From assembly GCA_052327205.1 (NCBI GenBank), contig CM126207.1, positions 218,984,001 through 219,048,000 on the forward strand: a stretch of DNA of 64,000 bases. Direction: 5' to 3'. The notes under the pieces were generated by a model that searched no databases, was not told where the DNA came from, and was given only the letters and a program-made list of their open reading frames with translations. The DNA is from Somniosus microcephalus (Eukaryota). Made by a program: the position numbers and the translations under genes. Every line of letters starts with the position of its first letter. Positions within the stretch are counted from its first letter, which is position 1. Below, piece after piece: positions 1-64,000 of this stretch.

Positions 1-1324
1 ATTTCCCATCCAATGGAAAGCACCCATTCACCATTCCCAATTTCTCTACAGAGCTCGACAGAGATGGGACACTAATCAGGTTAGGAAATTAAATGCGCAA
101 GCCTGTGCGGCACCAACTTGTGACAAAAGATTAAAACATTAGCTCAGTCCGTTGACTTGAGTGAACTTCTTGTTGTAACATACTATATTCCTTTTCTTGG
201 CTAAAGTTGGACTGTATTCAATTAACATGCATGTTAACCGAGAAAACAAGTAAAAGCCAACCAACAACTTCAAAGCGTTGACACTGCCCCAAAACAGCCA
301 ACAGCTCAGAAACAATGCTGTATGACATGTGAAGGTGAGGACTTGCACTGAAAGTGCAGTGTGACATGGTCTGTCCATAACTTAAGCTGTAGGTATATTC
401 AATAATCATCTTTATTGCAGAGGAAAAAAAATCTAAGTACACAAAAGGGCAGTTTACAACAGTGGTGGATTCAGAAATTACTAAAGTGGGATGAGAGTGC
501 TGAAGATGTGAAATTTATTTTCTAGGGGGAAGTCAGGGGGCATGCTCTCACTCGAGAAAGTTTTGATTTTTGACCTTTTATTTTGTGCATTTTGAAGTCT
601 ATTACAATTCTGTCTTTCAAGCCCAAACTTTTGGTAGGGTTAAATATATTTTAAATATGACTTTAATATAACTTAAAACAGGATAAAATAAAAGTAAATA
701 GGTTACTACTGTGTTAAAATAGTGGAGTGCGGAGTGTCAAATGAAGGTCCCAGATTTTCATACACTATCATCCAAAGTAATTTCCAGCCCATGTTGCTCT
801 TTTGACACCATCAAAAAGGATAATTTTGTTGTAGTGGAAATAAAAATCATTACACACTCCAAGCATTATAAAAAGTGCACAAGAATGTTGTTTGCAGCCA
901 TAGCCAAGAGCTGAATTCTGCACCTGACAATGCCTCCAGAATCAGGCTTACAATCTAATACACTCTAAATGGTTATTGATGCAACTCCTCATACTTCCCT
1001 GTGGATGTTGATTGCTCTAATATGGAGGGTGTGGGCTCGCTCCCTGGTTACTGCATGGTTAACAAAAAAACCTCAACGATGCATACATAAACAAATTGAA
1101 AACAGCTTTTTAAGTTACAGAAAATAAGTGGGCTGCAATTCACACACAATCAAGCTAATGATCAAAATGGTAAATTTCAGTAAAATTCTAAATATGGGAA
1201 TGTCAGTGTAATTTGCTTAAATGAAGTAAAACTCATCATCAGTCTAACTCTACAACCTATTTTACTTCCAAATCCTGGTGATTTCACAAATACAGTGACA
1301 GGAATGCTCAATAGAAAAAAATAA

Positions 1325-1590
1325 TTTGCATTTATATCAAATTCACATCTTCAGAATGTTCCAGCCAATGAATTACTTTTGAAGTGTAGTCACTGTTGTT
1401 ATGCAGGCATGGGCCCAATAAACAGCAATCAACTAAATTACCCTTTCACCTGTTTTGGTAGTGCTGGTTGAGGGATAAATGCCAGCCAAGACAATGGCAG
1501 AACTCCTCTGCTCTTCAGATAGTGCCATGGAATCTTTTATGTCCATCTGAACAGGCAGATGGGACCTTGTTTTATTGTCTCATCCAAAAT
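1325..1590 (-). mobile_element. Degraded Deu-domain SINE (SacSINE1-like)
   Basis: Reverse-complement similarity to the copy at 53408-53866 (tacttttgaagtgtagtcactgttg; agtgccatggaatcttttatgtcca). Confidence 0.7.
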
Positions 1591-1648
1591 GGAGCTATTT
1601 AATGCATACACACAGGTTTTGCGACAAGTATTGAAGAAAATAAACCTT

Positions 1649-2325
1649 CAAGAGACCGCCTACTTCCACCTCCATAACTTTGCCCGTCTCCGCCCTTGCC
1701 TCAGCTCATCCGCTGCTGAAACCCTCATCCATGCCTTTTGTTACCTCTAGACTTTACTATTCCAATGCTCTCCTGGCTGGCCTCCCACATTCCACCCGAC
1801 GTAAACGTGAGGTCATCTAAAACTCGGCTGCCTGTGTCCTAACCCGCACCAAGTCCCATTCGCCCATCACCCATGTGCTCGCTGACCTACATTGGCTCCC
1901 GGTTAAGCAGCACCTCGATTTCAAAATTCTCATCCTTGTTTTCAAATCCCTCCGTGGCCTCACCCCTTCCTATTTCTGTAATCTCCTTCAGCCCCATAAC
2001 CTCCCCCCACACCAGAGATATCTGCACTCCTCTAATTCTGCCCTCTTGAGCATCCCTGATTTTAATCGCTCAACCTTTGGTGGTCGTGCCTTCAGTTGCC
2101 TAGGCTCCAAGCTCTGGAATTCCCTGCCTAAAACTCTTAACTCTTCTCTCTTTCCTCCTTTAAGACACTCCTTAAAACCTACCTCTTTGACCAAGCTTTT
2201 GGTCACCTGCCCTAATTTATCCTTATGTGGATCGGTGTCAAATTTGTTGTCTTAAAATACTCCTGTGAAGCGCCTCGAGATGTTTTACTGTGTTAAAGGT
2301 GCTATATAAATACAAGTTGTTGTTG
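1649..2325 (+). mobile_element. L2-clade LINE 3' fragment
   Basis: Frameshifted RT C-terminal peptides (AAETLIHAF, LHWLPV, FGGRAFS, KLWNSLP) and 3' tail gctatataaatacaag(ttg)n. Confidence 0.88.
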
Positions 2326-2643
2326 TCAACAGCCAAGATGCCTTGAAAGTTCTTTTGCGAAAAATAGAAAGTTTTTAAAATCTGCATTATTCCAGTGCTT
2401 TTGCTATATATAAAACTTCCTTGAGAATTTTGATTCTTAGAAATCATCGGCTCATCTTAAAATTTCAGTTTCTGCGCAACCAACTACGAGAGAAAGCAGT
2501 ATCAGCTTAAAAAAGCTTTTGGTTGGCAGAGTTTCAAACCTTAATATGCTAACCTGGTGACAAGTAATCTAAATTCTTTCAAGTTTGCAACCGTGTCTGT
2601 ATTGTTAGCAACAGGCAGCAGTCCAGCAAAACAAAGACTCTTG

Positions 2644-3292
2644 GGCCTAGAAATTCACTGGCGCCCCAAGTCTTGCCAGGGCGCCGGAAGTACCACCCCG
2701 GAAGGAGTCACGAAAGCCTGCTGGAAATTCCGTTTCAGCGCCCCAGACGGAAGCGCAGCGCTACTTGAGGCGCCCCGCATCCCTCTTGGGGTGCTGCAAC
2801 TGAAAATCGCAGCGCAACGTGCCGCAGCACTACACGCTGTGGCACGGCACGCTGCGGTACTGCAGGCCTTCCTCCCCTTCTTAAAGGGGAGGGGCCTGCT
2901 GCAGCACGATCGGCGATCGCGAGTGCCAGCAAAAGAGCCCGGCACCGAGAAGTGCCGGGCTCCTGGGACACAGCCGGCACAACGCGGGGGGGGGGGGGGG
3001 GGGGTGCGAAGAGGTGCTGGCAGGCGGCCAGCAAAAAAAATGGCCGCCCCGCGCCTCCACCGCCGCAGGTAAGCCCCCCTGAAAGCAGGGGGCGCTACCA
3101 AATTTCGAGATCAGGGCAGTAGCGGGGTGCTGCGCACACCGATGACGTCATCGGTAGCGGCGCAGCACTAACGGCTAGCGCCGCCATTAGCGTCCCGCTA
3201 AATTTAGCGGGAGGCGTGGCCAGTGGCGTAAAACCCACTAAGTGCCCTCTTTAGGCACTAATGGGTGGCGCAGCCCACTGAATTTCTAGGCC
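2644..3292. mobile_element. GC-rich MITE, PIF/Harbinger-like
   Basis: 14-bp TIR ggcctagaaattca / tgaatttctaggcc; 3-bp flanking duplication ttg. Confidence 0.8.
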
Positions 3293-3892
3293 TTGGTCTT
3301 TATCAGCATAGAGAAAAATCTATTACTGCCAGAGGTTATCTAATTTAGCCCAAAGTGCCCTATATAATTAAGATGTACCGCTTTTAATAGCACTTAATAC
3401 AAAAAATAATAAATTTGTCAACGTGGTTTAAAAAAGCTTACCTCGCACATGTGACATACAGATTATATATGACGGATAAAAACTGAACCAGAGCCACTTT
3501 CCTTGAGCCAGCAGCAATAAACAAAAAAATATTCTGCAGCTGTGTTAGCCTCTAACCACATAAGCCTGCACCTAATAATGGCTTTTCTGTGGCATCATTC
3601 TATAAAGCAACCACGTTGGCACCATGATGGCTGCAACAGGACTTCAAAGTAGTCACCTTTGCTCAGAAAAGGAGACTCCCATATCAGATTAAAATTCTCA
3701 CTACTTAAAAAAACACCGATTTTCATTTTCAATGAATTAACATGGGAAACACATATATTGTACAAGCAGAATGTTGCACAGGAAGTCACTGAATATATTG
3801 ACTCCTCTTATAAAATTGATATGAAATCATCGTCAACACTTCCTATGCGATGTCTTAATATGTTGAGGGATACAAATATTTGTATTTGAATT

Positions 3893-4141
3893 TTACTACT
3901 ATCCAGAGAGTGGTGAACCTGTGGAATTCTCTACCACAGAAGGCAGTAGAGGCCAATTCATTAAATATATTCAAGAAGGAGTTGGATATATTTCTCAAGG
4001 CTAAAGGGATCAAGGGGTATGGGGAGAAAGCAGGGACCGGGTACTGAATTTGGATGATCAGCCATGATCACATTGAATGGCAGAGCAGGCTAGAGGGGCC
4101 GAATGGCCTACTCCTGCTCTTATCTTCTATGTTTCTATGTT
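3893..4141 (+). mobile_element. CR1/HER1 LINE 3' end
   Basis: gagagtggtgaacctgtggaattc...gggccgaatggcct hairpin and (ttctatgt)n tail. Confidence 0.85.
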
Positions 4142-4525
4142 ATTACAGTATGCAGTGCCTTACTCAAAAAATGCAACTGGATTCAGTTTCTTTAGCATAA
4201 TATAGAACTCCTTCCCCAAAGCACTACTGAACATGTAAATTAAAAGTTCTTACTAAAAATAAAGTATTTAAAATATTTTATCCAAATATAGATTACCAAT
4301 ATTTAAATTTATACTAAACAGTTTAATTAACATTTTCAGACTTACATGCTGCCATGTTTGAGTAGGTTCTTAAGTTCTGTTGGAAAATTCTTTGATTTTT
4401 TTTTTAACATAGCTAAGAACATTCCCATGGCATTGTCCACAGTTAGTAGATGGATACAAGTTTATTGTATAAAACAAGATGGAGACAGAGACAGATGGGA
4501 AGAGACTTCAGCAAAGCACTCTACA

Positions 4526-4542
4526 CAGCCACCTGGTGGCCA
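4526..4542 (-). promoter_or_regulatory. CTCF-like motif
   Basis: tggccaccaggtggctg closely matches the CTCF core; motif only. Confidence 0.4.
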
Positions 4543-4791
4543 GAGCTAGCAACTATATTGTGACAGTTGACACAGTAACTTAAAATGGTAAATGCTGACT
4601 GAAGTGTGTGACCAAAAATCATAACAAGTAGTAAGGTTTGTGCACAGGAAATATGTGCACTGCACAAGATTTTTAATATATCTATTTAGGTTTATGATTA
4701 AACATAATTAAAATACAGCATTATATCGTTTCAGTTGTGTAAACAAATGGGATTTCTTAAAATTAAGTAATTTGTACACCATAACCTGTAC

Positions 4792-5002
4792 CTTTTTTGA
4801 ATAAGATAGTCCTCAAGTATGTCCAGGCAGCGCACCATCTGGGAGAAGATAAGAACTTTGTGACCCCCAGCTTTCATCTTTGGAAGCAGCTTGTCAATTA
4901 AGACTAGTTTACCAGCTGACTGGATCATTGCTTGTAGATGAAAGACTGGAGCAACCGGACTGTGCATCTCTCTGAACTCTCCTAGAATCTTTTCTTCAGC
5001 AC
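4792..5002 (-). CDS. CHD9: CHD9 coding exon (G|AEEKILGEF...[39 protein letters not shown]); helicase-C start
   Basis: tag acceptor, gtacag donor; 211 bp, phase 1 to 2; [11 protein letters not shown] is CHD9-type. The next exon (YERIDG) was not found at 1-4791. Confidence 0.96.
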
Positions 5003-6154
5003 CTAATACCAAAGAGAACATTTATAATCCTGGTTCCATGCTTTTGATTACATTGCTGTATAAATAACCTGCATCCAGGGATATAAAACTCTCGTTTAAA
5101 TCAAATCAACATTACTTTATATTATATAACCCAGTTGCTCAGATGCCAAAGGGGGGCATCTGAAGTTACAATATTTAAATATCAAATTGTAACAGAATAT
5201 TAGTTTTAGATTACATGCTATAACGATGCAGCTAGCAAGACTCTGAGATGGCATATTAACAAAAACATCAACATTTAACACTGAAGAGAGGAATAACTCC
5301 AAAGTCATGAGAATTGACAATTTATAGAAACTTTAGGGGTGGGGGAAATCACTAATTTAATTGTATGAAGGGTTCAGTTCTTACAAGCACACTGACTTGA
5401 TTAAAAGCAACCAACACAGGTGCAATGGGCCAGGTGGGCTCTTTCTGTGCTGTAATTTCTGTGATTTTATGAAACAATGTCTAGCAAACTTTTTGCTTGT
5501 CTGTGGAGTTAGGACAACCATGACTCTGATGAGAGTGCATATAAGCAGCATGTCATGTGTTGTGCATTTACAAACATAAAGGTTGCCCAAGCACTTTTTA
5601 AATAAGACCTTGGCCTTTAAAATTGAAAATGGCAAACTTACAGATTATGAATACATTTGGCATAGGAATCGAATCAGTACCATAAATTTCAAATATTGTT
5701 TGGTCAACAGCCAAGGTTCTAATTCCACTCTAAAGTTTAGCAAAGCATGCATCAGCCTGCACATTTCCTTAAAAATGCTGATTGGAGATTGGCTTGTGAA
5801 TATTTGAGATGATCATTTTACAGATACAAAATTACAGCTGTTGCTTAAGTATTGCAACTCTTCAAGTTTGGACAGAGTTTTAGAATCTAATATTATAGGT
5901 TTGAGTTGGGTGCAAGAAGCTAACCATATTTAAGATCATTAAAAGCAGTGAAGTCTAATGGTTGAAAAAAAACAAATTGCAATCTTACTGTAATAAACAG
6001 ATTTATTTAATTTGGACACACAGAAGTTAAATAGCCTTTATAGAATGGCCGAATAGCCGAAACCTGGAAGGTCTAAGCTTATTGTAATATTTCTATGTTA
6101 ATGTCATTAACATGCTACATAAAATAATTTGCAGTTTAATACATTTTTTTAATT

Positions 6155-6492
6155 AGTTTACGGGATGTGGGCATCACTGGCAAGCCCAGCATTTATTGCC
6201 CATCCCTATACAACTGAGTTGCTTGCAGTTAAGAGTCAACCACATTGCTGTGGGTTTGGAGTCACATATAGGCCAGACCAGGTAAGGACAGCAGATTTCC
6301 TTCCCTAAAGGACATTAGTAAATCAGATGGGTTTTTACGACAATCCAGTAGTTTCATGGTCACCATTGCTGATACTAGCTTTTTATTCCAGATTTATTTA
6401 ATCAACTGAATTTAAATTCCCCAGCTGATGTCTCCAGATCATTAGTCCAGGCCTCTGGATTACTAGTCCAGTATCATAACCACGATGCTACC
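6155..6492 (-). mobile_element. tRNA-headed SINE-like element
   Basis: Minus strand begins ggtagcatcgtggttatgatactggactagtaatccagagg (A-box-like head); body resembles a common elasmobranch SINE. Confidence 0.6.
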
Positions 6493-6887
6493 TTTCCATT
6501 ACATTCCAATGAACAAAATGTGCAAAACAATCTACTTATTCCACCTCTAGTTGTCCACAGTTTTTTCCCTCTGGCAACAAAAGAACTACTACTCCATAAC
6601 AATGAGAGACCCGTTTCCATTTTCCCACCTGAACCATTCTGCAATTCTGAGTAAAGGCTCTCTGAAACCAATGGAGGCCAATTTGCTGTCTGAAATATTA
6701 GTGCTTTGAAGTTTTTCCTCTCTCTCTAGTATATGAAGTTTTACACACCAAGAAGTCACATACTACTACATCACAGTAGAGCAGATCAGTGCTTTAACCA
6801 ACCAAACTCCAGGAGATCACTTCCAACTTGGTCAACAAGAGAGTTCTCAGTATGCAAGCCTGCTCTACAGAATACAATTCACAAATA

Positions 6888-7205
6888 CAGGAAACTTTGT
6901 GCTATCCGGCACCGACGGGACCGAGCTGCTGCCGTTCCCTCAAAACTGCTGGACACTCCAGAGTTAATGTTGAAAGATACGGAGATTCTCATCTCCGTAT
7001 CTGACAACAAACACTGTTGCTTAGCAACAGCTTCTAAACAGTCAGGTGCAGCTGCAAGCTGTTGCTATAGCTACAGACCTTGCAGTGCTTGACTGGGGAA
7101 AAAAAAGCAAGAAAAGAAACGAAAAGAATAAAAAACGGCTCCTGATTTTTGCCGGTGGCTCCAGCTTGCCGGATGGTTCGCCTCCAGATAACTCAAAGTT
7201 TCCTG
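6888..7205. mobile_element. Tc1/mariner-type (Tigger-like) MITE, copy 1
   Basis: TIR caggaaactttg / caaagtttcctg with TA on both sides; same family at 17181 and 26650. Confidence 0.88.
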
Positions 7206-7539
7206 TACCATTAAATATGATGACAGTAATTAAAGGACTTTACGAACGTATTACTATCGACGTTAGCTACTGTTGCGGTCGATCACATTTGCACAATACA
7301 AATGCTTATGATTGTATGAAATGAAGTGTGGGTATTTAAGTGCAATAATTTAAGTTATTGCTGGTTTCTACTTAATGCAAAATGAGTTCTAGAAAAAGTG
7401 TTTTCTAATTTGTATTTTTTTGAACATCTACGGTAAACAATATTAGGTATCTGAGTGACAATGAGAGTCCTTGTACCCTCGGATTTTCTCCCTCTCATTG
7501 CAACTATTATCAAAACTTTATTGGGAAATATTAACTAGC

Positions 7540-7651
7540 AGTGTAGGTGTCACCAAAATAAATCGCTAGTGCAGTTATCACCAAAATGATCGCTAGTGCA
7601 GGTATCACCAAAATGATCGCTAGTGCAGGTATCACCAAAATGATCACTAGT
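7540..7651. repeat. 27-bp minisatellite, about 4 copies
   Basis: Unit tagtgcaggtatcaccaaaatgatcgc repeated in tandem. Confidence 0.9.
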
Positions 7652-7850
7652 CGATGTATCACTTTCAGTTTGCCATTGGATGGGACTGAAATGGCAAAAA
7701 CATTTAGTTACGAACTAAGTCTGCAACTCGGAAAAAATAATCAAGTGAAATGCAACTTCAAAAAAAAATATAGCCTGGCTGTAAAAAGGGGCTAGAAGAC
7801 TGTTCTGCTGTAAATTGCAAAGACAGCACCGTGAACTTTTCAAAGTTAGA

Positions 7851-8891
7851 GGGCTGTATTTTGCGACCCCTACTGGTGCATACAAGGTGTGTACGCGTCC
7901 GTAGGGGCTGCGCAAGTTCCGGGTTTAGGCATGCGAAGCGCATGCGCGAAAACCCAGAACTTGCAATTCGTCAAGAATCCACGTGACAGATCCTCCGCAT
8001 CCCCGGAAGATGGGCCACTGCGGGTGGAGAGTTGCGCTATTTGCCCAACTTCCGCCTGTTGAATGCCTGTGAAATTCTTACGCCTGGTAAAAGCAGGCGT
8101 AAGGCCTGCTTTTAGCAGCATAAGATTTTTAATAAATAGAAAAATAAAATCATTTATACATTTAAAACTTGTCCAATAAGGTACGTTTATTTCCGGGTTC
8201 GAATCCGGCCTCGGGCGACTGTCTGTGTGGAGTTTGCACATTCTCCCCGTGTTTGCGTGGGTTTTCTCCGGGTGCTCCGGTTTCCTCCCACAGTCCAAAG
8301 ATGTGCGGGTTAGGTTGATTGGCTATGATAAATTGACCCTTAGTGTTAGGGGGATTAAATACGTGGGGTTACAGGGATAGGGTGGGATATGTGTTGGTGT
8401 AGGGGTTACGGGGATCGGGTGGGATATGTGTCGGTGCAGGCTCGATGGGCTGAAATGGCCTCTATCTGCACTGTGGGGTTTCTGTGATTCTGTGATGGTA
8501 CGTTTATTTCTAGCCCCGTTAAAACATTAAAAAATTCAATTTTCATTTAAAATATTTAATTAAATGGCATTTTAATTAATTTTAAATATGTAATTTAAAA
8601 AAAATGTATTTAATGTGTTCGTGTATTTTTTAAGTGGTCCCCATTAATACTTATGGGAGTTCAGTATGTACGGAACCCTTCTTTTATTGGTTGGGCCGGC
8701 CCACGTGATCCCGGGGCAGTTGTGAACCGCATGCGCCCCTGGGATACGTGGGCCTTTGTCTGCGCGTACCCGGAGAGGCCCAGGATCACAAGCCTCCATA
8801 CCTCCCGGACCACCAGGTAAATGCGTAGATTTTTTTTTAACAGGTTGGAGGCATCCACCCACGGGAAGCCTCTGATTGCAAATTTTGGGCC
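7851..8891. mobile_element. PIF/Harbinger-like MITE interrupted by an HE1 SINE
   Basis: Ends gggctgtattttgc / gcaaattttgggcc; inverted homolog at 14584-15252. Confidence 0.78.
8194..8496 (+). mobile_element. HE1-like V-SINE, 5'-truncated
   Basis: V-domain gtggagtttgcacattctccccgtg...ccgggtgctccggtttcctcccacagtccaaaga, CR1-like tail; 14-bp TSD ggtacgtttatttc (8180-8193, 8497-8510). Confidence 0.92.
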
Positions 8892-9626
8892 AATGTTGAT
8901 CAAGCTAATTTATTGATACCTTTACTCTTCATGCCTCTGCAAAAAATCTGAGTTAGTATCAATATAAAACTACCCGAGATATCAAGAGATAAATAGGTAC
9001 AAATCTATTAATGTTTTATACATATAGGCATACTATTTAAATAGAGTATTTCCACTTCTTTGCAAACACCAAAATAAAAATAAGTTACTGCATCTCAAAA
9101 ATATGTAGCTTGACTTCAAAAATATATAGCTTGATTCTATTAACCCCTCCTCACCCCCAACACTTATAAAATCCTGTTTTAGGAGCAAAAAGAAGCAGCA
9201 TTGGAGAGTCATGAGTGTTTTACCTGTTTTTTCTAATAGTGATCCATCAGAAAAAAACATTTTGTATCAATGACAATTTAACTTATTAATGCAACTCACT
9301 ACTGTTTTAAAGATTAGACAGACTGTAATCAGATACACCCGTCTCACCCACTTTCAATAGGATTTACTGACAGAGAAAGCCTTTTAGGAAATTTGGTTGG
9401 GGAAAAAAACAGCAATAATGAAATTCTGAAGTTACTGAAATGACATGTTGGCAGTAACTGATTCAAAGCAGGCCCAGATTCAGGAAACCTCTCTCCAAGT
9501 GACATTCTGAGGTTCCTGAAAGGAAAAGTTCTTTTACTGTTAGATGAATAGAGCTAGAAAATAAATCCACCATTTCCAACAGTAAATAAAGCAATCATTA
9601 TTTCAGAAAGGCAGGCAAATTATTAC

Positions 9627-9882
9627 CTTTTATAAGATATGGGTGATTACAGCACTTCCTGAGCTCCATCATGGTGTTTACCAGGTTAGGCACATTTGCC
9701 TGACCAGCCCCTTTGGACAGGAAGGCAAAGTTTCTTTCCAGGATTGCACGATAGTATTTCTTCTGAATATTGGTTAGTTCTACTTCAATAATAGTCTCCT
9801 CTTTAGGAGCCAGCTTCTTTTCCACATCCTCCTTTAAACGCCGCAGCATCATGGGCTTCAATATCGCCTGAAGCTTTTGCAC
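9627..9882 (-). CDS. CHD9: CHD9 coding exon ([22 protein letters not shown]...[14 protein letters not shown])
   Basis: aag acceptor, gtaat donor; 256 bp, phase 0 to 1; [10 protein letters not shown] favours CHD9 over CHD7. Confidence 0.96.
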
Positions 9883-10799
9883 CTTAAAGAAAATCATGTG
9901 CGTAGTTATGTGATGAATAGTTTTTGTTTATATGCATAGACTGGGATGGACAAGAGCTTACAACTAGAATTGCATCCAACTGAAATCAAACAGAGATCTT
10001 AAGAACAATATTATATATGTAATGAACTATGGATCTAAATGTATTAAAAAGGCGAACCATTGGACAAGGGGGGGGGGGGAAGATTAACACAAAGCATAGC
10101 AGCTAACTCTGAAAATGGACTGCTTTATACTATAAAGTATCTGCTGAATAAATATACTGACTCAATAGATCTGCCTGTGTAATAAGCATTTAAGACATTT
10201 CTTCCTGTTTGAATATATCTTTTTTTTACATTACTGTCAATCACCTGTGATTAATATAGGACTTAAAATTAATTTTCATAGTGCATTACAGCATACTATT
10301 CATGATCATTTGGTCAGCGGTGGCCTTTACTGTATCCTCTCAATCTGGTAATGTTTGCAGATTGAGTCACACAGGAAATTTATTTTGTCATCAGCCTAAT
10401 CCACACATGCAAGTCAAATCTAATTAAAGTACATTTCAAAACGTTATTCCCCAACACTATAGAGTCGTCAGACGAAGTAGCACCTCCAAGTAGGGGTGGT
10501 CAGATTCACTACTATGTGGGTGTCTCTTTCACTGAACATTCAACTCATACTTATGGCTCCAGTAACTGTTCTGTACACAGCAGTGGCCACGCCCTGCACC
10601 TCGACCTTGTCTGGTGCTCCAGGACAGGTGACAGTGTCTATCATCAGTGCATGAAGATTACAGCTACAATCATGGAGGATGAAATGGGGTCCAGCTATTC
10701 AACTGAAAAACAGGAATGGTGCTACATGCATTGCAATGTAAGATACACCTAGGATATCAATCCTGACACGTATAAACTGGTGACTACTGCATCCAGACA

Positions 10800-11220
10800 C
10801 ACCCTAGTCATTTGAAATTTTCTGCAACTCCAGCACAACAGTTACTCCACTTAAGTTTACCCATACTTAGAGGAGGAGCCAAAAAAAACCTGCTTCTTCC
10901 CTATCTGGTCCCTACTGCATCCAACAAGTCAGCTTAAATCATAGCAAATTTCAAACAACCACTCACCATTACAACATGGAACATAGACACTAGTCAGAAG
11001 TCAGACCACTAGTCATCCAGAATATCACCCTGGCTTAATTTTGAGAACTAACCAACCACAAGAGTGATATTCTATTCTGGCCTTAAGTGAAGCCTGATTA
11101 GCCAATGTAAGATCAGCTCAGAGATCAACAATGACCACATGATCTTCTGGATTGGCAAACAAAATTCAAGTATCAAGTGTTTAGGCTTCAACTGCCATCC
11201 CCCACGGAGTTAACTTCAGT
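10800..11220 (+). mobile_element. Possible ancient Penelope-like (GIY-YIG C-terminal) remnant
   Basis: Scattered peptides NHHKSDI and PHGVN resemble the end of PLE GIY-YIG endonucleases; heavily decayed. Confidence 0.3.
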
Positions 11221-11597
11221 TTGACATATGGACTACATCAAAAGAAATTTACTTTTGTAGCACTTTATCACTAACAATGTCAAACTTGTTCAAGCAATTT
11301 GATATAATTTTTTAAAACAAGTGTGAAAATGCAGAGATAGATGATTTAAAACAAATAAGTATTTTTTTTTCCATTTGGATAGGGTAAATGTTTCAAGGGG
11401 TATGATTACCATTTTTTCCCCAATAAATGATGATTTTTTAAACCACACAATATATTAAAGAATAAACCGAAAGGTAACCCTAATCCTAGAGCTACATTGC
11501 TGTTTTATTTTGTGTCGGCATCACTCGTAAACCAAACAATATTCAAGATTTAACCCTTTTTAAAAAAAAATTCTAAAACAGATATGGCTAATTGTTC

Positions 11598-11725
11598 TGA
11601 CGAAAGGTCATCGACCTGAAACTTTCATTGTTTATCTCTCCACAGATGCTGCCTGATCTGCTGAGTATTTGCAGCATTTTCTGTTTTTATTTCAGATTTC
11701 CAGCATCAGCAGTATATTGCTTTTG
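11598..11725 (+). mobile_element. Short Penelope-type retroelement with hammerhead-like core (copy 1)
   Basis: ctgacga-aaggtcatcgacct-gaaac; 15-bp TSD tatggctaattgttc (11583-11597, 11726-11740). Confidence 0.8.
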
Positions 11726-12015
11726 TATGGCTAATTGTTCATTCTGTTCATAATAATCACATTAATATTACTCCAGAATAACCACAGTACAGTACTACTC
11801 TATAATAACCACAATACACAATGCATTTATCAAATGAAGACAAATAGACAATTAGTGAAGTTTGCTGGCATTTAACAGACTCCTGCAATGGTCCACATAA
11901 ACTTGACAGGTTTTATTTTTAAGTTATGAGACTGTATCGTACCATCAAAAATTAAATAATCCAGTCTATTGCCCTTAATCAATGCTAGAATTAAAGGATG
12001 CATTGTTTCTCATAC

Positions 12016-12159
12016 CTGTGCTTCACTCTTTAGATCTCCAAATTCCTGCATGAATGTGGTTTCTGATGAGAAACGTAGGGGCTCCAGGAAGTGAAGCAAA
12101 CTGAACAGCTCCTCCACGGTGTTCTGTAGAGGAGTTCCCGTGAGAAGCACCTTGTGTTC
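12016..12159 (-). CDS. CHD9: CHD9 coding exon ([27 protein letters not shown]...EAQ); motif III
   Basis: cag acceptor, gtatg donor; 144 bp, phase 0. Confidence 0.95.
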
Positions 12160-12890
12160 CTGGATTCAAATAGAAATATTTGTACTTTTTCATCCTGTTT
12201 CTTGAGTCACCGATCAGTAAAATAGAATTCAGCTTCTTCCCTTCCCCACTACTTTTTCTCAAGTTGGAATCTCACATCCATACCATCCCTCCTCAGGGAG
12301 GAGGAAGGGTGATGCTGCACAGTCACCTCCTCGAATATCAATGCTGCTGGTGATCTTGACATGCAGATTTCATTAGTGTCGCCCTGGCTGAAGCAGTTTG
12401 GTTATTTTGTTAAAAGGGATGATTTAAAAAAAATTCTCTCTTTTCTGTCAGTCATTTAGATAATGCAGTAAAGATGAATGGCCCAAACTAGCCCAACTGA
12501 TTCAGTCACCAAAAGAGATGTGCAGTGGCAGCATTAGTGGTTTAATAAAAATATTTTGTTTCATTCCTTTTGGGAGTCTAAACTATTGTCTATAAGATGT
12601 TATGTTTAATATGAATGAACAATTCTCAAGAGCTGGAAGCTTCTGACGGAACATTTTAATTTGGGTACCAGCTACAAGACAAACTAAACATGACTTCTTA
12701 AAATCCCACTTATCCACCTTATTAGGCAACACTCAATTATTTAATAGCTATGCTTAATAATTGGCAGAAAGCAACACAAAATAATCAGGGTAAAACATCA
12801 CAGGCACGAACTAAATTGCCCAGAACTGCTGCTGTTGTAAAACAATACATTATCAGCTATTATACAACATGCTGCGTTTTAATAACATAC

Positions 12891-13067
12891 CAGGTTCATT
12901 ATTTTCAATCCCTCCAGTAGCTTGCAATTTTTATTCTTCAGTCTGTGGGCTTCATCAATGATCACACAACGCCACTCAATTACATTCAGCTCCGGACAGC
13001 CACCCAGGATCATCTCAAAAGTAGTTATCATGGCGTGGAACCTGTATGTTCCCCGAAGGACCCGGCC
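12891..13067 (-). CDS. CHD9: CHD9 coding exon; DEAH box ([22 protein letters not shown])
   Basis: tag acceptor, gtatgt donor; 177 bp, phase 0. Not in the ORF track; translated by hand. Confidence 0.95.
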
Positions 13068-13632
13068 CTAGGGAGTAAGAACAAAAAATAAAAATCATGG
13101 TGATCAACAACCTGCTTTGACATTAGACAAGTGATAAAACAATTTTCCACACATAGCTGGCAACAATCTGTCATTCAATTCACTAATGACCTGAGAAATC
13201 ATTTTACTGTTACACCCTCCCTCCTAACAAGTGTAATAAAACTACAATGAGCTCTCCAAAAGAATGAACTTCAAGAGAGCCCTTGAAACAGAGTTTTACA
13301 CAAAATCCTTTTGAGAAATGCTCACAACTACAGTAACTCCCTCACTGAAACACTCTCTGATGGACTCTCCCATAGTCTGACAGAAGAATCTTAAGCATCC
13401 AAAATAATCATTGGCTCAGTCTGATCTAAGAGCCAACAAATCCAATGTTTCTGAGGCAGCAAATGAAAGCACAGACAAATGCAAAAGCAAACATTAACAG
13501 GAAGGTCCAAGCCTTCATATGACCCATCAGGCACTGGTGCTGTATGCCACTACACTATTTACAGCTTCAATTCTAAAAGTGAAACCATAAAATGTTCACA
13601 CTTTTTTTTTTAATACATATTTTCCAACATTA

Positions 13633-13935
13633 CAGAATCACAGAATCTACAGTGCAGATAGAGGCCATTTCGGCCCATCGAGCCTGCACCGACACATATC
13701 CCACCCTATCCCCGTAACCCCACGTATTTAATCCCCTAACACTAAGGGTCAATTTATCATAGCCAAATCAACCTAACCTGCACATCTTTGGACTGTGGGA
13801 GGAAACCGGAGCACCCGGAGGAAACCCACGCAGACACAGGGAGAATGTGCAAACTCCACACAGACAGTCGCCCGAGGCCAGATTTGAACCCAGGTCCCTG
13901 GCGCTGTGAGGCAACGGTGCTAACCACTATGCCAC
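13633..13935 (-). mobile_element. HE1-like V-SINE, near full length
   Basis: tRNA head (ggtggcatagtggttagcac...gggttcaaatc), V-domain and (gattctgt)n tail on the minus strand. Confidence 0.92.
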
Positions 13936-14028
13936 CATTACTATGGAGAAGTTTACTAAATTTTAAAATCCTGATGGCGGAGGGAAGGAAAGACCCTTAA
14001 TGCTCTTATATTTCTTAATGTTCAGTGA

Positions 14029-14489
14029 ATTTGGTGATCAAAGTATGGCTTATTATTGATGGTCAACAGAACCTTTTCCTCTTTTTGCTCCCATTGTCAG
14101 CTATGAGCATGGGTCAGATCCAAAGTAAAGCTCCTTTTATATTTCTGCACCCTCTGGTCCAGCTTCACCTACAGACTTGTAAAATTTTGATCACAATCCT
14201 AAAATGAACATCGCTTCATTTGAGTGGGTTCAGCAAAGGGCAACTAAAATTTTGGATTAAGTACCAAACTATGAGAAGAGGCTACAGAAACTGGAAATGA
14301 TTACACTGGAAAAACATAACTTACTGAGTTATTCAAGAATCTAGGCTAGTATTTGGTGATCAAAGTATGGCTTATTATTGATGGTCAACAGAACCTTTTC
14401 CTCTTTTTGCTCCCATTGTCAGCTATGAGCATGAGTCAGATCCAAAGTAAAGCTCTTTTTATATTTCCGCACCCTCTGGTCCAGCTTCA
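14029..14489. repeat. 139-bp direct duplication (14029-14167 and 14351-14489) with a 183-bp spacer
   Basis: The two copies differ at about 3 positions by eye; the spacer contains decayed CR1-like sequence. Confidence 0.9.
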
Positions 14490-14583
14490 AATATGTAATA
14501 ACATATTTGACCTAGTCAGAAACCCTACGTACAAGGGCACAAACTCAAATTTCAGAAGACAGCAGATAGCTTGGATTTATAAT

Positions 14584-15252
14584 GACACAAAATTTGCGAT
14601 CGGAGGCCTCCGCGGAACCTGTAAAAAATCTACGAATTTACCTGGTGGCCCGGGGAGGTCTGGAGACTTGCGATCCTGGGCCTCTCCGGGTACACGTGGG
14701 CAGAGGCCCACGTATCCCAGGGGAGCATGCGGTTCGCAAGTGCCCCATGGATCACGTGGGCCGGCCCAACCAATAAAAGGAGGGAATTCCCATTCATACT
14801 TATTGGAGTTCCATACGTACGGAACTCCCATAAGAATGAATGGGGAATCACTTAAAAAATACACGAACACATGAAATAAATTTTTTAAAATACATATTTA
14901 AAATGCCTTTTAATTAAATATTTTAAACAAAAATTTAATTTTGGGGGGAAAAATGTATGTTTTAATGGGGCTAAAAATAAACTTACCTTACATGGTTTTT
15001 AATGTACAAATGAGTGATAACATTTTCTTTTTTTTAAACTCTTATGCTGGTAAAAGCAGGCCGTATGATTTTCACGGGCATTCAGCGGGTGGAAGTTGGG
15101 CAAGTAGCACAACTCGCCACCTGCAGAGGCCCTTCTCCCGGGGATGCGGAGTATCCGTCAAGAAGATTCTTGAGATGGCAAGTTCTGGGTTTTAGCGCAT
15201 GCGGGCGTGTACGCACCTCGTATGCACCCGTAGGGGTCACAAAATACGGCCC
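14584..15252. mobile_element. PIF/Harbinger-like MITE (inverted homolog of 7851-8891)
   Basis: 3-bp TSD aat; end caaaatacggccc; colinear reverse-complement homology. Confidence 0.82.
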
Positions 15253-15879
15253 AATGACTTTACACAAAGAATGGTGACTACATGGAACATACTGCCAAGG
15301 GTGACAGTGGATGCAGACTGTACCAGCAAAACCCAATAGGGAACTGGTAATTATTTGCTAGTAACTGAAGAGAAAGAAATAAAATAGCATTTCACGATCT
15401 GAGGACGTCTAAAGCGCAGCCAATTAAGTACTTTTGAAGTGTAGTCACTGTTGTAATGTAAAGGAATAGTGGAGTAGTGTAGGGTACTTTTCCAACTTTA
15501 GAGCCAACCACATGGACCTCAAAAGGTTTCTTCCGGTTCTGTACATTTTTATGTCCTATATTAGCACCTTCTACTGTGCTGATGTTGAGAATGGAACTAT
15601 TAGCATCAGCCAGCCTTGTGGCATCTCTGAGTGAGGCTGCCACTTTATTACCATTATGTTGAATTATGTGACGTTGTGGGCTGTCATTTCGGTCACTCGA
15701 AACTGGGGTGAGATTGATCCTTCTCATTTTAATTATGACCTTTGGATAAGTTGCCTCTCTTAGATAACTACAATCAGGTTGGGCTAGAGCAAGACAGGTC
15801 CCAGAAATTGCTGTCAAAATAACAATTAGGCTAATAGTGCTCGCTATTATTTATGTACAAATACCACAGCAACTTCAGA

Positions 15880-16577
15880 CGAGGGCAAATGCACAATTAA
15901 ACATGAAAATCAAAAAGTTGCTGTTGGACATGCACTGCTCTGCTGTTAGCTTCGCGAAATATGCAGCTCGCTGTCTGCCTTCCCATTCGAATGCATTGAG
16001 CAGCGTGAAGTTTCTGTACTTGTACATATGAAGTAAACGCGCCACAGAACGTTAAGTCAAGTTATTTCAATTCTATGTACCCTTTTAACGATGTGACAAG
16101 TGTTAATTACTGCCAGTCAACCTCTCTGGCACTGAAAATTCACTATTACAAGTGTGGAGTTTCATTTCTTCAGGTTTTAATTATTGTTGGAGGTTTTTTT
16201 TTTAATTAAAATTTTAAAAACTTTTTTTTAACTTTTTCTTTTTGTCCCTTTTTTCTCTCTCAAGCCAATCTTTCTTTCCTTCTCTTTATTTCTCTTTCTG
16301 TATCCAATTTGACATTGAATTCACCATTCTAAGTTACACTTTCTTCTCAGTCTTTGCGCTGTTAATTTCAGAATTCTCCAATCTGATTGTTAAGGAGATA
16401 CACAGTTGTTTGCCCTGTTCACTCAGGTCCCAGATGCCTTGTAGATGGCACGGTGTCGTTTCCATCTATCACTTACAGCAACATGCAGGGCAAAATACTG
16501 TCAACATTAAACGGGCAAGGACAAGTCTAACTAACAGCGGGTGCTGTTCATTGGCCTGCCACAGCAATTTTTGAGCC
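15880..16577. mobile_element. Degraded MITE related to 33926-34713
   Basis: Shared blocks (aattactgcca..caac, acaagtgtggagt, caatctgattg, ctgttcac); boundaries approximate. Confidence 0.5.
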
Positions 16578-17180
16578 ATCACTCCTTGTGTAACAGCATC
16601 AAAAATACACCATCAACGGCTCTATTAATACTTGAACCATCATAATCTTGTTTTATCCTAAATACTATTTTTTTTTAAATTTCCAGCTCAGTAGAGATGA
16701 GACAGAGTCTCGTAACAACATATGATTATTACAGACACTGGCTAATTAGGATGCTCACAACTGTCACAACATTTCATTGCTTCTGTCAATTACAAAGGAG
16801 CAACAGTAACCCTTAATTACATACATGCTCTGTTTAATTTCAACAAACACAATACCCGTGTTCAGATCGATCTTAGGCTGTTGGCTCCCGTAGCCTGGGT
16901 TTCCTGCAGCCGGTGGCCAGATCAATATAAACCCAGCAGATATTATTAGACCAGTGAACAAGAGGAATCAGTCTCCACTTGGATTTAGCACCAACCACTG
17001 TTTTAATGCTGGGCAGTGTTGCACTGGCAGCAGTGTGCTCTGCAAGGACTTTCAGGACACCAACTGTGATTTCATCATAACGAAACATGAAGAAAGTCTG
17101 AACACTGTATGCATCATCTGTTTAAGGTGTCTTGATACGTTTGCTTTGCTGATGTGCAGCGGCCATTTTTTTTTTTAATA

Positions 17181-17514
17181 CAGGAAACTTTGTGTTATCC
17201 GGAGGCTAAGTGTCCGGCAAGCTCGAGCCACCAGCAAAAATCAGGAGCCGTTTTGTTAGGCTTTTTTTCTTCTCGTGGCTTTTTTTTTCAACAGTCAGGC
17301 TGTGGAAAGTCTCTCTGAAGCTGTTGCTAAGCGACAGAGATGCTTCCAAGGTACGGCCGACTGTTTAGAAGCTGTTGCTAAGCAACAGTGTTTGTTGCCA
17401 GATACGGAGCTGAAAAGCTCCGTATGCTTCAACATTAACGCTGGTGTGTCCGGCAGTTTTGAGGGAACGGCAACAGCTCGGTCCCGTCGGTGCCGGATAT
17501 CACAAAGTTTCCTG
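17181..17514. mobile_element. Tc1/mariner-type MITE, copy 2 (inverted relative to copy 1)
   Basis: About 22-bp TIR, TA TSD. Confidence 0.88.
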
Positions 17515-18237
17515 TAGCTCCAATGCACATGTACAAACTGTAGAATGCCCTTTGCCTCCAGTTCAGAGGAAATCGGCAGTGGGACTGCATTATAAGTTCA
17601 GAAGAGTAGCACTCTTTGGCTGGTCGTTCTGTAGTCTAAAAGGACCCAGATTGCTCAGCATCAGAAAACATCAGATTGCTCTAGATTTTTAACATGAAAA
17701 TAAAAACAAATTCAGGAGATGTGTTGTGGACTGTATTATTTGAGGAAAAACCCAGAACCAAGCTTCCTGGATAAAAATAATGCCTTAAACTGAATTTATT
17801 TAGTAGATTAAGTCAAAATGGTGGGAAGAGTGAACTGTACTTTCGATGTAGAAAGAGCACCAATCTGGGTTGACCTGAAATTGGACTGTTGGTCGCATTG
17901 AGCCAAAACCCAAAGTCACTAAGCTCAGGCTCATCAAAACGTTTGAATTACAGAATGTTAACTTGTAGCAGCGTCTTCATTTCACCACCAAAGGTTAGAA
18001 AGGATTAATGACTATTCTAGATTCAATGGTAGGTTGTTTGCTTGCTTATCTTTATGTTCTCTGATCAGTACTTTTTCTTTTAAAAATTCATCCATTTACA
18101 GAAGCATTGAAAAGATTCCAATGGAGACAAATGAAGCAAAAACAGCCAGCCAAGTCAAACAAAATGAAATATAAATGGAATACTTGACTGTCTAGATAGT
18201 ATAAAATCAGCTGATTCTACTGAAGAAATGATAGTAC

Positions 18238-18481
18238 CTCTGAGTCCCGGAAGTACATTTCATACTGTTGAATCATCTGTCTACTGATCATACTGCCATG
18301 ATAAACGATGACGTTCAGGTCTGTCCATGTGCGAAATTCTCTTTCCCAGTTTGCAATTGTAGACAAAGGTGCAATGATAAGAAAAGGACCATGGATGCCA
18401 GTCAGACAAATTTCATCAAGGAATGTAATAGACTGGATGGTCTTGCCTAAACCCATTTCATCAGCAAGAATGCAGTTTTGC
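18238..18481 (-). CDS. CHD9: CHD9 coding exon; SNF2 ATPase Walker A ([12 protein letters not shown])
   Basis: cag acceptor, gtacta donor; 244 bp, phase 2 to 0. Confidence 0.96.
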
Positions 18482-18648
18482 CTGGAATTGAGAAATGGTT
18501 ACCTTTATACGGTGTTCTTGCATATCAAACAAAATATTTTAAGCATTATATATGCTTAAACACAAAACCATAAGCAAAATTATTTACATAAGCAACTGTG
18601 GTGAGGTGTACTGTAATGCAGAATATTCCTTGAACAGGTAGATATACA

Positions 18649-19252
18649 TCTATATATATAAAGCGGTTCTGTCCGTCATTCCGTCTGTCTGTATTGAATA
18701 AACTCGAAAGTTATGGAGCGTACCTACACGTGTGTTACATCGAAAGAAAGCTTACGATTCCAGAACCGTCATAAGCGTATTTACTTTTCGGTCGGACTAA
18801 AATTGTTCGCGCGTTATGCAAAAAACCTTCAAAATTAAACTCATTATCTGCTAATTAGCATTGATTGACTGACGTCAAGGTCGACCAATCCTGTGCCGTC
18901 ACGATTGACCAATCCTACAGTTCAGTCGCCTGATGGTTGGCCAATCGCTGCGTCTGTGGGCGGGACTAATGCTTTTCAACTCAGGCATCGGGCAGCCATT
19001 GCTTCACTACTTCCAGCTCAAAATCTGCTAATCCAGCTTCGAAAAAGTTAGTATCTCTTTTAAAAATAACATAACATTTACCAAAAACGTTTTATAAGTA
19101 CTTTCACTTTCATCTTTGAAGCTATTAAAAGGTAGAAATGTTGCCCGGCAGCAGATTCACACAGGGACCGACAGACAGGCCCCAAAGCCTGGGACTCGAT
19201 TTAAACCGCCCGGCCCAAAACAGCCCTGGCAAAGCCGGGCTCCCCCAGCTAG
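18649..19252 (+). mobile_element. Non-autonomous Helitron
   Basis: Starts A|TCtatatatataaa; 3' GC hairpin cctggc-aaa-gccggg (19225-19239) about 10 bp before CTAG|T; no TSD. Confidence 0.82.
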
Positions 19253-20712
19253 TATAAATTTTAACACCGCACTGGTGTTTATTAAATGAAGTTATATCTC
19301 GATAAACTCAATTAGTTTGCCAAAAATGATTATAGCGGCATTAAGATTTCTACACAATATATTAAAGTAAGAGCTGGGATGTGCCACAAAACTCTGCTAA
19401 GCAGATAATACTGGGGAAAGGTAGCAAAATGGGGCCATTTTCAGATTTTGAAAGCTATTTGAATTGAGCACTGAAGAGCTTCAAAAAAAACTTCCCAAAT
19501 TAAGTAAAATCACAGAAAAATGTTTAGATTTCTGTGAGAAATTAATGTAAAGTGATGTTGTATGCGAAGCTAAGCACTGGACAAGAATAAACTATTATGG
19601 ACACATTTTTCAATATTCCATAATCATAGACCTGCTTCAACCAATTTTTTAAAATTCCAGATTTATTTCAAGGAGGAAAAAACTGACATTGCTCCCTGCT
19701 CCCTGAACCCTGAAGGTAGTCAATCACAAACTGAAGAATATCCATCTAACAGTCTACAATATTTAACCTGATTTGTTATACTCCAGATAAAATTCCCATG
19801 GTTCCCACAAGACCAGAGCCATACTGTTCCATTGAATATTTTATCATCTATGCCTGCACTGCCTTCTAATGTTTGATCCAAAGAGTCATGCATCTCCTTT
19901 CATTGGAGCCTATTTCATAACATAAAATAGGGAAATATTAGGACAAAGTATATTGCACTTAGTCCAAGGGTGCCAGCACATTTAAGCAAAATGAATTTCA
20001 GAGACATTTGCAGTGAATGCAATAACTTAAATTTCAAGCAAATTTAAATGTGCAAATAGAGTAAAAAGTTTCCTAATATACAGTATCTGCTGTTCAGTGG
20101 AATGGATGTTTTCTCTGAACTCAGCAATTTGTTAATTTTGTGCTCACGCTCTCTAGTTCTGTGAATAACAAACAAACCCTGTGATACATCAGAACATGGC
20201 AAATCTCTGCATGGAACTCAGAGCAAACCAACATAAGAAATTGTAAACATTGCAGTAAATTAATGTGATAAACAGCAGTCAGCACAAGACAAGAGCACTG
20301 TGAATCCTTAGGAGAAACTGCAGCTGTGGAAAGTCGCTATTAGAAACAAAAGGATTACAACAATCATTGTGCAAGTACCCATGCCAATGTTAAGCACATC
20401 TTCAATTATACCCACAATTACAAGTGACATTCCATAACCTGCAACCTGAATTTCTCCAATTAAACTGAATCAAATTTTCTTACATTTGTGCAGTACTACA
20501 AGCAGAAAAACAGAGTTTAACAGCCTATTTTAAATGTCCCAATATTGCATCTGATCGTCTCGTTTATGGTGGCCAGGCAAATGCTTTCATTGGGATATAA
20601 TGAAAAATGCAAGTCTTCCATGTGGAAGAATTTTCTCCATGTTCTTGGTCACATAAAATTTCAATGAGTTAATTAAAATAAAAATTGCGTGTTCTTCGGA
20701 CTTCAATCTTAC

Positions 20713-20834
20713 CTGTTATACCAGTTGAAAAGGAGCCAATTGACTCCTTCCAATTGGTACTCCCTGAGCTCATTACCAATCTTGTATTCCCTGGATTGTC
20801 CAAGCTTCTTCCAAACAGTGGCAGGAGGTCGTTC
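20713..20834 (-). CDS. CHD9: CHD9 coding exon ([11 protein letters not shown]...[18 protein letters not shown])
   Basis: aag acceptor, gtaag donor; 122 bp, phase 0 to 2; Q-motif [11 protein letters not shown]. Confidence 0.94.
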
Positions 20835-20960
20835 CTTTGATAAGAAAGATGTGAAAATAAAGCAGAAATTAAGGTGCAAAAAGCAGAGCATCAAGGGAAA
20901 TATATTCTAACAAGGTTATTAAATGTTGCCTTTTCTGCTTAGGGCTCTAAATCTTCTTGC

Positions 20961-21408
20961 AGGGTGCAGAGGAGATTTACAAGGATGTTGCCAGGACTGG
21001 AGAATTTTAGCTATGAGGAAAGATTGGATAGGCTGGAGTTGTTTTCTTTGGAACAGAGGAGGCTGAGGAGAGATTTAATTAAGGTGCATAAAATTATGAG
21101 GGGCCCGGATAGAAAGGACCTATTTCCCTTAGCAGAGGTCAATAACCAGGGGGCATAGATTTAAAGTAATTGGTAGAAGGATTAGAGGGGAGTTGAGGAG
21201 AACTTTTTTCACCCAGAGGGTGGTGGGGTTCTGCAACTCACTCCCTGCAAGGGTGGTAGAGGCAGAAACCCTCATCACATTTAAAAAGTACTTGGATATG
21301 CACTTGAAGTGCTGTAACCTACTAGGATACGGACCAAGAGCTGGAAAGTGGGATTAAACTAGATAGCTCTTTTTCGGCCTCCTTCTGTGCCGTAAATTTC
21401 TATGATTC
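20961..21408 (+). mobile_element. CR1 LINE 3' fragment
   Basis: Peptide QRRFTRMLPGLENFSYEERLDRLELFSLEQRRLRRDLI and CR1-type 3' tail. Confidence 0.9.
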
Positions 21409-21474
21409 TTGGCATTAAATAGTTTACAATATACAATAAACTTCTGTTTAAATTTTGTACTAGAATGCTCATTC

Positions 21475-21711
21475 AGTTACGTCGAATGGGCAATCAAAGC
21501 CACCAAACAAAGAGCAGTACAACACAAAAATACTACACACTCTAATTATTAGTGCTTGCTACAAGTTTAGACTCAGCTGTAGACACCGTCTCAATGGTAT
21601 CAATCGCTCTCGTAAGGGGATCCACGTCCCTTACATTCTAGAATTGACTCTCACTGCCCAATGTCTACCTAGACGATACCGTAACTCGGGTTGTAACAAT
21701 CCGTCCCCCTT
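21475..21711 (-). mobile_element. Possible decayed LTR with adjacent polypurine tract
   Basis: Minus strand aagggggacgga immediately followed by tgttacaa; far end gtaac. Confidence 0.35.
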
Positions 21712-22678
21712 GACATACAAACTGGATACAGTAAACTCGCACATGCCCCAATATGCACTCGTCCAACCTTTTAATAAGTGGAACTGATGCACAATCTGCA
21801 AAGACGATGATGAATCAAGAAGCTGGTTTATTTGGGTGAATAGATGTTACTGAACAAAAGTAGCAATTCCAGTCTTTTTTAAACTTCTTCTGGAATGCTT
21901 CTTGTAACACAAAACAGAAACATGCAATACGCAGTTTTTGCTTTATTTTATTTTCAGTCAGTTTCTGGCTGGGAAAATTGATCTTGATTGCAATTATATC
22001 TTAAATGCCAGCTCAATGCAAGATCCACTTTCTCGCATGTGTAAAATAGACTAGTCCTGCCTCGTCTCCAACTCACAGGATGACAGTGCAACGCATTGGC
22101 TGTCAATAGGTACTCTGCAAGCTGATGGGCCAGTATCCTTTCTTTTTCTTGTATTCTTATTTACTCATTCATTCCCTCACACCTAGGCCCACATTGCAGC
22201 ATTTCAGTATACCACACGGTTAACAAAAATTTTATAAATTTTATAACTTTTTTTTTTTTAAAAAGGATGTGTGCCTTTAAAAACATTTTTTTAATCTTCA
22301 TGTGGTGTCTGATCCATCAACATGCTTACGGTCTATTTCAAAAAGATTTAATTCTCCTTTTGGAAAACAAAAACACTGCACTAACATCTTGTTAAACGTT
22401 TAATGCGTGGTCCCTGCTCCTCCTGGGAGGTTTCAATTATCTACCACATGCCTCGGTCTCTAAACTGAGCCCACAATCTTCTGAATCAAAGGCCAGAATG
22501 TTACCACTAAGCCAAGGCTGACACTTTACAAAGAGTGCATATACAATACTGGGATTAATTCCAATCTTTAAAACAGTGGAAGATACTTGAGTAATATAAA
22601 GTTCAAGCAGGAATTTCCACTTTGAATGTTTTCTCAGCATCTGCTAATCAGCATTATAGCTTCAGATTGTTCACTCAC

Positions 22679-22816
22679 CATACGCTTTAGGGAAGGCTTT
22701 GCTTGCTGCAGTCGTTCAAACTCCTCAATCTTTCCTTGATCTACATCTTCTCTAAGCTCCCAGGTACTATCCTCATATGGCAGTGAACACCATTTAACCA
22801 AATAGTAAACAACAGC
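22679..22816 (-). CDS. CHD9: CHD9 coding exon ([26 protein letters not shown]...KRM); chromodomain 2
   Basis: tag acceptor, gtgagt donor; 138 bp, phase 0; [16 protein letters not shown] motif. Confidence 0.95.
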
Positions 22817-23433
22817 CTACATTAAAAGAACAATGTGTTTACTGAAAAACAATGTTAAGTGTATCCGCACTTCGTAATAATAGTATTACAAGTATTGAGG
22901 TCTTCTCAGAGAAGCCCTTTTAGCTACATACATTCTGAACATGATCATTCCAATTTCAACTGTAATGAATAGGACTTGTAACTACAATATCCAAGATATT
23001 GCCACTGCAGGCAATTTCCAAACTCATGCTTAGCATACCAGTACTGTTAAGACTACTTTTTTTGTACAATACATATTATGTTTTTTAACCACCATTTTCA
23101 AATGTAAAATGGTACATGTAATATGCAAAAAAATAAGTAATTATGTTCTATATTGGATGTTTACTGATGAGGTTCCTAGGCACTACTTCAGCAAAAGAGA
23201 ATTTAAATGAATCCCAAAGCAAGATGTGGTGATCATCACCAAACATTCATGTTCATTATTTCTCGAACATTTTTAAATACATATTAAAAACTGGAGGATT
23301 TTTTCCCCTTGTCTCTTTTAAAGATTTAAATATCAGGTGAAAAATTAGAAACTTGCACTTAGTCAAAAGATTTTCCACATTTCAAATTATGTTCCTCAAT
23401 GGAAGGCTCAACAAGAAAAATACGCACTGGTAC

Positions 23434-23520
23434 CTCGCCAGTGTCTGTGTCCTCACAACATGAGTATTCCAATATTCTGTCCACTTCAACATAGTCTGGA
23501 TTAAAAGGCTCGTCGTCCAT
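23434..23520 (-). CDS. CHD9: CHD9 coding exon (MDDEPFNPDYVEVDRILEYSCCEDTDTGE); chromodomain 2
   Basis: cag acceptor, gtacca donor; 87 bp, phase 0; FNPDYVEVDR motif. Confidence 0.94.
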
Positions 23521-25018
23521 CTGCAAGTAGTTTTATAGTGAATAATATAATTATAAACAGCTCGGAAATGGTGTGCATTTGCCTTTAGATATTTTATGAA
23601 TACAAGATTATTTATTCATGAACTGTAATTTTATTTAAGAGATTTATCAGGACATGGTTTCATACAGAGTACATCTATTGTACACATTTTACAATGCCTG
23701 CGGTTAAATGCAGTAAGAATCATAAATGATTATGAAATTCTATACGTTAAGGTGAGGGGTGCTCAGTGGAAAGGCCATCCCTGGTCAAGGGATGCTAGAG
23801 GTTTGTAAAGGGGGGGGGGGGGGGTGAAATGAGGTCCTTCTCAACATTGTAGGAAGTGTTTCATTAGCAGGTAACCTTACAATTAGCCTGGTTATGGGGC
23901 TTGGGGTAGTTGGCCAGCTGGCTTCAGGAAGAGGGCCTAAATTTCCTGGTATTTCTCCAGCTCCACACACACCCTGTACATTACTTGCTCTGACTGGCAC
24001 GTGTCCCACGTGTCGTTAAACCACATTCGATGGAGGGGATGCTGGATTGCGCCACAACAGAGAAGTGCCTCTTCTTGCTCCCAGCAGCAAGATCTGTTGA
24101 GCTGGTGAGTAGCAAGAGGTCCTTGCTCTGCTGGCAATAGGTCAAGTATGTATTGGCTTGGATCCAGGGCGATGGTTGAACCATCATCTCGTCAGTGGCT
24201 TCCAGCATATTGTCCAGAAGCACCTAGGGTGGGGCACAACTGGTGTGTGCGCAGGAATGCGCCTTTCTAGCCATAGCTCCACCAGCAATCCCTGCCAGGG
24301 CCAGATGAAACTAGTTTGTATGGGGCGAAGAATGAGCAGCGAGGGATTTGAAATTGATCCTTCCTCTTGCATTTTGCTGCAGGTGGAGGTAATGAGAGCT
24401 GGTTTCAGTGCCTCCTTCCAGTTTTACCAAGAGTGGTCATCCTGGATCACATTCCCAGGAGCCACACAGATTGTTTGGTGGTGCAGAGGTTGACTGGATA
24501 GAGTAGGGCGCTGAGGTGTGCTTGAAGGGCAGCTCTGTTTTGGAGATGGTCAGCTCCAACGGGGTTGATTTGCAGTAGATTTTTACAGAGCACTATGGAG
24601 TCCTGGATGCAGTGGCGGAGCTGGAAGTATCAAATAATCATGGGAAATTTGTCAGCTAGCTGCTGAATAGGCATGACCAGTCCCTGATGGAGCAGTTTGC
24701 CCAACTCAATGATGCCTTGCCCATGCCACTTTGAAGTCATTGGCACAGAAAACATACAGCAGGTCACTATTGTGGGACACTGGGGAGAGCGCCAGCAGGC
24801 GCACTGGCACCTATGGTGCGGTGCAAGCATCATTCCAGATTAGAGATACTATTCGGTGCATTTGTAGAATCGTCTGCTACAGAAATTTGTGATGGAGAAA
24901 AGTGTGTAATGGAGCTGAAAGCGTGGTATCTGTCTGCATGCCAAGCTGGAGATTTGGGAGGTGGCAGGGGAATTGATGCCCTAGACAGATTTAAGTCCAC
25001 AAACACTTTCAAACTTAC

Positions 25019-25136
25019 AGCTGCGAAGAAATGGCCTCTCTGTGCCTGTTTAATCTTGAAGCGTTTCACTTTCTGGTGTATTCTTTTGTCTTTCGTCAAC
25101 TGCGCTTCTGTGGCCCATTCACAATGCAGATATGAG
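25019..25136 (-). CDS. CHD9: CHD9 coding exon (Y|[27 protein letters not shown]...FFAA); chromodomain 1
   Basis: tag acceptor, gtaagt donor; 118 bp, phase 2 to 0; SYLHCEWA motif. Confidence 0.94.
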
Positions 25137-25705
25137 CTAGAATTGAGATATTAAAAGTCAATACCATAAATATTTAATTAACTTCACTTATTACTGATTT
25201 AGTCATTGGTGTTAGTTTAAAAGATGAGCGAAGTTAATGTCAAAGCAATAATCCATAAAAAGTAATATATCTAAAATCTACAAGAGATGTGCGGTGTACG
25301 GCTTTTATACATGCCAAAACTAGCCGTGGAGCAAATCAAACTACATTTCCCAGGGTGCAGTGTCGGAGCTCTGCATGCCCAGCAGCACTCTGGTTATGGG
25401 TGTAGTTGGCACATCATGCTTTACTTAATAGCTGTGGTGGGGATTTCCTGTGCAAATTGCACAGGCAGAGTATGTATATTACATAATACAGACAATCAGA
25501 AGCAAACCTCTTTCAGTAGCAAAATAAATCATACCTAAATATTTTCCATCATCATTCACACTATAAATCAGTGCCAGGCTGGGGGGTTTTCTGTTGCCCT
25601 TTATTTGTTTTCCCCTTCCTTAAGTTTTTTCACACCTAATTGAACGATTTGGAAGCTTGCTCACATGCCTCCACCAATTCCGTTCAACAGCCAGCTGCTA
25701 GAAAT

Positions 25706-25764
25706 CTCTTCTCTTAAGCAGTCCCTCGGAACCGAGGATGACCTGCTTCCACATCAAAAGAGAA
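25706..25764 (-). mobile_element. 59-bp retro-insertion, probably an RTE-type LINE 3' tail
   Basis: 10-bp TSD tgctagaaat (25696-25705, 25765-25774); hairpin cctcgg-aa-ccgagg. Confidence 0.65.
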
Positions 25765-26087
25765 TGCTAGAAATAATCCAAGAATGTCCCAGGATGCCTG
25801 GGAATCCAATTTGTCCTCCCAGTGGGAGCCATTAATCTCCATTTAACTTTCTGCAACAGCCCCGTTTTTGTTTCTCAAACACATTTTGCAACACAAAATT
25901 CTGTGCATCCATGAGACGTGAACATACACAATTTTCTACTTGGATTCTTGTTAATTAGACGACACATACGCAAACTTCATCACAAAATGCAAATACAAAA
26001 ACTAAGCAGAATATTAAATGTCCATTGCCTTTAGCACTGAAGTAGAAGGATCATGATATCTTAAAAAAAAGTAGTAAGTTTACTTAC

Positions 26088-26143
26088 TAGTTTTTGTATT
26101 TAACAAAGAACTCTTCAACATCAGCCATATGTCCCATGGCCAC
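26088..26143 (-). CDS. CHD9: CHD9 coding exon (VAMGHMADVEEFFVKYKN); chromodomain 1
   Basis: tag acceptor, gtaagt donor; 56 bp, phase 0 to 2; EEFFVKYKNY motif. Confidence 0.92.
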
Positions 26144-26649
26144 CTAGACAAAGAAGCCTTCCGATTAAAATGACTTGTCAAATGTACATTATAAATAGAT
26201 ACGAGGCATTTTGGAAAATAAAATCAGATATCAAACATCAGACCATTCTGAAAGAGGGTCCTACTGTTACGCTTTTAGGGCTTCACCAGATATTTCTTGT
26301 GCTCAGCACCAAAGGCCATGCTCATCAGTGAGCTCTTGCTCCTGATCAACTGAAGTGTGACTTGATCCGTGCAATTATCTGGTAATATAGCATTACCCAG
26401 CGGTCGAACGCAAACCTTTGCTACTATTAGCTTGATAAATTGACACTAGCCCTTGTGTTCTCCAAGTCTGTGGATAGCGGAAGAATAGACATCAGATCGT
26501 GCAATTTTGGCAATAACCTATAAATCAGGTTTATTAAAAGTAAAAAGTAGCAGAAAGTCAATACATCAGACTACACTCAATTTCAGAACTTCTAACTTAC
26601 TGGGCACAAAATAAAAAGGCATGACACTTTGCTAACTCTCCTAGTATTA

Positions 26650-26983
26650 CAGGAAACTTTGTGCTATCCGGAGGTTGAATGTCCGGCAACTTCGATCTAA
26701 CGGCAGCAATCAGCAGCCGTTTTGGTTAGATTTTTTTTCTTCTCCTAGCATTCTTTTCACAGGCAGGCTCTGGAAAGCGTCTTTGTAGCTTAGCAACAGC
26801 TTCAGAGACGCTTCCAAGCTACTGGGCCGAGTGTTTACAAGCTGTTGCTAAGCAACAGTCTTTGTTGTCAGATACGGAGATGAAAAGCTCCTATCTGATA
26901 ACATTGACGCTGGTCTATCCGGAAGTTTTGAGGCAACGGCAGTAGCTCGGTCCCGTGGGTGCCGGCTAGCACAAAGTTTCCTG
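26650..26983. mobile_element. Tc1/mariner-type MITE, copy 3
   Basis: TIR caggaaactttgtgcta / tagcacaaagtttcctg; TA TSD. Confidence 0.88.
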
Positions 26984-27044
26984 TACAAAACTTGGACCTG
27001 TGTTAATAACATAACTTAACTTATCTGTGAATCTCCAACACATA

Positions 27045-27855
27045 GGCCTAGATTTTCAGTGTGCCGTGAGGCGGGCTTTTAGGCGTGTGGGGGGCTAAAA
27101 TCCCGAATTCGGGGGTCCCGACACCATCCCGCCCAAAACCCGCCTCCACGTAAGTTTCAAAGGAGGCTGGTACCCGCCCCGCACCTGGGACCTGCCGACC
27201 CGAGGCGGGAAGGGATTAGTGCCAATTAACTGCCTGTTAACAGGCAGTTAACAGGCAGTTTTTAGCCTAATCCCTATTTTGAGGGGTGTCGTGTGGTATT
27301 CCCGATGGCTCCAAACCACGCCAGGTTAGAGCAGGCGGGCCGTCAGGTTGAAGGACTTGGAGGGGTCGCGATGTCGGTGTTCAGGTGAGTGATGGGTGCA
27401 TGAGTGCAAAGGTAAGTGTGTTTGGTGTGTCTAAAGTGTGTAAAGAAGTTTAAATTACCTGTACTTAACTTTACAGCCTTTCTTCCTCTAGGCGTCGGGA
27501 GTCCATCATTCAGCCGGCACTGAAAGCAAAATGGCTGCGAACTGTCAAAAGTGACAGCCTTCAGCTTTCAGTGCCGGTGAGAGTTCTAACGGAGTCTGCG
27601 TAGGACTCAGGTTAGAAGTCAGACTGTCAGTGTTTGACAGCTTCAAACAGCTGTGAAACACTGATATTTCATCTGTCAAGACATCTTGACAGATGAAATT
27701 TCAGTCTGTGATGTCACCTGTTGCCGGGTGGCCCTTAATTGGCGGGCTCAACAAGGTCAAATCGCGTGGATTGGCCGGATGTTGATGGAGGCGGGACTAA
27801 AACCCGAAATTTGTAGTCCCGCCTCCTTCCCGACTGCTGAATGAAAATCCAGCCC
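27045..27855. mobile_element. PIF/Harbinger-like MITE
   Basis: TIR ggcctagattttca / tgaaaatccagccc; 3-bp TSD ata; internal tgacag/ctgtca palindromes. Confidence 0.78.
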
Positions 27856-30372
27856 ATAGTCTCCAGCTTCTATCTCAATGGGTTCGGAAAAACTGGACAG
27901 CTGTAGCAGTCTGGCAAAAAATTCCTCTCTGCCTGGGCACCGAGCTGCCCGTCAAGCTCTTCAACAGACACCCGATGGACCATCCACAACTGTGAGAAGC
28001 TCTGCCACTCTGTCAGTTCTCACAGGCAAGACCATCAATCACATCCTGCAGACATAATGGCACTTGGCTTGAACCACACAACAGATGCTAATCACAAATT
28101 AATTTATACCTGCACCTAAATTCCTTTACCTCTACAATGACTAACTTGACGATAAAGCAAGCAGCTCAAACAAAGTTGCAAGCTAACCAATTAGAACACT
28201 TTCATCACATCCTGTTTGGATCCATAGATAAATACACTGGCTTAGTGAAATGTATAGACCTTAAGCTGAGTTAATTTTACAAGAGACTCTACCTCTGTTT
28301 CGAGAGAGATATCAGTGCTTTCTATAGCACAGGAGTGAAACAAGTATATATAATGAACACCAGTAGGAGTCTCAGTAATAAAATTCTCTGCGTTTGTTAT
28401 ATACTTTGAGTCTATAGTCCATCACATATGCACTAAGAGTGAAATTCAAGCGCGAGAATGATGGAACATAGCCAAGCGACTAGATTACAACGCCCAGAAG
28501 TCTTCATACAATCTCAGATTCTGAACCTCTCCACTCAGTCCCATCCTGCAGTAGTCTGAATCTCCCCACTTCACTGCTCCCTCTCAGCCACAACAGTAAC
28601 TCCAACCACTTTCATAATCCTTATAAGCACTGATCCCACAACCTTCCCTTCGTCAAGTCTAAGCCTCCTAACTATTCCTGCCAAAGTGCTACTCCCAACT
28701 CCTGGTTCATGACGTCGCCACTCACTCCCACCTCTCTCCTTCCCAACCTCAACGTTTGCTATTTGCTGCTTTCCCACCTTTTTGAAAAAATAGTGTGTTT
28801 TAATTTAATTAAAAAACTTAGCATGATTTAATCTCAATTTATGCGATTAAAATGCAAATAGACAATTTAGAAACATATACATGGGCTATTAAAAGCAAAA
28901 ACAAACAACAGGCTGTTAAATGCAAAGATAAATACAATTTTGCACAAGTTAACATATTTTAAAGTAATGAAAGGGATTACAAAAGGAAGATAATCACCAA
29001 CTATTCCACTGATGCTCATCTTATCGGTTAGTCCATGTAACCTCAGGTACTACCCACCCCTAATGCCAGCAATGTTAACCTCTAGGGGGAGAAAAAAAAA
29101 CTATGACCAATTTCAGGAAAAATTTAAATTCATCCTGGTCTCCCAAAGCCAATCAAACAAGCTCCTGTGACACATCGCTGGACATACTTAACTACCTTCC
29201 TGGAACCCCCTCCAAAGCTGAGCATGTGTCAATGCCTTAGGAACATAGAACAGTACCAGACCAGAAAAGATCATTTTTATTCATTGGGCTGGTCACAAAG
29301 CTTGAAGACTTCATACACCATTTTATTCCTCATGCCCTTCAATAGCCCTATCTGCCAAAAATGTAGCTATCACCCTTTTAAAACTTGTAATATCACCCAT
29401 TTCCACTCCATCCTGGGTATCTTATCTAACAATCATCACCCTCTACAATTCACCTGCTTTTTTTCCCATGCTCTTCATGGCCTTTCCCAATTTGGGATCA
29501 TTTGCAAACTTGGAGAGTTTTGTTGGGGTCCCTCCCTCCAGATCATTAATACACATTGAAACAATGGTCCTAGAACAATCTTTGCAATACCCCGCTAGTC
29601 ACCTCCTTCCATGTAGGTGCTGATCCTTCAACCCTCTGACTAAACCAGTTAGTTATCCATTTCATAAGCTTCCCTCCTATAATAATGAACCAAGGATAGC
29701 AAGTCAAATATTTAAGAAATGTTTTAAATAAACTGATAATGGAGAGCAGGCAAAGTACAAATTATTAGGAGTTAATATTAGATTACTTTTAATGTTCTGT
29801 TTAACATTTCAAAATTGGGTTCAAGATTTTTGTCTGCAAGCAACACTGCAGAAGATTAGCTAGTCTTGTAAATATTTTACTACCACGCTTAAAAGCTTCA
29901 AACATTATAAATAATTTCTTGAAAATTATTTTGATGACTCTGGTGTGATCACAGACTATGAATTTGCGCAGACAGATGCCAACAGAACAAGTACTGAGGG
30001 TGTAATTTACTATTCTTAAGGCTGTAATTTTATCCAGTTGCAGGGAGGAGGCAGAGGACTTTAGATCTAGCAGCAATTCACTTGCTTGCGATCAGAACAC
30101 TTCGGACTACTGATGACCTAAACTTTGGATCTCCAGATCCAGTAGTGTTAGGAAAACTCAGAAATTAGGATCAAGATTATTTCAATGACAAGTATTAACT
30201 TTGGATGATCTTCATCATCTTGTGCAGATAAAAGCTCCCACAACTGGTTAGAAGTTAACAAAGTGAGTTATAAGTCTCAATAGATTACCATCATTTAGGA
30301 AAAAAAAACTTTTTTGCAAAATAAACTTATGTAGATGAAAATGAGTAATTTCCATGTTGTAAAGCTTCTCAC

Positions 30373-30441
30373 CTCTTTTTTCACTAGTCTTGAAGCCATA
30401 ATTTTGTCTACAATTGCAGCATCTTCTTCACTAGGGTTTTC
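30373..30441 (-). CDS. CHD9: CHD9 coding exon (ENPSEEDAAIVDKIMASRLVKKE); start of chromodomain 1
   Basis: tag acceptor, gtgag donor; 69 bp, phase 0. Confidence 0.93.
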
Positions 30442-31280
30442 CTAGGGATAGATGTAAATTCTTAAACAATGTCTTACAAACAAGGAATTCAAAGACATTT
30501 TACTTCATATTATCATCTCCTATGACTAAATGGCTTGAAAAATAATGTACCATTAATCTAAATATATATGACTATAAATTTTACAGAGAAAAGGCTAATT
30601 TAAACAACAAACAATAAAATACAATTCTGGGTTCAATAAGAAAGCGCCCTTTTTAGATTTCATTGTCCTTTGACTTGGCTAATTCACATTATTTACATAT
30701 CACACTGATATTCTGAAATTGTTATAACTGTACTTAATGTTTACAGTACATTTAGCCATTTTCATTCAGACCGAACAACAAAAAGGGATAGCAGATTTCA
30801 CTCCAACATGTTTGTCAGAAAAAATTTAAATTATTTTATCATAGACATAGCTACAAAATAAGTGTCACGGTTTGTGTGACTGCTACTGAAATACTGTAAA
30901 CACCTGATCGTATTATTGTCTTGAAGAAAATGTGAACACTTGCACCTGACCAACACAACATCAAGGATCAAGGCAAATTTGACGTTACAAAATATTTGAC
31001 TTTTCTGAAAATCTAACAGTAAGAGAATGAAAAAAATAACAGAACTACAAGTGGAAGCCACTACATTGCAGTGTGCAAACATTATTTGTTTTTTTCCAGA
31101 TGCTGCAAAAGAACTTTGGATATTCCAATCAAATTGTTCTGAATAGACAGGATAATTGTCAACCCTTATTAACGCACACTTTAACAAAAGGTTCAACATA
31201 AATTATCAACTTATTTTAGTGACTTCCACAAACTCCTCACAGTCATTAGAGTATGCTACAATTGACCAAAATGGCCTCAC

Positions 31281-31430
31281 CACAAATAACTGCACAGGTT
31301 GCTCAGCAGGTAAAACAGCACCAGCCCTGGCTTTCCCTTTAGCAGCCAACCCATCGTCATCATCTGAAATCTTCATCCCAGTGTCTTCGTTATATTTCTT
31401 TCTTTTTACTTGTCTGTTCGATCTTCTCTT
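31281..31430 (-). CDS. CHD9: CHD9 coding exon (KRRSNRQVKRKKY...QLFV)
   Basis: cag acceptor, gtgag donor; 150 bp, phase 0; KRRS.RQ.KRKKY is conserved in CHD6-9. Confidence 0.93.
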
Positions 31431-31710
31431 CTGCAAAATTAATTACAACCTTAAAATTAATGTTACTGTTTTTCTACAGATACACACACACACACAATCA
31501 TACAATTAATAGCCAATACATTAATTTGAATTCATTACATGATTCAAATTATTAAGCATTTTAATGCTGTTACATTTATGAGCAAATGATTTGTTTGAGG
31601 TTTTTGGTGGCATATTAAGAAGTGTACTACAGTTTTGTATTTATCCATGCCCATTAGGTATTTTAATGGGTAGTTTTGTTCCCCGGAACCATTGGATGCT
31701 AAAATCTTAC

Positions 31711-31831
31711 TTGACATCCAGAGATGGGTTCTTTCTTTATTGATGGTGTGGGAATCTGTTCGGTATCCGACCCCTCTTCCGATGAGTCATTCTTCCTTTT
31801 CTTTTTCTTGCCCAGCGTGATTATGATTTTG
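31711..31831 (-). CDS. CHD9: CHD9 coding exon (S|KIIITLGKKKKRKNDSSEEGSD...GCQ)
   Basis: cag acceptor 31832-31834, gtaag donor 31706-31710; 121 bp, phase 2 to 0; resembles the CHD9 KLIITLGKK.KRKN.SS segment. Confidence 0.9.
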
Positions 31832-33925
31832 CTGTTGAATCAATTGTCAATAAATTAGGATCTACCACCACACGTAACGATCATGCTCATACTGGATTAA
31901 TTTACTAATGCAAAAGACGAAAATATTAAATTGTGTATAATACTTTCTTTTTTGGGGGAGGAAAGAAGTGGGGAATAGCTGGTTTATTCTTGTGCTCACA
32001 AGAGAAGAGATATCACTGCTGGGGAGTGGGACACTTTTCCATCTGTGCACAATGTAAAAAAAGATGTACGAGTACCTCACTCCCTAGTACTGATATCTCC
32101 ATGTCAGATGCAGACTTTTTAATGTCAAAACATCACAAAGCATTTCTTCCCAGTGCACCACTATATGTTGGTCCATTATCACAGCAGTCATCTCTTGTGG
32201 TCTGAGATTACCAATTAACACTAATGCAGTTCTGCACTGTGGATTTATTTCCACCAGGAACAGTCTTGATAGCGCAGTCATTTCACTTGGACCCAGTGTA
32301 ACTGTTCACTGGTATCAGATCCTACTTACAGGAATATTCACAAAAATGGCATTCTTGGCTGCCGTCATACTTAAGTATGATCAAATGTTGTGGTTAAGGC
32401 AAGGTGATGGGATAGAAAGTAGTCTTGGACCGTAGTGCAATACGGGCAATAGTGAGTTTTATATTCTGGTTGATTTTCTTTTCCATTGACTACTGCTCAA
32501 AACAAATCTGTACCCTGATGTCTTTCATTTGTTTTTTTTTTCCCCCCGTCATTTCCCTCCCCATCTCACCCTAGAAGTTTAACTCATTGATGGGATACAG
32601 ATGGAATTTCAGTCTCCCAAGTAGCCATTATTTGTTGGCAGGCTAATTATAGCTAATCACAGCTGAGACACACACACAACACACACACACACACAGCTGG
32701 TGGATAGCGATCAGTGTTGGCCAATTTTGTTTATCTTAACCTAGCAGTACCTGAAATGTCTACTGCTTGTCTGGCTGAGATCAACTAACTCAGTTTAGAC
32801 CAGAGATTGAATCTGGGACTTTAAGCTGCTTCCTTTATGTATTAGAGATAAACACAGTACCCCTGGGCCTGGCCTGAACAGCTAACTTTTTCTGTATTGA
32901 TGGTTGTGACACTTGCTCTTCACCTGTCAATTAAATTTTTTGCCACCAAAAACTACACATGCCCTGATTTGGTTTAGCCACAGCAAAGATCCAAATGCAG
33001 AAAGACCTTTGTGTCACAGAACAAGTTCCAGGAAGATGCGCCACAGGCTATTGTTAACGTTTCCAATTTTGTGTTTCCTGGATTCAATCGGTGTTATTGA
33101 AAAAAAGTCAAAATTTTATGTCCATTAAAATTTTAGTAGATAAACTCAGATACCAGGAACTTCAATTGTAACACAAGCTACACCAAAATCATTGGTGACC
33201 AAACTGAAAAGAGATATCAATATTGAATTGTATAATGTAGTGAATATGTATTATTTGTGAGGTGCTCATCACAATGATGCAGTTAAATATAAACAAAAAG
33301 TATAATAAATACTATTCACCTAGTATAGCACAACTGAACTTGTTCATCAATTTCAAATGTTTTGCAAAACCCAAGCTTTTTATTTGAAAACATACATGGT
33401 TAACAGTGCAACACTGACGAATAGACCGGGTAGATTAGCATGCATCAATGCAAACTCTGCAGCGTGACTCTGATCTGCAGCCACCTTAATACAGGCGGGT
33501 GGCAGGAGACCACCTGAAGGAGGCAGCCTCACACTGCTTCTGCTTTTCTATGGCTCCAGGGTAACAGTAACCAGTACAAAGCAAAGGTTTTAAAACTTCA
33601 GACTATTGGGAAATTTTATAAACCTGATTTTTAAGTTTAGTTAAGTGGAAAGCAGGCTGCCCCATTGTCACTTTACAAATTCAATGGGAATTTGGACACA
33701 CAGTTCAGTTTTCCATGACAAGTAAACAGCCAGAGGTAAACAATGGGGCCCATTTTAACTTCTGGGCCATCAACTGACAGAGTGATAAAAGCAGAGATTA
33801 AATATGATGCATTACAACAGTGACTCCACTTCAAAAGTACTTCATTGGCTGTAAAGTACTTTGGGACATCCGGTGGTCATGAAAGGCGCTATATAAATGC
33901 AAGTCTTTTTCATTAAATACTTATA

Positions 33926-34713
33926 GGGAATTGATTTTTGTGGGGTAAGGGCTCCCAAATTTAAGAATGGCTCGGGTTTTGCGTTGAGAATAATGGGTGA
34001 GACTGTCAGCGCTCACTATTATCATGGAGTAAATTGGACAGCAACTTCCAGAGTGTGCACATGCACAGTTAAACGCAGAAATAAGAAAGTTGCTATCAGA
34101 GTTACCCTGCTCCTCCACAGGCTACGGTATAGCAGAACTTCACTGATAGACTCGGCACTCACATACATTTAAGGGCGTGAAGTTGTGATACCAGTAGTTA
34201 CCCACTAAATATGTCAGAAAGTTAGGGCTGGTGCATTCATGTGTAAGTGAATTTTTAACCGTGATAATTCATAATTACTGCCAAACAACCCCGCTGGCCC
34301 TGAAAATTTAATTTTACAAGTGTGGAGTCTCATTCCTTCAGAATTTAGTTATTGTTGGGAGATAGGACTTTTTTTAAACCTTTTCTTTCTGTCTCTTTCA
34401 TTTCACTCTCTTACTCCCACCTTTCTTTCCCTCTCTATTTCACTTTCTGCACATGATTTAAATCCAATTTATACTTCCTGGTTTAGCTTCTGTGTGCATC
34501 AGTGAGAATTCTTCAATCTGATTGGTTGAAGAGCCTTGCTGTTGCTTTCCCTGTTCACACACGCCACAGATCCCCTGTAAAGGGCGCCGTGCTGGATCAG
34601 ATGCCCGATGACAGTAAGTCGCCGCTCAAACGCTTGTGAAAAGTCTGTGGGCAGCTGTCAGCGTAGTGAATGGCAAGCGCTGTTCCTTCGCTGCCGACTG
34701 CAAAATCCAGGCC
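33926..34713. mobile_element. PIF/Harbinger-like MITE (degraded)
   Basis: End caaaatccaggcc; homology to 15880-16577. Confidence 0.55.
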
Positions 34714-35930
34714 AATATATTTTTAGGCTAATCAAATATGTGCTAACACTCTGGAGGCTAGTATAACTACCTGCATTGGATTTAGAATGGGCACTCCTAG
34801 GTGAGATGTGATCGTTGCTGGACAGGATATTAGTCCATATTCAGAACTATTCTCATGGATGTCCTATTTTTTTCCTACATCCTTGAAATGCACTCTATTA
34901 TACAGATTCACAAGATGTATTTTGCTGTGTTTGTTAATCTTTTTGACAACATCTTCATATTTGACCTATTAATGCTACCTTGCTCAGTGGGACCACGTTC
35001 TAACTCGGGGACAATAAATTTCCAAACTGGAAAATTACATTACTTCAGCATCTAGGTTCCTTAGAACTATGGAGTTTCTTCTAATGCTAAACAGCATGCA
35101 TTATCATTATCATTTGTGCTTGTTCACGACATGTCCCTCAACATAGATGAAACCACTCACTGAAACGCACCAATAAATTTAATACTGGCATCGGCTAAAC
35201 AACATTTATATAATGATTCAAATATTTTACTGAAGTGAGGATGTTGTTTGAGAATGACAACGATCACGGTTATAAATTTGTGGAGACATATTGGGGTTTG
35301 GTTGGTGGTTCATCATGTTGGGGTTTGAGATCTTCTAGTGGACTATAATTGAGTTCAATCAGAGTCAGAAAAATAAAAATGCACTTTAACATGTCTGTAA
35401 TTTCAGAGTTCATCACAATAAGGTTCAAATGTTGTATCTGCAAGAATATAGACAGAATGTGCCAGTTATTTGACATTGTTAAAGGGCTGTTTTCTCAGAC
35501 ACTGCCATTTCCCATGCATTTACAGTATTGAACAGGAACAATTGGATAATGAATATTTCCCATGTTCTCGGATGAAAACTACAGTATTGAGCAACTGGAC
35601 TTCTATATTTACTATTCGGTGATTCAACAAATTTATGATCGATGTTGTATTCAAGTTATGTTTAAATGTCAACATAGTTATTCATTTATTGTTCTTTTGC
35701 AGTGTATGGCACACTTACACTTTCGGGCACATTGCATATCTCTATGGAATACCTTATTACAGCAAAAGCTTCCTTAAACCAAAGGAAAGAATGTTATACA
35801 AGCCAGTGAAGGACCATATTATTGCTCTATCCCTACACACGTATTAGGTTTTAGATGCCCCAAAGCAAAAATCCACTTCTAAAAGCAACTCACAATCTGA
35901 TCAATATCTACTCAATGTAAACTTTCAAGT

Positions 35931-36132
35931 AAAAACAGAAAATGCTGGAAATACTCAGCAGGTCAGGCAACATCTGTGGAGAGAGAAACAGAGTTAACGT
36001 TTCAGGTCGATGACCCTTCGACCTGAAACGTTAAATCTGTTTCTCTCTCCACAGATGCTGCCCGACCTGCTGAGTATTTCCAGCATTTTCTGTTTTTATT
36101 TCAAATTTCCAGCATCCGCAGTATTTTGCTTT
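35931..36132. mobile_element. Penelope-type short element inserted as an inverted dimer (copy 2)
   Basis: About 81-bp inverted arms (35930-36010, 36018-36098); 15-bp TSD tgtaaactttcaagt (35916-35930, 36133-36147). Confidence 0.88.
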
Positions 36133-38803
36133 TGTAAACTTTCAAGTCTTTAGAAGCTAATAGATTGTACATATTTCTAATGCTAATCAAGTACAGAACT
36201 TTCACAGTAAATGTTTCTACTGCAGTCTGGCTCCCTTTTCATATGTTGTGTTGAAGTATAGAATTAAAAGGAACAGTGATATATTTTTCCTGACGTAAAA
36301 TTCTAGTTCTACATTTACTCTAGGTAAAGCAATAGTTGATCAAAGCATCTACCAAACCATTTTACATTCACTTCACCTGTACAACATTCCTGATACAAGC
36401 ATCACATTTAATTACGAGAGAGTTTGGCCAGCCTCAGTACAGTTCTCGTTAGGTGTGGGTCTAATAAAAACTGTTTTGCCATAATTGGGAGTTTGAAAAA
36501 TGTCAGGTCCACTTTCCTGTCTGTTAGGGCTATTGCCAGACATCCACAAGCCAGCACAGCGATTACTGCTAGCTGCAAAAAGAAGCAACCCGCCTCACAA
36601 TGGCCACACCTACAAGCACATGGACAAGGTACAGTGCTTGATGTACAGACTCTTCCTAGAACTGGGAAAATATTGAGCATTCTTGACCGCCCTCCCTGGA
36701 GATCTATGCAATAGGCCCCATTCTCACAAACATCAGAACGTACTCCTGCAGAGGGAGGGGTGGGTTAATGCCAACAAGAACACAAACCATCCAGCTATAA
36801 AGAAAAAGTGACCCAACCCAAAAACAGCAGAGGAGCTGTGCATTCCTGTCCAGCAGAGCTGCTCCCAATCCATGTCTGCCACAGACCTCAAGCTTGTGAA
36901 ATTACTGCACAAATATGCCCAATCCGGTTGTCAGTATATCCTCCTGTAAATGCTAGCTCAGGTATATACACCAGCAGCCTATCTGTGTGAAAACCAGTAC
37001 ACAAATTTTCTTTGGTCATTTTTTAATTGTTTATATCTGGACCATTGTTGTTTGCCAGTTTCGCATTTTCCAATTTGTTTGTAATCCAGAAAATAAACAT
37101 TTTTTTTAAAAAAGGCATCTAAGTGATATAGTACAGTGTTCTTCAGAGACTAGCATTTGGGTACAGTTTTAGAGCAAAAGGACTTTCATTCTGCGTCGAA
37201 CTTGGTCAAAACCTGATTTGGAAATGGTCGACACTGACATGAAACAGAGTGGAAAATTTTCCAGTACTGACATCCCTTGGCTTAAGAAAAACAAAGATTC
37301 ACCAAAAGTAAAAGAAACACAAAGTTCTGATTCAAGCTTAAAATATTTCCTGACTGTTTTTCCTGATTCTCAGTGCACAAATTGAACGAATTTCATCTCC
37401 AGACGGCAGCATATTTTAGACATCCTATACAAAAGCAGTGCTTTTTTCCGTTCAAGTTGTTGCACAATGTAATGGTTGTAGTATTTTCCATTTTGCCAGT
37501 CATTTATAAAATCCTTTATCTAAGCACAAATTTCCTAGGTGAATCAGCTATACAATTACCAGCATTCATCTAGTTTCTAAAAGCAATCAATTCTAAAGCA
37601 TTAGTAAAAAGTGCATTGCGCTACAACTTGAGGATTGTTCTCAAATATTTAGCAGCTGAAAACTGTTAAAACTAAGCCTGATGAGCTGAAACAGGGGAGG
37701 TTATCTATTATTCTGAAGCTGGTTATCAGCAGGGGAAGTCTTTAGCACAATATATCAATTTTAGATTATATTTTAGGTAACTTTTGGTACTCAAAGTTAG
37801 GGGTGTCAATAGTGAAAAGAACAAAATGCTTTTCCACTTTGACACCCAAGATCAAATGGTCCAAGTACAGTATCGTCAGTGGCAAAGCAAAGCTCACGTT
37901 AAGGTGATGCACCTTACCCGCAACATCAGAAGACCTTCTCCCTACCACATCAATGTGAGGTTTCTCACACTAGTTGCTCTTGTGGCTGGTTCTATGCTGT
38001 AGATCCACATCCACAGAGTGAGATAGGCCAAACTCATTTCACACACAATCCTTAAAGCAGTCAGAGCACTCCTTAATCACCAAGCTGAAATTGTAAGGCA
38101 GGGCCCAGGGTTAAAGGACAATGCAGTAGATTTCATCTTTAGCGCCTGATGGGAGCGTAAAAAGCAACACTGGATAGGAGGGGTCCCACATCCTCAATGG
38201 AGGCCGTCCCATTTTCCTTCCGTTAATTTAAACGGAAAATCAGGCAAGCTCCATTACTGGCAGATGAACCTCCCGCCTAATTTTACACTCTGCTCCTTCC
38301 CAGATGGTAAAGACAAAAATCTATCCCAAAACGTTAAGCCCTGCACCGTCCTTTCCCCCACCCCCTGCACTGTCCTTTTCCCCACCTCCATCACTTTTTT
38401 TTTTTTTTTAGGTAGTTCCTTCACTTATCATCAAGGACCTGCACATTTAGACAATGAACTGGTTTTTGCTCCCAGCATTAGGAGGAACTAGAAGGCAACA
38501 GAGGTGCACCATGGAATATTCAATCTGGAAGACTGGGCAAATTATACTTTTTACAAATTTGTTTCAACAAGATAATACTGTTCTACAGAAAATCTTTCAA
38601 CACTAAATCCAGAACCACGATTACACATTGAAACAAATTACCAACATGATGATATTCTTGACCCATCTTTGCTTCCAATTTTTGGTCTAGCAGCATTATC
38701 CAATTGATCCAACATAAATTTGTTTCTAACTTTTTGGTTTACTCATATATTCATCAGCATTATGGTCTTTCTCATTGGTTTAATTTAGGTCATTCTTTTT
38801 AGG

Positions 38804-39298
38804 ACACCACACTTTAGGGAGGAGGGTGCAGGGGAGATTTACGAGAACGGTATCGGGGATGCGGGATTTTAGTCACGTGGTGTGACTAGAGAAGCTGAGG
38901 TTGTTCTCCTTAAAGCAGAGAAGGTTAAGGGGAGATTTAATAGAAGTGTTCAAAATCATGAAGGGTAAAAAAGGAGAAACTGGTTCCACTGGCAAAAGGG
39001 TTGGTAACCAGAGGACACAGATTTAAAGTAATTGGCAAAAGAACCAGAGGTGAGATGAGAAATTTATTTTACGCATCGAGTTATGATGATCTGGAATACA
39101 CTGCCTGAAAGGGGGGTGGAAGCAGATTCAATAATAACTTTCAAAAAGGGATTAGATAAATACTTGAAGGGGAAAAATTTGCAGGGCTGTGGGGATAGGT
39201 CAGAGGAATGGGACTAATTGGATAGCTCTTTCAAAGCACCAGCACAGGCATGATGGGCCGAATGGCCTCCTTCTGTGCTGTATCATTCGATGATTCTA
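38804..39298 (+). mobile_element. CR1 LINE 3' fragment
   Basis: gcagagaaggttaaggggagatttaatagaagtgttcaaaatcatg...gggccgaatggcct tail. Confidence 0.88.
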
Positions 39299-39586
39299 TA
39301 TAGTTCCATATTAACTACTTGGAAGCAGTGGCTCAACACTTGGGCTTAAAAATCCTTCATTACTTTAAGTGAACAAAATTAAGTGAATAATTGCTCTGTG
39401 GTTCTGGATATTTCACCAATTCTATTTTATAATATTCAGAGTTAAAATTTCACAATATTTTCACACATAATAAGACAGAGATTGTCTAACTTAAAAGGTT
39501 AATTTTTAAATATGTGCACCTAATCTGATCAATTTGCAAGACATAAAATTAGTTTTATATATTTCTGAGATGCTGTCCCAACTTAC

Positions 39587-39930
39587 CTTATTTTTGTTCT
39601 ATCATTTGATTTAGAACATAAGCCAGTTCGAGACTTCTTTAACTCTTTATCCTTTTGTTTTGTTTTGCTCTTGCTGGATTTCCTTTCTTCCTTTCGAGCA
39701 GACCCAGTGGACAAACAGGCTGGGTTTACCACTCGGGGAATATTCTGCTCCCCACGTGCCTTTGCCTTAGCTATTGCTTCAGATATGATGCGATTAGCTT
39801 TCTCTTGCTTGTTCTGCATTTCCTTCTTTTTTAGCTGTTTGTTTCCAGTCATCAGCTGTGCATTCTGTAACTTGACAATTTGCGTTGCTTGTGGACTAGA
39901 ACCATCAAGAGTGGTCTGAGAGGAAGGAGG
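39587..39930 (-). CDS. CHD9: CHD9 coding exon (PPSSQTTL...QEKANRIISEAIAKAKARGE...RTKI); basic linker
   Basis: Acceptor ttcttcag at 39931-39938 and donor gtaagt at 39581-39586; 344 bp, phase 0 to 2. Peptide KQEKANRIISEAIAKAK matches the CHD9 exon following the large N-terminal exon. Confidence 0.93.
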
Positions 39931-42258
39931 CTGAAGAAAAAAAAGTGTATACAAGTTAATTACACCTATTTCAAGAAAAACTATTACTGATACATACATC
40001 GATGCAATTCAAATTATTGAGATTGAAAAAAGCAAGAGAAGAGAAAAAATATACAGAACGCAATAAGAACATGGTCTACCATTATTTTCTCCACTATGCA
40101 ACTGCTTTGCTTTTTGGTCAAACAGTTTTAACCCTTTCCCCACATGCAAGGTCTAGCAGAATGACCGAAGTCAAGTGTATATTTATGCCGTGTAAACAAA
40201 GGAATATCAAAACTATTTATTTGCTAATGATCAGTTTTATATACACTTCGAAGAGTTTTCAAAAATACATACACACGTAAATACAAACACAGATAGACAG
40301 ATTATGACTATTGCTATTCAAGAACATCCATACACATTACATATGGGTCTGTTAAAAAGAGTACACACACACACACACACACACTATAGAGCAAGACTAT
40401 ACATTGCCATATTGTAATTAGCATTTTTTCCACAACATATTACAGACTGCAAACTACATTGAAAATTACATAGTGCCTGCACATACATACAATGAAGGTC
40501 TTTATTAGGATCTTTAATCCCTCTCCCCATTACTATAGATTCCTCAAAGTTGCCTCTTTCCACATCATCAGTGGCCTTTCTTTAACCAAATAGGGTGGGG
40601 TGGTATGAACTAGTGACATTTCTATAACTCCCGTCAATGCTGTTCCGTGATCAGCTGACAGGTGGTGTGCTGGGGCAAGAAGTTTCCAACAGTTTTCCCA
40701 CTCCTGAGCTGGACTATTAGTCAGCCAAACTCCATCACTAAGAGTAGATCAGGTCGAAGGACATTGGAGGATGGAATTCAAACTGGGACCCTCTGAAATG
40801 CATGATTGTCCGGGAGTCTGTGTCAATTATCAGGCTATGCAAAAATCTATTCATAAAATTGACCATTGTATCCAAAATTACTGTCCAAATAATGAGTGAA
40901 CCCTAAAGTAAACATAGCACGTCATCATGGCTTTTACTAATTTGGCACCTTCTACCTGGGCGAAAGTCTGAACACAGAATGCCAATTTAATGAAAATATA
41001 AATCAAATTTACGCAGATTTAAAAAAACAAACGTTGGTCATTACGTACTATGACATAATATGAGGGAAGATTTCACTGCAAGTAGCTAATGGAGGAAATC
41101 AATGAGGAGTGCTTTATGCGTGTATTTACGCATTTTGCTAAAGAGGAAATTTTTCCCAATGTAGCTAACATGAATCTAAACACTTAATATACTTTAAAAA
41201 TCGACTGCATGGTCGTTAAAGCTCACTGCAGTTTAAATTGGCTAAACCTGGCTGCTGCAAAAATCAAACACAGTTTATTTTTTCAGCTCTCATATTTTCT
41301 CTGGAGACCATTACAGGTAGATCGCACAACTAAACAACCTGCCATTGCGGCACGCACAATTACAGTAAAAACAAAAATAAAATGGGAAAAAGCTAAAATA
41401 GATGCAAACTGCTCAGTAAATTTCTGCAACAGGACTATACACAATATTGATTTCCTGTAAACACCTAAATTAGCAGAACAAAGGATCTAAAACTACAATT
41501 GAATAAATGACCAATGCCCTTTAGTTCTGCATTAACAATATTTTTTAGATCAGTTTAGTTACAGGCAAAGATATTAGCCTTAAAGCTGTCACCATTCTAA
41601 CATGCTGTACAGTACATGCAATCATAGAAACGCTAAACAAAACCTTTTTTTTTAAATAAGACATGTGTTTAGTCTCCCAGTATAACACTAATATTTTTTC
41701 ATTCACAATTTGTCTGTCAATAAGCACAAAGCGATGGCCTTATTCACAGAAGTATAAACAACAAGCTGTTTATATTACTACTGAACCGATTTTGAAATAT
41801 GTTAAGGACACCACGATTACCCACTGCTCCTTTCCAGGAATCTGAACAGCTTCCCGTTTAAATACAGCAGTAAGATACATCTTAATATGTCTGTGTTTCT
41901 CACCCATAAATGAGCTGCTGACTACAGCAAAGTAAATTGCCACCAGGCATTTCCAAACAGATTTTCAGGCCAATGCCAGTGCACTCCACTGGATAATATT
42001 TCTGCACATGCTTCATCAGCCTAACAGCAGCGCTGCAGCACTGGTAGGCAGAGGCAATCAAACAGCTCCTTTGAAACATTGTGAACAAATGCCACCTTTA
42101 GGCCTAAGCTAACAAATAACACAAGGCTAAAGAAAGCTGCAACTGCTAAGATGGCGGTGCATTGCGACTCAGTCACCAACCAGTAGAAAAGAAGGTTATG
42201 CAATCCCATTAGCCTTTAGTCCAAACCCCTCCTCCCACTTATTCAGTCTTTCACTTAC

Positions 42259-42288
42259 CCTTCCTCTAGACCTCCTCACAGAAGCCAT
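42259..42288 (-). CDS. CHD9: Candidate alternative first coding exon of CHD9 (MASVRRSRGR)
   Basis: Strong Kozak caaaATGG, 10 codons, then a consensus donor AGG|GTAAGT in phase 0, matching the phase-0 acceptor of exon 39930. Confidence 0.6.
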
Positions 42289-42660
42289 TTTGTCATTCAA
42301 CAAAGGCTAGCCCTCCGCTTTTTCACCTCCAGCTTTGCTCGTGAGGAAAGCATTGAATGATAACTGCTAAATGGCCTATTTAATGTGCTGCACTGAAGGT
42401 ACACGCTTCTCTTCACAAAAACACATTATGATTTTATCAACGTTTGTCCTCCCTGTGAATCAATACTGCCAAACACATTATCACTGCACATCCAGACATG
42501 GTACTACTGCACACGATCCTGTTTGCATATGAGAACTTCTGAATATCTAATTAATAGAGGCTTGTAAATCTCGTCTCCAATAAAGCTAAGTAAAATTATG
42601 CACCAAAGCATGAAAATGCATCAGCATGAATAGAAATGTCGTTCAATAACTGCTCACTTG

Positions 42661-42678
42661 GACCAGCAGATGGTGCTG
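42661..42678 (+). promoter_or_regulatory. CTCF-like motif upstream of the candidate alternative exon
   Basis: gaccagcagatggtgctg matches the CTCF core; motif only. Confidence 0.4.
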
Positions 42679-44801
42679 CCCATTGTTACTCTGTTAGGTT
42701 TAAATGTAAACCCCCCCCCCCCCCCCCAAGGACTGCTTGCATCTGCATCTCTCGCTCTCCCCTTTTTATCGTAATGGCTAAATCCTTTTTCTGTAAACAT
42801 ATACCTGTTACGACTTTTAGGGCAACTATACATAGATAAGAAAAATATACATTATTTTAGAAAAAATATATCTTGAAGGGATACCAGCAAAGATCTTACA
42901 ATAACTATTTCACATAACAGGAAAAACAAAAAGCGAAATTGCCATTTTTTTCTTTTCTTTGTTATTTTCATTATTTTTGACTCCATTTAAATTCAGACAA
43001 CAGACTCGCAGAAATCCTCATTTCACTTCAATGAAAATATAATTTTAAAATTTTTGCCCGGGAAATGACATTTTAACTGCTGATTTTGTAATAATGCATT
43101 CATTATTATAATAATGGATGACGCATTGGATATTGTTTAACATTTCAACCTCATTTGCTTCTAGGGCTCAGTTTTTTTGTTCCAAGCTGATCTTGTTGAA
43201 CATCAGTCCTGTCTGTAATGACAATGACAACCGCACAGATTTTTTAATTTATTTTTTAATATATTTTAAAAAGGTTGCTGCTTATTTTTTTTTTAGTAAA
43301 ATCAGTGACTGTTAAGAGAATACAAACAAACTATGAAAAGGTTACAGCTATTTAGTATTTTTAAATGTGTGGTGAGGAGGTGTAATTTACTTATTTAGTA
43401 GACCAGAAAGGTCTCAAGTTCAATACCCAGTTTGCACGGAGTTAACTGATCCCAAGTTGGGGCTTTTGCAATTGGTCCTAACCCCAGGTTAGGATATGGG
43501 GAGGGGGGGGCAGGGGAGGAAGAAAGGGACAGATGTCCTCACTCCTGATCTGTCTAGAGAGACCCCCTAATGAAAGGAGCGTGTGTGTGAACACTAGGCG
43601 AGGTCAAGAGCAGGTCAGTTGTGATGCCCTCCACCAGCAAATGACTTCCGGTACTCACGGTCAAGGTTAACCCATGAACTATGGTCACATGTAGGAGGCG
43701 CCAGAGGGTGAGTGAGACGAGCGAGATGGTTGGCATCTCCTGGAGGGGAGGGAGTGGCAAAAAACTGGAGAGAGAGAAATAAAATCTATGCAAAATATTA
43801 AAGGTTCACATCGTTAAATGGACTGAACATATCCAGGTTTTGGGAAGAGGAGAAAAAGTTAATGGGAAGAGAGGCAGAGTCCAAGGCAATGACAAAGGTA
43901 ATCAGAACCAATCAAGCTTTACTACTATCTGGCTATAGTTTACATATACATTTCCTACAGATAAATCGTTTGAATCAACATTCAATTCTCATAAAACATG
44001 ACACCCAGATCATTGTAGCAACAGAACAAACAAAAACAAGGCACTATCAGAACATTAGCTGTTCTAGCCTGTACTGCCCGCACAACACAACGCTCAACTA
44101 CAAGTGACTCAAGGTAAACAATTTTCAGAATATCGCTTATACAGACCATCAGCCAGCACAGTTTGCAAACACAACAAGGCCACATCGGCCCATCCACTTG
44201 AGAGAAATGATTGTGTTTAACCTTATTAACAGGTGGTACCTTAAGTGACATACTAAAACTAAACTCCAAAAAACATGAATTTCAAAAGTGAAGAATCCTT
44301 AGAATTCGGCGCCTGGAGTTTAAGTAAACAAATTTTGGTGCCATGTTCTATTTATTAAACTGCCCTTGTGAAAGTAAAATGAGATTCCTTTCCCTCCAAT
44401 AGATTGGTTAAAATGGTAAATTGTAAAGAATCAGAGTTTCAACAATTTTTTTTTTAATTTTTAAATTTTTTTTTTAAAAGTACTATACAACTGAGAAACA
44501 GGAATTTAACAAAATACCTTGTTCATGAGTATTAAAAAATAACTGACATCGCTAGAATTATTGAAAATTCACTTTCCCATTTAATTATCTTCCTATCCTT
44601 AGAGTCCCTCCCATACCACACACTAATCACTTGCTGGGATGATGCTCCAGTGACCCACTCCTAGGCTTTTATCATTGCTGATCAGTAACCAGTTGCTCGG
44701 GAGAAAGTGTGGCCCAGACTGACTTAAAAGGGAAAGGAAAGCATAGAAAACAAGTGGACTCTCACATAAATATCCCCAGTCTTTTAGAAAAAGCAATTAT
44801 A

Positions 44802-45048
44802 CAGTAAACTCTTGTTTAAACGTCACTTAATCATCCAGAATTCTTTAATAACCGGCAAAACAGATAACCGGTAATCTTGCCGAATCCATCCATTTTTCGT
44901 TTTTCCGAGTCCGAGTTTCCCGCGGTGGCCGAGTTAGTCAGTGGTTTTTATTTTGTGTGTTAAAAATTGCCTAACTCTGTTATCCAGAATTTTTGATCAA
45001 CTGGCACCATCCTAGTCTTGCAGGTGCCGGATACGAAAGAGTTTACTG
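44802..45048. mobile_element. Tigger-like MITE
   Basis: TA|cagtaaactctt ... aagagtttactg|TA. Confidence 0.8.
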
Positions 45049-45619
45049 TATATTTACCGTATTATTTTTAAGTTCAAGAGAAAAAAGGAAAATAAAGCAG
45101 GAATGAACTGCACCATACTGCATGAGGAACTGTTGTAACACTATGCAGGTGAACAGATGTTAATGGTGCAGCAGAGACACCAATTGCCAGATTTCCCCCA
45201 ATTGAATGTCAGCTATCCTTTTCAGACTTACCAAAAGCTCCATATCCTTGTCACCAACTCCCATCCCTTTTCCTGTCTGCTCGCTCAGGCCAAACCAGAC
45301 TGCACAAAATATCAGCAGTTTGTTCACCCCAAAGTGAGCTTCAAGCTCCACATTCTATTCACTATCTGGAATTCTCGTAATTCCCTCAGCAATACTGCCA
45401 GAATACAGCCAGGTAGGGGTCTGGGGGGGCGTCGGGGCAGCTCCTAAATACATACACAGGTGGATGCGGAAGAAAACCAAACAAGTAGTGGTGAGTTTGT
45501 TAGTCACATCAAAGTTATATGAAATTACAAGCAGCCAGTAGTTCAAGAAATCACTCCAACCAAAAAGTCAGAAGTTCAAAGCCACCAGCTTTTTGGCATT
45601 GAGTGCGGCTGCTAGATGA

Positions 45620-46031
45620 ACAATAACTTGTATTTATACAGCACCTTTAACTTAGTAAAACGTCCCAAAGTGCTTGACAGGAGTGTTATCAGACAAATTT
45701 TGATGCCGAGCCACATAAGGAGATATTAGGACAGGTGAAAAGGGTAGGTTTTAAGAAGCATCTTAAAGAAGGAGAGGGAGGTAGAGAAGGAATTCCAGAG
45801 CTTAGGGCCTAGGCAGCCGAAGGCACGGCCACCAATGGCAGAGCGATGAAAATCAGGGATGCGCAAGGGGACGTTACAGAAATAAGGAGGGGCGAGGCCA
45901 TGGAAGGATTTGAAAACAAGGATGAGAATTTTAAAATCAAGGTGATGTCCGACCAGGAGCCAAATGTAGGTCAGCGAGCACAGGGGTGATGGGTGAACGG
46001 GACTTGGTGCGAGTTAGAATACAGGCAGCAG
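45620..46031 (-). mobile_element. L2 LINE 3' fragment
   Basis: Reverse-complement homolog of 1649-2325. Confidence 0.85.
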
Positions 46032-46948
46032 CTTCATATGTTAGGAATCTGTCCCATTGCTTCAAGGGGAACTAACCAACAATTCCCCTCTTGCACAACT
46101 TAAGCACACATTCCTGCTGATGATGCAGACTATCCATGTGTTAAAAAAAAACTGCAGACTAACCCACTCTGGCTTCCCAGTTAGGAAAATGGGGAGTTAA
46201 AGAAAACATCTTTTTAAAAAACTGCAAAATACACATGGCACATTTGAAACTGAATTATTCACTGTATTGAATTTCACCTTTTTTAAAAATGTGTAACATT
46301 CAGGCTGAATAAATTAGTGAATTTAGTTATGTAGAGACTGGTATGAGAAAGAAATGAATTGAAAGGGAATTCCTAAAATTAATTTCTTTATCAATAACAG
46401 TTATAATTATTTTGAAGATTAGTGAAAGCTTTCCACTGCATCATACCATTTTTATGCGGTGTAATGTGCCAGATGGTAGGAGTTCTCACTGCTACACCGA
46501 GGATCACATTTGTAGCTGCTTGGGAGTCATTCTAAATGTAGAACTGTATTTAATGTTCTCGGTGTGATTCGACCTTGAAATTGCTAAAGGCACCAATTCC
46601 CTCAGCCAGTATTTAAATCTGCTGACAGATCAGACAGTTGCATCTTCCGTCGGTCCATGTGGACCAGTGAGTTTGCGCTTTTGCAATTTTGTCAAATTAG
46701 TACACATTTTGGTAGATCAGGGACTATCTAAATCAGTACTTCAAAAGGTTAATTTTTAAGTCATAATAAATGGAACTATTTCTGCATAACATACTTTGAG
46801 ATTAGAAGCGTAAACCTGTCACCAGCAAACACCAAATAATCAAGGCCCCAAATTATAAATTGCATTATAAAAAAAAACTGGAAAGGAATATCTCTATTCT
46901 TTGCAGTGAAATCCTTAAAATAAAGAAATAAAATACTATTTTAACTAC

Positions 46949-47071
46949 AATAGCAAAATACTGCGGATGCTGGAAATCTGAAACAACAACAGAAAATGCT
47001 GGAAACACTCAGCAGGTCAGGCAGCATCGTGAAGAGAGAAACCTGCTGAGTGTTTCCAGCATTTTCTGTTG
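46949..47071 (-). mobile_element. Penelope-type short element, partly inverted (copy 3)
   Basis: 15-bp TSD tactattttaactac (46934-46948, 47072-47086); perfect 31-bp inverted repeat 46987-47017 / 47041-47071; no ribozyme core. Confidence 0.85.
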
Positions 47072-47780
47072 TACTATTTTAACTACCTCCAATACCTTTC
47101 CAATGTAATAAGCTGTGATTTGCTATTCCCTTTGGGTATTTTGGTGTGTGCATGGCATGTTACTGCAAGCAGCTCAGAACTCAGGCGGTGTTCTGAAATT
47201 TGCAGTGGTATATAATAAATCACATATTTTACAAATACTCGAACAATGAGACATCAGAGCACTAAAACAGTGCCATGGCCATAGCAAGAGCAAGGTCCCG
47301 CCTGGGACACTCCACGTAGTGAGTTCCTCATCTTGGTTGTATACTCAAATAGACGGAACCAATTGTAGGCCAGACATTTCCCCAGAGAGGAGAAAAGTGC
47401 ATAAATAAGTGGTAAGTTTAAAAAAAGTCAAGTCATCTCAGGCTGTTTGCATGCCTCCTAGCAGCTAGTTACAAGCAACATGGTCTCTCTCAAGTTACGT
47501 TTTGTAAAAAAACATAGGATTTCAAAGGCCAAAAATTCACAATGTTCGTAGGGAAACTAATTAGAATTGTAAAAAGACTTGCATTTATGTAGCGCCTTTC
47601 ACTACCACCGACATCCCAAAGCGCTTTACAGCCAATGAAATACTTTTTGAAGTGTAGTCACTGTTGTAATATAGACAGAAACACTGAGTATGTGCATGTT
47701 GTATGAAAAATATACTCCTCTCCTGACAGTATTCAGTCAGTTCCTCAGAGCATCAACTCAACTGCAGAACCATGAAAAGG

Positions 47781-48150
47781 AACATAGGGACAGGAGTTGA
47801 CCATTCAGCCCCTAGATCACAGCTGATCTGTACCTCAACTCGATTTACCCACTTGATGCCCTTATCTAACAAAAAATGAATCGATCTCAGTATTGAAAGC
47901 TCCAATTGACCCAGCATCCACAGCTATTTGGGGGAAGAGAGTTCCAGATTTCTACTACACTGTGTGTGAAAAAGTGCTTCCTGATTTCCCTCCTAAATGG
48001 CCGAGCTCTAATTTGAAGGTTATGCCCACTTGTTCTAGATTCTCCCCACCAGAGGACATAGTTTCTCTATCTACCCTATCGAATCCTTTTAACTTTTGAA
48101 ACACCTCAATCAGATCACCCCCTCAATCTTCTGTACTCAAGGGAATACAA
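47781..48150 (-). mobile_element. CR1 LINE 3' fragment
   Basis: Reverse complement of a CR1 3' region (ccattcagccc...gagagttccaga...ctaccctatc). Confidence 0.75.
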
Positions 48151-49505
48151 GCCAAGGGAATACAAACCCCGGTATCATTCTGGTGAAAAGGGCCAGTAAC
48201 TGAACGAGGTGGTGCATTTAAAATGGCCATCAGCCAATTGGAACCTTCCTTCATCTTGATCCATAATCTAAACTGGCAACCATGAATGCATGGTGTTTGG
48301 ATGGAGGTAATGGGGAGGAAGATTTTAATCGCACCATTGATAGTTTTGGTGGGAGGCAAAACTGCATATACACATCTTTAAATTCAGTCCTGACATTAGG
48401 AATCCCTTTCTTTCGTGTTCACACTCATTCTGTATGAACACAATGGGTTCCTCTCACATAAATGGTGCCTTATTAATACTAATGAGCAGATACTAAATTA
48501 TGCATGCAGACAGGAAATTCAATCGACTGTTTAACTCATTAGCAATAAAACAGAAAACATAAATGAGGGGACCACTGGCAAGAGAAGGAAGGTTGTAATC
48601 TGAAATTCTATGGGGAACATATGATCAGTTTTATATGTCTTACCATGGTGCTAAACAACTAGTGGAGTCTTTTCTATCTTTTGTTTCGTCAGAGTTGATT
48701 CTTCTGCCCTACTGATCCTCATCTCTACCAAAGGCTTTTACTTAAAATAAAAGGTCTTTTATCAGATTCACTTCTGGTTGTAGGTGGCAAGTGAAAAGTT
48801 AAATTTAGATAATACACGTGTCATAGATTCTTCCAGTACTGGCCTGCACTGATAGGTGGAGACTGTAATTCGCTGAGGCTGTCAAAGCAGAGTTCAGTTA
48901 TAGTTTTGTTCCACCACTAGCACTTCCAGCTCCAACAGACTTCTGTCTGTCTAAGTTTAAATAATAAAAACAAATACAAAGTGACTTGGATATCATGTTG
49001 AATCAGTTTCAAATCTGAATTTTTAAAATATATCGTACATACAAACTTACCTTAAAAGCAGGTGCCTTGCTTTCAGGTTAACAGATGATACAATCTTCTG
49101 TGAAAGTGCAACTTATGCACTGAATTTTCTAGTATTTACAGACTGACAAATTAGATACCGCCCTAAATGTGCATTCTTGAATAATTATTTTGGAGAGGAT
49201 GGTGGCACGGACTAGACAATCTTCATTAGGTGCACTACTGTCTTTGGGCTGTATTGATTCCAAGAGCAAAATATGGATTTTTCTTTCCTGAAGCACGCTG
49301 AACTGAATTACAGTATTTCAGCATTGGGCAGATAAAAGCTTTGCAGAATAGTGAAGTTGACAATTATCACAAGTAAAGCCAAACTCTCCACCAGCTTTTC
49401 AAACTATTATAGCAGCCCCTCATTTGCTCCAGTACAGATCAGATGCAATTACCCAGCCAAGGAGCTAAATGTTGATTATTGAAGAGAATATGCAATCTGT
49501 ATATA

Positions 49506-49512
<7 letters not shown>

Positions 49513-49547
<35 letters not shown>
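49513..49547. repeat. (CA)n microsatellite
   Basis: Direct reading; shorter tracts also near 32667 and 40363. Confidence 0.95.
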
Positions 49548-49549
<2 letters not shown>

Positions 49550-50502
49550 TAATATTTCAGGTTTCAACATCCCCGTATGTACAGGACATGCTGACTTCTG
49601 CAAATTGAATCTTTAATACCAAGGAAATAGCAGTGAAGGTAAAAGGGCATTTATTTGAGCACAAGCTGGAGAAAATCAACATGATAAACCTGAAAAAGAG
49701 GCGCCAAAAATTTTTAAATATCAATACCTGAAAGAATAGAAGGCAAGGACACAAACTGGCTTCCTGCTCCAGGCTTCCACATTACACGGGGTATAGGCCC
49801 ATTGTAGAATATACACGCACACAATGCTCACACCAGACACCAAAGGTGAAGGGCCCGCTGCGAGTAATCATTTCAGGTTGTTGCATCTTTTTGAACTGGC
49901 AAGGACTGCTTCAGATACCAGGAATTAAGGCAGCAAAGATCTGGCTTACCACAACAGCAAAATAAACTAGAACCTTCCTCAATACCGCTACAGTGCTGCA
50001 GAAATAAAGATCTTGTCTTGAAGACCTGAAGAACCACCTCAGCTACAAAAATATCTACCATCACCTGGCTCGACATCTTTGTGCCAAAGGGATGCCTAGG
50101 AATTTTACTTTCTTCATAGAGCTGGCGGAAATTGGTGGCAGGAGATCGTCTGCTGTGAGGCTCAAGATGAAGAAACTGAATTTGCCATTTTAGATGGTTT
50201 ACCACCTGGCCATCGGTCTCCTTTCTGTGGGGCACCAACCTATCCAATTTATGCAGCAGCTATGTTTTTGCCTGACTGGCTAAGTGATTTCCTTGCTGGG
50301 TAAGAGGGCGAGGAAGTTGAATGAATAGTTGAACTGGAAGTGCCAATCAGAGGAGATCAGAAAATAATAAAATACAAAGTCAACTTTTTAAACAATTATA
50401 TTGCTGTCTGGTGCTCCTTTCCTCAATACGCGAACAAGGGTAAGAATGGCAATTTGTCAGACACTTACTGGATCAGAGGACTAAAAAGGTGGAATAGACC
50501 TG

Positions 50503-50622
50503 AAATAACAACAGAAAACGCTGGAAAAACTCAGCAGGCCAGGGCAGCATCCGTGGAGAGAGAAACAGAGTTAACGTTTCAGGTCAATGACCTTTCGTCA
50601 GAACTGGAAAAAAGCAGGAACA
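50503..50622 (-). mobile_element. Penelope-type short element with an intact minimal hammerhead core (copy 4)
   Basis: 14-bp TSD gtggaatagacctg (50489-50502, 50623-50636); minus strand agtt-CTGACGA-a-aggtc-att-gacct-GAAAC-GTT-aact. Confidence 0.85.
50569..50605 (-). ncRNA. Putative minimal type I hammerhead ribozyme
   Basis: CUGACGA and GAAAC boxes, stem II aggtc/gacct, stem I agtt/aact, palindromic AACGUU at stem III, GUU triplet. Confidence 0.6.
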
Positions 50623-52116
50623 GTGGAATAGACCTGTACCACATACATAGAAATTACAACACAAAACAGGCCATTCGGCCCAATAGGTCTGTCAGTGTTT
50701 ACCCTCCACATGAGCCAATAGTTCTGATCACATTTACCCGCCTGTTGTCATAATCTGTTAACCCCTTTTCTTTCATCCACCTATTCAATCTAATCTTGAA
50801 GGTTGATGTAGTAGTGAATGGAATGTCCCAGGGATTAGCACTGGGACCCCTACTCTTCCTAGTTTAAATTAATGATCTGGATTCAGAAACTCAAAGCAAA
50901 TTGGTCCAGCATGCAGACAATACTAACATTTGTGTGTCCTGGAAAAGGGGGGGGGGGGGAGAGGAGTCTCCAGTCTGAAGAGGACCCATAAAATGAGCTA
51001 GATAAAATCTGTAAGTGGGCAGATCAATGCAACATTTAGCAGTGGGTCACATTGCTGAAATTGAACCATCCCACACACAGGTTTCTTTTTGGGTGCGCTA
51101 TATGGACAGTTGAACACATTCAAGCCGCCCAAAAAATGAATACAAAATTTGTACCTCAAAGGCTTCACTGGAACATGCTTTAAAAGTAAACAGTTAAAAT
51201 GCAAATCACCACATTGCAGGAAGTTGTTTCGGTTCCCCCAGCAAATTAAAAGCAGGTGTTAGTTTCAGTGTGCTATTAATTACAGACCAATCAGGGTGCT
51301 ATTTTCCAAAGATTTGAAACTTGAACCAATTCTGCTGCCCTTGGGCTACAGTTATATACAAATGTCCCCACACAAGTCTCTTCATATGGTACTTTCAGTG
51401 ATTTATTTGTAGCTTTTCACTGGCATCCTGTAACCAACTGAAGATGCATACTACTGTTCTTTTTAAAGTTGTTCAGAATAGTTTAGGAAGCCTTCATGCT
51501 AGAAGTAGTTTATTAATTTATGATTGATTCTCTTTAGGATTAGCATTAAGCATCACAGACTCATTATAGCCACCGTACGTTGGAGAACCTGCAGCACAAT
51601 ACAAGTTGTACTTTAAAACACCATGCATACTGTAAGGTATGCCTGCTCACATCTAATTACCTGCACTCAAAAATTCAGAGCAGCTTGTTTTTACCTAGAA
51701 GATTGTACAATCTCGAGACAATTTTTCAGAGCAAGATCCTTTCTTTTTTTAATTAGTTTTCCTCTCCTTCCTCAAGTGGGTCTCCACGTGTCACATAAGG
51801 CCAAGGTGGTCAGATCACCCGACCCTCTCACTGGCATTTGCCAATGCAGCTCTGAAAGTAGCCAAGAGGATGTGAGTAGGCTGCAGGGAACTCTCCCTCT
51901 GATTTTTATCTCCTTCAGTGAGCTTCCAGCTGCAGGTATAGCTCACGGCCCACCACTCCATACAGTGGGACAGCAACACACTTTACCACCTTCTCCCTCT
52001 GCACAACCCCCCCCCCCCCCCCATTTCTCCCTGCTCTCTGAAGGGAAGTGGGGTACAGCTTTGTGGACATTGCACTCCAGTACACTCGACAGTTTGTAAG
52101 CAAGTGTCGATACACT

Positions 52117-52194
52117 TTTCGACCTGAAACGTTAACTCTTTCTCTCTCCACGGATGTTGCCTGGCCTGCTGAGTTTTTCCAGCGTTTTCTGTTA
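52117..52194 (+). mobile_element. Penelope-type short element, 5'-truncated (copy 5)
   Basis: 12-bp TSD tgtcgatacact (52105-52116, 52195-52206); gacctgaaacgttaactc. Confidence 0.82.
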
Positions 52195-53407
52195 TGTCGA
52201 TACACTATTTGACTGTAGGGAGCATCACAGCCAAGCTTGATTTATGCTCTCCCCTAATATCCATACACATGACCACGTTCCTGGAATAGTCAGTACACAG
52301 TGATCAATTTGTTAATTTGATTAAAAAGGGAAAGGCTCAAAAAGGCCTCACAGTGGAAGACAGTGTCAGTTCACTGAAAGGCAATGTGAGATGGGATAAG
52401 CATCACTTAAAAAAATGAAGATATGGAGAAAAAGAGTAAAGTACAGATTAAACATGGTCAATTTTCAATTTGTGTCTTCAAAATTTTGTTGGCAAGTTTT
52501 TTGTATTTATTATATTCATACTGGTTTCAAACTCTTTAATAAAACCTCACATTTCTGTAAGTTTCCATTATTGTAAAATAATGTGGGTGGGCATTAGAAT
52601 CTGGCAGGGAGCTGCAGTAGGCTCAACCAGTAAAGGTCCAGTACCAGGACATGCCTTATTATTAGTTTTAAACTAGTGACAGACTTGCACTATCAGTTCA
52701 AAACTTTTGACCACAAGTTCAGCAACCTGGTGCCAAGATGTACCTTAAGTGCACAATACTGCTAGAATAAAAGGATGCAATGACTGGAGACCAGCAATGT
52801 AAATGGCAGATAGCTGCTATGTACATTTGATTTCTTTGTTAGAAAAACAAGCAGGGGTCACACAGTACTGCTCGTTTCCAACACGACCTAGGAGATGTAT
52901 CCCGACAAACTGACAAGATTGTTGAAAATCTCGGTATGGGTCAATACCATTTCAGTTCGCCAACATCACTGTTCACTAAACTTATGAACCCATGTTCCCT
53001 CGACAAGGTTATCAGTACTCAAGAGGATCCCTTAAAAAAACTAATACATTAAGAACGGCAAAACAATGTTTTTTAAAAAATCATACTTTTTCCAAAAACT
53101 TTAATTTTAAAAGACACTAAAGTGGTACAAGCACATTTGTAAATCAGCCAAAGCCTGCACAAACAAAACTCTGACAGCAGATTTACACTGACACTTGTGT
53201 TGCAGAGAAGCCAGTTCCACTTCACAGTGATGCCAAAGCAACAGTAAAACTCCAGGCCCAACTCTGGCGGGCAGCAGTGTGTCAGCTCACCATGGGAAGG
53301 CTGCGTCAAGCCGAGCAAGTTTAATACGCCACTGGTGTAAAAGTTGGCTTGCAGAGTCTGCACATTTTTAAGCCTACATGTGCAGGGCTCTCTACTGGGC
53401 CTAAGCC

Positions 53408-53866
53408 GTGTCAGCTGTGGCTCAGTTGGCAGCACTCTCACCCGAGTCAGAAGGTTGTGGGTTCAAGTCCCACTCCAGAGACATGAGCACATACTGTACA
53501 ATGTAGGCTGACACTCCAGTGCAGTGCTGAGGGAGTGCTGCACTGTCAGAGGCGAGGTCTTTCAAATGAGACGTTAAGCCGAGGCCCCGTCTGCCCTCTC
53601 AGGTGGACGTAAAAGATCCCATGGCACTATTTCAAAAGAGCGGGGAAGTTATCCCCGATGTCCTGGCCAATATTTATACCTCAATCAACACCACAAAAAT
53701 AGATGATATGGTCATTATCACATTGCTGTTTGTGGGAGCTTGCTGTGCACAAATTGGCTGTTTTCTAGATTACAATAGTGACTACACTTCAAAAGTACTT
53801 CATTGGCTGTAAAGCACTTTGGGATGTCCTGAGGTTGTGAAAGGCACTATATAAATGCAAGTCTTT
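53408..53866 (+). mobile_element. Full-length Deu-domain SINE (SacSINE1-like)
   Basis: tRNA head with A box tggctcagttgg and B box ggttcaagtcc, Deu-type core (gtaaaagatcccatggcactattt), L2-like tail gcactatataaatgcaag. 3' fragments near 15390, 33810 and 47580. Confidence 0.88.
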
Positions 53867-55789
53867 CCCCCCCCCCCACCCCCCCTAAGAGTTGAAGTCA
53901 GAGCCCAGCAATATAAACAAGGTGCTGGCCAGGTTGGAATTGATTCTGTAGCTACTGGTCTCATGATAGCTACAGCATAAATAGAGCGTAAACTGACCAA
54001 ATGGAAGTCATGGCTCCCACTCTCTTTCTATGAAAAGCTCAAACACCAAAATACTATATTGAATAGCACTCAACAAACAATGTACAAATAGTGGGGAGGG
54101 TGAAAAGTCACGAGAGGTCCATGTACAACAAATGCATGGGAAGAAAAAAATACATTAAAAAAAATGCAAACTGAAGACGCGACAGAAATGAAATTTAAAC
54201 AGAAAATGCAAGCCAAGCACGGTGGGATGTGGAAGAATTTGGCTCTACACCGAGGATCCAGACCCCACCTGCACTGTGCTCTGACGAAGGGTCTCCGAAC
54301 AAATATCAACCTGCCTCCCTTCCTCCCAGAACAGACAGACCCACTCACATTGCAAGTACTCAATGTTGCAAAGAAAATGGAGGGTGTAGCGGCGGTCTGA
54401 GGTTACTAGGATCTAATCAAGCCTTATAGGTGTCCAACCGATCGTTTTACGATCATTAGGTCCAGTTCATTCCAGATTCCAGTGTTTGAAAATTGCTGGC
54501 GCTTTTTAAAAAAAAAACATTTTGAATGTTCCACTGCAACTGATAAAACCAACCAAAAGTTTTTTGTTTTTTTTTACATTTTTCTTGTCAAGTTCCCTTA
54601 TCCTGCCAACAAGATCGGCTTATGCTGTAACAGCTGATCTGCCAGCTGTCAAATGCACCTGACTGAAATCCAGTGCTACACTTCACCAGATTAGCTCTGT
54701 ACTCTCCCATCTTTATCTGGGGGGCACTTCAGATGAAGGCCATGGTGCAGCCACTTGCTGGATGGTTGCGATCATCACAGGACTGACTTGATGCTGGATT
54801 ATGAGCTTTAGGGCGAGAGGGTGTTTTAAAAAAAGTAATACTCTTAACAGATATTTATTTTGACTTAGCTTATAAGCATTTTCTCCCCCCCCCCCGTGTT
54901 GGATGACTTCAGAGCAGGCCTCAGGCCAGTTTGAAGTTGCATCCCCGGCTGTTTCTCTTGGAGCCAATTTGGGCAAATGGGACTGTTCTCGATAATGGAT
55001 GGGATCAAAGCAGCCTTGCAGGGAATGAGACGCTACTAGATAATTTCCAGGGCAATGATAAAAGTTTATATAAAGTATTACAATAAAAATTATATTCCTG
55101 TAGGAATATAATATTCTTCTATAAAAAAGGGGCAAACTTTGAATAAAACTAGCCTTACAGCTTCCTTCCCCTTTAAGTACTTTTCAAGTCCATCCTTAAA
55201 TAACAGAAATTCCTAGTCTTTTTTGATTGTTAAAATGGTTTCCTTCATTCTTACTCTCAGTTTCATAAAATCAGCTGTTGACTGTCCAACTGGAACAAAT
55301 AGAAGCTCGAGTTATGAGGAACGATTAGAGAATCTCGAGCTCTATGGTCCAGAAAGTAGGCTCTGAAGGATATAGATATGGTAAACCCAGATTATTACTT
55401 CAAAGTAAACCAGGAAAGTTGATGAATTTAAATGAACAAAAATTACTTTTCAAGTAGATATTACCAAGAAATTATGAATTCAAGGAGTGATAATTGTTTA
55501 CAGCAAGTTGTCACGCAGGCTGGCAGTGACTCAAACATAATCAATGTTCAAAACTTAGTCAGATGTAATGTTGGGAGTTATGATATTAGGGGAATGAGAT
55601 TCAAGGTGTTCAATAGCCTTTTCTCATCCTTGACTTCTCTTGTTTAAAACTTCTTAAATAAAATGAAAATGCTTTCTTTAATTTAGCTAAGCTTCTAATC
55701 CTAATTGCACACCAAACACATCATTATATTCAATGAATCTTCTCTACAGTATCTACAGATAGCTTGGATTTAGAAGAGGCAAAGCTTGT

Positions 55790-57310
55790 CCAATAAACCT
55801 GTTTTGACTTCTTTGAGGATGTTACAAAAAAATTAGATTATGTACCTCCCTGTGATATAGTTTATTTTGAGTTTCAAAAAGCTTTTAACAAAAGTTCCAC
55901 ACAAATTACATCTAGATAAACTAAAAGCCACTAGAAATTCAGGTTGGAACATGGGACTGGATATAAAGTTTGAGAAATAGAAAGAGAAAAAAATAGGCGA
56001 GAGTACTTTGTGAGCAATGTAGGACGTGATTTTGCCGGTGCTCAGACAGGCAGGTCAGAGGTTAAAGTCCTTTTGATTGACGGCGGGTCCCAAACCCGCC
56101 TCCAAACTGCCTTCCCAAGTGTCCCGATTTGCGAATGGACCAGGCACCTAGCGGCGGGAAACGGATTAAAGGCAATTATCTGCCCATTAACAGGTACTTG
56201 CAAGTAGTTTTCAGCCTGTTTTTCGATTTTCCCGCTTGAGTGGGGTTTCACAACGTACGGACACCACACCAGGTAAGTCTGGCATGTTGGGAGTCTGGTG
56301 TAATGTTTGTGAAAAGGTGACAGCTGCAGAAGTGGTGTTAAGGATGCAATGTTGCACACAGTGAGTTTCAGAACAAAGCAAATGTTGGTTACTGCATTTT
56401 TAAAACAAATACAGATTTCTTTAGCTTACAAGTTTTTAAATCCAACAATATGTCCAGTGCCACCTCATTGGGAGAACCTCTCTCACCAGTGACAGATCGC
56501 TTTGTCATCTCACCTGCAGCTGCCATCTACTCCAGCATATGGAGTCATTGGAGAGCCTGGGTGCAAGAGTTCACCTTTGTGCAGTGATTGTCAGTGTTTT
56601 CAGCACCTCAATGCTGTCAAACACTGATAAATCAACTGTCAAAATAAAATTGTGCATGGTCCCTTTAAGGAAACCGGCAGATGTTCTATGTTTCTATGAT
56701 GAGTCATCAAATGAAGTCATCAGACCAGCTTCCTGTTAATTGGCTGTTAAGCCCACAGGGCGGGCTTAACAAGGCCAATCAAGGAAAAATCACATCTGTG
56801 GAGTGGAGCCAGCTGGGGGTGGGACTGGAACCTGGAAATCAGCTGACCCGTGCACCCATTCCAGCACTGAACAGAAAATCGCGGCTGTAGTGTCAGTCAG
56901 AGGGTGGTACTGATTGGGTGTCCTGGAGGGATCAGCACTGGAACCCTTGTAGTTTCTAATCTACACTAATAACCTATACTAATGACCAATTGTAAGCTGG
57001 TCAAATTTGCAGACAAGACTAATTAATGAGAGCAACAGAGACAGAGGGTACAGTTAAAGATTTGCCGAAAAATTTAGAACATTTATTTACTTGGGTAGAG
57101 AAATGGCAATGAAATTTAGTTCTGACAGATGTATTGCATGTTATTCAAAAATAGTGTTCGAATTATGCAATCAATAGAAGAGAACCAACTAGGGGTCACA
57201 GAAAGGGACTGGGAGTGATGTCACTTTCAATGTCCGCATAATTATTATAATTATAAAAGCAAACAGAATGTTGGAATACATAGCCAGAACAAGACTACAG
57301 GTCTTCAAAA
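55790..57310 (+). mobile_element. Highly decayed CR1 RT region hosting a MITE
   Basis: Residual D.VY..FQKAF.KVPH and KFAD-like codons; boundaries approximate. Confidence 0.55.
56022..56886. mobile_element. PIF/Harbinger-like MITE related to 27045-27855
   Basis: Ends ggacgtgatttt / aaaatcgcggct; 3-bp duplication gta; shared internal motifs. Confidence 0.65.
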
Positions 57311-57316
57311 GGTTAT

Positions 57317-57542
57317 TGTGGTAAACCACTGTTTGTATTCCTGTTTGTATTCCACTGTGTACATGCCTGGACATGCCTCGGCTGACTCCTCCCACAGGTC
57401 CTAGTATAAAGGTGACTGCTCCCCAGCCCTTAGTATCATGGACCGGTCGACCACGCGAGGCAGACCTCCAGTCTGTTGTTAATAAAAGCCTTTAGTTACT
57501 CTTCTAACTCTCAGTCTTTTATGAGTAATTGATAGCGCATCA
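57317..57542 (+). mobile_element. Solo LTR
   Basis: TG...CA ends; 5-bp TSD gttat (57312-57316, 57543-57547); internal tataaa and aataaa. Confidence 0.88.
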
Positions 57543-58350
57543 GTTATGTAAAAGTTTCAGACCACGCTTGTGTCCACCACACCACAAAAAAGATGTGCGT
57601 ACATTATAGAGGATGCAGAGGGGGAAAAAAACCCAAGAATGATCCCAAGTGTAATGGGGACAAATGAGGGGGAAAAAAATGACAGAAGTTCAATCTGTAC
57701 AGTCTAGAAATTTAAGAGGGTGGAACTCATCAAAGTATAATATTAAATGAATACAGGTTAAGTAAATCCAGATTATTACTTCAAAATTAAACAGGTTAGT
57801 AGGGCCAGAAGATATACATTTGAATAAGTGAAATATTAATTTACAACAAAAGGATGAGTCCATCTCCTGTGGTGTTTCTAACAGATTGAAAGGACAGTGG
57901 TGACCAAGCTCATGTGAACAAAAATTGGGATAATTGTGCAAGTGTGATTGGACCAAATGTTAACAGTGGAACAAAAAAGTAGGAAATTTATATGGAGAGC
58001 AAAAGACCAAAGCAGGAGAGGAAAAGGAGGAAAGAAGAAAAAAATACAAACGGGCATTTATTTTTAAATTAACATAAATACCATAGTAACCAAAGTCAGG
58101 CTCAATCACACATTTGATTGTGTCTGACTGTAAGGTAAATAAATGGGGTACAAAGGCCACAAGGAGAAATCAAGATGCAGGCGAGAAGGAAAAGTTCAAA
58201 TGACTCATGACAGGGCTGCATATCGTGGCTGGGATTGATCTTACACTCAATTTGTATTATATAACTATCCTCCACTCACTGCATTTTGCTGGAGAAATCA
58301 CTGCTGTTATCAGGAGTAGTTTCTGTTGTTTCAGTCATGCAGAAGTTTTG

Positions 58351-58500
58351 CTTACTGCCGTTCATAGAGACTCTTTTTAAATACTCTGTTTGCTACGCGG
58401 TTTGCTTTGTTTGCTGCAGGTCCTGTCGTATGTCCCGCCCCGCTTCCAACTCATTGGCTGACACAGTGGTGTCAATAGACACTCCGTCATGAGAAAGGTA
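58351..58500 (-). promoter_or_regulatory. Candidate intronic promoter and short exon
   Basis: Minus strand cagccaatga (NF-Y box), ggggcggg (GC box), local CpG enrichment, then donor ca|gtaagc at 58355. Confidence 0.4.
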
Positions 58501-59013
58501 GGCCTGCGCAATCGTGAAACACTATACAGGCAAAGTTATGGATAACTGTCACAACTTTAGGTAGAATTATAAGATTATCAGTTTACCATCTGACAAATGT
58601 TATTTATATGACACTATATACAGCTGGGTCAGAAATAAAAATGGCAACTAAGAACCACTTTGAAAAAATAAGTGCAGTGATGTGACTGGATGAATTTTCT
58701 ACTTTTCAGGTGATTGCTTCTCAGTGGGATCTTTGCTGACACACATTTCAGGTGAATCAGTATGCTTCAACTGTGTGTCTGAGCCAAGAAGAAAAGCATA
58801 TCATTTGACTTTCTTTGGTTGTTGAGACAAATTTAATGTGTCACGCTAATCATATAGATATCAGAAGAATTCTTTACTCCAAGAGTGATACAGATAACTG
58901 TTTGGAAACATTTGCCAGGTAAGGTAGCAAAGATTATCATGTAAATGCATTCAAATTGCAGTTAGATGTTAGGGTCAGAAAGGGTACAAAACATGTTTTT
59001 TGTCATTATTTGC

Positions 59014-59233
59014 TGTTGTTATGTATATGATATTGTTGTGTCTCAAGGGGTTTTATACCCTTACCTATATAACAATTAAGAAGGACTCCGGGGTGGAGAG
59101 TTTAGTTAACGGCCATTTTATTTACAATGTGCTTCTTCACTCAATGCACTACATTTCCCATAGTGCATTGCAAATCACCATGTGGGACAATTCTAATACA
59201 CATTCAAAATACACAACATATTCCCTCCCCCTT
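59014..59233 (-). mobile_element. 3' LTR (59014-59218) and polypurine tract (59221-59233) of the host Gypsy element
   Basis: tgttgt...acaaca terminal inverted repeats, minus-strand aataaa, purine-only run (aag...gagggaa) 2 bp from the LTR. Confidence 0.8.
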
Positions 59234-59245
59234 AAAATTGAATGT

Positions 59246-61813
59246 TGCAGCGGTTCGTGTAGATCGCCACTAAATAAGAGAGTTTGACTTCGACGAACTA
59301 TAAATAAGTTGTTTATTTACAGGAACAGGCTAATTACAGCAGGTAAGATAGCAGGTAAGATGGCTGACTGTAGGAGCACCGTGGTATAGGTCTTGTCCCA
59401 GCGGGGACGCCACGAGGACGGAGTTCGCAGTCCTGTGGGGAGCGTGTGGGGAGCGTGATGACGTCATCGAGTTTGTGTTGTGACGTCATCACGTTGTTCG
59501 TGTTTCCCGCGCTCAGGGCGTCACGTGATGCGCGTCGTTGCGTCGCTGGCCGTTGAGGCCGAAGTTGGGAGGCCGGGCTGTGCCGGTGCTTGCCGCGGAA
59601 GATCGCGTCGCTCCTGTCGGCTGGCCGTTGAGGCCGAAGACGCTAGGCCGGGCTGTGCCGGCGCATGCACATCACGTTGTACGTGACGTGACGTGACGTC
59701 AGCGCGCTAGGGCGCGTCTTAAAGGGGCAATGGCCCCAACAGGTAAGTTAAAAGGGCAACGGTCCCAAAAGGTAAGTTAAACATACAGTAAGGTAAGTTA
59801 AAGGGAATTATGTGTCTCAATGTAAGGGACAACCAGTGGTACCGCCACATAGGCCCCCCCAGAATTCGCTTTAACGAAAGTCCAAGGATGAGATGGTCTG
59901 ACGAGCTGGTGGTCACGGCAGTCATGCTGTCTCGACTTGGTAGGCGAGGTATGAAGATGCTGCTCGTGAGCGGATCCTTACGCGCGTCGTGGCGAATAAA
60001 ACGTATCCGGCAGGCGAAGGACCATGGAGACGTGCGAAACAGCAGGCCTTGTCAGAGTGACGGGCAGGTTGGGCGGACGCAGGCGATGTCTCCGTTGATG
60101 GGTGAGCGAAACCGTCGGGAGGCTGGAACGCACGGAATGGTGCGTGCCATAGTGCTACGACGTGAACACAATGGAGGATGAAGAGTTGCTGCGTTGATCA
60201 GTGATCGGTGAGGCTAGCAACTTTCACGTGGCTGATCGCGGCCGCAGGATGCCCGTTGGACCCGTCCTCGATGTGTGCAGCTTCAGTAGACATTTGCGTT
60301 TGCTAAAGGGAAAACTGGATAAAGGGCAGCAACGGTCCAGGTTGTTGTTGCTTTCGGGCGGGGTAAACTCTACCTGGAGGGCGGCAACACTTGAAACTGT
60401 TGTAGATTTAGGAGAAAACAGCCGGGAGGGCGGCACGCTTTTTGTTCACGCCGAATCGTGTAGTAGGTAACACAACCAGCAAGCTGAAGGGCTGGTGCGC
60501 CGTCGGCGGAGGAGTCGTCGTCGGTGTTCACGAGGGATGGGTTCTCGTGGTTCGTGAGGGATGGGTCCTCGTGCGCGAGGAGTGCGTCCTCGTGTTTTGC
60601 GGGGGCGAGTCCTCGTGGTATCCCCGCAGGGCGCGCTCCGATCTTGTGGGCCCGAACATGCTGCACCCCGCGCTTGGAGAGATTTATACTTGCTGTTGCT
60701 TTGGACGTAGAGGCGGATGATCCGTGTGGTGGTAGAAGAGTCGAATACGGAGACCGTGAGCACGTGCGTGGTCTGTGCCGCATCGATGTTCTTGGCGAAC
60801 AGGGCTTCTTCCTTCATAAAGCACGAGGGAGACCGTGGCTCCCTGGATTGCGGTAGCGACAGCGGAACGGCTGATGCTTCCATAGCGTGCTTCGTTTGTG
60901 AAAGACGTTCACAAACTCACCAATTGTAGCGCTGGTGGACGACGGTTGCCGTTGGTCGTGCTCTACCTCTGTGAAATAGTTCGTGAAAAACGGGCTCACC
61001 TCCAAGCTGCGCTTCCTTTGCGAAGACGTTCGCAAAGACGGGGTCGCTTTTGATGGAATCGGTGTTAGGCGGTTGCTGTTCCGTGGTTGTTCGTTGGTCG
61101 TCTTGTGGGAAGACGAGGGTCAGGCTGCGCGTTGCTACCGTGAAAATCGTTCACGGATACGGGTTCACCAATTGTAGCGTTGGAATTGATGAGCTCCCGT
61201 ACTCACGTCGTTGGGTCACCAATGTAGCAGTTCGTGTAGATCGCCACTAAAGAGAGTTTGACTTCGACGAATTATAAGTAAGTTGTTTATTTACAGGAAC
61301 AGGCTAATTACAGCAGGTAAGATAGCAGGTAAGATGGCTGACTGTAGGAGCACCGTGGTATAGGTCTTGTCCCAGCAGGGACTCCACGAGGACTGAGTTC
61401 GCAGTCCTGTGGGGAGCGTGATGACGTCATCGCGTTTGTGTTGTGATGTCATCACGTTGTTCGTGTTTCCCGCGCTTAGGGCGTCACGTGATGCGCGTTG
61501 TTGCGTCGCTGGCCGTTGAGGCCGAAGTCGGGAGGCCAGGCTGTGCCGGTGCTTGCCGCGGGAGCGGAAGATCGCGTCGCTCCTGTCGGCTGGCCGTTGA
61601 GGCCGAAGACGCTAGGCCGGGCTGTGCCGGCGCACGCACATCCCGTTGTACGTGACGTGACGTCAGCACGCTAGGGCACGTCTTAAAGGGGCAATGGCCC
61701 CAACAGGTAAGTTAAAAGGGCAACGGCCCCAAAAGGTAAGTTAAACATACAGTAAGGTAAGTTAAAGGGAATTATGTGTCTCAATGTAAGGGACAACCAG
61801 TGGTACCGCCACA
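59246..61813 (-). mobile_element. Nested non-autonomous Gypsy-type LTR element (LTRs 59246-59849 and 61223-61813)
   Basis: Two near-identical TG...CA LTRs; 4-bp TSD atgt (59242-59245, 61814-61817); PBS tggtgaccc(aa)cgacgtga complementary to the tRNA-Trp 3' end; G-rich PPT about 59851-59862; no pol. Confidence 0.9.
60446..60883 (-). pseudogene. Diverged Gag N-terminal-like ORF of the nested element
   Basis: MEASAVPLSLP...F.KEEALF..NI......VS.FD..T...KYKSLQAR follows the pattern of Trp-primed Gypsy Gag N-termini (AV.LKLP.FW..P..WF..AEAQF...I...VV..LD...KY..LK.RL). Confidence 0.55.
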
Positions 61814-61989
61814 ATGTCCACAAAACAGAATAACTGAAAATGACTATAACTTTGGAAGAGAGGGTAGACTGCCTCTACATTCTGCTAACCCTGGGGATTA
61901 TTCTGCCCCATGCACACAGGTTAGCACTAACTGTAACTAAGGCACTCTGGAGGCTGCCTTTCTCTTTGGGGGGTAACGCCTAGTCTCAG

Positions 61990-64000
61990 GAGCAGGCTCT
62001 GGTTGGCTCTCCCGTGACCCTGCAGGCGTGGCTTCCTTCCTCGATGGCACAAGAGTGGATGGTGCCACCGTCTCGGGGTCGGACGATCAGTCCCTTCCGG
62101 ACCCCCCAGCAGGTCCTTGATCCTCTGTTTCTTGGGTTACCTGTGGCGACTGTCTTGGCAGTAACTGGTCTACATGCCGTCTCCATGTTCGGTCGTCTCC
62201 GGTGCGAACTCGGTATGAAACGGGGCCCGTCTTTTGAATGACCGTAGCCAGGACCCACCGCTCTGGGGTGGTGTAGTTACGTGCGAGAACTTTGCCCCCC
62301 ACCACAAAGTGTCGTTCTTTGGACCTCTGAGCTCGTCTGCTGACTTGATCCTGCTGATTGGCGTGCACCACTGCTTCTGTGGACGTTGGCCTCAGCAGGT
62401 CAAGGCGTGTCCGTAGCTGCCTTCCCATGAGTAGGTAAGCAGGAGATGCTCCAGTCGTAGCATGAGGCTTGTTTTGGTATTTCAGCAAGAAAGCATTCAG
62501 GCGCTGCTTTAGAGGAGCATCACTTCTTGCCGCTTTCAACGCACGTTTCAGCGTTCTGACAAATCTCTCATCATCCATCCACAAATGGATTGGCGAAGGC
62601 GCGGAGAACGTGTGCTGGATTCCTTTGCTCGAGGAACTCCTCCATCTCCTGGGATGTGAACTGTGTTCCATTGTCGATTACGATCTGCTCCGGCAGACCA
62701 AATCACCCGAACATCTCTCAGAGTCTCGATGGTTTTCTCCGTAGTGGTAGTGGACATTACTGCAACCTCCGGCCATTTGGAATGGGAGTCCACGCGACCA
62801 GGAACATCGCTCCTTCCACTGGTCCCGCGAAGTCCAGGTGGATCCGTTGTCACGGTGTCGCCGGCCATTCCCATGGATGCAGTGGCGCTGCTCTTGGCGT
62901 ATCCCTGGTTGTCTCGCATGATGGGCATGATTTCGCTTCAACTTCAGTTTCATGATCCAGACCAGGCCACCAAAAGTAGCTTCGTGCCAGCTCCTTCATC
63001 CAGACAATACCACAATGTCCTGAGTGCAGCTCGTTGAGGACATGTTTCCGCAGCTTTGGTGGTATGGTCACTCGCATGCCCCAAAGGAGGCATCCTGACG
63101 TGACAGACAACTCCTTCCCTCTCGACAGGTAAGGTAGGAGCTCAGGTGGTGCGTCTGACACCTGTGATCCGTCTCCCCGCATCACCCGATCCAGCACCTT
63201 GGATAGCGTAGGGTCCACTCTGGTCTCTTTCTTGACCTGCCGTGACAGGGCCATTGCTCACCATGTCAAAGTAGAAAATCTTCTGCTCACAGCCTTCAGA
63301 GGGCACAGGCAGCGGAAGTCTTGACAATCCGTCCGCATTGCCATGTGCTGCTGACCTCCGGTATTTGATGTTGTAATTGTGAGCGCTTAACATCAGCGCC
63401 CAGCGCTGCATCCTGCATGCTGCCAGGGAGGGTATTCCTGTGTGTGGACCAAAGATCGATGTCAGAGGACGATGATCCGTCAGCAAGGTGAATTTCCTTC
63501 CGAACAAGTAGTGATGGAACTTCGATTCCAAAGATGATGCCCAAAGCCTCTTTTTCGATCTGCGGGTATTTCACCTCCGCCTTGCTCAGGGACCTTGACG
63601 CGAATGCAATCAGCTTCTCTTCGCCTGAGGGAAACATGTGGGACACGACCGCGCCGACGCGTCACAGGCCAGCTGAATCTGCAATGACAGGTCAAAGTGC
63701 GTCAACACTCTGGGGTCAGTCAAAGCTGCTTTGGCTTTCTTGAATGCAGCTTCGCACTCCTTCGTCCACGCCCAGGCCTTGCCCTGACACAGCAACTCAT
63801 GTAATGGCTTCAACAGTGATGCCAGCTGTGGAATAAACTTTCCGTAATAGTTCAGGAGACCTAAGAATGACCGCAGCTGGCCGACATTTGTAGGTGCAGG
63901 AGCGTCGGCAATGGCTTTCACTTTCGACGGTGCTGTGTGTAGGCCGTCCGCATCGATGACATGGCCTAGGTACTCCACTGATGGCTTGAAAAATTCGCAT
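61990..64000 (-). pseudogene. Frameshifted Gypsy pol (RT C-terminus, RNase H, integrase), K02A2.6-like; runs off the window
   Basis: YLGHVID, LRSFLGLLNYY, LACDAS, AFASRSL..AE..Y.QIEKEAL, TDHRPL, ADGLSRLP, H-x3-H...C-x2-C, VDSHSKWPEV, GPVSY...WRRHVDQL spread over several frames; domain order RT-RH-INT. Confidence 0.93.

Follow-up and report, generated by a model that had tools for sequence, protein, structure and literature searches.

AT-hooks are described as a core flanked by basic residues within one to five positions (PMC4615771), and the consensus reported for them is TPKRPRGRPKK (PMC11354804). A single hook is found in the remodelling ATPases BRG1 and BRM, where it is constitutive and C-terminal, six residues from the bromodomain; in BRM its RGRP is followed by PAEK, and it is reported to bind DNA, weakly when alone (Kd 220 uM; PMC8184587). 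The BRG1/BRM hook is also reported to raise ATPase velocity (PMC10403523). In another chromatin regulator, PHF21A, the presence of the AT-hook is set by splicing, and a neuronal microexon is reported to switch it off (PMC11864812). CHD9, described as the least-studied CHD remodeller, has been tied as CReMM to A/T-rich promoter DNA through a domain of 141 residues around position 2384 (PMC7161146), and several downstream start sites and two mRNAs are reported for Chd9 (PMC7250415). The word 'hook' does not occur in the accessible parts of PMC8559672, PMC7250415, PMC7161146 and PMC7760864, which describe neither the mini-exon nor the motif considered here, and 'CHD' does not occur in the main text of PMC11354804. 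In the literature covered on CHD9 isoforms, AT-hooks and first exons, which is largely that outside subscription journals, no description of this mini-exon or motif was found. A short Chd9 form may be mentioned in the oocyte paper of Ooga (2018).

The closest described counterparts of the locus are short CHD9 isoform models (XP_033074284.1 from langur, XP_010716102.1 from turkey, XP_053555482.1 from toad, XP_061670638.1 from pipefish and UniRef A0A286XKJ3 from guinea pig), which have the same ten-residue start on the same shared exon and whose names give no function. The window, by which we mean the whole stretch of 64,000 nucleotides of Somniosus microcephalus DNA that was analysed, contains the shark orthologue, which differs from them at residues 2, 5 and 7. 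Like the HMGA AT-hook (PF02178), the CHD9 motif has an RGRP core with basic residues before it, but it is single and built across a splice junction, and in the tetrapod and shark forms RGRP is followed by PSS. It resembles BRG1 and BRM in being a single hook of a remodelling ATPase in which RGRP is followed by Pro, and the tetrapod form is similar to the BRM hook; the CHD9 motif is, however, isoform-specific and located at the extreme N-terminus. The likeness to PHF21A is that splicing sets the presence of the hook, although there an internal exon swap destroys it, whereas in CHD9 an alternative 5' exon creates the motif and a second donor would remove it. The A/T-rich DNA-binding domain of CHD9/CReMM is C-terminal and common to all forms, and is not the junction motif.

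The host gene was identified as CHD9 by tblastn, with 13 exon matches of bird CHD9 running down the minus strand. The downstream exons encode tandem chromodomains and a SNF2 ATPase, closest to CHD9, and when the shared exon was used as the query, the top matches bearing a gene name were also CHD9. The parts of the gene on which the splice forms depend are the following.

39587 to 39930, minus strand: shared CHD9 exon, with a phase-0 start at the Pro that completes RGRP
39852, minus strand: first in-frame ATG of the form without the motif (the hook-less form), inside the shared exon
G000:C6:219103740-219105290, outside the window and about 79.8 kb upstream of the shared exon: long N-terminal exon of 521 codons, ending in phase 0

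A pyrimidine tract precedes the acceptor at 39931/39930 and, as the preliminary description had stated, the phase is 0 and the exon opens with PPSS. An in-frame CAG acceptor-like site is located 15 bases inside the shared exon (39912-39910, minus strand), and its use would remove the Pro of RGRP; no RNA support for this site was seen. Two paralogous exons of the shared type were found on other contigs, one CHD7-like and one CHD8-like, with the same layout of a long exon plus a shared exon (G000:C7:140785315-140839313 and G000:C4:3904599-3921646; loci L003, L008, L005 and L009). No ATG-to-donor frame ending in RGR was present in about 10 kb upstream of these two exons, a region that is part of each intron (one of the introns is about 52 kb long). 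The CHD8-like exon likewise starts with Pro in phase 0, and therefore this Pro need not be kept for the sake of the hook. Elsewhere in the window, a GC-rich island with simple repeats was located at about 2545-3150, inside a CHD9 intron, and a GC-rich stretch of broken frames at about 59300-64000, with repeated flanks near 59334-59642 and 61291-61611; these frames resemble those of retrotransposon reverse transcriptase, RNase H and integrase.

The alternative exon and the elements around it, upstream of the shared exon, are listed below in the order of transcription; L006 is a DNA sequence from a metagenome collection.

42289 to 42789, minus strand: likely 5' UTR and promoter region upstream of the ATG, covered by RNA contigs of relatives
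42294 to 42296, minus strand: out-of-frame upstream ATG in a weak context, opening a 6-codon ORF that overlaps the main ATG, read from the sequence
42259 to 42288, minus strand: coding part of the alternative exon, with ten codons of which the last three read Arg-Gly-Arg; the sequence, an orthologous peptide in 15 species and the layout of the L006 DNA are the evidence
42253 to 42258, minus strand: proximal (hook) donor GTAAGT in phase 0, identical in L006 and presumed to be used in the shark
42196 to 42288, minus strand: upstream ORF of 30 codons, predicted from the sequence to start at the 42288 ATG if the proximal donor is read through
42205 to 42236, minus strand: G-runs just 3' of the proximal donor, three in the shark and five in L006
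42129 to 42197, minus strand: non-coding block common to the shark and L006 by local alignment, with a CGCCATCTT word at 42156 that we take to be YY1-like
41898 to 41904, minus strand: distal donor, with the exon end at 41904 followed by GTGAGA and a 1,973-base intron to the shared exon, from RNA contigs X3, X4 and X6

The exon proposed in the preliminary description was exact to the base, with an ATG at 42288-42286 on the minus strand, an A at position -3 and a G at +4, then ten codons down to 42259 and the donor AGG/GTAAGT. The out-of-frame upstream ATG (42296), which that description does not mention, is 8 bases upstream of this main ATG. The intron from the proximal donor to the shared exon would span 2,328 bases, and the distal donor is 355 bases further on; the proximal donor is nearer to the consensus, with 7 of 11 positions compared to 6 of 11. 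The G-runs after the proximal donor are possible splicing-regulatory elements. The surroundings had been called poor in transposable elements, in agreement with the single genome match of 42150-42450, which is single copy, and with only six further short matches of 40500-44300, all to about 43400-43680, in a search that skips common repeats. Within the genome, a degenerate pattern of the mini-exon matched once, at the exon itself, which it had been designed to allow; the reversed control had no match.

An ATG, a frame and a donor in this arrangement are not rare on their own, as, of the nine GTRAGT donors within 24,070 bases upstream, two are preceded within 50 codons by an in-frame ATG in a good context, and the case therefore rests on conservation. 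The tripeptide RGR was found at 12 of 24,068 codon positions in the upstream region. A second good-context ATG with an 11-codon frame and a GTRAGT donor is located at 45264-45232 (minus strand), near a high-copy repeat at about 45600-46000; this candidate has no basic motif, adjoins repeats and is probably due to chance.

Conservation was followed in 269 proteins, fetched from the shared-exon searches and as cluster members, 20 of which carry an orthologous peptide joined to the shared exon. Fifteen named species are represented, with one protein each: guinea pig, three monkeys, mole, lynx, turkey, three parrots, alligator, rattlesnake, fire-bellied toad, bonefish and pipefish. Across these species, the peptide (MS..KRPRGR/P) is invariant at positions 1-2 and 5-11, whereas positions 3-4 and those after the Pro vary; the shark peptide has Ala2, Arg5 and Ser7 instead of the Ser, Lys and Pro found elsewhere. 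The ATG, the frame and the RGR codons are thereby kept across jawed vertebrates, and the donor is kept in one bony-fish DNA. As many species already have the exon in their annotation, as a predicted isoform without a name, it is not new.

In contrast to the hook models, RGRP was not found ahead of the conserved core of the shared exon in any of 102 long CHD9 proteins, nor in any of 102 CHD7/8-type proteins. Therefore, it is splicing that creates the motif, which exists solely after the junction is formed, and the long N-terminal exon of 521 codons is replaced, both as originally proposed. Pipefish has three N-termini, the long one (QKEEE/PRK), the hook form (KRPRGR/PRK) and a hook-less form from a later Met; turkey has hook and hook-less models, and a human hook-less model is also present (NP_001369284.1). 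Both kinds of proteins are annotation models, and models of the RefSeq type are as a rule backed by RNA evidence. Of the 421 cluster members, 15 were listed, none of them a human model with the peptide, and none of the five database proteins with a shark-type shared exon among the 269 carries the peptide. The bonefish model extends far upstream of the peptide. In macaque and parrot models (P0084, P0253, P0049 and P0116), the hook form has 23 or 3 additional residues, starting at an in-frame ATG further upstream, and two other CHD9 models, P0115 and P0078, begin further inside and are shorter still.

At the DNA level, L006 was the sole match of the degenerate pattern in the metagenome collection. 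It was assigned to a bony-fish-like CHD9 locus because its upstream frame shares KGKAFV, which lies outside the pattern, with the bonefish model. L006 does not extend as far as the next exon, and no counterpart of the distal donor was identified in it. Its layout of ATG, ten-codon frame and donor is that of the shark, the 17 bases around the donor being identical, and its read-through ORF also ends early, after 15 codons. The non-coding block is located 60-130 bases downstream and contains the only CGCCATCTT word of the window; its alignment score of 28 was reached by 6 of 500 shuffles. Upstream of the ATG, the non-coding similarity between shark and L006 was at chance level (263 of 500 shuffles). 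The last codon remains AGG (Arg), even though AAG would be nearer to the donor consensus at the exon end, and we count this retention as favouring selection on the peptide. The split between sharks and bony vertebrates dates to about 450 million years ago, and a ten-codon exon kept since that time points to a selected, isoform-specific function. From these comparisons, the mini-exon is almost certainly real and orthologous.

The identification of RRSRGRP as an AT-hook in the preliminary description was correct in part, as the RGRP core and the upstream basic residues are present, but the HMGA Pro and the C-terminal basic residues are missing. The Gly-Arg-Pro core preceded by Arg is present in the models of the 15 species, and in the shark only if 42259 is spliced to 39930. 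Basic residues at one to five positions before the core are also present, as KRPR in bony vertebrates and RRSR in the shark; after the core, they are absent in the shark (PSSQT), present in teleosts (RK) and loosely present in tetrapods (PSSKK). As no basic residues follow its core, the shark motif was filed as AT-hook-like only. It is the most degenerate of the 16 compared, with Ser in place of the otherwise invariant Pro before RGR, and is probably weaker than the fish or tetrapod versions. The teleost junction KRPRGR/PRK, in contrast, is close to the published consensus, with 8 of 11 positions matching by eye.

The Pfam AT_hook model (PF02178, cut-off 17.4 bits) was scanned against six bony-vertebrate hook proteins. 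Bonefish scored 14.9 bits and turkey 8.9 bits, both below the cut-off, and the mole, langur, toad and pipefish proteins gave no listed match. Because of these scores, and because the shark form is without the Pro and the C-terminal basic residues, the motif is called AT-hook-like throughout. A search of PDB sequences with the mole fragment gave one chance match only. The hook had also been placed next to the chromodomains, which did not hold: in the short forms, the first chromodomain starts at about residue 217-243, and therefore the motif is about 200 residues away from it, across a basic linker. The long N-terminus has 16 K+R against 44 D+E, and the first 210 residues of the hook form have 57 K+R against 30 D+E.

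A basic peptide of this kind could, with exon and junction both real, act as a nuclear or nucleolar targeting signal or as an RNA-binding patch instead of a hook for AT-rich DNA. The tetrapod and shark versions, in which RGRP is not directly followed by basic residues, fall short of the Pfam model or outside it, and CHD9 has been reported in the nucleolus (PMC7760864); some AT-hooks are reported to bind RNA or to target nucleoli (PMC4615771), and the PHF21A hook is reported to have been first proposed as a localisation signal (PMC11864812). However, an invariant Pro-Arg-Gly-Arg-Pro is not obviously required for targeting, the shared exon and linker are already basic (57 K+R in 210 residues) and the teleost form closely resembles the HMGA consensus, so that we regard this explanation as rather unlikely, and prefer to read the motif as a putative contact with AT-rich DNA.

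Transcription was analysed in assembled contigs of relatives; of the 24 listed runs, eight were used, with X1-X4 aligned to 39400-43400 and X6-X9 to 39400-46000. Among the listed datasets, the kinds of which were guessed, no RNA matching 42200-42700 was recorded. All eight runs have a contig within 42180-42789, with upstream limits at 42337 (X4), 42352 (X6), 42531 (X1), 42555 (X2), 42622 (X7), 42650 (X3), 42701 (X9) and 42789 (X8). In X1 and X2, the long exon is joined to the shared exon. The X3 contig has the joint 39930/41904 with canonical intron ends, and the X4 contig runs from 42337 through the 42259 donor to 41904, followed by 29 letters, 25 of which agree by eye with the first letters of the shared exon; X6 has a contig that begins at 41904 with 18 unplaced letters. 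These three runs correspond to three organisms and three studies. The mini-exon is thus transcribed and spliced to the shared exon through the distal donor at 41904 (X3, X4). As the X4, X6 and X8 contigs cross 42259 unspliced, read-through is the form seen in cartilaginous-fish-like RNA. The direct junction from 42259 to 39930, predicted in the preliminary description, was not among the joints and loose ends listed for the eight runs, which are contigs and as such cannot show absence, whereas the rival donor at 41904 was seen. For X6-X9, a repeat at 45600-46000 took up much of the listing, and 437 loose ends and 1,833 pieces lie beyond those listed.

When the proximal donor is read through, the ORF that begins at the 42288 ATG stops after 30 codons, and 11 ATGs precede the usable in-frame ATG at 39852, from which the product would be without the RGRP motif. 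Contig cover at about 42900-43400 (both run sets) and up to 44700 (X6-X9) consisted of nothing but short spurious pieces and was not counted as evidence. Short contigs of X2, X4, X6 and X8 align at 41183-41656, in the intron below the distal donor, and parts of this intron are therefore conserved and present in the runs, as pre-mRNA or regulatory DNA.

These data would also suit an element that, in cartilaginous fishes, serves mainly as promoter, 5' UTR and upstream ORF for a hook-less CHD9, with the proximal donor rarely or never used and the motif decaying. All the splice evidence obtained corresponds to 41904 (X3, X4 and, with less weight, X6), none of the 16 motifs compared is more degenerate than that of the shark, a shark-type hook protein was not found among the 269 fetched and the read-through part contains a conserved non-coding block. 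Nevertheless, the ATG, the frame, the three codons and the donor are intact, the latter nearer to the consensus than the distal one (7 vs 6 of 11), and contigs drop minor forms, with 8 of the 24 listed runs covered; we consider such a decay quite improbable. In our estimate, the hook junction is very probably used in bony vertebrates and would likely be used in the shark.

A further alternative is that the mini-exon is an internal exon, spliced from an upstream non-coding exon, and not a first exon with its own promoter. A core promoter motif was not found, neither a TATA nor a GC box being present upstream of the mini-exon ATG, and past 42789 the X8 contig continues for 142 letters that could not be placed, close to a weak acceptor-like site at 42825 (minus strand); these letters could be either diverged DNA or an upstream spliced exon. 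X8 is, however, divergent (60 differences and 19 gaps), so they may come from genomic DNA that does not align, the 1.1 kb upstream contains only two weak acceptor candidates (pyrimidines at 11 of 15 positions), and the other contigs end at scattered points (42337-42701), so that an upstream exon is very unlikely. That the ATG, short frame and donor are a chance occurrence in an intron, as could be thought from the one other such arrangement in the same 24 kb (45264), has a negligible probability and is ruled out by conservation, given the peptide in 15 species, the orthologous L006 DNA and the RNA cover in relatives.

The interpretation that we favour, with moderate confidence, is that of a conserved alternative CHD9 exon, likely an internal first exon, in which two donors would decide between an AT-hook-like motif, likely to bind DNA, and none. 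A likely internal promoter at about 42340-42800 would produce a transcript with the mini-exon as its first exon. The long form, which was observed, has the 521-codon exon spliced to the shared exon at 39930 and no RGRP. In the hook form, present as gene models in bony vertebrates and postulated for the shark, splicing from 42259 would join Arg-Gly-Arg to the Pro of the shared exon, and an acidic N-terminus rich in Gln, Asn, Ser, His and Pro (about 490-520 residues) would be exchanged for a short basic one. In the hook-less form, the exon runs to 41904, a splice seen in the RNA of relatives, the 42288 ATG would become the start of the 30-codon upstream ORF and CHD9 would start at the later ATG, probably less efficiently if the upstream ORFs have a damping effect. 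The G-runs may act in the choice of donor. By analogy with SWI/SNF and PHF21A, the motif would most likely add a weak minor-groove contact with linker or nucleosomal DNA and so tune remodelling or ATPase activity.

The distal donor is only a candidate for the origin of the hook-less gene models, and may be behind NP_001369284.1 and the turkey and pipefish models. A broader and more tentative proposal, to which we give somewhat less than an even chance, is that all jawed vertebrates keep an internal-promoter splice switch between a short, basic remodeller with a functional AT-hook and a poorly translated hook-less form. What is new beyond the preliminary description is the proposed two-donor switch, and the feature itself is, on the sequences compared, a deeply conserved, splice-controlled AT-hook-like motif of putative function.

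The significance of the locus is limited by the previous presence of the isoform in databases as a model and by the precedent of splice-controlled AT-hooks in PHF21A; furthermore, Chd9-null mice are reported to be viable and fertile without an overt phenotype (PMC7250415). Within these limits, the CHD9 isoform is an added case of a short DNA-binding-like motif made at a splice junction, likely turned on or off through two donors. If the switch is true, the three CHD9 forms would not be alike in targeting or activity, which would have gone unnoticed in work on the full-length protein alone.
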